A DNA stretch of 64,000 bases, from assembly GCF_003334815.1 (NCBI RefSeq), contig NZ_QOWO01000015.1, one strand, 5' to 3'. Under the pieces are notes generated by a model, which was not told the DNA's origin, made no database searches, and worked only from the letters and a program-made list of their open reading frames with translations. Positions 1-64,000 of the stretch are shown here, piece after piece. The number at the start of each line of letters is the position of its first letter. Positions within the stretch are counted from its first letter, which is position 1. This DNA comes from Escherichia coli. GTDB lineage: Bacteria; Pseudomonadota; Gammaproteobacteria; Enterobacterales; Enterobacteriaceae. The translations under genes and the position numbers were made by a program.

Positions 1-13513: not shown

Positions 13514-14947
13514 ATGTTTAAGAATGCATTTGCTAACCTGCAAAAGGTCGGTAAATCGCTGATGCTGCCGGTATCCGTACTGCCTATCGCAGGTATTCTG
13601 CTGGGCGTCGGTTCCGCGAATTTCAGCTGGCTGCCCGCCGTTGTATCGCATGTTATGGCAGAAGCAGGCGGTTCCGTCTTTGCAAACATGCCACTGATTT
13701 TTGCGATCGGTGTCGCCCTCGGCTTTACCAATAACGATGGCGTATCCGCGCTGGCCGCAGTTGTTGCCTATGGCATCATGGTTAAAACCATGGCCGTGGT
13801 TGCGCCACTGGTACTGCATTTACCTGCTGAAGAAATCGCCTCTAAACACCTGGCGGATACTGGCGTACTCGGAGGGATTATCTCCGGTGCGATCGCAGCG
13901 TACATGTTTAACCGTTTCTACCGTATTAAGCTGCCTGAGTATCTTGGCTTCTTTGCCGGTAAACGCTTTGTGCCGATCATTTCTGGCCTGGCTGCCATCT
14001 TTACTGGCGTTGTGCTGTCCTTCATTTGGCCGCCGATTGGTTCTGCAATCCAGACCTTCTCTCAGTGGGCTGCTTACCAGAACCCGGTAGTTGCGTTTGG
14101 CATTTACGGTTTCATCGAACGTTGCCTGGTACCGTTTGGTCTGCACCACATCTGGAACGTACCTTTCCAGATGCAGATTGGTGAATACACCAACGCAGCA
14201 GGTCAGGTTTTCCACGGCGACATTCCGCGTTATATGGCGGGTGACCCGACTGCGGGTAAACTGTCTGGTGGCTTCCTGTTCAAAATGTACGGTCTGCCAG
14301 CTGCCGCAATTGCTATCTGGCACTCTGCTAAACCAGAAAACCGCGCGAAAGTGGGCGGTATTATGATCTCCGCGGCGCTGACCTCGTTCCTGACCGGTAT
14401 CACCGAGCCGATCGAGTTCTCCTTCATGTTCGTTGCGCCGATCCTGTACATCATCCACGCGATTCTGGCAGGCCTGGCATTCCCAATCTGTATTCTTCTG
14501 GGGATGCGTGACGGTACGTCGTTCTCGCACGGTCTGATCGACTTCATCGTTCTGTCTGGTAACAGCAGCAAACTGTGGCTGTTCCCGATCGTCGGTATCG
14601 GTTATGCGATTGTTTACTACACCATCTTCCGCGTGCTGATTAAAGCACTGGATCTGAAAACGCCGGGTCGTGAAGACGCGACTGAAGATGCAAAAGCGAC
14701 AGGTACCAGCGAAATGGCACCGGCTCTGGTTGCTGCATTTGGTGGTAAAGAAAACATTACTAACCTCGACGCATGTATTACCCGTCTGCGCGTCAGCGTT
14801 GCTGATGTGTCTAAAGTGGATCAGGCCGGCCTGAAGAAACTGGGCGCAGCGGGCGTAGTGGTTGCTGGTTCTGGTGTTCAGGCGATTTTCGGTACTAAAT
14901 CCGATAACCTGAAAACCGAGATGGATGAGTACATCCGTAACCACTAA
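13514..14947 (+). CDS. ptsG: Glucose-specific PTS enzyme IICB, 477 aa
   Basis: Intact ORF with multispanning IIC domain and C-terminal IIB domain (CITRLR phosphocysteine context). Confidence 0.96.
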
Positions 14948-14970
14948 TCCGTAAGACGTTGGGGAGACTA

Positions 14971-14997
14971 AGGCAGCCAGATGGCTGCCTTTTTTAC
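14971..14997. terminator. Bidirectional intrinsic terminator between convergent ptsG and fhuE
   Basis: Hairpin AGGCAGCCA-GAT-GGCTGCCT flanked by T5 on the + strand and an A-tract on the other side. Confidence 0.6.
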
Positions 14998-15006
14998 AGG
15001 TGTTAT

Positions 15007-17196
15007 TCAGAATTGATACGTGCCGGTAATGCTGAAATTACGCGGTGTGCCGTAGACGATAGAACCTTCCACGTTGGTATCGTAGGTTTTGTCGAACAGG
15101 TTATTGACGTTCCCCTGTAACGAGAAGTTTTTCGTCACCTGGTAGCGGGTGAAGAGATCCACCAGCGCGTAGCTACCTTGCTCGGCGCGGAAGGTGCCAT
15201 ACGGCGTCACGGTGTCGGTATACACGCGATTTTGCCAGTTAACACCACCGCCGACCGTCAACTCTGGCATGACAGGCAACCGATAGCTGGTGAACATTTT
15301 AACCGTGGTGCGTGGCAGATTAGGATTAACGGCGTTTCCTTCGTTATCCTCTGCAATATAGCGCGTTGCGCCAAATGTCAGCTGCCAGTTGTCGGTAATT
15401 GCGCCGTTGAGTTCAAATTCCACCCCTTTACTGACTGTCCCATCCACCGCTTTATAGGCGGTTTCGCCGTTGCTGCCGGGGATAGGTGTACCGGTGGACT
15501 GAGCGACATTATCCTGCTCAATACGGAAGATGGCTAACGTGGTGGTCAGACGGCTATTCATCCAGTCCGATTTCAGACCCAGCTCGTAGTTGTTACCGGT
15601 GATTGGAGCCAGATATTTGCCTGAACTGTCACGATCATTTTGCGGCTGGAAAATAGAGGTATAGCTGGCGTAGGTCGACCAGTTGTCATTGATGTCAAAC
15701 ACCAGACCAGCGTAAGGCGTGGTGTGGTTTTTCTCCATGCTGTAAGTCAGCGTATCAACCCGCCAGTTGGTATAACGTGCGCCGAGGATCAGATGCAGCG
15801 GATCGGCAAGGGTGACACGAGTGGCAGCATATAACGATTTCATATGTGTGGTATCGTCCTGCGCCAGGCTCTGTGGTGACCAGTCGGTTTGTGGGAAATT
15901 GCCATTAAAGTTGTAGAAACTGCCAATTTCATCCGGGAAGATGTTGGCCCATGAACTGAAGTAACGATTGTTTTGTTTGCTGTAACTGCCACCAAACATT
16001 AGATTGTGCTGACGACCAAACAATTCATAACTACCGTCAGCGAACAAATCCAGCGCATCAACTTTACGTTTGCCACTGTTCCAACCGGTGCCGCCGACAT
16101 AATCAAAGCCAGGTCCATAATTACTGTATGGCCCAACCAGCATACCATCCGCTTTGTTTACATAGGCATCGACATACATCATTTTGCTGTCAAATTCGAC
16201 TTCAGAGTGGGTGGCATTCAGTGTCGCTTGCCAGGTATCAGCAAACTGCTGCTTCAGGGTCATAAAGACCTTGTTGATCTCTTTATCGTTGTACGCCCAG
16301 TCAGGTGCGGTACTGCGTGCGCGATCGTAACTGTTGCTGCTGCCATCAGTATTCCAGCGCGGTAAACCGCCCCAGGTAGGGCTATTAACATCAATGCGCT
16401 GATATTCGTAACCGGCTGAAAGCGTCGTAAGATCGCCTAAATCAGCATCGACAATGCCCGAGAAGAAGGTCTTTTCACTGTTGTAGCGGTCCAGCCATGA
16501 GTCGTTATTCTGGTAGCCGCCGACAATTCGCGCGCGGATTTTACCGTCTTCGGTGAGTGGGCTTTGTAAATCCGCCACATACCGTTCTTTGTTCCAGCTA
16601 CCGTATTCCGCCGAGACATCGCCTTTAAATTCACGACTGGTCGCGTGTTTTCGAACCATATTAATTGCCGCAGATGGATTACCCGTCCCGGTCATGAGTC
16701 CTGTCGCGCCACGCACTACTTCTACGCGTTCAAAGAGTGCCATATCAGAAAGTGCGTCGCCCAGATTCCAGCGCGATTCAAAATAGGTGGGGATACCATC
16801 AACCATATAGTTATCGATCTGGAATCCGCGGGAATAATAAAGAGCACGATCGGAATCCGCCTGACTTTTGCTGATCCCCAGCGTGTTTTCCATCACTTCG
16901 CCCAGCGTTTGTAACTGCTGATCTTCCATCCGCTGCTGGCTAACAATAGTGACCGACTGAGGAATATCACGTTGAGTCATCTGCATTTTGGTACCCGCAG
17001 AGGTAGACGTTACGCTGTAATCATTTTCGCCATCATCTGGAGCTGTGGCTGAACCCTCAACAATCACCGTTTCTTCAGTGGCTGGTGCAGCAAAAGCGGC
17101 AGAAGGTAATAGTGCCAGTGCTATGCAACCGGCAAGTAGTGACGGTTTGGTGATGGCTTGATATTGATTATCCCTGTTAAATTGTGTTGAAAGCAT
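15007..17196 (-). CDS. fhuE: TonB-dependent outer-membrane ferric-siderophore receptor, 729 aa
   Basis: Signal peptide, TonB box, and terminal aromatic residue (...TGTYQF) typical of TonB-dependent transporters. Confidence 0.93.
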   Translation of the reverse strand: MLSTQFNRDNQYQAITKPSLLAGCIALALLPSAAFAAPATEETVIVEGSATAPDDGENDYSVTSTSAGTKMQMTQRDIPQSVTIVSQQRMEDQQLQTLGEVMENTLGISKSQADSDRALYYSRGFQIDNYMVDGIPTYFESRWNLGDALSDMALFERVEVVRGATGLMTGTGNPSAAINMVRKHATSREFKGDVSAEYGSWNKERYVADLQSPLTEDGKIRARIVGGYQNNDSWLDRYNSEKTFFSGIVDADLGDLTTLSAGYEYQRIDVNSPTWGGLPRWNTDGSSNSYDRARSTAPDWAYNDKEINKVFMTLKQQFADTWQATLNATHSEVEFDSKMMYVDAYVNKADGMLVGPYSNYGPGFDYVGGTGWNSGKRKVDALDLFADGSYELFGRQHNLMFGGSYSKQNNRYFSSWANIFPDEIGSFYNFNGNFPQTDWSPQSLAQDDTTHMKSLYAATRVTLADPLHLILGARYTNWRVDTLTYSMEKNHTTPYAGLVFDINDNWSTYASYTSIFQPQNDRDSSGKYLAPITGNNYELGLKSDWMNSRLTTTLAIFRIEQDNVAQSTGTPIPGSNGETAYKAVDGTVSKGVEFELNGAITDNWQLTFGATRYIAEDNEGNAVNPNLPRTTVKMFTSYRLPVMPELTVGGGVNWQNRVYTDTVTPYGTFRAEQGSYALVDLFTRYQVTKNFSLQGNVNNLFDKTYDTNVEGSIVYGTPRNFSITGTYQF

Positions 17197-17529
17197 TTGA
17201 AATCTCTTGGTTTATGTTGTCGTCAGGCTCATGCCGGAGGAGGGTGATGAGCGATTATATTTAGTGTGCGAATAATTTTGTTTGTAAATGCAAATGAGAA
17301 ATATACGCATTCATATTTGTCATGTAAACCAAACAGAGAATGTCTTTTCAGCGCATTCGCAGGCAGAAATGGGAATAATGGCGATATATACGGCAGCAAA
17401 ACGATTTTTTGCTTAAGAAATCGTGAGTTAAGGTTGAAAGAGCAGGTTTAACTCGACCATACTCTATACTCGCAGTGTGGCGCGGCGTAGCATGGCGCAA
17501 CGCATGGCTATTTGAAAAAGGAAAATGTC

Positions 17530-17889
17530 GTGGCAGAAGAAACTATATTCAGCAAAATTATTCGTCGTGAGATCCCCTCCGATATCGTCTACCAGGATGA
17601 TCTGGTAACGGCGTTTCGCGATATTTCGCCGCAAGCGCCAACGCATATTCTGATCATTCCGAATATCCTCATTCCGACTGTGAACGACGTCTCAGCTGAG
17701 CATGAGCAGGCGCTGGGACGCATGATCACCGTAGCGGCAAAAATTGCTGAGCAAGAAGGTATTGCCGAAGATGGCTATCGTCTGATCATGAATACCAACC
17801 GCCATGGCGGACAAGAGGTTTACCACATCCATATGCACTTGTTGGGTGGCCGTCCGCTGGGACCAATGCTGGCGCATAAAGGTCTGTAA
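17530..17889 (+). CDS. hinT: HIT-family purine nucleoside phosphoramidase, 119 aa
   Basis: Histidine-triad motif [10 protein letters not shown] start at 17530 preferred to the upstream ORF-track start. Confidence 0.88.
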
Positions 17890-17891
17890 CG

Positions 17892-18269
17892 ATGAGAAAA
17901 GGATGCTTTGGGCTGGTGTCTCTGGTGTTGTTACTGCTGGTGGGCTGTCGTTCACATCCGGAAATTCCGGTGAATGATGAGCAATCGCTGGTGATGGAGT
18001 CATCTTTATTGGCTGCGGGCATCAGTGCAGAAAAGCCCTTCCTTTCGACGTCTGATATTCAACCTTCAGCATCCTCAACGCTTTATAACGAAAGGCAAGA
18101 ACCCGTTACCGTTCATTATCGTTTTTACTGGTATGACGCCAGAGGGCTGGAGATGCATCCTCTGGAAAGGCCACGCAGCGTTACCATTCCCGCACATTCG
18201 GCGGTAACGCTGTACGGCAGCGCCAATTTTCTGGGGGCGCACAAAGTCAGACTTTATCTATATTTGTAA
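17892..18269 (+). CDS. ycfL: Lipoprotein YcfL, 125 aa
   Basis: Lipobox LLVGC; 3-bp gap after hinT. Confidence 0.85.
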   Translation: MRKGCFGLVSLVLLLLVGCRSHPEIPVNDEQSLVMESSLLAAGISAEKPFLSTSDIQPSASSTLYNERQEPVTVHYRFYWYDARGLEMHPLERPRSVTIPAHSAVTLYGSANFLGAHKVRLYLYL

Positions 18270-18282
18270 GGGGTGAATCTTG

Positions 18283-18904
18283 ATGACAAAAATGAGTCGC
18301 TACGCCTTGATTACCGCGCTGGCGATGTTTCTCGCCGGGTGTGTGGGGCAACGTGAACCTGCACCGGTAGAAGAAGTGAAACCAGCGCCGGAACAACCAG
18401 CCGAGCCACAACAGCCTGTCCCCACAGTGCCCTCGGTGCCGACGATCCCGCAGCAGCCAGGCCCAATTGAGCACGAAGATCAAACTGCACCGCCTGCGCC
18501 GCATATTCGCCATTATGACTGGAATGGCGCAATGCAGCCGATGGTCAGTAAGATGCTTGGGGCTGACGGGGTGACTGCGGGTAGCGTCCTGCTGGTTGAT
18601 AGCGTTAACAACCGTACTAACGGTTCGCTGAATGCCGCAGAAGCGACCGAAACGCTGCGAAATGCGCTGGCTAATAACGGGAAATTTACCCTGGTTTCCG
18701 CCCAGCAACTGTCGATGGCGAAGCAACAGTTAGGTTTGTCGCCGCAGGACAGTTTAGGCACCCGTAGTAAAGCCATAGGCATTGCCCGCAATGTCGGCGC
18801 TCATTACGTGCTGTACTCCAGCGCCTCTGGCAACGTTAACGCTCCGACCCTACAAATGCAGCTGATGCTGGTGCAGACGGGCGAAATTATCTGGTCAGGT
18901 AAAG

Positions 18905-18924
<20 letters not shown>
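18283..18924 (+). CDS. lpoB: Outer-membrane lipoprotein activator of PBP1b
   Basis: Lipobox FLAGC followed by a Pro-rich linker and C-terminal globular domain. Confidence 0.88.
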
Positions 18925-20765
<1,841 letters not shown>

Positions 20766-20787
20766 CCCTGGCTTATGTGAGGAAGCG

Positions 20788-21330
20788 ATGATTATCTATT
20801 TACACGGTTTTGACTCTAACAGTCCGGGTAACCACGAGAAAGTCTTACAATTGCAGTTTATTGACCCGGATGTACGCTTGATAAGCTACAGTACGCGGCA
20901 TCCGAAACATGATATGCAGCATCTGCTTAAAGAAGTGGACAAAATGTTGCAACTGAACGTTGACGAGCGTCCGCTAATTTGCGGCGTTGGCTTGGGCGGA
21001 TACTGGGCGGAACGGATTGGTTTTCTTTGCGACATCCGCCAGGTGATCTTCAACCCTAATTTGTTCCCTTATGAGAACATGGAAGGCAAGATTGATCGCC
21101 CGGAAGAGTATGCCGATATTGCCACTAAGTGTGTGACCAACTTCCGTGAAAAGAATCGCGATCGTTGCCTGGTGATTTTGTCGCGTAATGATGAAGCGCT
21201 TAACAGCCAGCGGACATCTGAAGAGTTGCATCATTATTACGAGATTGTCTGGGACGAAGAGCAGACGCACAAATTCAAGAATATCTCCCCGCATTTACAG
21301 CGCATTAAAGCGTTCAAAACCCTCGGGTAA
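20788..21330 (+). CDS. ycfP: UPF0227 alpha/beta-hydrolase-like protein YcfP, 180 aa
   Basis: [18 protein letters not shown]...; ATG at 20788 preferred to the longer ORF-track start that overlaps nagZ. Confidence 0.85.
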
Positions 21331-21334
21331 ATGC

Positions 21335-21470
21335 CCTCGTCGCATCAGGTAACCTTGCCGGTACCTGATGCGCTCCGAATTCTGTGGGTCGGATAAGGCG
21401 TCCACGCCGCATCCGACAGTCGAGCATCAATGCCTGATGCGCTTCTTATCAGGCCTACCGAACGCCCTGC
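21335..21470. repeat. REP element cluster downstream of ycfP
   Basis: Repeated GCCGGATAAGGCG / CGCATCCGAC / GCCTGATGCGC palindromic units. Confidence 0.55.
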
Positions 21471-21729
21471 ATACACCCCTCACTCTATATCACTCTCACA
21501 AATTCGCTCAAATAATAAACAATAAACTCTGTTTTTTGATCTCACCCGGTAAAGTCGCCTATCTTTTCAGCAACAAAACTTGATTAACATCAATTTTGGT
21601 ATGACCAATGCACCATTCATGTTATTCTCAATAGCGAAGAACATTTTCATTGCTGTAACCTGTTGTTAATTAAGAGCTATGTTAATAACCATTAATTAAC
21701 AATTGGTTAATAAATTTAAGGGGGTCACG

Positions 21730-23034
21730 TTGACTACGCCATTGAAAAAGATTGTGATTGTCGGCGGCGGTGCTGGTGGGCTGGAAATGGCAACACAGCT
21801 GGGGCATAAGCTGGGACGCAAGAAAAAAGCCAAAATTACGCTGGTCGATCGTAACCACAGCCACCTGTGGAAACCGCTGCTGCACGAAGTGGCGACTGGC
21901 TCGCTTGATGAAGGCGTCGATGCGTTGAGCTATCTGGCCCATGCGCGCAATCATGGTTTCCAGTTCCAGCTGGGTTCCGTCATTGATATTGATCGTGAAG
22001 CGAAAACAATCACTATTGCAGAACTGCGCGACGAGAAAGGTGAACTGCTGGTTCCGGAACGTAAAATCGCCTATGACACCCTGGTAATGGCGCTGGGTAG
22101 CACCTCTAACGATTTCAATACGCCAGGTGTCAAAGAGAACTGCATTTTCCTCGATAACCCGCACCAGGCGCGTCGCTTCCACCAGGAGATGCTGAATTTG
22201 TTCCTGAAATACTCCGCCAACCTGGGCGCGAATGGCAAAGTGAACATTGCGATTGTCGGCGGCGGCGCGACGGGTGTAGAACTCTCCGCTGAATTGCACA
22301 ACGCGGTCAAGCAACTGCACAGCTACGGTTACAAAGGCCTGACCAACGAAGCCCTGAACGTAACGCTGGTAGAAGCGGGAGAACGTATTTTGCCTGCGTT
22401 ACCGCCACGTATCTCTGCTGCGGCCCACAACGAGCTAACGAAACTTGGCGTTCGCGTGCTGACGCAAACCATGGTCACCAGTGCTGATGAAGGCGGCCTG
22501 CACACTAAAGATGGCGAATATATTGAGGCTGATCTGATGGTATGGGCAGCCGGGATCAAAGCGCCAGACTTCCTGAAAGATATCGGTGGTCTTGAAACTA
22601 ACCGTATCAACCAGCTGGTGGTGGAACCGACGCTGCAAACCACCCGCGATCCAGACATTTACGCTATTGGCGACTGCGCGTCATGCCCGCGTCCGGAAGG
22701 GGGCTTTGTTCCGCCGCGTGCTCAGGCTGCACACCAGATGGCGACTTGCGCAATGAACAACATTCTGGCGCAGATGAACGGTAAGCCGCTGAAAAATTAT
22801 CAGTATAAAGATCATGGTTCGCTGGTATCGCTGTCGAACTTCTCCACCGTCGGTAGCCTGATGGGTAACCTGACGCGCGGCTCAATGATGATTGAAGGAC
22901 GAATTGCGCGCTTTGTATATATCTCGCTATACCGAATGCATCAGATTGCGCTGCATGGTTACTTTAAAACCGGATTAATGATGCTGGTGGGGAGTATTAA
23001 CCGCGTTATCCGTCCGCGTTTGAAGTTGCATTAA
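21730..23034 (+). CDS. ndh: Type II NADH:quinone oxidoreductase (NDH-2), 434 aa
   Basis: FAD/NAD Rossmann motifs ([20 protein letters not shown]); the codon at the expected start is TTG, preceded by SD AAGGGGGT. Confidence 0.9.
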
Positions 23035-23243
23035 TCGACGTACACTGGCGGATGTGGCATAAACGCCTCATCCGCCCTTGAGGAACAGCGCGATCGGCAG
23101 CCGCGTTGTATCAGGCATCCTTTCAGACTCCTCCGAATCCTTAAGTATTTCCAGCCATTCCCGCGCTTTTCATCTTCTGTCTGATAGCTGCTTTTCTCCT
23201 TCGCTTGCATGATTGGCATAACTGCAAAGAAGGAGGTGTTCCC

Positions 23244-23783
23244 GTGAATAAATCAATGTTGGCGGGTATCGGGATTGGTGTCGCAGCTGCGCTGGGCGTA
23301 GCGGCAGTGGCCAGTCTGAACGTGTTTGAACGGGGCCCGCAATACGCTCAGGTTGTTTCTGCAACCCCAATCAAGGAAACGGTTAAAACACCGCGTCAGG
23401 AGTGTCGCAACGTCACAGTGACCCATCGTCGACCGGTGCAGGATGAAAATCGCATTACCGGGTCGGTGCTCGGCGCTGTTGCTGGCGGCGTGATAGGGCA
23501 TCAGTTTGGTGGTGGTCGCGGTAAAGATGTCGCCACTGTTGTGGGGGCGCTGGGTGGTGGATATGCCGGTAACCAGATCCAGGGCTCTCTCCAGGAAAGC
23601 GATACTTACACGACTACGCAACAGCGTTGTAAAACGGTGTATGACAAGTCAGAAAAAATGCTCGGTTATGATGTGACCTATAAGATTGGCGATCAGCAGG
23701 GCAAAATCCGCATGGACCGCGATCCGGGTACGCAGATCCCGCTAGATAGCAACGGGCAACTGATTTTGAATAACAAAGTATAA
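23244..23783 (+). CDS. ycfJ: Glycine-zipper outer-membrane protein YcfJ, 179 aa
   Basis: MNKSMLAGIGIGVAAALG... with Gly-zipper segment; start taken at GTG 23244. Confidence 0.85.
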   Translation: MNKSMLAGIGIGVAAALGVAAVASLNVFERGPQYAQVVSATPIKETVKTPRQECRNVTVTHRRPVQDENRITGSVLGAVAGGVIGHQFGGGRGKDVATVVGALGGGYAGNQIQGSLQESDTYTTTQQRCKTVYDKSEKMLGYDVTYKIGDQQGKIRMDRDPGTQIPLDSNGQLILNNKV

Positions 23784-23805
23784 CAAGGCTGTACTCTGCA
23801 ATTTG

Positions 23806-23839
23806 GCCCCTCATTCGCTCAGGCTGAGGGGCTTTTTTT
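23806..23839. terminator. Intrinsic terminator between ycfJ and convergent comR
   Basis: Hairpin GCCCCTCA...TGAGGGGC followed by T7. Confidence 0.6.
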
Positions 23840-23844
23840 GCGAC

Positions 23845-24477
23845 TTATTTCACCAGTTCGGGCCATAAACGCAAAGTCGTTCCGGCAATCTGCATCAGTT
23901 TTTCCAGCGATGCACCTTCGCGTGCGCTGATCGACATCCCCTGAATAATACAATTAAGGAATTCTGCCAGATGTGTCACGTCACAGTGGGGCGGGATTTC
24001 CCCGCGCGCTTGTCGTTGACATAAAAACTGCTGCAAAGTGCGCTCTTGCATCGCATGGCGTGATTTCAACGTATTGGCGATATCTCCTGAATCTGGGGAG
24101 AGGGTGGTGCAGTTGTTGATCATGAAGCAGCCTGCCGGGGTGTCTTTGCTGGTAAAGCAGTTGGCGATGGCAGCAAAATAGTCAGCCAGCGCAGACTCCA
24201 CGCTTTTCTCTTCACAAAACAGCTGTGCTTCATGCTTAGCGGCAAAACGATCGATATAGCGGTCGAGAACGGCACGAAATAACCCCTCTTTGTTGGTAAA
24301 TTCCGCGTATAGCGTGGGCGCTTTGGCTCCGGTCGCTTCGACGAGGTCCGCAAGAGAAGTCGCTTCATAACCGTGTTGCCAGAACAATTTCATGGCCTTA
24401 TCAAGCGCGGCATCCCTGTCGAACACTTTTGGGCGGCCACGGCTTTTTTTTACACATTGTGTTGAGTCAGTTGCCAT
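23845..24477 (-). CDS. comR: TetR-family repressor ComR (YcfQ), 210 aa
   Basis: N-terminal TetR HTH (RGRPKVFDRDAALDKAMKLFWQHGYEATS); start at the internal ATG giving 210 aa. Confidence 0.88.
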   Translation of the reverse strand: MATDSTQCVKKSRGRPKVFDRDAALDKAMKLFWQHGYEATSLADLVEATGAKAPTLYAEFTNKEGLFRAVLDRYIDRFAAKHEAQLFCEEKSVESALADYFAAIANCFTSKDTPAGCFMINNCTTLSPDSGDIANTLKSRHAMQERTLQQFLCQRQARGEIPPHCDVTHLAEFLNCIIQGMSISAREGASLEKLMQIAGTTLRLWPELVK

Positions 24478-24633
24478 GATGCCGTTGTACCTGGTGACTG
24501 TGAATGAAAGGTTATTATAAAAATAATCACCTCCGTTCACCAGTCCAGATCCCATAAAAATAATTGCTTTCTATTTAACTGAAATTTAAAGATTTTTAAA
24601 TTAATTAATGATTGTTATAAAAAATATCTTGTA

Positions 24634-24649
24634 TGTGATCCAGATCACA
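24634..24649. promoter_or_regulatory. Palindrome TGTGATC-N2-GATCACA in the comR-bhsA divergent region; candidate repressor operator
   Basis: Perfect 7-bp inverted-repeat arms about 70 bp upstream of bhsA; TetR-type operators are typically palindromic. Assignment to ComR is inference. Confidence 0.35.
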
Positions 24650-24717
24650 TCTATCATTTAGTTATCGATCGTTAAGTAATTGCTTGCGACGTCATTCATC
24701 TGCATAAGGCCACTATT

Positions 24718-24975
24718 ATGAAAAACGTAAAAACCCTCATCGCTGCGGCGATTTTAAGCTCCATGTCATTTGCCAGCTTTGCGGCTGTCGAAGTTCAGTC
24801 AACGCCAGAAGGCCAACAAAAAGTCGGTACAATCAGTGCTAACGCGGGGACAAATCTGGGATCGCTGGAAGAGCAGCTGGCGCAAAAAGCGGATGAGATG
24901 GGCGCAAAATCTTTCCGTATTACTTCTGTAACCGGTCCGAATACCCTCCATGGAACAGCAGTAATTTATAAATAA
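24718..24975 (+). CDS. bhsA: Stress and biofilm protein BhsA (YcfR), 85 aa
   Basis: Small secreted YdgH/BhsA-family protein with signal peptide. Confidence 0.9.
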   Translation: MKNVKTLIAAAILSSMSFASFAAVEVQSTPEGQQKVGTISANAGTNLGSLEEQLAQKADEMGAKSFRITSVTGPNTLHGTAVIYK

Positions 24976-25014
24976 GCATTAACCCTCATTAATGCCTGCT
25001 ACTGCTGATTTTTT

Positions 25015-25048
25015 CCCCGCGACATGCCGTGTCGCGGGGATTTTTTTA
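25015..25048. terminator. Bidirectional intrinsic terminator between bhsA and ldtC
   Basis: Hairpin CCCCGCGACA...TGTCGCGGGG flanked by T-runs on both sides. Confidence 0.6.
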
Positions 25049-25056
25049 TCCGGGCT

Positions 25057-26016
25057 TTACAGCGTTTGTGGGCTCACTTGATGACGGCGGACATCCACCG
25101 GCATCCCGGAACGGACATCCATCACATGTTGCATCACTTCAGCGTCAGTTTGTGCTGCATCTTTAAATGATTGCATTGCGCTATTCAGCGTAATTGGCAG
25201 CAGCTGCGGATCGTCATCAATCTTCTCTGACAGCGGCTGATGTACTTCAACCAGACGCGCACCGTTTGGTTCGGCAGAGACTTTTATCGGAGTGTTGATG
25301 ATATTCACTTTGGTGCCTGGGGTGACCTGGCTAAAGAGTGTTTTGATATCGTCATCCCGCAGACGAATACAGCCAGAACTTACCCGCATGCCAATGCCGA
25401 AATCGGCGTTCGTACCATGAAGCAAATAAACGCCGCCATAGGCCGCCAGACGAATCGCATGATGGCCCATTGGGTTATCCGGTCCAGCCGGCACTACCGC
25501 AGGCAACTCAATTCCCTGTGCTTTATAACGGGCGCGGATGTTTGCCGTTGGCGTCCAGGTTGGGTTTGCACGTTTGTCTGAAACGGTGGTCACCATTGTC
25601 GGTGTCAGCGTGTCACCACCTAACTGACCAATACCTATTGGATACACGGTTACCGAATTTTTACCCGGCGGGTAGTAATAGAGACGCAGCTCCGCAATGT
25701 TGATCACAATGCCTTCGCGCGGCGCATCTGGAAGTAGGGTTTGCAACGGGATCGTTAACACGCTGCCCGCGCGCGGTACGTAAGGATCAACGCCGGGGTT
25801 AGCCTGTAACAGAGCGAGAAAGCCGACGTTGTATTTTTTGGCGATGGCTTCCAGAGAACCACCGTCATTTTCCACCACATGAAATTTGTTTTCGCCAACC
25901 AGACGACTGCCCGCTGGCGGCAGCGGCCAGGTGTTGGCTTTTGCCGGTAGCGCCAGCGCCACGGCAGCGGCGAACGTAAAAAACGTTAGCCAGCGAGAAA
26001 AACGCGTTTTGATCAT
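25057..26016 (-). CDS. ldtC: L,D-transpeptidase (YcfS)
   Basis: LysM domain plus YkuD catalytic domain (HGTNADFGIGMRVSSGCIRL); start ambiguous between 26016 and 26022. Confidence 0.88.
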   Translation of the reverse strand: MIKTRFSRWLTFFTFAAAVALALPAKANTWPLPPAGSRLVGENKFHVVENDGGSLEAIAKKYNVGFLALLQANPGVDPYVPRAGSVLTIPLQTLLPDAPREGIVINIAELRLYYYPPGKNSVTVYPIGIGQLGGDTLTPTMVTTVSDKRANPTWTPTANIRARYKAQGIELPAVVPAGPDNPMGHHAIRLAAYGGVYLLHGTNADFGIGMRVSSGCIRLRDDDIKTLFSQVTPGTKVNIINTPIKVSAEPNGARLVEVHQPLSEKIDDDPQLLPITLNSAMQSFKDAAQTDAEVMQHVMDVRSGMPVDVRRHQVSPQTL

Positions 26017-26162
26017 CACCAAAAATCCATAATAAATATAAGGTTATTGTAATAAACAGATAAGCCTGAATTATGGATGGTGACAGTGTCGGATAGTGCA
26101 GGGAAGTGCAAAGAATTTGTAAATGTTGCAGATGGGGGCGCAGAAACGCCCCCGATTTACCA

Positions 26163-29100
26163 TTAAGCGATCGCGTTCTCTTCCAGTTCACGCATAAACT
26201 GGCGTACCCATTCGATACGCGTTTTCCGCTCACTCAAATCCTGAATAAATTTCAGGCGCGTCGGACCATCAAGGCGGTAATGCTGCGGCTGTTTTTGCAG
26301 CAAACCAATCAACCAGGCCGGATTAACGTGATTCTTCTCGGCAAATTCGATCACCCCGCCTTTCTCATTACCTTCCAGCTTCCTGATCCCCAGTTTCTGC
26401 GCTTGCTGGCGCAGACGGGCAATATCCAGCAGGGTACGCGCCGGATCTGGCAGCAGGCCGAAGCGATCGATAAGCTCGACTTTGATCTCTTCCAGTTCGT
26501 TTTCCGTTTTGGCGCTGGCAATACGTTTGTAGAACGACAGACGCGTGTTCACGTCAGGGATGAAATCATCTGGCAATAGCGACGGCATCCGCAGCTCGAC
26601 TTCTGTTTGCTGGCTGGTGAGATCTTCCAGCGACGGCTCGCGTCCGGCTTTCAGTGCATCGACGGCGTTTTCCAGCAACTCCATATACAGCGAGAAACCG
26701 ATGGTTTCCATTGAGCCGCTTTGTTCTTCGCCAAGCAGTTCACCCGCGCCGCGAATCTCCAGATCGTGCGTTGCCAGCGCAAAACCTGCCCCGAGATCTT
26801 CCAGCGAGGCAATTGCTTCAAGACGTTTTTGTGCATCGGTAGTCATCGCTTTTGGATGCGGTGTCAGCAACCATGCATATGCCTGATGATGCGAACGTCC
26901 GACGCGACCGCGTAACTGGTGCAGCTGCGCCAGACCGAAGTGATCCGCGCGTTCAATGATAATAGTGTTGGCTGTCGGGATGTCGATCCCGGTTTCGATA
27001 ATGGTTGTACAAACCAGCACGTTGAAACGTTGATGATGGAAATCATTCATCACCCGTTCCAGTTCGCGCTCGCGCATCTGCCCGTGACCGATGGCGATCC
27101 GCGCTTCTGGCACCAGTTCTGCCAGCCGTTCGGCGGCTTTCTGAATGTTTTCCACATCATTGTAGAGATAATAAACCTGTCCTCCGCGCAAAATTTCACG
27201 CAGGATCGCCTCCCGGACCACCATGCTGTCATACTCACGGACAAAGGTTTTAACTGCCAGACGACGGGCGGGCGGCGTGGCGATAATCGACAGGTCACGC
27301 ATTCCGCTCATTGCCATATTCAGCGTACGTGGGATCGGCGTTGCAGTAAGCGTCAGAATATCCACGTTCGCGCGCATCGCTTTAATGCGCTCTTTATGAC
27401 GCACCCCGAAGCGGTGTTCTTCATCGACAATCAGCAGGCCTAAATCTTTAAACTTGACGTCACTTTGCAGCAGTTTGTGCGTACCGATCAGAATATCGAT
27501 TTTCCCTTCCGCCACTTCCGCAAGGATTTGCGTCTGCTCTTTGGCGCTGCGGAAACGGGAGATCATTTCGATACGTACCGGCCAGTTGGCGAAACGGTCG
27601 CGGAAGTTGTCGTAATGCTGCTGCGCGAGAAGGGTGGTAGGCACCAGCACCGCCACCTGCTTGTGGTTATCTACTGCCAGGAAAGCTGCGCGCATCGCCA
27701 CTTCTGTTTTACCAAAGCCAACATCGCCGCACACCAGACGATCCATTGCCAGCGGCTGACACATGTCGCTAAGTACCGCATTAATGGCCTGCGCCTGATC
27801 CGGCGTGGTTTCAAACGGGAAGCTGTCGCAGAACAACTGATACTGCTCACGATCGTGTTTAAACGCGAAGCCCTCTTTGGCGGCGCGTTGCGCGTAGATA
27901 TCCAGCAATTCCGCCGCCACATCACGCACTTTTTCCGCCGCTTTCTGCCGCGCGCGTGACCACGCATCGCCGCCAAGTTTATGCAGCGGGGCGTTTTCTT
28001 CCGCGCCACCTGCGTAACGGCTAATCAGATGCAGTGACGACACCGGAACATACAGTTTGGCGTCGTTGGCATAGGTGAGCATCAGATACTCGCCAGTAAT
28101 GCCACCCGCTTCCAGCGTGGTCATTCCGGCATAACGACCGACGCCGTGCTCCAGATGGACCACCGGCTGACCAATATGCAGTTCCGCAAGGTTACGGATC
28201 AGTGTATCGGGGTTGATGGTGCGGCGAGAATCCTGACGACGACGGGCAACGCGTTCACCGAGCAGATCGCTTTCGCAAATCAGCGCCAGATTACGCACCG
28301 TATCGACAAAACCATGTTCGGCAGCGCCAATCATCAGATAACGCCCACGGTCGCTGGCTTCATCAAGACGCATAATGCGTTGCGGAGCAATTTTAATTCG
28401 TGCGAGCAGTTCACCCAGCGCTTCACGGCGACCTTCACTTTCTACCGAGAACACCACCGGACCGTCGAAAGTCTCGAGGAACTTACGCAGCGCATCCAGC
28501 GGCGCTTTTTGTTGTGCCTGAACGGCCAGGTCTGGCAGTTTCTGGAAACCTAAATTGGCATTCGCGGCTTTTGTCGGTAAATGTTCAGTTTTTAGCTGCA
28601 CCCGGGGCCAGTTTTTCAGCTCTGAGAAGAGCTCGTCCACCCGCAGCCAGAGCGATTGTGGTGGCAACAGCGGGCGCATCGGATCGACGCCGCGATTCTC
28701 AAAACGCGCCAGCGTGTCAGCCTGGAAACGTTCGGCACTGGTTTCCAGATCGCCAGTATTCACGAGCAAGGTATTGGCAGGGAAATAACTGAACAGCGGC
28801 GGCAGTGGTTCGCTGAAGAACAATGGCTGCCAGTACTCGATCCCGGCAGGTAATGTGCCTTTACTCACTTGCTGGTAAATATGTTCTGGATCGCGCTTCA
28901 CTTCGAAGGTATCGCGCCACTGGCTGCGGAACAGTTCAATTGCCGCTTTATCGGTCGGAAATTCGTGCGCGGGCAGCAGATTGATCGCTTCTACTTCCTC
29001 CAGCGTGCGCTGGCTGTCGACGTCAAACACCCGCAGGCTGTCGATTTCATCATCAAAGAAATCAAGACGATAAGGCAGCTCACTCCCCATCGGGAAGAGA

Positions 29101-29609
29101 TCCAGCAACGCGCCGCGCGTGGCGTATTCGCCGTGCTCCATCACCTGGTCAACATGGCGATAACCGGCGCTGTCCAGTTGGGTTCGTAATGCATCTCGTG
29201 ACAGGCGCTGACCTTTTTTCATCACCAGCGCATGACCGTGGAGAAAACTGTGTGGGCAAACGCGCTGCATAAGCGTATTCACCGGAACAATCAGTACGCC
29301 ACGCTGCATCGTCGGTAGCTGGTAAAGGGTGGAAAGGCGCGAGGAGATAATGTCCTGATGAGGCGAAAAACTGTCGTAGGGAAGAGTTTCCCAGTCCGCC
29401 AGATTCATCACCATTTGATCGGTAAACTGGCTGATTTCATCATGCAAACGCAGAGCATTTTGCATATCTGGTGCAATGAGTACCACCGGACCGGCGTGAC
29501 GTTCGGCAATTTCCGCTACCAGCGTTGCACAGGCTGCGCCGGTTAACTCGCCCAGCAGACGCTGCTCACCCGCTTTGACGGGCAGCGTATAACGATATTG
29601 TTCAGGCAT
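26163..29609 (-). CDS. mfd: Transcription-repair coupling factor, 1148 aa
   Basis: Superfamily-2 helicase motifs (GDVGFGKTEVA, DEEHRFG) with UvrB-homology N-terminal region; start at the internal ATG giving 1148 aa. Confidence 0.93.
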   Translation of the reverse strand: MPEQYRYTLPVKAGEQRLLGELTGAACATLVAEIAERHAGPVVLIAPDMQNALRLHDEISQFTDQMVMNLADWETLPYDSFSPHQDIISSRLSTLYQLPTMQRGVLIVPVNTLMQRVCPHSFLHGHALVMKKGQRLSRDALRTQLDSAGYRHVDQVMEHGEYATRGALLDLFPMGSELPYRLDFFDDEIDSLRVFDVDSQRTLEEVEAINLLPAHEFPTDKAAIELFRSQWRDTFEVKRDPEHIYQQVSKGTLPAGIEYWQPLFFSEPLPPLFSYFPANTLLVNTGDLETSAERFQADTLARFENRGVDPMRPLLPPQSLWLRVDELFSELKNWPRVQLKTEHLPTKAANANLGFQKLPDLAVQAQQKAPLDALRKFLETFDGPVVFSVESEGRREALGELLARIKIAPQRIMRLDEASDRGRYLMIGAAEHGFVDTVRNLALICESDLLGERVARRRQDSRRTINPDTLIRNLAELHIGQPVVHLEHGVGRYAGMTTLEAGGITGEYLMLTYANDAKLYVPVSSLHLISRYAGGAEENAPLHKLGGDAWSRARQKAAEKVRDVAAELLDIYAQRAAKEGFAFKHDREQYQLFCDSFPFETTPDQAQAINAVLSDMCQPLAMDRLVCGDVGFGKTEVAMRAAFLAVDNHKQVAVLVPTTLLAQQHYDNFRDRFANWPVRIEMISRFRSAKEQTQILAEVAEGKIDILIGTHKLLQSDVKFKDLGLLIVDEEHRFGVRHKERIKAMRANVDILTLTATPIPRTLNMAMSGMRDLSIIATPPARRLAVKTFVREYDSMVVREAILREILRGGQVYYLYNDVENIQKAAERLAELVPEARIAIGHGQMRERELERVMNDFHHQRFNVLVCTTIIETGIDIPTANTIIIERADHFGLAQLHQLRGRVGRSHHQAYAWLLTPHPKAMTTDAQKRLEAIASLEDLGAGFALATHDLEIRGAGELLGEEQSGSMETIGFSLYMELLENAVDALKAGREPSLEDLTSQQTEVELRMPSLLPDDFIPDVNTRLSFYKRIASAKTENELEEIKVELIDRFGLLPDPARTLLDIARLRQQAQKLGIRKLEGNEKGGVIEFAEKNHVNPAWLIGLLQKQPQHYRLDGPTRLKFIQDLSERKTRIEWVRQFMRELEENAIA

Positions 29610-29736
29610 AACGGTTGTCAGATTCTCGTTAGGATATGCCTCAACATATGGGGGCATATCTCTGATAAGCAATGCTGTTCATTATCCGTAATCGACATGG
29701 TTTAGCAAATTGAATCGCCCCGGCTGGGGCGATGGC

Positions 29737-30810
29737 TTAGCGGGAGTAACTGACGGCAGCGGGCAGTGAAGGCGGGGAGAACAACAGATCGCTGAATGCA
29801 CGCTGTGAAAGTTTTCTTACCAGCAAGCCCGCAACAGTACAGATGAACAAACTGACAAAGGGATAAACCAGCAGGAGTGTCAGTTCGACTTGCGGCGACC
29901 AGCGTGCTGCGTTCATTTGCGCAAGCAGAGTTAAGCTGAATATTTCAACCAGAATGCGATGGGTGGTGTAGATAGCAATGGTGTTGGAGCCAATCACATT
30001 CAGCAGGCTGGTGGAGCGCATACCGAATCGTTGCTCGTATTGATAAAACAGCTTCATGATCACCACAATCGATACCAGCGACAACAGCAGCGAGATAGTA
30101 AACAACCAGGCACCGACCGCCAGAACGGTAAGCAAAGAAGCCATCAGCAGATGGCGGCGCAACGGCACCTCTTTAACACAGGTCATTATTGTTGCGCCAA
30201 ACCATGCGCCAAGGCTGTAATAAGGCAAATTGCGGATCACACTGTTCATTCCCCACCACGGCGTGGGAACGAAATTAACCGCCACACTCAGCAGTACAAA
30301 CAAGGCGAATAGTGGCAGCGCCAGACGGCTAAAAATTTTACATACCCCGAAATAGACAATTAACGCATACAGATACCACAAGCTGGTGCTGGCGGTGATC
30401 ATCCCGTGCAGGAACTCACCGGTGGAATCGGCATAAGCGGCATTGGAGGCATTGCTTAAATCGCGCTCAGGTGCCAGCCACTGGTTCAGCGCACTTAACG
30501 CCAGCCACTGCACCACGCCCCAAAGCGCCAGCACCCAGAAGATGTTCCAGATCCGTTTATCGAGACAATTTCCCCACGGTACGCTGTCGATATAGCGGCG
30601 AATCAAATAGCCGGATATAAAGAAAAAAACCGGCATACGAAAGGGGGCAAGGTAAAGATTGAAATAGATCCAGCATTTGCTCAGGACTTCCGATAACGGA
30701 TGCTGAAAAGTGGTCAGATGCGGATAAAAGGTAATGACCGAGTGATAAATCACCACCAGACAAATACATAACCCTTTGATCTGGTTAATCCATAGCTCTT
30801 TTTGTTTCAT
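29737..30810 (-). CDS. ycfT: Inner-membrane acyltransferase-3 family protein YcfT, 357 aa
   Basis: Multispanning hydrophobic ORF; position between mfd and lolC. Confidence 0.85.
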   Translation of the reverse strand: MKQKELWINQIKGLCICLVVIYHSVITFYPHLTTFQHPLSEVLSKCWIYFNLYLAPFRMPVFFFISGYLIRRYIDSVPWGNCLDKRIWNIFWVLALWGVVQWLALSALNQWLAPERDLSNASNAAYADSTGEFLHGMITASTSLWYLYALIVYFGVCKIFSRLALPLFALFVLLSVAVNFVPTPWWGMNSVIRNLPYYSLGAWFGATIMTCVKEVPLRRHLLMASLLTVLAVGAWLFTISLLLSLVSIVVIMKLFYQYEQRFGMRSTSLLNVIGSNTIAIYTTHRILVEIFSLTLLAQMNAARWSPQVELTLLLVYPFVSLFICTVAGLLVRKLSQRAFSDLLFSPPSLPAAVSYSR

Positions 30811-30960
30811 CAGGACAACACGCTCTTTTTTAATTTACATGCGGTTGATCCTGCGGGTTATGACCCGAGGTGTAATGGGTATCTGTCTGTATTGGATGAT
30901 TTTTCAGATTAAGATCAGGCGGCAAGATTGATGATAAAACATGGCAATTTAGCCGATTGA

Positions 30961-34209
<3,249 letters not shown>

Positions 34210-34237
34210 AGGCAGTACATTAAAACAAGGAGCGGCA

Positions 34238-35149
34238 ATGTATTACGGGTTTGATATTGGTGGAACAAAAATTGCGCTTGGCGTGTTTGATAGCGGTTGG
34301 CAGTTGCAGTGGGAAAAGCGGGTGCCGACACCGCGTGACAGCTATGACGCATTTTTAGATGCAGTGTGTGAGCTGGTAGCTGAAGCTGACCAACGTTTTG
34401 GCTGTAAAGGTTCTGTCGGCATCGGTATTCCGGGAATGCCGGAAACAGAAGATGGTACGCTGTATGCCGCCAATGTCCCCGCTGCCAGCGGTAAACCGCT
34501 GCGTGCCGACCTGAGCGCACGTCTTGATCGCGATGTACGCCTTGATAACGATGCCAACTGTTTTGCCCTTTCAGAAGCCTGGGATGATGAATTTACTCAA
34601 TATCCACTGGTGATGGGGTTGATTCTCGGCACCGGTGTTGGCGGCGGGCTGATTTTCAACGGCAAACCGATTACCGGTAAAAGCTACATTACCGGCGAGT
34701 TTGGCCATATGCGTCTGCCGGTTGATGCGTTAACCATGATGGGGTTGGATTTCCCGTTACGCCGCTGCGGCTGTGGTCAGCATGGCTGCATTGAAAATTA
34801 TCTGTCTGGTCGCGGTTTTGCGTGGCTGTATCAACACTATTATCATCAACCGTTGCAGGCTCCCGAAATTATTGCGCTTTATGATCAAGGCGATGAGCAG
34901 GCAAGGGCGCACGTTGAGCGTTATCTGGATTTATTAGCGGTTTGTCTGGGAAATATCCTGACCATCGTTGACCCTGACCTGGTCGTCATTGGTGGTGGCT
35001 TATCGAATTTCCCGGCAATCACAACGCAACTGGCGGACAGGCTGCCTCGTCATCTCTTACCTGTAGCTCGTGTTCCGCGCATTGAACGCGCGCGCCACGG
35101 TGATGCGGGAGGAATGCGTGGTGCGGCCTTCCTACATCTAACCGATTAA
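34238..35149 (+). CDS. nagK: N-acetyl-D-glucosamine kinase (ROK family), 303 aa
   Basis: [15 protein letters not shown]... ROK/ASKHA fold with Cys-rich zinc motif (CGCGQHGC). Confidence 0.9.
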
Positions 35150-35164
35150 ACAACAGAGGTTGCT

Positions 35165-36004
35165 ATGCTGTCGCGTCGGGGTCATCGGTTAAGTCGTTTT
35201 CGTAAAAATAAACGCCGCCTGCGCGAGCGTTTGCGTCAGCGTATTTTTTTCAGAGATAAAGTGGTGCCGGAAGCAATGGAAAAACCAAGAGTACTCGTAC
35301 TGACAGGGGCAGGAATTTCTGCGGAATCAGGTATTCGTACCTTTCGCGCCGCAGATGGCCTGTGGGAAGAACATCGGGTTGAAGATGTGGCAACGCCGGA
35401 AGGTTTCGATCGCGATCCTGAACTGGTGCAAGCGTTTTATAACGCCCGTCGTCGACAGCTGCAGCAGCCAGAAATTCAGCCTAACGCCGCGCATCTTGCG
35501 CTGGCTAAACTGCAAGACGCCCTCGGCGATCGCTTTTTGCTGGTGACGCAGAATATCGACAACCTGCATGAACGCGCAGGTAATACCAATGTGATTCATA
35601 TGCATGGGGAACTGCTGAAAGTGCGTTGTTCACAAAGTGGTCAGGTTCTCGACTGGACAGGAGACGTTACCCCAGAAGATAAATGCCATTGTTGCCAGTT
35701 TCCGGCACCCTTGCGCCCGCACGTAGTGTGGTTTGGCGAAATGCCACTCGGCATGGATGAAATTTATATGGCGTTGTCGATGGCCGATATTTTCATTGCC
35801 ATTGGCACATCCGGGCATGTTTATCCGGCGGCTGGGTTTGTTCACGAAGCGAAACTGCATGGCGCGCACACCGTGGAACTGAATCTTGAACCGAGTCAGG
35901 TTGGTAATGAATTTGCCGAGAAATATTACGGCCCGGCAAGCCAGGTGGTGCCTGAGTTTGTTGAAAAGTTGCTGAAGGGATTAAAAGCGGGAAGCATTGC
36001 CTGA
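35165..36004 (+). CDS. cobB: NAD-dependent protein deacylase (sirtuin) CobB, long isoform 279 aa
   Basis: Sirtuin motifs ([21 protein letters not shown]) and Zn-Cys pairs; an internal start MEKPRVLV would give the shorter isoform. Confidence 0.92.
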
Positions 36005-36115
36005 TGCACTACGCTTATCAGGCCTGCAAGGGGACGCAATTAATTGAATTTGCGGGTTTTGTGGGCCGGATAAGGCGTTCGCGCCCCATCCGGCATAATA
36101 CACGCGCACTTTTCC
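36003..36115. repeat. REP element cluster between cobB and ycfZ
   Basis: Units of the type CTTATCAGGCCTGC and GCCGGATAAGGCGTTCGCGCCCCATCCGGC. Confidence 0.6.
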
Positions 36116-36123
36116 GGCCTCTT

Positions 36124-36912
36124 TTATCGTTTACTCGTCAATAACAATGCGGCAATAAACGTACAGACACCAATTAGCCCTGCCCAGAGTGGCGATATTC
36201 TGGTAATCGCAAAGCTATTATCGATATACAAACATAAAGCCTGATAACCCATATTGGCAATAGTCATCGCCACTGCAAATTTTAACGCATAAATAAAACG
36301 AGTCGTGTAGTAAAAGATCCTGGAAAATAAGATAAACGTCGCAGCCCAGGCGATAAAACCTAATGTGTTGGTGCTGCCGGGGGGAGCATTTTCATGCTGT
36401 TGTCCTGGATGCGGATAATACGTTAGTGGCGGCGTCGATTGTTTTAATATCTGTGCTTGTAGAACAGCCAATGCATTATTGATTCCCTGATACCAGAGAT
36501 CTGCATTTAAATAAGCCAGCGTGTGATTTTCTATCAGAAGGCCGAGATGTTTATCGTCCAGACCACTTTCAACCTGGCCGTTGGTGATCATAATTAACCG
36601 TGGTTCGCGGGTAGTAAATAGTAACAGAACACTTCCTTTTACATCACTCAATGAAGATGACGCATGCGCCAGCATCGCTTTACCATTTTGTCTGAGACTG
36701 GCTTCATTATTAATGTCGGGTAAAACCACAATAAACGGTGCAATTCCCGTTTGTTGGCGAAAAAGCTCGGCTTTATGCGCGATCTCTTCAGCATCTGGTA
36801 CAGTACCGGTAACGTCCGTAAAAAGTGTCTTCATTATTGGAATTAATGGCTTGCTGGCTGCTGTCAGAGGCAGGAGTATCAGTAAACTGAGCAGTATAAT
36901 GAATTTTTTCAT
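36124..36912 (-). CDS. ycfZ: Inner-membrane protein YcfZ, 262 aa
   Basis: Signal/anchor N-terminus and C-terminal transmembrane segments; precedes ymfA on the same strand. Confidence 0.85.
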
Positions 36913-37370
36913 GGGCGGGACTTCCGTTTCCTGCGTGATTTTTTAGAGGAGGGCATACTTATTAATAAACCGACGGCGATAAAAATAACGCCCATAATGC
37001 CGATAAACCCCCATTTAAAAAAATTAACCCACGGGTTATTTATCTCAGCCTTTTCAGGATGCCCGGGAGAATAATAAACATTAACTTTATCGCCTTCGCT
37101 GTCTTCATAAAAATCGCTGCCGATACTCGAATTGAAAATTAGCGTGTAATCTGGCGTCGGTCGAAAGGCAACGACGGGATACCACGAACCATCTTTACCC
37201 GTGCGATGAGAATGACTGGAGTGCCAGACGGTATCAACAATGACGCCTTCGGTATGAATCGCGTCTTTGCTATAGGTGAACTGGTTATAAAAGACAACAA
37301 CAGAAATGAGGATCAGTACCAGACCGATACCGAGGAATATACGAAAGAAAACTTTACTGTCCTGACTCAT
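36909..37370 (-). CDS. ymfA: Inner-membrane protein YmfA (DUF3592)
   Basis: Two-TM small membrane protein; stop overlaps the ycfZ start; start codon ambiguous (37370 or 37379). Confidence 0.8.
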
Positions 37371-37427
37371 TAGCCACATCCTTGCTAACTAAAAAACGGG
37401 CGGTAATACCACCGCCCGCTTGCTGAA

Positions 37428-38474
37428 TTAACGTCCTGCTTTCAGCTTCTGATAATACTCTTCATAAATGCTGCTGGCTGCGCCAACGTCATTCTGCCAT
37501 TCGCCATTTTTAATGGTTTCAGCATCCGGGTAGAGTGTTTTATCGTTCGCCACTTCTGGACTTAACAGCTTACGCGCCGCAAGGTTTGGCGTTGGATAAC
37601 CGATAGTTTCAGCAACCTGTTTTGCCACATCCGGGCGCAGCAGGAAGTTGATCAATTTCAGCGCGCCTTCTTTGTTTTTGGCATTTGCCGGGATCGCCAG
37701 GCTGTCCATCCAGAAAATGCCGCCTTCTTTCGGCCACACCACGTCAATTGGCGTACCCGCCTGGCGTGCAACGAAAGCAGAACCGTTCCAGATCATGCCG
37801 AGGTTAACTTCGCCTTCCATGTACGGGTTCGCCGGGTTATCGGAGTTAAAGGCTGCCACGTTTGGCATCAGTTTTTTCAGCTCGTTATATGCAGCTTCAA
37901 TCTCTTTCGGATCGGTGGTGTTACCGGAGTAGCCCAGCTTACGCAGCGCCATCTGGAACACTTCACGGGCATCGTCGGTCAACAGCAGGCTGCCTTTGTA
38001 CTCTGGCTTCCACAGATCGGCCCAGCTGGTGACAGATTTCGGATCCACCGCATCACCGTTAACACCAATCGCCGTCGCACCCCAGATATACGGAATGGAG
38101 TAGTCGTTATTCGGGTCAAAAGGCTTGTTGAGCATGTCTGGATCGAGATTGCTGAAGTTTGTTAACTTCGACTTGTCGATCTTCTGGATCATCCCTTCTT
38201 TACGCATTTTATCAACGTAATAGGTTGAAGGAACCACCAGATCATAGGCACCGTCTTTGTATGTTTTCAGCTTGGCGTACATGGTTTCGTTCGACTCGTA
38301 AGTCGAATAGATAACCTTAATACCGGTTTCTTTGGTGAACTGTTCAAGCAGTCCTGGCGGCACGTACTCGGTCCAGTTGTAGAAATACAGCGTGTTGTTG
38401 TCATCGGCGTGAGCGGCGCTCATGCCCAGTGCCAGAGCACCCGCCGCGAGCAGGTGGCGTGACCATTTTTTCAT
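37428..38474 (-). CDS. potD: Spermidine/putrescine periplasmic binding protein, 348 aa
   Basis: Signal peptide and polyamine-binding family sequence; last gene of potABCD. Confidence 0.93.
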   Translation of the reverse strand: MKKWSRHLLAAGALALGMSAAHADDNNTLYFYNWTEYVPPGLLEQFTKETGIKVIYSTYESNETMYAKLKTYKDGAYDLVVPSTYYVDKMRKEGMIQKIDKSKLTNFSNLDPDMLNKPFDPNNDYSIPYIWGATAIGVNGDAVDPKSVTSWADLWKPEYKGSLLLTDDAREVFQMALRKLGYSGNTTDPKEIEAAYNELKKLMPNVAAFNSDNPANPYMEGEVNLGMIWNGSAFVARQAGTPIDVVWPKEGGIFWMDSLAIPANAKNKEGALKLINFLLRPDVAKQVAETIGYPTPNLAARKLLSPEVANDKTLYPDAETIKNGEWQNDVGAASSIYEEYYQKLKAGR

Positions 38475-39265
38475 TTAACGTCCCCTGTGTTACCTTTCGT
38501 TTTATCACGAGCAATAAGCTGGCTGGCAATAACCATCACCAGCGACAGCACCAGTAATATGGTTGCCAGCGCGTTAACTTCCGGCGATACGCCGACTTTG
38601 ACCATCGAATAAATTTTTAACGGCAGAATTTCATAACTTGGTCCGGTGACGAACGAAGAAACTACCACATCGTCCATCGACAGGGTAAAGCTTAACACCC
38701 AGCCCGCCGCCACCGCTGGCATTGCCAGTGGCAGAATGATTTTTCGCAGAATGGTAAATTCGCTGGCACCGAGATCTTTCGCCGCTTCCAGCATTCGCAC
38801 GTCAAAACCTTTCAGGCGCGAATACACCGTCACCACCACAAATGGCAGGCAGAAGGTGATATGCGAGAACAGCAGCGACCAGAAGCCAAGCTGAATACCC
38901 AGCAGCATAAACAGCACCAGCAGCGAAATCGCCATCACGATATCTGGTGACATCATCACCACAAACAGCATTCCGCTAACGAACGGCTTACCACGAAAGC
39001 GATAACGGTACAGCGCAACTGCCGTCAGTGAACCGATAAGCGTAGCAAACGTCGCCGAAAACACCGCCATTGTTAGTGAATGCTGCGCTGCCTGTAACAG
39101 GCTGTCGTTGTTCATCAGCAGGCTATACCATTTGGTGGTAAAACCCTGCCAGTTGATGCCAAAGCGCGAGCTGTTAAAGGAGTTCACAATCAAAATAATG
39201 ATTGGGATATACAGGTACGCGTAGATAGCGGTCATAAAACCGCCGCGAAGCAGTCGACCGATCAT
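38471..39265 (-). CDS. potC: Spermidine/putrescine ABC permease PotC, 264 aa
   Basis: ABC permease with EAA-like loop; overlaps potD and potB ends. Confidence 0.92.
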   Translation of the reverse strand: MIGRLLRGGFMTAIYAYLYIPIIILIVNSFNSSRFGINWQGFTTKWYSLLMNNDSLLQAAQHSLTMAVFSATFATLIGSLTAVALYRYRFRGKPFVSGMLFVVMMSPDIVMAISLLVLFMLLGIQLGFWSLLFSHITFCLPFVVVTVYSRLKGFDVRMLEAAKDLGASEFTILRKIILPLAMPAVAAGWVLSFTLSMDDVVVSSFVTGPSYEILPLKIYSMVKVGVSPEVNALATILLVLSLVMVIASQLIARDKTKGNTGDVK

Positions 39266-40119
39266 TCGAGTTCCACCTTCTTATTCAGCAAACGAGAAGC
39301 GCGCCAGTAAACCAGCAACATCAGGCCCATTACGATAGTCAGCGTAATGCTGGTAGCTGCACCAAACGGCCAGTCACGAATATTAAGGAACTGGACCTTG
39401 ATGACGTTACCGATCAGCAGGTTTTTCGCACCGCCCATCAGGTCGGATACATAGAACAGGCCCATCGCTGGCAGCATCACCAGCAGACATCCGGCAATAA
39501 TTCCCGGCATCGTCAGTGGAATAATGATACGGATAAAAGTCTGTAACTTGCTGGCACCGAGATCGCGCGCCGCCTCAAGCAACGGCTTATCCAGTTTTTC
39601 GATACTGGAGTACAGCGGCATCACCATAAACGGCAGCAGAATGTAAACCAGACCGATAATCACCGCACTGGGCGTGAACATGATACGGATTGGTGTGTCG
39701 ATAACGCCCAGCCAGAGCAAAAACTCGTTGAGATAGCCTTTGGTGCTGAGGAAAATTTTCAGCCCGTAGATACGAATTAATGAGTTGGTCCAGAACGGAA
39801 CAATCAGCAGAAACAGCAGCAGCGGACGCACCTTGTGTGGCAACTTCGCCAGAAACCAGGCAAACGGGTAGCCCAGCACCAGGCAGGCGAGGGTGGCGAT
39901 CAGCGCCATATTCAGCGAGTGCAATAGCACTTCAAAATAGAGCGGATCGAGCAGACGCGTGTAGTTATCCAGCGTAAAGACCATTTTGACAAAACTGGCG
40001 TCGTCGCGGGTCAAAAAGCTGGTGCCAATGATCATCAGGTTGGGCAGAAAGACAAACAACACAAGCCAACCGACAATAGTGACAATCACTACATTCTGGA
40101 ACTTACTTGTGTTCTTCAT
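39262..40119 (-). CDS. potB: Spermidine/putrescine ABC permease PotB (start codon ambiguous)
   Basis: ABC permease; longest ORF overlaps the potA 3' end by 17 nt, and a shorter 275-aa form from an internal GTG is possible. Confidence 0.88.
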
Positions 40120-41239
40120 CAGCCAGTACGACCTCCCAGCTTTCTACCCAATTAATGGCCATTTTTTGGTCGAGAGAGTGGTCAAAGTCAGGATCGTCTT
40201 CATTGAAGAATTCGCTGACCATCACCATCTTGCCATTTTCCAGTTCAACAACCGACTCCAGCGTCATGCCTTTGTAGTTACGCTCGCGAACGTAACCAAT
40301 CAGCCCTTCAGCGTGGTTGTCGTCGTTAATCTCTTCAACACGTAAGTCTTCCGGGCGCAGCAGAACATGCAGTTTTTGCCCCGGTTCAACGGCGAAGTTA
40401 ACGTAGATATTACATTCGCGGCCTTCAACGTTGGCGCGTACGCGCTGCTCGTCTAGACGTTCGATGACAGTGGCGTTAAACATATTGATTTCGCCAATGA
40501 AGCCGGCAACAAACAGGTTTTTCGGCTCTTCGTAGATTTCACGCGGCGTGCCGTCTTGCTCAATGCGACCATCGCGCATCACCACAATCCTGTCTGACAT
40601 GGTGAGTGCTTCTTCCTGGTCGTGAGTCACAAAGACGAATGTAATGCCAAGCTTACGCTGTAACGCTTTCAGCTCGTTCTGCATTTGCTTACGCAGTTTG
40701 TAATCCAGCGCTGAGAGCGACTCATCCAGCAACAACAGACGAGGCTTGTTAACCACCGCGCGAGCAATGGCGACGCGTTGCTGTTGACCACCAGAGAGCT
40801 GATGCGGTTTGCGTTGAGCGAAGGTTTCCAACTGCACCATCCGCAGGGCTTCCATCACGCGGGGCGTAATTTCAGCAGCGGGGGTTTTTTGCATGCGCAA
40901 CCCAAAGGCCACATTTTCGAACACGGTCATGTGGGGGAAAAGTGCGTAGCTTTGGAAAACAGTGTTCACATAGCGGTTTTCCGCCGGAACGTGGGTGATG
41001 TCCTCGTTATCCAGCATGATGCGTCCGGAATCAACAGTTTCCAGACCTGCAATCAGGCGAAGAACGGTTGTTTTACCGCAGCCAGAAGGGCCAAGCAGCG
41101 TGAGGAACTCGCCATTGTTGATAGTCAGATCCAGCTGGGGAATGACCTCTTTACCATCAAAGCATTTGCGAATTCCCGCCAATTGCACCAGCGGTGAAAG
41201 CGAACTCGGTTGTTTATTCAATTTTTTACTCTGTCCCAT
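40103..41239 (-). CDS. potA: Spermidine/putrescine ABC transporter ATPase, 378 aa
   Basis: Walker [10 protein letters not shown], signature LSGGQQQR, Walker [14 protein letters not shown]-terminal regulatory domain. Confidence 0.94.
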
Positions 41240-41488
41240 GTAAACGCAACGGATGGCTTACCGATGCGGGGTTTGTGGTTAACCACCTTGGTGACTCTTA
41301 ATGAGGGCGGTAATTCTACGGCAAACCGCTTGAATCGCCAATCTTTGTTGTGAATTACTGGCTTAGCTTTATATTCATTAAGGTAATGCTGATAAATATT
41401 CCCGCTTGCAGGGGTAAAAGTGACCTGACGCAATATTTGTCTTTTCTTGCTTCTTAATAATGTTGTCACAAAAAGTGAGGGTGACTAC

Positions 41489-42715
41489 ATGGATAAACTA
41501 CTTGAGCGATTTTTGAACTACGTGTCTCTGGATACCCAATCAAAAGCAGGGGTGAGACAGGTTCCCAGCACGGAAGGCCAATGGAAGTTATTGCATCTGC
41601 TGAAAGAGCAGCTCGAAGAGATGGGGCTTATCAATGTGACCTTAAGTGAGAAGGGCACTTTGATGGCGACGTTACCGGCTAACGTCCCTGGCGATATCCC
41701 GGCGATTGGCTTTATTTCTCATGTGGATACCTCACCGGATTGCAGCGGCAAAAATGTGAATCCGCAAATTGTTGAAAACTATCGCGGTGGCGATATTGCG
41801 CTGGGTATCGGCGATGAAGTTTTATCACCGGTTATGTTCCCGGTGCTGCATCAGCTACTGGGTCAGACGCTGATTACCACCGATGGTAAAACCTTGTTAG
41901 GTGCCGATGACAAAGCAGGTATTGCAGAAATCATGACCGCGCTGGCGGTATTGCAACAGAAAAAAATTCCGCATGGTGATATTCGCGTCGCCTTTACCCC
42001 GGATGAAGAAGTGGGCAAAGGGGCGAAACATTTTGATGTTGACGCCTTCGATGCCCGCTGGGCTTACACTGTTGATGGTGGTGGCGTAGGCGAACTGGAG
42101 TTTGAAAACTTCAACGCCGCGTCGGTCAATATCAAAATTGTCGGTAACAATGTTCATCCGGGCACGGCGAAAGGAGTGATGGTAAATGCGCTGTCGCTGG
42201 CGGCACGTATTCATGCGGAAGTTCCGGCGGATGAAAGCCCGGAAATGACAGAAGGCTATGAAGGTTTCTATCATCTGGCGAGCATGAAAGGCACCGTTGA
42301 ACGGGCCGATATGCACTACATCATCCGTGATTTCGACCGTAAACAGTTTGAAGCGCGTAAACGTAAAATGATGGAGATCGCCAAAAAAGTGGGCAAAGGG
42401 TTACATCCTGATTGCTACATTGAACTGGTGATTGAAGACAGTTACTACAATATGCGCGAGAAAGTGGTTGAGCATCCGCATATTCTCGATATCGCCCAGC
42501 AGGCGATGCGCGATTGCGATATTGAACCGGAACTGAAACCGATCCGCGGTGGTACCGACGGCGCGCAGTTGTCGTTTATGGGATTACCGTGCCCGAACCT
42601 GTTCACTGGCGGTTACAACTATCATGGTAAGCATGAGTTTGTGACTCTGGAAGGTATGGAAAAAGCGGTGCAGGTGATCGTCCGTATTGCCGAGTTAACG
42701 GCGCAACGGAAGTAA
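41489..42715 (+). CDS. pepT: Peptidase T (tripeptide aminopeptidase, M20B), 408 aa
   Basis: [18 protein letters not shown]... with M20 metal-ligand motifs ([15 protein letters not shown]). Confidence 0.92.
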
Positions 42716-42723
42716 GCGAAAAG

Positions 42724-42758
42724 GGATGCGGCATGTGATGCCGCATCCGGCTTAAATC
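42724..42758. terminator. Hairpin between convergent pepT and roxA; likely bidirectional terminator or REP-like
   Basis: Perfect 10-bp stem GGATGCGGCA...TGCCGCATCC; T-rich tract only on the minus-strand side. Confidence 0.45.
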
Positions 42759-42763
42759 CAAAC

Positions 42764-43885
42764 TTACCCTTCGAAGAACCAATACCCGCTATTGACCAGC
42801 GCCGCGAGCATCGCGAGGAATGACGGATCTTCCAGCGCATCGCCAAAATTCTCCGCAGTCAGCGCAATGTTGCTGGCGAGTGCATCCAGTGCCGGACGGT
42901 GCGGGGAATCGATCTTCTCACCATTGGCATACACGTCGTCGCCAATGCGCAATACGCGCAGACCACCCAGGCGCACCAGCACTTCACCTTGTTTCAGCGC
43001 ATCGTAGATTTCATCCGGCTGATAAGGCGGCTCTGGCGGCGCGATATCCAGTTCATGACGTGACTGGGATATAAACTCGCCAAACCATTGCTTAAAGTGT
43101 TCCGGCTGGTTGATCAATTCGAGCATCATCTCACGCAGTTTATCCATCTCTTGCGGCAGAACATCCGCAGGATGAGCGCGAGGTGGAACATCCGGATCGC
43201 TGTAGTAGTTGCCGCCCAGTTCACGTTGCAGCACATAATCGGCAAATCCACTAATCAGTTCCCGCGTATTTGGCGCGCGAAAGCCCACGGAATAGTTCAT
43301 CGCATTTTCCAGCGCGTAGCCTTCATGCGGGAATCCTGGCGGAATATAAAGAATATCACCAGGCTCCAGCTCTTCATCGATGATGGCTTCGAACGGATCG
43401 ACCTGTAACAGATCCGGATGTGGGCAGTGCTGTTTCATTTGCAGCTTTTCGCCCACTCGCCAGCGACGACGTCCGGTACCCTGAATGATAAACACGTCGT
43501 ACTGATCGAGATGCGGACCGACGCCGCCGCCGGGTACAGAAAAAGAAATCATCAGATCATCAATACGCCAGTCCGGTAGTTCACGGAACGGTCGCATCAG
43601 CGCGGCGGTCGGCTCATGCCAGTGGTTCACTGCCTGTACCAGTAATGACCAGTTGGTTTCACCGAGATGATCGTAGCTTTCGAACGGGCCGTGGCTGACC
43701 TGCCATTTGCCATCCTGGTGACTGACCAGTCGACTGTCAACTTCGCTTTCCATCGCCAGACCCGCCAACTCGTCTGGAGAGATCGGGTCAATAAAATTAT
43801 TAAAGCCGCGTTTTAACACCACCGGGCGTTTCTGCCAGTGACGTTCAAGAAAATCGGGCCAGTTAAGAGTGAGTTGGTATTCCAT
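42764..43885 (-). CDS. roxA: Ribosomal protein L16 Arg-hydroxylase (JmjC/cupin 2-OG oxygenase)
   Basis: Cupin JmjC-like sequence (formerly ycfD); start taken at MEYQLTLNW. Confidence 0.85.
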   Translation of the reverse strand: MEYQLTLNWPDFLERHWQKRPVVLKRGFNNFIDPISPDELAGLAMESEVDSRLVSHQDGKWQVSHGPFESYDHLGETNWSLLVQAVNHWHEPTAALMRPFRELPDWRIDDLMISFSVPGGGVGPHLDQYDVFIIQGTGRRRWRVGEKLQMKQHCPHPDLLQVDPFEAIIDEELEPGDILYIPPGFPHEGYALENAMNYSVGFRAPNTRELISGFADYVLQRELGGNYYSDPDVPPRAHPADVLPQEMDKLREMMLELINQPEHFKQWFGEFISQSRHELDIAPPEPPYQPDEIYDALKQGEVLVRLGGLRVLRIGDDVYANGEKIDSPHRPALDALASNIALTAENFGDALEDPSFLAMLAALVNSGYWFFEG

Positions 43886-43960
43886 GTTAAGCATCCACAG
43901 GCTGGTATCTGCAACCGATTATAACGGATGCTTAACGTAATGCGTGAAGTATGGGCATAT

Positions 43961-45421
43961 TTATTCATCTTTCGGCGCAGAATGCTGGCGACCAAAAATC
44001 ACCTCCATCCGCGCACCGCCCAGCATGCTCTCTCCGGCGACGATTTTACCCTCATATTGCTCGGTGATTTCGCGGGCTACCGCCAGCCCTACACCTTGCC
44101 CAGGGCGTAAAGTATCAACCCGTTGACCACGGTCGAAAATGACCTCTCGCTTGCTTAATGGAATACCGGGGCCATCATCCTCGACCACAATATAGAGATG
44201 CTCGTCGGTTTGCCTTGCAGAAATTTCGACAAACTCGAGGCAATATTTACAGGCATTATCCAGCACGTTGCCCATCACCTCGACAAAATCGTTCTGCTCA
44301 CCGACAAAGCTGATCTCTGGCGAAATATCGAGAGAGATATTGACCCCTTTGCGTTGATACACTTTGTTCAGCGCTGAGGTGAGATTGTCCAGCAGTGGGG
44401 CGACCGGATGCAGCTCGCGGCTGAGCAATGTCCCGCCGCGCATACTGGCACGATGCAGGTAGTAGCCAATTTGCTGTGAAATGCGGCTGATTTGCTCCAG
44501 CATTACCGGCTCAGCATCACTGACGCTCATCTTTTCACTACGCAGAGAACGCAGCGTACTTTGCAGCACCGCCAGTGGCGTTTTCAGACTATGGGTCAGG
44601 TCGGTGAGCGTCGTACGGTATTTGTCGTAACGTTCGCGTTCACTTTTTAACAATCGGTTCAGGTTTCGTACCAGACTGGTCAGTTCTCGCGTTGTGGCTG
44701 GATTGAGCAATTCGCGGTTATGTTCTTCCAGTTCGCGGACTTCTTTTGCCAGGGCTTCGATGGGGCGTAAACTCCACCAGGCGGCGACCCACAGCAGCGG
44801 GATCACTAACAGCAGATTGGCTGAGAGCACATAGATAAACCAGCTCCAGACCATATAGGAACTTTTTAGCTCCACCGGAATGGTATCCACCACCACAATG
44901 GTTAATTTTGGCATCCGCGATGTTGCCGGGTAGACGTTTACTGCCACCGAGTGGGTCATCTCCGCGTCGTCATCATCTTCCCGCACTTCCTGCAACTGTT
45001 GCTGTATCGAATGATCTCCACTCAGCAAGAGGCTGGTATCGTTAACATCCGCTTCAATTTCATGAAAACCATTCGATTTCAGCCAGTCAGGCTGGATCAT
45101 CTTCATCAGCCAGGGCACGTCACGTTGCGCCCATAAAAGCTGCCCGTTCTCATCATAAATTAGCGTCATGGTGGGGCTTTGCTTGTCGATATTTTCGGGT
45201 AACTCGACATGCAACTTATTGTTTTCCCACTTCGCAAGGGTATAGAACAGATTGCTCTCGCCACGTAACAGCCGAAACGTAGTTTTATCGAAACTGACGC
45301 TATAACCGATCAGCGCGACCATTCCGTAGGCAAGCGAAAGCACCAGTACTACCGCTGCCGTTGCCAACAGAAAACGTACCCGCAGCGAGAGCGGGAAAAA
45401 AAGACGCAGTAATTTTTTCAT
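43961..45421 (-). CDS. phoQ: Mg2+/antimicrobial-peptide sensor histidine kinase PhoQ, 486 aa
   Basis: Two TM segments flanking a periplasmic domain, HAMP, H-box ([12 protein letters not shown]), ATP-binding G-boxes. Confidence 0.95.
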
Positions 45422-46092
45422 CAGCGCAATTCGAACAGATAGCCCTGGCCGCGAACGGTGGTAATCACTTCTTGGGGATATTGTGCCTGAATTTTTTTGC
45501 GCAGACGTCCCATCAGTACATCAATGGTATGGCTTTCCCGCAGCTCCGCATCCGGATAGAGTTGGAGCATTAACGAATCTTTGCTGACCACTTTGCCATT
45601 ATTGCGTATCAACGTTTCCATAATGGTGTATTCGAACGCGGTCAGTTTGATCACTTCGTCATTAATAGATAATTCACGGCGAGAGAGATCAACCTGAAAC
45701 GGGGGGAGCGAAATGACCTGTGAAGCCAGACCGCTATTACGCCGCATTAATGCCTGCATTCGCGCCATCACCTCTTCAATATGAAACGGTTTAGTCACAT
45801 AATCATCAGCACCGGCACTTAATACTTCGACTTTGTCCTGCCAGCTTTCACGGGCGGTTAATACCAGAATCGGCAGTGAAACATCGTTGCTACGCCAGCG
45901 GCGAATCAGTGACAGACCGTCCTCGTCTGGCAATCCGAGATCGACAATCGCAATATCCGGTATATGTTCATTGAGATAATAATCGGCTTCTTTGGCATCT
46001 TCTGCGTCATCGACCTGATGACCAGCATCCTGAATCTGAACTTTAAGGTGGTGACGTAACAACGCATTGTCTTCAACAACCAGTACGCGCAT
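45421..46092 (-). CDS. phoP: Response regulator PhoP (OmpR family), 223 aa
   Basis: Receiver domain plus winged-helix output domain; stop overlaps the phoQ start. Confidence 0.95.
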
Positions 46093-46152
46093 TTTTATTT
46101 CTCCCTGTCTTAATTATTAAAATAGTGTAACGCGATTATGTGGTTATGGGGG

Positions 46153-46169
46153 TAAACATTAAATAAACC
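46153..46169 (-). promoter_or_regulatory. PhoP box upstream of phoPQ (autoregulated promoter)
   Basis: Minus strand reads GGTTTA-TTTAA-TGTTTA, a perfect (T/G)GTTTA-N5-(T/G)GTTTA direct repeat about 60-77 bp upstream of the phoP start. Confidence 0.8.
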
Positions 46170-46260
46170 AGCGGGGAGGGGAGGTAAAGTGAAAAAATAA
46201 AAAGCGGATAATCTTAATAAGCAGGCCGGACAGCATCGCCATCCGGCACTGATACGAGGT

Positions 46261-47634
<1,374 letters not shown>

Positions 47635-48276
47635 TCACAACTCCGGGGTTAAATGAGCAAGAATTTGTTTTGCCTGAGTGGTCAGGCGATTACGAGAAAA
47701 CATCAGTTGCAGACGTCCGCCGCCGACCTGGTGCCAGAGCACGGCGGCGCGAATGCCTGCCAGCAGGGTTGCGCGAACTTTCGCCTGCACTTGTGGGCTT
47801 TGCAGTACAGCAGGGGAACCGGTGACCTGAATGCGCGGGCCAAGCGGGCTAATCACATCAACATAGATAGCAGCCATCGCGCTCATCAGCGTTTCGGACT
47901 GTAAATCGAAGTGTTCGAGCTGGCGTTGCAGGCCGTTGATCCGGTTGCCCAGAGTGTCGAGCGCGCCTTTCGCTGAGGAGAGTTTGCGCTCAAGCACCAT
48001 CAAGCTGAGTGTGTAGCGGGTTAATTCGGCGTTTAAGCCCTGGCGACTGCTGGCATTGAGCACGCCGAGCAGGGTTTCCAGCCCGACGCGCAGGTTGGCT
48101 TCGCTACCGCCAAAAACCGCCAGCGTCGAGCTGGGGTTCATATCAATAATACTGTTGAGTGAGACGTGTAGCGCATCGGCATCACAATGCCCCTGGTGAG
48201 CGAGTTGTTGCACCAGGCGTGCCGACTGACAAATACCGGCCAGGGCGAGGGTGATGTCATAGTAATTCTTTGCCAC
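47635..48276 (-). CDS. hflD: High-frequency lysogenization protein HflD (start 48276 or 48282)
   Basis: 213-215-aa ORF immediately downstream of mnmA on the same strand. Confidence 0.85.
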
Positions 48277-48311
48277 GTTCACTGCTTCCTTGTTTTAAGT
48301 AAAGATAATAA

Positions 48312-49933
<1,622 letters not shown>

Positions 49934-49942
49934 TTTGCATCC

Positions 49943-50596
49943 TTAATCTGTCACTTCTCGCCATTCACCATTGGCAAGATTATCCAAAGAGTAATCACCC
50001 ATCGCATAGCGAATCAGTCGCAGCGTGGGGAAGCCAACATGGGCGGTCATGCGGCGCACCTGGCGATTACGTCCTTCATATAAGGTGATCTTCAGCCAGC
50101 TGGTGGGAATACTTTTGCGTTCACGAATTGGTGGATTCCGCGGCCATAACCACGCGGGTTCGTCAACCAGCTCCGCGCCGGCGGGCAGGGTAGGGCCATC
50201 ATTTAAGGTTACGCCATTGCGCAAGGCTTCAAGTGCGTCTTGTGTGGGAATACCTTCCACCTGCACATAATAGATTTTTCCGGTGCGTTTACCCGGCTGG
50301 GTTAAACGCGCCTGCAACGCGCCGTTATTGGTCAGCACCAGCAACCCTTCGCTATCGCGGTCAAGGCGACCTGCTGCATAAACACCCTGAACCGGGATGA
50401 ATTCTTTTAATGTTTTGCGTCCGGCTTCATCGGTGAACTGCGGAAGAACATCGTAGGGTTTATTGAACAGGATCACACGCGTGGGCTGGTTTTCAGGTTT
50501 ACGCCTGGTAGAACGTTGCGAGCTGAATCGCTTAACCTGGTGATTTCTAAAAGAAGTTTTTTGCATGGTATTTTCAGAGATTATGAATTGCCGCAT
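49943..50596 (-). CDS. rluE: 23S rRNA pseudouridine synthase RluE, 217 aa
   Basis: RsuA-family pseudouridine synthase motif ([15 protein letters not shown]). Confidence 0.9.
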
Positions 50597-50767
50597 TATA
50601 GCCTAATAACGCGCATCTTTCATGACGGCAAACAATAGGGTAGTATTGACAAGCCAATTACAAATCATTAACAAAAAATTGCTCTAAAGCATCCGTATCG
50701 CAGGACGCAAACGCATATGCAACGTGGTGGCAGACGAGCAAACCAGTAGCGCTCGAAGGAGAGGTGA

Positions 50768-52018
50768 ATGGAAAGTAAAGTAGTTGTTCCGGCACAAGGC
50801 AAGAAGATCACCCTGCAAAACGGCAAACTCAACGTTCCTGAAAATCCGATTATCCCTTACATTGAAGGTGATGGAATCGGTGTAGATGTAACCCCAGCCA
50901 TGCTGAAAGTGGTCGACGCTGCAGTCGAGAAAGCCTATAAAGGCGAGCGTAAAATCTCCTGGATGGAAATTTACACCGGTGAAAAATCCACACAGGTTTA
51001 TGGTCAGGACGTCTGGCTGCCTGCTGAAACTCTTGATCTGATTCGTGAATATCGCGTTGCCATTAAAGGTCCGCTGACCACTCCGGTTGGTGGCGGTATT
51101 CGCTCTCTGAACGTTGCCCTGCGCCAGGAACTGGATCTCTACATCTGCCTGCGTCCGGTACGTTACTATCAGGGCACTCCAAGCCCGGTTAAACACCCTG
51201 AACTGACCGATATGGTTATCTTCCGTGAAAACTCGGAAGACATTTATGCGGGTATCGAATGGAAAGCAGACTCTGCCGACGCCGAGAAAGTGATTAAATT
51301 CCTGCGTGAAGAGATGGGGGTGAAGAAAATTCGCTTCCCGGAACATTGTGGTATCGGTATTAAGCCGTGTTCGGAAGAAGGCACCAAACGTCTGGTTCGT
51401 GCAGCGATCGAATACGCAATTGCTAACGATCGTGACTCTGTGACTCTGGTGCACAAAGGCAACATCATGAAGTTCACCGAAGGAGCGTTTAAAGACTGGG
51501 GCTACCAGCTGGCGCGTGAAGAGTTTGGCGGTGAACTGATCGACGGTGGCCCGTGGCTGAAAGTTAAAAACCCGAACACTGGCAAAGAGATCGTCATTAA
51601 AGACGTGATTGCTGATGCATTCCTGCAACAGATCCTGCTGCGTCCGGCTGAATATGATGTTATCGCCTGTATGAACCTGAACGGTGACTACATTTCTGAC
51701 GCCCTGGCAGCGCAGGTTGGCGGTATCGGTATCGCCCCTGGTGCAAACATCGGTGACGAATGCGCCCTGTTTGAAGCCACCCACGGTACTGCGCCGAAAT
51801 ATGCCGGTCAGGACAAAGTAAATCCTGGCTCTATTATTCTCTCCGCTGAGATGATGCTGCGCCATATGGGTTGGACTGAAGCGGCTGACCTGATTGTTAA
51901 AGGTATGGAAGGCGCAATCAATGCCAAGACCGTAACTTATGACTTCGAACGTCTGATGGAAGGCGCTAAGCTGCTGAAATGTTCAGAGTTTGGTGAAGCG
52001 ATCATCGAAAACATGTAA
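50768..52018 (+). CDS. icd: NADP-dependent isocitrate dehydrogenase, 416 aa, uninterrupted
   Basis: Full-length [41 protein letters not shown]... with a native C-terminus and terminator; no prophage junction. Confidence 0.96.
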
Positions 52019-52039
52019 TCTCTCCATGTGTTAAATATT

Positions 52040-52073
52040 GAAACGGGCGTATAACACGCCCGTTGTTTTATTT
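52040..52073 (+). terminator. icd intrinsic terminator
   Basis: Hairpin AACGGGCG-TATAACA-CGCCCGTT followed by GTTTTATTTA. Confidence 0.65.
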
Positions 52074-52120
52074 ATGTGGATATTATTAATAGCATATCGA
52101 GCATATTTATATGAAGCCCA

Positions 52121-52444
52121 TTACTTGAGCCCATATGGGCATATTTTTATAATGCAACTATTATGTAAACATTTATTTGTTATTTTGCTTTCTCCTGGAG
52201 GACACTCTTGACTGCTTTTGAGTAAACTCCATAAATCCTTGTTGAATGGTGCGATGTGATAAATAGTAATAGGATATTCTTTATCCTTAAGGATAATACC
52301 AGACTTAACCGGTGTAAATATACTGCCAGGAGGGAGAAATATAGTAGATTGATACCAGATGATCATTTTCATATTACCCCATATGGCTGAAAAAGATATA
52401 CCACATGTAGGTTGAATTACCGTGTCAATTACTATCCACTTCAT
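52121..52444 (-). CDS. iraM: Anti-adaptor protein IraM (RpoS stabiliser under Mg2+ starvation), 107 aa
   Basis: 107-aa [15 protein letters not shown]...CPYGLK recognised as IraM (YcgW); low-GC coding sequence. Confidence 0.85.
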
Positions 52445-53143
52445 TTGTTATGTCTTATCCCACGGTATTTAATATGGTTCATTAGGATGTTTATTTCTTG
52501 ATTTTGCATATGAGTATATTACCCCCCCCTCAAAAAAATAAATTAATTAAAATGATGGCTTATATAAAATAAAATTTAAAGCAAGGAATCTCAATGGATG
52601 TTAAACAAAATGAGATTTTGTGAAAGCAATAAATTATTGACTTCGTTTTAGATTTGTTTAGCTATAATGTTATACATTCAAATGACTGAACATCCTGTAA
52701 TTAAAACATAGCCTTTATGCTACTTTGTGCCAATTTGCTAAACATTATGGTTGCCTTTTTATATAACGATAATAATGAATATAAGCATGACATGAGAATA
52801 AGGTTTCAATTTTTGAGTTATATAGGAATGATTTAACCTGTTCCTGGCTAAAATACATATAACCGGATGATGACTAAACCAAAATACATGTGCGTTAAGT
52901 ATTGAAACGGACGTGTGGCACGGCCGTTGTTTTTATAAATATGTTAACCGTTATAAAATAACGTATCAAAAGTCAAGTGATCACATTTCAAATATCAAGT
53001 TGATAGTATTAGTCTGGTGATTATTTATGGGTGACAATAAAAAGACAGTATTAATCATCCATAGAGATAGTCTCTGCACTTTTATTTCCATTATGCTAAT
53101 GCCTTACTGAATTATGAAGCATTTCTTAAGTATCCAACTTTAG

Positions 53144-53548
53144 CTAGATTAATGGTTTATTATTTTCTACATCTTCAATATATAAAAGCGTATTATCAAT
53201 GGCGTAGTAACTGCGTTTGTTATGATTAACATCAGTAACCCACCGGAAAACGCCCGCGCCTGCCAGTGTTGAACAGTATTCCCGAAATGTAGATTTTCCG
53301 CAAATATGAAGCAATGCGGCCTCTTTTATTTTAGCAGGGTTCTTGGTCGTACTAACTTTTAACAGGTTCCTGGTTCCTCTTAATAACAAAACCGTATCAT
53401 CGTGAGTAATAATTCTGATGTTATCCGTAGCCAGATAATAAATGTAATGTGCAATACGGTGATGTTTTAATTCTGAATAAAACCAGGAGAAGTTTTGCTC
53501 TTTTCTCACTTGCTCAAACATCTTTTGAAAAACAACGACCTGATCCAT
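53144..53548 (-). CDS. ycgX: DUF1398 protein YcgX, 134 aa
   Basis: 134-aa ORF in AT-rich context, upstream of bluR in the remembered K-12 order. Confidence 0.8.
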   Translation of the reverse strand: MDQVVVFQKMFEQVRKEQNFSWFYSELKHHRIAHYIYYLATDNIRIITHDDTVLLLRGTRNLLKVSTTKNPAKIKEAALLHICGKSTFREYCSTLAGAGVFRWVTDVNHNKRSYYAIDNTLLYIEDVENNKPLI

Positions 53549-53768
53549 CAGGATAATAACCTCTTGTTAGTTGTGAGACTGCGTAGTGTGCACGATCGGT
53601 TTTACCACTTCAATCTGGTCTGTCCTTTGGCTGTGATATGTACAGAGTGTGATAGAGGGAATATCTGAATTCTCCCGGTGAGCATTTTGCAACGGACCAG
53701 CTCCGGTACAAACGCTGTTGTGGGTTCAGATTATAACATTCTGTCTAAGGGGCGGGATAAAGGTGAAA

Positions 53769-54500
53769 TTAGGGGGCATGAAAGATGACTTTATAACCTT
53801 GCTCACCCCAGTGTTGTAAAAGTTCGTTTTGCCTTCTCGTTGGTGCCATGCCTGTCCAGACAATCAATGTTTGCGTCGGGAACAGTTCCGGGCGCGGCGA
53901 TTCAATGGGATCAGCAAGAACAGAAATGTGCCATCCTGACAATGATAAACGCCATGCTTCCAGCCACAATCGTGCTCTCTCTTCAACATTCCACGCCATC
54001 AGAATGGCTTCTTTACCGGGCTTACGGCGCATTTCGAAAAGCGAGGTTGCTGCGTATTCAATTAATGCGCCGTCAAACATACTGCTCATAATGCGGGAGG
54101 TGTTGTGATCAAGCACGAGACGCTGGCGAACAGGAAGGTAAACATGATTAATCAATTGATCTACTGGGTACTCTCGACCCAGTGAAATAATTCTCGCGCG
54201 TAGTTTGGCAGGATTAGCCATGCGAAGAATTGACATCATCTCTTCTTGCAGGCGGCTCCAGTCATCTTCCGTATCCTGGCTGGTGGTTTCCAGTAATGCT
54301 TTAACTTTGCCTACAGGGACGCCATTACTTATCCAACGCTTGATCTCTTCGATGCGTTGTATGTCTTCTTCATCAAAGAGTCGGTGTCCGCCTTCACTGC
54401 GCTGTGGTTTTAACAAACCGTAGCGGCGTTGCCAGGCCCGGAGAGTGACAGGATTAATCCCGCAACGTTCAGCAACATCACCAATGCTGTAATAAGCCAC
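53769..54500 (-). CDS. bluR: MerR-family repressor BluR (YcgE), 243 aa
   Basis: N-terminal MerR HTH ([40 protein letters not shown]). Confidence 0.9.
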
Positions 54501-54550
54501 AATTCCTCCTTGCGGTCACAAATCTCCGTCGCCTGTACACGACCCAATAA

Positions 54551-54586
54551 TACTTTGTACAATATACGCTAAAATTGTACAAAGTA
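54551..54586. promoter_or_regulatory. Perfect 13-bp inverted repeat TACTTTGTACAAT-N10-ATTGTACAAAGTA upstream of bluR (candidate operator, or bluF terminator)
   Basis: Read directly; lies 51-86 bp upstream of the bluR start and about 120 bp downstream of the bluF stop. Confidence 0.4.
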
Positions 54587-54704
54587 TAAATAAGATTTCA
54601 GCTAAATTGGATGAAACATTATTTTTAATGTGGATTAAATTTAAACGTAACGTATTCATTTTCACGATGATTTACTGAAATCATGTGAAAGAATGTGCTG
54701 AAAA

Positions 54705-55916
54705 TTATTTTTTCTCTGGCCACGCTATGGAAGGGATACCATTCAATTTAGCTTTAGCAAACAGATCTCCCTGAAACATCTCAATTCCTGCGGATTCAAG
54801 CCACATCCACTCTTCTGGTGTTGCCACGCCCATAGCACTGACTTGAATTTCAAGTGATGTACAGCATTTTATGATCGCCTGAATAATTGCCTGCCGTGGC
54901 CCACTTTTATGAACATTGGTAATCAATTCCTGACTGATTTTAATTCTGTCAGGCTGGAAGCGTGACAGGAGTAACAAACCAGCAAAACCTGCGCCAAAAT
55001 GATCAATTGCTACACTGATACCAGCAGCCTTTAGCGATTTAATCGCTTCGGCAAACTCATCAAACCGAGATATGACTTCACTTTCAGTAAATTCAACGAT
55101 GATTTGTTCAGGCACCAGAGCATTGGCCTTTATTTCATTAAGTAAAAAAGAGACTGCGTCAGGTTCGTTAACCAGGGTCATAGGTAATAGATTGATTGAA
55201 ATCATTTTATCACCGAGCTCAAGTGCGTGTGCCATCGTGAATGCAAGCGCCTTACTTTTGAGATCCGCTGTGTAGATTTCCCCGTCTTTACGCTGCCCAA
55301 CCGCTATGGCTGATGGGCTATCTTCATTTTTTTGCACAATGGCTTCAAAAGCGATTATCCGCCGCGATAAGGGATCGACAATAGGATGAAAGGCAAAGTG
55401 GTCGTTTATAGTTGGTGAAAGGGCACAGGAATCAAGTTCTTTATCAGATCCGTCAGCGATAAAAAGCCAGGAGTCTTCGGCAGGGATCTCGAAATAGGTT
55501 GATTGTTCGGTTGCAAGGACAAAAGTACGAAAAAATTGTAGCGCTCTGTCATCATAAGTTAGCTGAAATTTTGATGTGCCTTTGTCGAATACGGCCTGTA
55601 AAACGTCATCTCGCTCGTGCAGGCGCAAATCAAATAATTCCATTCCCGCTTTGCCAAAACGGCGAGCAGGCGCGTAATCGCACAGCAGCTCAACAATATT
55701 ATAGTGCCGTGGATCCTGGCATATAGCCCGATATATCATTTTAACCTGTTCTTCCGGACCTTCCAGAAGCTGGAAAAAATGAGAACCATTAAACAGTAAG
55801 ATCCCTGTTACGTCAGACTGCATGTTCCTGCGATTTGCTATCGAAACCATTTCTTCGATTTTTTTGACAGGTTCGTCGTCACGTATATGGCTACGATAAA
55901 TAAGGGTGGTAAGCAT
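54705..55916 (-). CDS. bluF: Blue-light sensor BluF (BLUF domain plus degenerate EAL domain), 403 aa
   Basis: N-terminal BLUF domain (MLTTLIYRSHI...) and C-terminal EAL-like domain; start at the internal ATG giving 403 aa. Confidence 0.9.
   Translation of the reverse strand: MLTTLIYRSHIRDDEPVKKIEEMVSIANRRNMQSDVTGILLFNGSHFFQLLEGPEEQVKMIYRAICQDPRHYNIVELLCDYAPARRFGKAGMELFDLRLHERDDVLQAVFDKGTSKFQLTYDDRALQFFRTFVLATEQSTYFEIPAEDSWLFIADGSDKELDSCALSPTINDHFAFHPIVDPLSRRIIAFEAIVQKNEDSPSAIAVGQRKDGEIYTADLKSKALAFTMAHALELGDKMISINLLPMTLVNEPDAVSFLLNEIKANALVPEQIIVEFTESEVISRFDEFAEAIKSLKAAGISVAIDHFGAGFAGLLLLSRFQPDRIKISQELITNVHKSGPRQAIIQAIIKCCTSLEIQVSAMGVATPEEWMWLESAGIEMFQGDLFAKAKLNGIPSIAWPEKK

Positions 55917-64000: not shown

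Follow-up and report, generated by a model that had tools for sequence, protein, structure and literature searches.

The TTG codon at positions 21730–21732 (plus strand) is very probably the authentic, native initiation codon of Escherichia coli ndh (probability about 0.93), read as fMet by the initiator tRNA after the 30S subunit has docked on the Shine-Dalgarno (SD) sequence TAAGGGGGT. Positions are those of the window, by which we mean the whole 64 kb stretch of DNA that was analysed. The assignment draws on the sequence of the start region, the RefSeq CDS start, and conservation of the codon both within E. coli and among related species. It is an ordinary start, known since 1981, and is neither a mutation nor new.

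The ndh CDS spans 21730–23034 on the plus strand and encodes a type II NADH:quinone oxidoreductase (NDH-2) of 434 aa, followed by a TAA stop. Our mechanical ORF list gave a 443-codon frame running from TTG 21703 to the TAA at 23032–23034, and the 434-aa NDH-2 protein is the translation from 21730. The identity of the gene is well supported by the reading frame, the annotation, homologs and solved structures. The translation contains two GxGxxG motifs (GGGAGG, residues 12–17, and GGGATG, residues 175–180), and close homologs carry PF07992/PF00070 (Pyr_redox_2 fold). Residues 4–384 align to the solved NDH-2 chains 9pxk, 5na1 and 4nwz. These alignments begin at residue 4–7, and the first β-strand of the Rossmann fold is predicted to begin just past the TTG start. 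An NCBIfam scan of Ndh yielded no model above its cut-off (the best was TIGR03169, at 145.8 bits against 310), which reflects the absence of a dedicated HMM and not any doubt about what the protein is.

Between 21151 and 30322, the window is base-identical to the K-12-type record NZ_CP043203.1 in a k-mer comparison. The ndh product of that record is WP_000211045.1, named “NADH-quinone dehydrogenase”, and its RefSeq/PGAP CDS begins at locus position 3231 of our extracted locus L001, which corresponds to window position 21730. Because the CDS start of the K-12-type record maps there and the segment is base-identical, the RefSeq annotation uses exactly the TTG at 21730. The neighbourhood (nagZ, ycfP, ndh, ycfJ, comR) is also that of K-12. 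E. coli K-12 ndh (b1109) is the same gene with the same TTG and the same ycfP-ndh-ycfJ-comR order, and there is no difference at the locus. A 501-nt query over the ndh start matched all 5426 complete E. coli genomes, with the underlying feature given as “ndh: NADH-quinone dehydrogenase”.

The start codon itself was compared across E. coli using a 45-nt query (21708–21752) centred on the TTG. A megablast match requires an exact word of 28 nt, and every such word in the 45-mer must cover query positions 18–28 (21725–21735), so a match certifies TCACGTTGACT. The native 45-mer gave a megablast match in 5424 of the 5426 complete genomes, which is a lower bound for the exact codon region. Synthetic 45-mers carrying ATG or GTG in place of the TTG matched 0 of these 5426 genomes, even with E-values up to 10 allowed. 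With sensitive blastn, the native 45-mer was found in 5426/5426 genomes at ≥95% identity, including the two that lacked a megablast match. The weakest of those matches, in strain LI60C3, still reads ...GGGGGTCACGTTGACTACA... and has its CDS annotated from the TTG. Since the native 45-mer is nearly universal and the ATG and GTG forms match nothing, TTG is the species-wide state and not a variant of the present strain.

These counts bear directly on the possibility that ndh normally starts on ATG and that the TTG arose in this strain by mutation or through an error in sequencing. The earlier note had raised this idea tentatively. It has some initial appeal in that most E. coli genes do start this way (AUG ~83%, GUG ~14%, UUG ~3%; Hecht et al. 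preprint) and in that one metagenomic relative (L139, 94% identity) carries ATG. We consider that it can be dismissed almost entirely, given the tally of 0 against 5424 genomes, the RefSeq annotation, the TTG found in 26 other species loci (see below), and the naming of a UUG start in a title of 1981. The earlier note had posed two alternatives, namely that ndh truly uses a rare TTG start or that an A-to-T substitution had altered an ATG. The first is borne out by the RefSeq start, by no fewer than 5424 of the 5426 complete E. coli genomes, by Salmonella, Citrobacter and Pantoea, and by the 1981 title, while the second fails because ATG and GTG versions match no E. coli genome. The comparison with reference genomes that the note had proposed returned the same TTG, which makes the codon a normal conserved feature and refutes the substitution.

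The paper that first gave the ndh sequence reportedly compared the DNA with the N-terminus of the purified enzyme. That paper, by Young, Rogers, Campbell, Jaworowski and Shaw (1981, Eur J Biochem 116:165–170), as it is listed in reference 27 of PMC3237581, bears the subtitle “UUG initiation codon”. Our literature search for experiments on the ndh TTG or on translation of ndh mRNA returned nothing relevant beyond this 1981 citation. “Start codon” matches in PMC9237125 and PMC5302844 concern other genes and were set aside.

Read directly from the window, the ndh start region is ...TTTAAGGGGGTCACGTTGACTACG..., in the order ...TTTAAGGGGGTCACG and then TTG ACT ACG CCA TTG AAA AAG ATT GTG ATT GTC GGC GGC GGT.... 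The SD TAAGGGGGT occupies 21717–21725 (plus strand) and ends 4 nt upstream of the TTG; within it, AAGGGGGT covers 21718–21725, and the spacer CACG (21726–21729) leads into the codon at 21730–21732. The earlier note had placed this TTG 5 bp after an SD-like sequence, and the codon does start 5 positions past the last SD base. A weakened form of the same SD would read TAAGAGAGT. Pairing between TAAGGGGGT and the 16S rRNA 3′ end is possible at all nine positions, one of them as G-U, and the computed duplex energy is −12.4 kcal/mol. This ranks second among the 50 mapped genes of the window, with only ycfJ stronger. The comparison set consisted of the 50 window genes whose annotated starts could be mapped (41 ATG, 7 GTG and 2 TTG, the latter being ndh and plsX); genes beyond 51840 and before 1907 were left out, because the absence of the e14 prophage and a 1-nt indel kept their starts from being mapped. 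As is looked for in a UUG-start gene, a start-capable codon thus stands at a functional distance (4 nt) from an SD of this strength. Across 24 orthologous leaders, the G-run of the SD and the T that follows it show little or no variation.

Only one in-frame codon upstream could compete. The earlier note had named the TTG at 21703 as the sole in-frame upstream alternative, and this agrees with our reading of the codons between the TAA at 21697–21699 and position 21730 (CAA TTG GTT AAT AAA TTT AAG GGG GTC ACG), which include no other start-capable codon. Translation from 21703–21705 (plus strand) would yield a protein 9 residues longer, and the codon is open and in frame in the window, in Escherichia and Salmonella, and in some Citrobacter and Pantoea. 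We nonetheless consider this start very unlikely. The sequence preceding it is A/T-rich and has no SD, the SD instead falls between 21703 and 21730, the codon sits within a conserved non-coding hairpin (described below), and the annotation leaves it unused. In a number of relatives it is either cut off by an in-frame stop or missing altogether. These are Citrobacter sp. Awk 4, Citrobacter sp. NCU1, C. sedlakii, the P. septica group, and the loci L114, L086, L095, L145 and L060.

Conservation beyond E. coli was surveyed in two ways. For the species survey, we searched a collection holding one genome per species with a degenerate DNA pattern for a 16-residue Ndh segment; this gave 27 loci, 26 of them with upstream sequence. 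The homologous codon is TTG in all 26 readable loci, which come from Escherichia, Salmonella, Citrobacter and Pantoea, and it is preceded by A/GAGGGGGT. The 4–5 nt between SD and start vary among these relatives (CACG, CACC, GCG, CTTG, TTTG, CCTTG), as do the synonymous sites of ndh codons 3–11. Deeper relatives were taken from a DNA-pattern scan of metagenome contigs because the protein homolog search listed only sequences of ≥84% identity. The pattern, for WKPLLHEVA, gave 120 loci with 35–100% identity to E. coli Ndh. Among the metagenomic orthologs of ≥76% identity (n = 12), nine start on TTG, two on GTG (L095 and L071) and one on ATG (L139), with the start codon at the same position in 12/12. 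Orthologs of ≤62% identity (for example, those of the MTHRIVIVGGG type) have a likely start that is mostly ATG.

The TTG is thus conserved across Enterobacteriaceae and Erwiniaceae, and no other in-frame start-capable codon is. Taken together, the two surveys indicate that it is an old trait of the enterobacterial lineage which has occasionally been swapped and is not universal in NDH-2. For a UUG-start gene one would also look for a start position that is kept in orthologs, and here it is kept in 26/26 species loci and 12/12 metagenomic ones. Many Pantoea carry a tandem TTG-TTG, which leaves the exact codon used in them ambiguous, and codon 5 is ATG in the P. septica group. Ndh ortholog entries have been deposited at 430, 434 and 435 aa (for example, P0009 and P0045–P0048, or loci L003 and L005). 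Gene callers disagree on the start of Ndh because the codon is non-ATG, and the locus serves as a small caution for automated annotation.

Initiation further downstream, at TTG 21742 (Leu5) or GTG 21754 (Val9), is as improbable as initiation at 21703. Both codons are in frame and start-capable, and the 430-aa ortholog entries are ones called from codon 5. However, the SD ends 16 nt upstream of 21742 and 28 nt upstream of 21754, beyond normal spacing in either case. Neither codon is conserved as a start, because relatives carry other codons there: at codon 5, S. arizonae has TTA, L139 has ATC and Pantoea has GTT, ATT or ATG, and at codon 9 many relatives have GTT or GTC. Were translation to begin at Val9, the first Rossmann β-strand would also be cut short, since solved NDH-2 structures align from residue 4–7. 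From the upstream stop to the first conserved domain element, then, there is no conserved in-frame AUG, GUG or UUG that could stand in for the TTG at 21730.

Why a respiratory dehydrogenase gene should keep such a codon is a separate question from whether it uses it. The three canonical codons AUG, GUG and UUG initiate at 10–100% of the AUG level (Hecht et al. preprint), and UUG being one of them makes it plausible that the TTG limits ndh translation, although this view, put forward in the earlier note, leaves out of account the unusually strong SD that accompanies the codon. Sub-optimal start codons tend toward compensation by a stronger SD (Belinky et al. 2017), and the strength of the ndh SD fits this published tendency. 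In the mechanism we envisage, the 30S subunit would dock on the strong, well-spaced SD TAAGGGGGT, the initiator tRNA would read the TTG as fMet, and the strong SD would make up for the weak codon, so that the two together may set a moderate, intermediate rate of initiation. The persistence of the TTG would then reflect at least weak selection, or no selection for more Ndh, rather than error. The TTG may have been selected to cap Ndh synthesis.

The TTG could also be a real start that has no adaptive meaning, a historical accident of the enterobacteria that is tolerated because the strong SD yields enough Ndh. We regard this as quite possible, at somewhat less than even odds. The existence of ATG (L139) and GTG (L095, L071) in close relatives indicates that switching is viable and that the TTG is not obligatory, so its upkeep could be nearly neutral; distant NDH-2 genes mostly start on ATG. 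According to Belinky et al. (2017), start codons are under weak selection that generally favours AUG, notably in genes that are both conserved and highly expressed. The weakness of that selection is in keeping with an accident, but given its direction it would be somewhat surprising, if neutrality were all, that a conserved gene has held on to UUG for so long. Also weighing against an accident is the T at the first position of the codon, which is retained in 21/24 diverged leaders beside spacer and synonymous sites that vary freely. This suggests some constraint on the codon.

Upstream of the gene, we could place the main elements of the ndh promoter region. The FNR box TTGATTAACATCAA (21580–21593, plus strand) fits TTGAT-N4-ATCAA perfectly and is alone in doing so within the 64 kb. 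The FNR site of ndh is published as lying at −50.5 (PMC3688515), which would put the transcription start near 21637 and give a leader of ~93 nt. By direct reading, an extended −10-like element, TGTTATTCT, lies at 21620–21628 (plus strand), upstream of that presumed start. A simple sigma-70 and terminator scan of the window called neither the ndh promoter nor a terminator after ndh, so placement of the promoter relies on the FNR box and the published −50.5. A degenerate FNR-like box, TTGATCTCACCCGG, can also be read at 21536–21549, 44 bp upstream of the FNR box. The PdhR-box consensus is ATTGGT-N3-ACCAAT, and the only match to it in the window with ≤1 mismatch is the PdhR-box-like TTTGGTATGACCAAT at 21595–21609 (plus strand). 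According to PMC10572922, which cites Ogasawara 2007, ndh is a reported PdhR target.

Inverted repeats flank the gene on both sides. In the ycfP-ndh intergenic region, REP-like repeats of the GCCTGATGCG / CTTATCAGGCCTAC type are found at 21341–21462 (plus strand). A GC-rich inverted repeat, either REP-like or a terminator hairpin, lies at 23047–23076 (plus strand), 13 nt past the ndh stop. It has 12-nt arms that are 92% complementary and a 6-nt loop. It is without a T-run and was not called by the terminator scan.

The ndh leader contains a conserved imperfect hairpin, or palindrome, at about 21657–21708 (plus strand), which ends 9 nt before the SD. It was detected by an inverted-repeat search (21656–21709, 25-nt arms, 80% complementary), it is present in both the MFE and the centroid folds, and it recurs in the alignment of the 24 orthologous Enterobacterales leaders. 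The consensus structure, which has 18 pairs including the mini-stem described below, leaves 95.8% of the cells in that alignment paired. Seven of its pairs have two-sided changes. Several other changes are from C-G to U-G, and judged from the alignment these are compatible with pairing in RNA rather than with a palindrome in DNA. The structure beats 500 of 500 shuffles and all slid controls, although it was derived from the same sequences. An Rfam search over the leader, at the gathering threshold and at a permissive E-value, returned no family and only sub-threshold, hairpin-like noise. We also considered the palindrome as a PdhR box and ruled this out, as the best match to the PdhR consensus is the one in the promoter at 21595–21609.

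A 4-bp mini-stem may form around the start codon itself, between GGUC (21723–21726) and GACU (21732–21735), and would span 21723–21735 on the plus strand. The indication from the 24-leader alignment is weak. Its pairs are nearly invariant, which makes covariation uninformative for it. Codon 2 is ACT in 22/24 leaders, though threonine has four codons. The TTG, the strong SD, this GGUC/GACU mini-stem and the leader hairpin could conceivably make up a candidate translational control module, a proposal that we hold to be speculative and rather unlikely. If it were true, the module would adjust how much Ndh is made to the condition of the translation machinery (e.g., the IF3:ribosome ratio or how fast the cells grow), or else to some unknown RNA-binding factor, and it would act independently of the well-studied transcriptional control by FNR, PdhR and Fis.

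Several observations were made elsewhere in the window. It is K-12-like, with about a dozen small differences from NZ_CP043203.1 over positions 1–51840. It is without the e14 prophage, which in K-12 MG1655-type records interrupts the 3′ end of icd, and, as e14-free strains do, it runs on from ~51840 to 64000 into the region of ycgH, pdeG and bluF. The gene plsX (3266, plus strand) has the only other annotated TTG start in the mapped part; unlike ndh, it has a modest SD (−6.2 kcal/mol). Two Rfam families scored above the gathering threshold, the rne5 element of the RNase E 5′ UTR (36–372, minus strand) and the SraB sRNA (2234–2402, plus strand). The fabH gene (4404–5357, plus strand) is annotated as a pseudogene with an internal stop in NZ_CP043203.1. 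The window differs there at one site, at ~4593–4617, and the window copy may be the intact one.

Set beside UUG-start genes in general, ndh shares the near-cognate start, the use of initiator tRNA and the need for a good SD, and it fits the pattern of SD compensation. It differs in that its UUG has been kept across two Enterobacterales families, which is longer than would be suggested by a site that is weakly selected and easily improved. The infC gene, with its AUU start and IF3 autoregulation, is likewise a housekeeping gene with a conserved non-AUG start, and we mention it as an analogy only. IF3 discriminates against non-AUG starts (Hecht et al. preprint), but the UUG of ndh is canonical and far less discriminated against than the AUU of infC.

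For the purposes of a genome scan, this is a negative result, in that the ndh TTG is neither a lesion nor peculiar to this strain, and it does not come from faulty annotation. What may be previously unreported is the survey itself, in which TTG proved to be fixed in no fewer than 5424 of the 5426 complete E. coli genomes and retained across Enterobacteriaceae and Erwiniaceae, with ATG as the usual start in more distant NDH-2 genes. Biologically, ndh stands as a textbook-type case of a respiratory enzyme gene in which a near-cognate start codon goes together with a strong SD.

Follow-up and report, generated by a model that had tools for sequence, protein, structure and literature searches.

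An unoccupied attachment site of the e14/phage 21 type predicted within the 3' end of icd in an Escherichia coli strain close to K-12

The region considered here lies in a 64-kb stretch of Escherichia coli DNA (64,000 nucleotides, called the window below) and is centered on icd, the gene for NADP-dependent isocitrate dehydrogenase, which occupies positions 50768-52018 on the plus strand as a single open reading frame of 416 amino acids with Glu398 and Glu410. A terminator scan placed an intrinsic terminator at 52042-52074 on the same strand, between icd and the convergent gene iraM (52121-52444, minus strand), which encodes an anti-adaptor protein of 107 amino acids. The iraM DNA is 100% identical to MG1655 b1160, and the RefSeq records with matching DNA carry the annotation iraM. 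Only 102 nt, with no prophage DNA among them, separate the icd stop codon from the end of iraM. A preliminary description of this DNA, made from the sequence alone, had read the locus as one continuous 416-aa icd ORF followed by its terminator and then by iraM, and the ORF list, the hairpin and the position of iraM all bear out this order.

The terminator consists of a 9-bp G+C-rich stem and a 5-nt loop (52042-52064) followed by a T run (TTGTTTTATTT / GTTTTATTT), the combination of features downstream of the icd stop codon by which a Rho-independent terminator is predicted. Its RNA has a folding energy of -18.4 kcal/mol against a mean of -8.6 for shuffled sequences (z = -4.0). Across nine host and phage variants, 98.8% of the stem cells are paired and two pairs show compensatory changes, found in the e14 and 689R6 versions (both e14-type), where both sides of the pair are altered. 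The hairpin is thus kept in every host and phage terminator version compared, the one unpaired cell coming from a second, decayed copy of the terminator region described below. The loop of strain MMC-J-0078 and of phage 1H12 reads GTTAT, the exact reverse complement of the ATAAC found in the window (52051-52055), which together with the unchanged stem amounts to an inversion of the hairpin loop.

Comparison with E. coli K-12 MG1655 by BLAST showed that the window is collinear with positions 1144357-1223401 of that genome at an identity above 99.9%, the sole structural difference being the exact absence of the 15,204-bp e14 element (1196209-1211412). When the window was aligned with MG1655 1143000-1226000, two blocks were obtained, the first joining window 1-52069 to MG1655 1144357-1196424 and the second joining window 51854-63842 to MG1655 1211413-1223401. 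Since the two blocks overlap on the icd 3' end (51854-52069), the missing interval is exactly MG1655 1196209-1211412, the same interval that the MG1655 annotation assigns to the cryptic prophage e14. Leaving the icd 3' end aside, the window and MG1655 differ at 15 places (14 substitutions and one indel), 12 of them upstream and three downstream. Judging from this comparison, the source strain is a very close relative of K-12 that is distinct from MG1655. The preliminary description had also stated that in K-12 e14 sits in the 3' end of icd and leaves a displaced icd fragment; this displaced native end is called icdC in K-12.

Searches of the window with the whole of e14 (15.2 kb; blastn and tblastx) returned a single match, at 51854-52069/72 with 87% identity, and no integrase, excisionase, lit, mcrA or pinE gene was found in the window. 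The set of genes that makes up the cryptic prophage between icd and icdC (intE, xisE, lit, ymfK, pinE and mcrA) is likewise absent from the 64 kb, and all the remaining genes have non-phage counterparts in K-12. These results uphold the earlier claim that the window is free of integrase, excisionase and phage genes. As to mobile DNA in general, one qualification applies: an IS10/ISVsa5 copy, which belongs to the insertion sequences rather than to phages, is inserted in ymgJ, and its terminal ~160 nt (CTGAGAGATCCCCTCATAATTTCCCC...) close the window (63840-64000). The junction with ymgJ is shared by no complete genome of the E. coli collection searched. Separately, yceF (1655-2279, minus strand), which encodes a Maf-like m7GTP pyrophosphatase, has a one-base insertion at window position 1931 relative to MG1655 1146287, which breaks the gene into overlapping ORFs of 108 aa and 122 aa; the frameshift may be genuine or may reflect a sequencing error. 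A tRNA scan found no tRNA gene in the window, and an Rfam scan of positions 50000-54000 gave nothing above the gathering scores.

The attachment site itself was delimited by a three-way comparison of the window with the K-12 attL and attR junctions. Column by column, the window follows attL to the left of position 51854 and attR from 51854 on, so that the composite of the attL left arm and the attR right arm matches window 51790-52110 with no mismatch over 321 nt. The only stretch common to attL and attR before they diverge is the 11-mer ATGCTGCGCCA, which is therefore the likely crossover region of e14. It lies at 51854-51864, in icd codons 363-366, occurs once in the window and holds the same position in icd as in the K-12 lysogen. 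From this core, the segment of which icd-targeting phages carry a duplicate in attP extends along the plus strand to 52069 and comprises the last 54 icd codons with the stop codon, a spacer and the terminator. The icd 3' end is present in a single copy, and no arm-type site of phage 21 (YYTTCCCCAAAA) occurs anywhere in the window, which holds no relic of a phage-21-type arm. With one copy of the segment and no phage DNA, the window is in the attB state.

The core and arms are identical to those with which e14 recombined in K-12, and from the identity to the left arm of attL and the right arm of attR, the site has the same sequence as K-12 would have after precise excision of e14. We are therefore highly confident, on the strength of this identity, that 51854-52069 represents an intact and unoccupied attB with its flanking homology, probably recognized by lambdoid tyrosine integrases of the e14/phage 21 group, inside the 3' end of icd. 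The strand-exchange positions are those suggested by the blocks of identity, and the integration competence of the site is likewise inferred from its identity with the K-12 site, into which e14 is reported to reintegrate, to go by the title of Brody et al. (1985). The preliminary description had proposed that the locus is empty and had suggested aligning the icd 3' end and the downstream DNA with the K-12 e14 junctions; the mismatch-free composite and the exact absence of the e14 interval agree with that proposal, and 51850-52078 holds a single copy of the icd 3' segment and no phage DNA. That interval also brackets well both the core and the segment mimicked by phages. An empty icd attachment site is in itself textbook biology.

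The K-12 site of e14 (Brody & Hill 1988; Hill, Gray & Brody 1989, as cited) is the closest known counterpart, with the same gene, the same codons 363-366 and the same 11-bp core. The window equals the left sequence of attL joined to the right sequence of attR, and its Icd is the Glu398/Glu410 form described for the excised state; unlike K-12, the window lacks e14 and shows the 15 differences over 64 kb. Nucleotides 1-1086 of icd are 100% identical to K-12 icd, and all 12 differences between the two genes fall in the last 165 nt, 3' of the att core. Ten are synonymous and two are not, and the Icd of the window differs from the K-12 protein only by E398D and E410D, with Glu at both positions. 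According to a passage in PMC6379469 (citing Hill et al. 1989), excision of e14 restores icd with Asp-to-Glu replacements, and the Icd predicted from the window matches this published description of the e14-excised form.

Sequences homologous to the segment were found in at least 28 Escherichia phage records, phage 21 included, which match the query from 51854, 51855 or 51860, most of them running to 52071. The alignment places the start of the phage-host homology at the core (51854/51855) and its end at the final T of the terminator's T run (52069), so that it runs from the core over the 3' end of the gene as in the attP of a cognate phage. The attP of the phage-21 type reads ...TATATAC followed by TGCTGCGCCA, and that of e14 reads ...CTAACTA followed by ATGCTGCGCCA; the identity of the phage-21-type attP with the window covers 51855-51870, TGCTGCGCCATATGGG. 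In each of the five phage genomes inspected (21, 4A7, ev017, ev207 and 1H12), an integrase gene comes directly after the icd fragment, and phages 4A7 and 21 also carry xis. The order in phage 21 is a 165-nt icd', the terminator, three arm-type sites, int and xis. The site of phage 21 resembles that of the window in that TGCTGCGCCATATGGG lies in its attP and the surrogate icd' and terminator are followed by arm sites, int and xis; the window differs in holding only the bacterial partner, without the arm-type sites.

The last 54 icd codons and the icd terminator next to int and xis in these phages suggest how the site would work. Int-mediated exchange in the core would join the 5' part of the host icd to the phage surrogate 3' end and terminator. 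By replacing the native 3' end, the surrogate would leave icd intact and Icd functional, and the native end would be displaced by about 15 kb in the case of e14 and by about 45 kb with genomes of the phage-21 type, to stand as the icdC pseudogene adjoining iraM. Excision by Int and Xis would be the exact reversal. These steps of exchange, displacement and excision are drawn from the structure of the lysogens and from the literature; a paper whose title begins "Integration specificities of two" is cited in PMC12803456. A comparable strategy is used by elements of the P4 and P22 type. Such elements insert at the 3' ends of tRNA or protein genes, which they repair with a surrogate copy, and, as at icd, they carry their own copy of the gene 3' end, keep the target functional and leave a direct repeat, the displaced native end, at the distant junction. 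Unlike the P4/P22-type elements at tRNA genes, the target here is protein-coding, the surrogate carries a terminator, and in K-12 icd it alters two amino acids. The integration specificities of the lambdoid phages 21 and e14, and their common attB site, were reportedly the subject of work by Wang and colleagues in 1997.

Occupied versions of the site occur in several genomes. In O157 Al Ain, int and xis come directly after icd; in CFT073, an icd fragment marks attR; and in the type strain of E. albertii, NBRC 107761, an arm site of the phage-21 type (TCTTCCCCAAAA) and a fragment of an integrase come after the icd terminator. This arm site and fragment indicate that the same site has been used in the sister species and that the element there is degraded. 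In the extracted piece of NBRC 107761 (about 3866-4530), the fragment is the C-terminal part of an integrase, 208 aa in length. The attL of O157 carries the phage-type TTA Leu codon within the 11-mer, which suggests either that some phages exchange at the left edge of the identity block or that the host allele differed.

Two further observations concern the surroundings of the site in other genomes. The iron/manganese transporter gene sitA lies about 1-2 kb from the icd fragment in phage 21, in phage 4A7 and in the CFT073 element, and the sit operon seems to be carried along by phages that target icd. In the e14-free K-12 strain AG100 (NZ_LN832404.1), an 84-bp tandem duplication spans the att core and lengthens icd to 1335 bp. 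It lies at about 3139-3307 of the extracted piece, corresponds to window 51838-51922 and has native-type alleles in both copies; it could be an assembly artefact or a product of aberrant excision. A similar duplicated Icd segment is modeled in a 2026 preprint.

To place the empty state in the species, counts were made over 5,426 complete E. coli genomes. A query that demands an unbroken run from the icd sequence 5' of the core through the terminator into iraM, the arrangement of the window, was matched by 3,030 genomes (56%), and the corresponding query for genomes lacking the module by about 253. The total of empty sites is therefore about 3,280 (about 60%), and the icd site is occupied or disrupted in at most about 40% of genomes. 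These figures agree with a count of 2,370 additional copies of the 218-nt segment. A broader query matched 3,861 genomes, but attR and its downstream DNA alone cover 88% of it, so that this number is no measure of emptiness. Whole e14, at a coverage of at least 80%, is present in 276 of the 5,426 genomes, and the best e14 match reaches at least 99% in 279 records; the two full-coverage records shown, at 99.9-100% identity, are both K-12 laboratory strains. The absence of e14 is thus the rule, the empty site is the commonest state, and the finding is an ordinary one. With 28 phage records carrying the segment and about 40% of genomes non-empty, the suggestion in the preliminary description that the locus is a likely integration target appears reasonable. 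As a rough estimate from coverage thresholds, the site is non-empty in about 790 of the 1,039 genomes without the iraM module compared to about 830 of about 3,860 with it, and the two backgrounds appear to be occupied at icd to different extents.

Because precise excision regenerates attB, a site that was never occupied and one that was precisely cured look alike. A former e14-like prophage may have left the window by precise Int/Xis excision, the empty state being what followed; we consider such a history rather unlikely. In its favor, only the 15 differences noted above, apart from the icd 3' end, separate the window from MG1655, K-12 icdC with its flank is matched at 100% identity by the icd 3' end and downstream DNA of the window, and the e14-minus K-12 derivatives GM4792, ER1821R and ET12567 share its structure. 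SOS-driven excision of e14 is also described as frequent (six of eight evolved lines). However, ET12567 has the MG1655 allele at all seven of the window-differing positions in the aligned region and the window is therefore not of the ET12567 lineage, IS10 being common to both. The match to the window is slightly closer in natural isolates that are also empty (FORC_081, PC6, MS 124-1 and others) than in the K-12 derivatives, which, like the ET12567 alleles, speaks against a K-12 laboratory origin. Whole e14 is confined to the 276 genomes counted above, and precise excision would leave no trace in the sequence.

Another possible history, which we judge distinctly improbable, is that the icd 3' end is itself a phage-derived scar of past lysogeny, the prophage having been lost later by deletion or homologous recombination. 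The variability of the segment is what such an origin would account for: in five comparison loci, the last 165 nt of icd diverge by 4.9-8.5% among E. coli and the first 1086 nt by 1.0-2.3%, a three- to eightfold excess, and the alignment shows a mosaic of host and phage icd 3' alleles. Only 1,378 of the 5,426 genomes have an allele with 99% identity or more to the icd 3' segment of the window, and 2,883 are only 90-95% identical to it. The variability of the icd 3' end is said to have been ascribed to phage-borne replacement by Wang, Whittam and Selander in 1997. Against this origin, the window allele matches no phage copy exactly (95.9% at best), has none of the 12 e14-type substitutions and is the displaced host copy that K-12 keeps as icdC; no scar of phage replacement was seen in the icd 3' end of the window when it was compared with icdC and the phage copies. 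As for the view that the att resemblance is incidental and the site a plain gene end and terminator with no role in integration, nothing speaks for it except that a 3' end is common to all genes, and it can practically be discarded in the face of the exact reconstruction of the K-12 attL and attR junctions, the identical homology limits of the 28 phage records and the occupation of homologous sites in O157, CFT073 and E. albertii. An intact attB in its unoccupied state thus remains the preferred reading of 51854-52069.

Downstream of the site, the composition profile and the pattern of presence and absence define an AT-rich module (52070-52890, 821 nt, GC 0.27-0.34), for which the annotation gives only iraM, the first gene downstream of the empty site, and ymgK (52701-52745, minus strand). 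The low GC extends past the module through ymgL and ycgX to about 53650. A repeat finder revealed a 43-nt direct repeat (family D1, 84% identity) on either side of the module, in which copy 1 (52027-52069) is the icd terminator and copy 2 (52891-52933, plus strand) is a decayed second copy of the terminator region that forms no stable hairpin (z = -0.6). In strains RS571 and 2014C-3655, the second copy shows only five differences from copy 1, indicating that the copy in the window has decayed further. Exactly 864 bp are missing at the repeat in AR_0017 (where the site is empty), in CFT073 (at attR) and in MMC-J-0078, and a single terminator leads into the right flank of copy 2, directly in AR_0017 and CFT073 and after IS200C in MMC-J-0078. 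The junction without the module is present in 1,039 of the 5,426 genomes (about 19%), including CFT073, 536, Nissle 1917 and ATCC 25922. With its flanking repeats and with genomes that lack it exactly at the repeat, the module resembles, in these two respects, an islet left by an integrative element.

Tentatively, the 864-bp module may be what remains of a mobile element inserted at the T run of the terminator, the 43-nt copy having been either duplicated or brought along by the element, in which case iraM would be neither e14 nor ancestral host DNA; we hold this to be possible, at somewhat less than even chances. The terminator and its decayed copy bounding the module, the absence exact at the repeat and the IraM homologues on Stx2 phages are in line with an insertion. 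The opposite polarity is equally allowed, the module having been deleted through the 10-bp identity CCGTTGTTTT in the lineages without it. No integrase or mobility gene, nor a remnant of one, was detected in the 821 nt by annotation, similarity to e14 and int, or arm-type sites. In a contig scan for outgroups, the pattern GATGATGCTGCGCCAYATGGGNTGGAC proved to be conserved well beyond the enterobacteria, mostly in Burkholderiales among the matches listed, which include one useful outgroup locus, that of E. albertii, where the site is occupied.

The IraM homologue of phage 2851 (NC_049943.1, 24242-24562) has 107 aa, with 65% amino-acid and 73% nucleotide identity, and in at least 40 records of Stx2-converting phages a homologue sits on the strand opposite to stx2B at a distance of about 300 nt, most of the listed records leaving the gene un-annotated. 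A cassette with iraM shared between the window and an Stx phage was considered and rejected, as the two have no flanking sequence or terminator copy in common. A statement in the literature holds that iraM "is found on the e14 prophage"; it is contradicted by the window, where iraM is present without e14 and is thus not part of that element.

Being e14-free at icd, the strain is probably McrA-negative and Lit-negative unless these genes are located elsewhere, and from the sequence of its site it should be lysogenisable at icd by phages of the phage-21 type. For annotators, the Icd of this strain is to be taken as the Glu398/Glu410 form, although the practical value of the finding is small. The duplication of the terminator around iraM provides a modest lead on the arrival of this gene for an RpoS anti-adaptor in E. 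coli. If the older insertion is real, the icd terminator would be a second insertion point, with iraM left behind by a previous event at this hot spot.

Follow-up and report, generated by a model that had tools for sequence, protein, structure and literature searches.

iraM of Escherichia coli lies between two copies of the icd terminator, a probable scar of an ancient mobile element at an integration hotspot

Introduction

The 3' end of icd, the gene for isocitrate dehydrogenase, is a known integration target that is used by e14 and by phage-21-type elements. Hill et al. are said to have described the attachment of e14 in icd in 1989. In K-12, e14 brings a surrogate icd 3' end, and the earlier end, together with its terminator, is displaced as a non-functional duplicate (icdC). 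In phage 21 (AF017626) and its relatives, int has 165 nt of icd and the identical terminator directly beside it, and the homology of phage 21 to the icd locus stops at the T-run of this terminator. The icd gene is also a documented island hotspot in ExPEC (PMC7545054). In phage-21-type prophages and the 'PAI-icd' (sit/iss islands), the cargo ends beside a displaced icd fragment at the right end of the element.

A further gene found beside icd is iraM. Its product is an anti-adaptor of RssB, and it couples the PhoPQ low-magnesium signal to the stabilisation of the stress sigma factor RpoS. The IraM/IraL/RssC anti-adaptor family has been described as horizontally acquired and evolutionarily labile, with iraL on the potB island and iraM absent from CFT073 (Hryckowian et al. 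2014, PMC4045071). Here, we describe a repeat of the icd terminator that brackets iraM, and compare the locus with the elements that are known to integrate into icd.

The terminator repeat around iraM

The window, by which we mean the whole 64-kb stretch of DNA that was analysed, is a K-12-like E. coli chromosome that carries iraM without e14. The genes of the region are arranged in the order rluE (-), icd (+), iraM (-), ycgX (-), bluR (-), and bluF (-). The icd gene occupies 50768..52018 (+), as given by its ORF and annotation, and iraM occupies 52121..52444 (-), where it is recognised by NCBIfam NF007393 (172.6 bits) and by phrog_4407. In K-12 strains that bear e14, the match to the window resumes at 51854, which is 165 nt before the icd stop, and an icd pseudogene is annotated there; therefore, iraM lies outside e14. 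The displaced icd fragment of these strains stands immediately left of the first terminator copy described below. In one paper iraM is stated to be on e14 (PMC4045071), a placement that is corrected by the window, which has iraM and no e14.

The initial annotation had pointed out that the sequence after the icd stop recurs about 860 bp downstream, and the recurrence is found where it had been placed. Copy 1 (52025..52069, +) is the working icd terminator, with a hairpin at 52042-52064 that is followed by a T-run. Copy 2 (52887..52933, +) is securely homologous to it over about 52892-52933. When 52027-52069 is set against 52891-52933 without gaps, 36 of the 43 nt (84%) are identical at a spacing of 864 bp, and the match stretches further left, to CATGT, if a 2-nt indel is allowed. 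The Smith-Waterman score of the two copies is 53, as against 20.6 (sd 2.3, maximum 31) for dinucleotide shuffles of the downstream 1.9 kb, so that chance similarity fails as an explanation. A degenerate 21-nt core has exactly two sites in the 64 kb (0.01 expected). An nhmmer profile built from the icd 3' ends of Escherichia, Citrobacter, and phage 21 was run over the whole 64-kb window; it finds copy 2 (E=1.7e-5) and gives no third or older terminator relic.

Several other sources of the repeat were considered and rejected. It is not a multicopy repeat of the REP/BIME kind, as the 64 kb hold just the two copies and nhmmer gives no other match; in scans of sequence collections, every occurrence of the terminator motif is at icd itself, at copy 2, or where a prophage joins icd. 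Nor is it the target-site duplication of a transposon or IS, since it is icd-derived and about 45 nt or longer, and the segment has neither bounding inverted repeats nor a transposase. A search of Rfam gives no match near the gathering score. A conserved block just 5' of copy 2, CTGCTAAAAT...GATGATAACTAAG, resembled a decayed icd end by eye; it is not significant in any lineage (nhmmer E 2.5; matched by 336-1839 of 2000 shuffles).

The segment between the copies had been described as AT-rich and as carrying only iraM. Its GC content is indeed low (0.26-0.35); low GC, however, runs on well past copy 2. As to gene content, the description is nearly right. An annotated 14-aa ymgK is also present, and the iraM upstream region (52445..52886, -) holds the 5' stump of a ymgB/ariR-like gene at about 52480-52509, that is, the first ~10 codons of a gene that is otherwise deleted. 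Copy 2 sits exactly between this upstream region and ymgL. Its right flank (52934..52985, +) is homologous to sequence that follows the icd terminator in Citrobacter and in a longer haplotype of E. coli (see below). The first gene to the right of the scar is ymgL (52966..53091, -), a small ORF that is annotated by RefSeq in related loci and was mapped by offset. It is followed by ycgX (53144..53548, -), an ORF of the DUF1398 type and the neighbour on the older side of the proposed scar, which is a member of a phage-associated family (phrog_413, E 1.5e-41).

State of the two hairpins

The hairpin of copy 1 has 9 pairs, 6 of them GC, followed by the T-run, and folds at -18.4 kcal/mol (z -4.5). 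The minus strand, which faces the convergent iraM, folds as well (-17.3 kcal/mol, z about -4.5). Copy 2 in the window, which was scored with a 5-pair stem and T-run only, folds like shuffles (-11.7 kcal/mol, z -0.2; other strand z -1.5). The claim that the repeat includes the hairpin and the T-run is thus upheld as far as sequence homology goes, but the hairpin itself is damaged here.

The two copies also differ in how they vary. Across 74 loci from E. coli, E. albertii, Citrobacter, and phage 21, the stem of copy 1 shows no change at all. For copy 2 there are 10 variants, and 7 of them have a stem mismatch, at differing positions; at least six different stem-breaking changes are represented, and the stem is intact in some other lineages. 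In four other lineages, copy 2 is CATGTGCGTTAAGTATTGAAACGGGCGTATGGCACGCCCGTTGTTTTT or lies within one substitution of it. Three substitutions and a 2-nt indel separate this form from copy 1, its stem is intact, and the K-12 copy 2 has gained further changes beyond it. The strong degeneracy of copy 2 is specific to the K-12 lineage and recent, copy 2 being near-identical to copy 1 in most lineages. The substitution pattern of copy 2 is that expected of a relic under relaxed constraint, and annotation of the second hairpin as a working terminator would call for evidence.

Copy 2 might instead have been kept as a terminator or insulator, which would block minus-strand read-through from ycgX-ymgL into the PhoP-controlled promoter of iraM. 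Its placement exactly between ymgL and the iraM upstream region suits such a role, the inferred ancestral copy 2 had a perfect 9-bp stem, and in a variant found in another lineage (the L021 type) the minus strand, and that strand alone, still forms a stable hairpin (-17.6 kcal/mol, z -2.1). What makes this reading unlikely is that stem mismatches have arisen at differing positions in 7 of the 10 variants, against the invariance of copy 1, that both strands of copy 2 in the window fold like shuffles, and that its minus-strand tail, TTTCAATAC, is a weak U-tract. The reading concerns the present function of copy 2, and is compatible with its origin as a relic.

Genomes with and without the 864-bp unit

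The iraM segment is present in 3944 of 5426 complete E. coli genomes. In the genomes without it, the span is shorter by exactly 864 bp, and the junction consists of icd, a copy-1-type terminator, and then the sequence that follows copy 2. When a synthetic junction was used as the query, this contiguous empty site was found in at least 1076 genomes, all of them with a copy-1-type terminator. A site with a single repeat, either unoccupied or vacated, therefore exists among the relatives, and the comparison across genomes that the initial annotation had called for shows many E. coli that lack exactly the 864-bp unit and keep one terminator copy. The top-ranked among the best 25 of the 1076 matches are all strains that we take to be B2 references, namely ATCC 11775, Nissle 1917, NU14, and APEC O18. 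CE10, presumably of phylogroup F, carries iraM.

The junction of the empty site falls within the last block that is shared by the two copies, CACGCCCGTTGTTTT. An empty site with a single terminator of the copy-2 type, which would be a sign of recurrent deletion, was not found among the genomes; the best match to a copy-2-type chimera is 97.3%.

Longer forms of the insert

The insert exists in forms that are longer than that of the window. In the ET201 type, a form of 1.3 kb found in 11 genomes, a complete ymgB/ariR-like gene of 84-86 aa stands between iraM and copy 2. The K-12 type differs from it by a 436-bp deletion of this gene, with a junction near 52475-52477; the alignment of the window to the ET201 locus (L003) breaks at 52474/52478. 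A haplotype of 6.3 kb (loci L088-L094) occurs in 19 deep-branching RefSeq genomes, Z0117EC0005 among them, as well as in several other assemblies and in one Logan contig. Its left part comprises icd, a consensus terminator, a Citrobacter-like flank, a gene for a 455-aa hypothetical protein (WP_032302883.1), a transposase fragment, and trkG. Its right part comprises iraM (81% DNA identity), the ymgB-like gene, a relic of icd with copy 2, an E. coli-type flank, ycgX, and bluR.

Genes of mobile elements between the repeats are iraM in all forms, and trkG and the transposase fragment in the long form. The trkG of the long haplotype is about 90% identical in DNA to that of Rac, and its product matches phrog_1916 at 167 bits, as against 61 bits for the chromosomal TrkH. 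An integrase, an excisionase, or a phage structural gene was not found between the repeats of the K-12, ET201, and long types by ORF and Pfam analysis, and tblastn with the ymgB-like protein gave no match in phages.

Over the phoQ-rluE core as well as at icd, the lineage with the long haplotype is equidistant (about 96.5%) from K-12 and B2, and at icd also from ET201. This lineage therefore branches outside them at these loci. The insert is carried both by this lineage, which lies outside K-12 as well as B2, and by CE10, which speaks against a primary absence in B2. From local gene trees in which E. albertii is the sole named outgroup species, we infer that B2 more probably lost iraM secondarily, through an event between the repeats, than that its site was never occupied. 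As an outgroup for the empty site, E. albertii is uninformative, with a fixed, decayed phage-21-like remnant at icd and ycgX through pdeG missing; a metagenome scaffold designated 'E. albertii RluE' (L031) is K-12-like in this region and was disregarded.

Two short Logan contigs (L086 and L087) have iraM and the ymgB-like gene joined directly to bluR, without copy 2 or ycgX. In these contigs iraM has a neighbour other than icd, and the model proposed below needs a further rearrangement to explain them. Insertions of IS200C, IS1, and IS3 are seen across the collection of loci, and the AT-rich region rearranges often.

The icd relic and the flanks of copy 2

The long haplotype has ATCAAGAATATGT ahead of copy 2, a sequence that corresponds to the last icd codons (I K N M). 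This sequence lies 38 nt before the stem of copy 2, and 39 nt before the stem in icd itself. The long-form copy 2 matches the nhmmer profile at positions 166-232 (E 2e-9 to 6e-11), and the short-form copy 2 of E. coli at positions 187-232 only. An alignment of the long form anchored at the repeat scores 12 versus -1.0±2.7 for shuffles, and the score is reached by 0 of 5000 shuffles and by 0 of 5739 other 34-mers of the contig. The relic is short, with 13 exact nt and about 22 aligned, and a further collinear block beyond it is not significant alone. In local and anchored alignments, icd coding homology 5' of copy 2 is not detectable in the window and is no better than shuffles in K-12, three further loci (L018, L019, and L021), and ET201. 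The K-12, L019, and ET201 forms are missing about 215 nt where the long form has the icd-coding relic. The evidence for the relic thus comes from an orthologous haplotype that is 19-26% diverged from the window; the presence of icd codons before its copy 2 shows that copy 2 originated as an icd 3' end and terminator.

The flank of copy 2 is informative as well. About 50 nt after copy 2 also follow the single terminator of B2. In C. braakii, Citrobacter sp. Cu233, and a related contig, a homologue of this flank stands directly behind the icd terminator (the anchored alignment with C. braakii/Cu233 scores 17 versus -0.3±3.3, with 0 of 3000 shuffles reaching it); the flank has no similarity to the phage 21 arm or to the K-12 sequence after copy 1. 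As a result, copy 2 appears to keep the older contiguity. In the long form, the Citrobacter-like flank also follows copy 1, which indicates that the duplicated unit took in the terminator, the icd 3' end before it, and 45 nt or more of the flank behind it. Because this unit includes the icd 3' coding end and not the terminator alone, the most likely place of the crossover is within icd, as it is with e14 and phage 21. It is also conceivable that the shared Citrobacter flank could be the conserved end of an island family instead of native DNA; this would alter which copy counts as 'native' and would not affect the accretion model.

These observations also bear on a reading in which the terminator itself served as the attachment core. 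A small integrative module would have crossed over in CCGTTGTTTT, the incoming DNA would have brought the diverged copy 2, and B2 would represent an attB that was never occupied. Such a module would fit the window, where the repeat is confined to the terminator and icd coding homology is not detectable, and it would fit the empty sites, whose junction lies in the last shared block and whose single terminator is of the same copy-1 type in 1076 of 1076 cases. IS200C inserts after the T-run of both copies, so that the site seems to be recombination-prone. Against this stand the icd coding sequence and the homologous flank of the long-form copy 2, which make the duplicated unit larger than the terminator on both sides, the contiguity with the Citrobacter-like flank, which is kept by copy 2 and not by copy 1, and the lack of an integrase; the presence of the insert in CE10 and in the lineage outside K-12 and B2 argues against a never-occupied site in B2. 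We consider a terminator-core module quite unlikely, and favour an element that integrated within icd.

Phage relatives of the cargo and of the junctions

IraM has paralogs in phages. In Stx2 phages, paralogs with 55-70% identity are encoded antisense between the Q antiterminator gene and the nanS-p/lysis genes, next to stx2B, and paralogs in the Q-to-lysis slot also occur in prophages of E. albertii and E. coli. Judged by its sequence relatives, IraM belongs to a family of phage cargo genes. The similarity of iraM to the Stx2-phage locus (72.6% DNA identity) ends with the coding sequence, and a shared ancestry of the flanks of iraM with that locus was accordingly rejected.

The junctions have phage counterparts too. 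In O157-type and E. albertii genomes, prophages of the phage-21 type, or their remnants, begin at exactly the junction at which phage 21 homology stops. In CE10, the elements are stacked, in the order sit-bearing prophage, icd pseudogene, copy 1, iraM, and copy 2. In viral and genome collections, no phage-borne terminator of the copy-2 type was found, the phage junctions all being copy-1-type and the copy-2-type matches all being host flank; the scan of the genome collection was not exhaustive, as it returned 9 loci and missed E. coli itself.

A local event without site-specific integration, either illegitimate recombination anchored at the terminator or a tandem duplication of the icd 3' end that was later filled by iraM, would account for the missing integrase, for the coincidence of several junctions with T-runs or microhomology, and for an AT-rich region often rearranged by IS200C, IS1, and IS3, but it is very improbable, because the architecture is that of known lysogens at the same site, with the surrogate icd end on the left and the displaced icd end on the right, because the genes between the copies come from phage families, and because a tandem duplication leaves unexplained the diverged homologous flanks after the terminators, one of which is Citrobacter-like.

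Proposed history of the locus

We read the locus as an accretion scar at a known integration hotspot. The position of iraM between two copies of the icd terminator is explained if the segment is a remnant of an ancient mobile element inserted at the end of icd, and the two repeats are probably the scars of its left and right junctions. This integrative element is most likely to have been a lambdoid prophage in the icd 3' end. The initial annotation had proposed an old site-specific insertion at the icd hotspot, and this proposal gains support from the 864-bp empty sites, the phage terminators, the phage family of IraM, and the icd relic of the long form. What we infer from these data is that the element was a prophage, that the crossover took place inside icd, and in which order the deletions occurred. 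Since no integrase survives, the term 'prophage' is based on the cargo genes and on analogy. A missing integrase is expected from decay, yet it keeps the assignment of the repeats to junction scars indirect.

It appears that the locus could have arisen via the following steps. An element with a surrogate icd 3' end and terminator would have integrated into icd, in the manner of e14 and phage 21. Because such an element carries its own icd 3' end and terminator, its integration would leave icd intact and push the former end downstream. Copy 1 would thus be the terminator that now serves icd, and copy 2, a decayed icd 3' end and terminator relic of the attR/icdC type, would be the displaced earlier one, still on its old downstream flank. 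The cargo (trkG, iraM, and the ymgB-like gene) would have ended beside the displaced icd end, as the sit genes do in phage-21-type lysogens. The element would then have decayed, with loss of the integrase and of most other genes. In the common haplotype, the T-run of copy 1 may have been joined to a point just 3' of iraM by a deletion that reached from one T-run to another; in the K-12 type, the 436-bp deletion would have taken out the ymgB-like gene, and a deletion of about 215 nt the icd-coding part of the relic. After these three deletions, the K-12 type would have been left with iraM and its upstream region, and copy 2, without detectable constraint, would be mutating away. B2 would have lost the whole unit, probably once, by recombination of the then near-identical terminators in the 15-nt block CACGCCCGTTGTTTT.

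An element of this kind would be like e14 in its target gene, in its surrogate icd 3' end, and in the displacement of the earlier end and terminator as a non-functional duplicate. Unlike e14, the iraM element has decayed to one gene in the K-12 type, has no integrase, and has lost the displaced coding part in the common haplotype. It is like the phage-21-type prophages and PAI-icd in having its cargo end beside the displaced icd fragment. In contrast to phage 21, whose homology stops at the T-run, the left unit of the iraM element runs at least 45-150 nt into the Citrobacter-like flank. The cargo differs as well, being trkG, iraM, and the ymgB-like gene in the iraM element, and sit and iss in PAI-icd and phage-21-type elements.

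Implications

Scars of this kind are well known and ordinary in genomes, and the locus adds a new example, one that is apparently undescribed for iraM in the literature searched. None of the literature searched for iraM/ycgW together with icd describes the duplicated terminator, the 864-bp unit, the long haplotype, or the ymgB-like partner. The published account of the anti-adaptor family (PMC4045071) is likewise without these four features, and the paralogs are here placed in the Q-to-lysis slot. The general understanding of how such elements work is unchanged. The origin of iraM, on the other hand, is made concrete, as cargo of a decayed element at the icd hotspot that was once paired with a ymgB/ariR-like gene.

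One may also think of the terminator pair as a recombination cassette for the repeated, clean gain and loss of the PhoPQ-to-RpoS link, with copy 2 being retained in many lineages as an insulator of the iraM promoter against ycgX read-through. This is highly doubtful; if it were true, the scar would be a functional part of the difference in RpoS control between B2 and the other phylogroups.

The exact 864-bp unit is absent from roughly a quarter of sequenced E. coli, and these strains constitute a clean natural knockout of iraM, which offers a way of looking for differences in RpoS regulation between phylogroups. The locus also illustrates how a gene that has been a target of integration more than once comes to be followed by a stack of displaced gene ends that can still be read.

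The icd 3′ end and its terminators

Over its final 250 nt (51768-52018), the icd gene of the window shares only 93-95% identity with other E. coli, as against 98-99% for the first 1000 nt. This lower 3′ identity is compatible with phages having replaced the 3′ end of icd more than once. Some 45-150 nt 3′ of the icd terminator are conserved between Citrobacter species and Escherichia (locus L012, 3676-3760; long-haplotype locus L088, about 13170-13060, minus strand; window 52934-52985), and the genes past this flank are completely different in the two. The flank contains G-rich repeats (AGTTTGGGGTAGGTTGGGG) that resemble the CCCCAAAAC repeats beside the integrase gene of phage 21, and may represent a group of arm sites for an integrase.

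The icd terminator (copy 1, 52025-52069, + strand) and the decayed second copy (copy 2, 52887-52933, + strand) both have IS200C next to them in other strains. The element lies directly after the T-run (GTTGTTTTT|GTGCACAG), at copy 2 in one strain (L019, about 2050-2770) and at both copies in a second (L020, about 485-1200 and about 2060-2780), so the two terminators serve as the same target for IS200C insertion. The copy 1 loop is inverted in L020, with GTGTTATAC in place of GTATAACAC. In the copy 2 stem (52907-52925), the two extra changes of K-12 fall on both partners of one base pair, converting G-C to A·G, and do not restore pairing.

Arrangements and haplotypes of the iraM locus

Upstream of iraM (52121-52444, - strand), all that K-12 retains of a ymgB/ariR-family gene is its start codon and some 10 codons (52445-52520, compared with 2276-2743 of L003, an ET201-type locus). 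Both the long haplotype and 11 E. coli genomes have the gene intact in this position; it shares 40% identity with the AriR/YmgA-family ORF at 56855-57073. Judged from the stump and its intact counterparts, the locus formerly had a two-gene arrangement, ymgB-like gene then iraM, of which the K-12 upstream region is a deletion derivative.

A third arrangement is found in two Logan contigs (L086, L087), where the end of a LysR/PcaQ-like gene, an IS3 fragment, iraM (71% protein identity) and the ymgB-like gene lead directly into the bluR 3′ region. Over their whole length these contigs lack copy 2, ymgL and ycgX, and the neighbour is other than icd.

Compared with L003 and the long-haplotype locus L094, the iraM-ycgX interval (52445-53143) shows 77-81% identity across iraM and the non-coding DNA, ycgX is 88.6% identical, and the adjacent bluR and icd of the same genomes are 96-99% identical. 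Such deep divergence suggests old allelic lineages or introgression. Unlike in K-12, where rluE and icd are immediate neighbours, the gap between them in L094 (9803-12757) holds an IS3 element together with an STM2901-family gene and a DUF1493 gene.

The icd hotspot in E. albertii

E. albertii genomes (L030, L032-L038) have in common, at icd, the decayed remains of a phage-21-type element with a truncated integrase, RusA and Q. In L030, the only E. albertii locus reaching far enough, the remnant is followed by an omptin gene and ymgF, and the ycgX-bluRF-ycgZ-ymgAB-pdeG block is absent. On the strength of this absence, the whole AT-rich block may itself have accreted at the icd hotspot, at an older date.

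Follow-up and report, generated by a model that had tools for sequence, protein, structure and literature searches.

The iraM-ycgX interval of Escherichia coli K-12: an iraM control region with ymgK, a relic icd terminator repeat and the ymgL flank

The 699-bp interval between iraM and ycgX, located in a 64,000-nucleotide stretch of Escherichia coli DNA that was analyzed as a whole (the window), is best read as an ordinary composite made of an iraM control region, the small gene ymgK, a relic terminator repeat and an older flank with ymgL. We put the probability of this reading at roughly 80%. Positions 52445 to approximately 52890 represent the upstream half of an AT-rich islet of about 860 bp, containing the iraM regulatory region and ymgK. 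They are followed at 52891-52937 by a diverged duplicate of the icd terminator, which bounds the islet on the right as a direct repeat, and at 52938-53143 by a presumably older flank with ymgL, present with or without the islet. The contents of the gap (ymgK, ymgL and the iraM control region) are already known. The plus-strand "promoter", "terminator" and 27-codon open reading frame (ORF), to which a preliminary description of this DNA had drawn attention, do not together constitute a gene.

Across 699 of 699 bases, the gap agrees with positions 1212004-1212702 of E. coli K-12 MG1655 (MG1655 coordinates correspond to window coordinates plus 1159559), and the window is of the K-12 type and lacks prophage e14. 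Because e14 is missing, an intact icd abuts iraM. The gap shares its sequence, its gene order and the minus-strand genes ymgK (b4738) and ymgL (b4739) with the iraM-ycgX intergenic region of K-12, and MG1655 differs from the window only outside the gap, where it carries e14 upstream. The features of the locus are collected in Table 1. With a GC content of 29.3% versus 49.2% for the window, the gap is indeed AT-rich, as had been described, and the earlier observation that it has no long ORF was also borne out (the longest comprises at most 39 codons). The gap is not devoid of genes, however: ymgK and ymgL, which the preliminary description missed, are already annotated on its minus strand.

Table 1. 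Features of the icd-iraM-ycgX locus (coordinates refer to the window)
Feature	Position	Strand	Description
icd	50768-52018	+	Intact; directly precedes iraM in the window
icd terminator copy A	52027-52069	+	Hairpin 52042-52064; left direct repeat of the islet
iraM-ymgK islet	52071-52933		About 863 bp, 31% GC; presence/absence segment between the terminator copies
iraM	52121-52444	-	Annotated; RpoS-stabilising anti-adaptor
iraM-ycgX gap	52445-53143		699 bp
Hypervariable stretch	52519-52570		C8 (52522-52529) and A7 tracts, 7-nt indel; iraM upstream region
TTGACT-N20-TATAAT	52637-52642 / 52663-52668	+	Sequence confirmed
Conserved core	52640-52810		PhoP-like box, ymgK, ymgK upstream region
PhoP-box-like direct repeat	52644-52660	+	cGTTTt-AGATT-TGTTTA; reversed relative to iraM
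ymgK (b4738)	52701-52745	-	14 codons, MFSKLAQSSIKAMF; annotated in MG1655 and RefSeq
Degenerate icd terminator copy B	52891-52937	+	Stem 52906-52928, T5 52930-52934; right repeat of the islet
ymgL (b4739)	52981-53091	-	36 codons, MEIKVQRL...IFEM; annotated in MG1655 and RefSeq
27-codon ORF of the preliminary description	53027-53110	+	27 codons, ATG start; antisense to ymgL; unannotated in MG1655 and RefSeq
ycgX	53144-53548	-	bluR next

Both small genes agree with the MG1655 annotation in coordinates, strand and peptide. Their products, YmgK and YmgL, have been seen by immunoblotting of chromosomal SPA-tag fusions in LB (VanOrsdel 2018, PMC6001520). Thus, the suggestion that the gap may hold a micro-protein was correct in that small proteins are encoded there, but it had singled out the wrong ORF on the wrong strand. 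The YmgK protein is unchanged in all alleles, and the gene shows just two substitutions, both of which are synonymous. Three alleles carry a 1-nt indel that interrupts both a longer, 30-codon ymgK frame and a 39-codon plus-strand ORF (52717-52836). Both frames were therefore rejected, and the annotated ymgK length of 14 codons is supported. The extended ymgK frame had no matching model in NCBIfam or PHROGs, and no ymgK- or ymgL-like ORFs were found beside the ycgX paralogs or the phage iraM homolog.

Sequence conservation was analyzed using an alignment of five alleles extending from the icd stop codon to the ycgX stop codon. The highest number of variable columns of any 50-nt bin (18, at 52519-52568) was found in the hypervariable stretch upstream of iraM. 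In the conserved core, 9 of 171 positions are variable, compared to 82 of the 528 positions that make up the remaining gap sequence (Fisher p = 3.5e-4), and the core varies less than the iraM coding sequence. In addition to ymgK and its upstream region, this core includes a direct repeat, CGTTTTAGATTTGTTTA, which resembles a PhoP box and is unchanged in all five alleles. The repeat has two mismatches to (T/G)GTTTA-N5-(T/G)GTTTA, and matches of this quality are common, with 27 in the window versus 16.4 expected. Reversed boxes, with one mismatch each, are also present upstream of the iraM homolog of phage 1717 and upstream of iraL.

On the minus strand, in the direction of iraM, 12 nt lie between the box and the hexamer TATTGC, and on the plus strand the same distance separates the box from TACATT. 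As a control, the phoP P1 promoter present in the same window has a box at 46153-46169 separated by 12 nt from CATAAT. The candidate iraM box resembles this canonical PhoP-activated promoter in its (T/G)GTTTA-type repeat, its 11-bp period and its 12-nt distance to a -10-like hexamer. Unlike the canonical promoter, it carries two mismatches, is reversed and is accompanied by weak -10 sequences. Previously, Mg2+ starvation was reported to induce iraM through PhoP/PhoQ (review PMC10948607). Together, this induction and the features of the box suggest that the repeat is probably the PhoP site of iraM. Phospho-PhoP would bind to it in the conserved core, resulting in the activation of iraM at low Mg2+. 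A second PhoP-like match at 52488-52504 was rejected as the main site, because it is not conserved and reads TGTTCA in two alleles. A full-text literature search for the box sequence returned nothing relevant. The preliminary description had also considered that the gap might simply be the iraM regulatory region. This proposal is supported for about two thirds of the gap, on its left side.

The same segment has been proposed to hold a small RNA. Such an RNA of about 250 nt, antisense or otherwise, would start on the plus strand from the TATAAT hexamer or from a PhoP-dependent start a short distance past the box, cross ymgK and end at the hairpin of copy B. We consider its existence distinctly improbable. 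The TTGACT and TATAAT hexamers are present at the positions described, with a 20-nt spacer, and the second of them, which reads TAAAAT in three of the four other alleles, could be counted in favor of this RNA. However, these hexamers are not above chance expectation: the region 51900-53700 contains 13 promoter-like sites compared to 9.4 +/- 2.8 in shuffled sequences, which is not an enrichment. The pair is not called by the consensus scan, since its spacer is outside the range of 16-18 nt, and there is no TG extended -10 at TATAAT. Moreover, only the K-12 allele has this -35 hexamer, the four others all reading TTCACT. Two further observations favoring a small RNA, the plus-strand PhoP-like box with TACATT at the spacing found in the phoP promoter of the window, and the location of the segment in the best-conserved part of the gap, have to be weighed against the fact that this conservation is already explained by ymgK and the iraM promoter.

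The transcript data analyzed for this interval were obtained from LB or M63 cultures, not from PhoP-inducing low-Mg2+ cultures. SMRT-Cappable-seq revealed no transcript in the interval, and the available portion of the Kim 2012 transcription start site files lists no start site there. A plus-strand "orphan" Rho-termination region has been called at MG1655 position 1212310 (window 52751; Rho score 2.57, p = 9.4e-5), and it represents the only experimental indication of plus-strand transcription that could be cited for a small RNA. Read coverage at this position is, however, very low in untreated cells (45 reads per 800 nt upstream and 42 downstream), and it increases to 122 and 293 reads, respectively, in the presence of bicyclomycin, indicating that it is Rho and not the hairpin on which the signal depends. 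Nor did an Rfam search of 51900-53700 (E <= 1) reveal any match above the gathering score. The best hit, SNORD72, scored 30.6 bits versus a cutoff of 43, and this and the other sub-threshold matches (L20 leader, tpke11) were rejected as chance similarities. In these LB and M63 data, the plus-strand signal is low-level Rho-suppressed antisense transcription and not a discrete small RNA. Antisense transcription suppressed by Rho is usual for AT-rich DNA acquired by horizontal transfer. The AT-rich flanks of the core would be DNA of the type silenced by H-NS, which suggests that H-NS may be involved at this gap, with Rho suppressing stray antisense transcription there.

The hairpin at which the proposed RNA would end was located, together with its T5 run, where it had been described, and there is no upstream plus-strand transcription unit for it to terminate, as was also noted earlier. 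Comparison within the window revealed it to be a duplicate of the icd terminator. Over 43 nt, positions 52891-52933 of copy B share 84% sequence identity with positions 52027-52069, the icd terminator copy A (E = 2.5e-7), and the window contains no further copies of the 3' end of icd. Copy A forms nine base pairs, six of them GC, in the terminator scan and has a folding energy of -15.3 kcal/mol (z = -3.9). In this allele, copy B has an A.G mismatch and folds with -10.2 kcal/mol (z = -1.2), a stability reached by 24 of 200 shuffled sequences. The stem of copy B is a perfect 9-bp helix followed by a T-run in three of the five alleles, which could be taken as support for a functional RNA end. But in the O26 allele it is broken at a different pair than in K-12, and the changes are disruptive, with no compensatory changes in the stem across the five alleles. 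Such variation among the five alleles is what would be expected of a relic under drift, and not of a structure under selection.

[quoted passage not shown] In the curated tables of Adams et al. 2021, which cover LB at OD 0.4, LB at OD 2.0 and M63, no 3' ends are listed on either strand of MG1655 1211900-1212699, so none coincides with copy B. The same tables do contain the active icd terminator at 1196422/3, which served as a positive control. In MG1655, this icd 3' end arises from e14's own diverged version of the terminator hairpin, that is, from a homolog of copy B. Copy A is not associated with a Term-seq 3' end in the LB or M63 tables either. Thus, the hairpin corresponds to what the preliminary description had itself offered as the alternative to a small RNA, a degenerate copy of the icd terminator to which no 3' ends map in LB and M63. 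It resembles the intrinsic terminator of a small RNA in having a GC-rich stem followed by T5 on the plus strand, but differs in its mismatched stem, in a stability no greater than that of shuffled sequence and in the lack of a coinciding 3' end. With an unconserved -35 hexamer, a decaying hairpin, no mapped 3' ends and no Rfam match above threshold, the small RNA proposal is unsupported.

A related possibility is that the PhoP-like box works as a bidirectional promoter, so that low Mg2+ drives both iraM on the minus strand and an RNA antisense to ymgK. We rate this as highly improbable. If it were true, the antisense RNA would be limited by Rho and also, where the stem of the relic icd terminator is intact, by this terminator, and the induction of iraM would be coupled to the silencing of ymgK, or the reverse.

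The hairpin of copy B might alternatively have been kept as a working insulator, which blocks either transcripts of ycgX-ymgL from continuing on the minus strand into ymgK-iraM, or stray plus-strand transcription from entering ymgL and ycgX in antisense. Its location exactly between two minus-strand units, the intact stem with a T-run in three of five alleles, and the folding of its minus-strand form (-9.7 kcal/mol, z = -2.7) are compatible with such a role. On the minus strand, however, the stem is followed by UUCAAUACU and not by a U-tract. No 3' end was found at copy B on either strand, the stem is damaged at different pairs in the K-12 and O26 alleles, and the bicyclomycin-dependent increase in downstream plus-strand reads indicates that these are limited by Rho and not by the hairpin. 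An insulator role therefore appears improbable, and we prefer to regard copy B as a relic.

The setting of this relic was clarified by iraM-less genomes, in which just the right-hand portion of the gap is matched. In strains BEN2908 and AVS0790, a single terminator follows the 3' end of icd, and the ymgL flank comes directly after it. In the alignment of this empty site, the left side corresponds to copy A, which aligns with the single terminator of the iraM-less genomes, and continues into the right flank of copy B. Of the 5426 complete E. coli genomes examined with a junction query, 1037 (19%) contain the empty site, including the type strain ATCC 11775, and at least 80% of the gap is present in 3855. 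The cargo of the islet is limited to iraM and ymgK. It includes no integrase, recombinase or other mobility gene, and since an integrase is lacking the islet can be called only a remnant.

Several observations connect this cargo with phages. IraM matches the NCBIfam model NF007393 (172.6 bits) and phrog_4407, and YcgX matches phrog_413. In Stx2 phages, homologs of IraM with 65% sequence identity are encoded directly after stx2c, and iraL, the paralog from CFT073, is located in a prophage late region with tRNA genes on one side and a holin on the other. Beyond the iraM coding region, no similarity of the gap to phage DNA was found. The 3' end of icd is a hotspot of integration, as exemplified by e14. 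In line with this, the retrieved loci carry e14, an mcrBC-type element or the sit island at icd, and in each of them the element is followed by an icd 3' pseudogene. These results suggest that a phage-derived element with an iraM-family gene may have integrated at the icd 3' end, leaving copy B as an att-type scar, which we consider the most likely origin of this copy. With the mobility genes lost and no transcription unit to terminate, copy B would since have been decaying.

The islet resembles the integration of e14 and lambdoid phages at icd (icdC) in that a diverged duplicate of the icd 3' end, including the terminator, flanks the element. There are also clear differences. The duplicate of the islet comprises only about 43 nt of terminator sequence, whereas the icdC-type duplication includes a 165-bp coding part. 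In contrast to e14/icdC, the diverged copy of the islet is distal to icd and not fused to it, and no integrase, excisionase or other phage gene is left. In a published discussion, one passage places iraM "on the e14 prophage" (PMC4045071). This is incorrect, as iraM is located on the far side of icdC and is retained in the absence of e14.

The distribution of the islet could also be explained if the iraM-less state were derived, with the repeats generated by local duplication and 19% of the genomes having subsequently lost iraM-ymgK through recombination between them. Repeat-mediated loss would yield the same product as the observed empty site, with copy A on the left and the flank of copy B on the right. 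However, the cargo of the islet belongs to phage families and has a foreign composition, and icd is a demonstrated integration site at which other elements bring their own terminator copy. Furthermore, copy B is diverged while copy A matches the empty site, as would be expected for a repeat carried in by an element. On this basis we infer that the direction of the event was insertion, and consider deletion unlikely. Outgroup loci were sought in two ways: a degenerate terminator pattern produced 0 matches in genome contigs, and a scan with the YcgX protein returned four paralogous loci only, which have nothing in common beyond ycgX. Neither approach recovered an orthologous locus from an outgroup.

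To the right of the islet, ymgL is positioned 52 nt downstream of ycgX and is found in iraM-less genomes as well. Its ORF is open in eight of eight alleles. Among these, 8 changes are synonymous and 14 non-synonymous, and third-position substitutions are in excess, a pattern that would indicate weak constraint. No NCBIfam or PHROGs model matches YmgL. The 27-codon ORF on the opposite strand does exist at the coordinates given in the preliminary description, but it is barely credible that it encodes a micro-protein. It is open in all eight alleles examined, and a GGTGA sequence is located 6 nt 5' of its ATG. However, the ORF is antisense to the detected ymgL, so its intactness is not independent evidence, and with both overlapping frames open in the eight alleles, openness decides nothing. 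The substitutions in the 27-codon frame (4 synonymous and 12 non-synonymous in eight alleles, with no third-position excess) look neutral, being close to the neutral expectation. None of the plus-strand ORFs of the gap, including this one, produced a family match in NCBIfam or PHROGs, neither MG1655 nor RefSeq annotates it, and plus-strand transcription around it is minimal.

The importance of these results is small, since no bacterial genome is better annotated than the one to which the gap belongs. They show that iraM is located on its own islet of about 860 bp between duplicated icd terminators, where it stays when e14 is missing. Upstream of iraM, strong conservation is confined to the block formed by the PhoP-like box and ymgK, which makes this block the place to mutate in studies of iraM regulation. 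More generally, for "orphan terminators" found near prophage attachment sites, duplication of the att site should be checked first.

Comparison of alleles identified the most variable 50 nt from iraM to ymgK as a short stretch of the iraM-ycgX gap, where homopolymer lengths also differ from allele to allele. This hypervariability could affect iraM expression or could merely mark an unconstrained spacer. In some strains the gap is broken by IS elements, as in NZ_OZ501598.1 (747-1444) and NZ_AP029609.1 (1939-3872). Among these two loci, we found IS1 inserted between iraM and the PhoP-like box/ymgK, the iraM islet replaced by IS200C, and ymgL split by ISEc39. Therefore, disruption of this region is tolerated.

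Features of the window and of the comparison loci
Feature	Location	Strand	Details
Hypervariable stretch	window 52519-52570		C8 tract (52522-52529), A7 tract, AATTAAA indel
ycgX	window 53144-53548	-	DUF1398; matches phrog_413
Perfect PhoP box	window 46153-46169	-	GGTTTATTTAATGTTTA, then 12 nt, then CATAAT
IraM homolog	Stx2-converting phage 1717 (FJ188381.1) 3501-3824		65% amino-acid identity
iraL	CFT073 (NC_004431.1) 1534-1869		prophage late region

The icd terminator copy A, which borders the islet, differs in its loop in strain Survcare321 (NZ_CP076301.1, about 1104-1114, homologous to window 52048-52058), with CGTGTTATACG in place of CGTATAACACG. Three independent substitutions were considered and rejected, because CGTGTTATACG is the exact reverse complement of CGTATAACACG; from its sequence, the hairpin loop is thus judged to be inverted in this strain. 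A degenerate terminator pattern, which fits the E. coli type strain as well as K-12, gave 0 matches in the contig collection, and a YcgX scan of the same collection returned no orthologous E. coli locus; both results probably stem from limitations of the collection itself or of its index rather than from biology.

YcgX matches phrog_413, labelled 'head protein', with E = 1.5e-41, and its paralogs (78-81% identity) occur at unrelated loci of other Escherichia genomes. Thus, the ycgX flank beyond the iraM islet also looks phage-derived. A Rho-termination region (Rho score 3.3) has been mapped inside ycgX on the same strand, at window position 53424 (-), corresponding to MG1655 1212983 (Adams et al. 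2021), and so Rho prematurely terminates ycgX-ymgL transcription itself in LB.

The perfect PhoP box and its CATAAT element, with an ATG downstream at about 46092, are the autoregulated phoPQ promoter. Therefore, the window also encodes the regulator of iraM, about 6 kb away.

In CFT073, the iraM paralog iraL, named 'anti-adapter protein IraM' in RefSeq, is flanked by tRNA-Ile/Arg/Arg genes and a holin, a position equivalent to the stx/iraM-like moron slot of Stx phages. In many Stx2 and Stx2c phages, the region directly downstream of stx2cB encodes an IraM homolog on the opposite strand, mostly without annotation or named hypothetical. The phage 1717 homolog is preceded, at a distance of 96 nt, by a PhoP-like box in reversed orientation (CGTTTATTCTTTGTTTA). 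Thus, Shiga-toxin phages may carry an RpoS-stabilising anti-adaptor.
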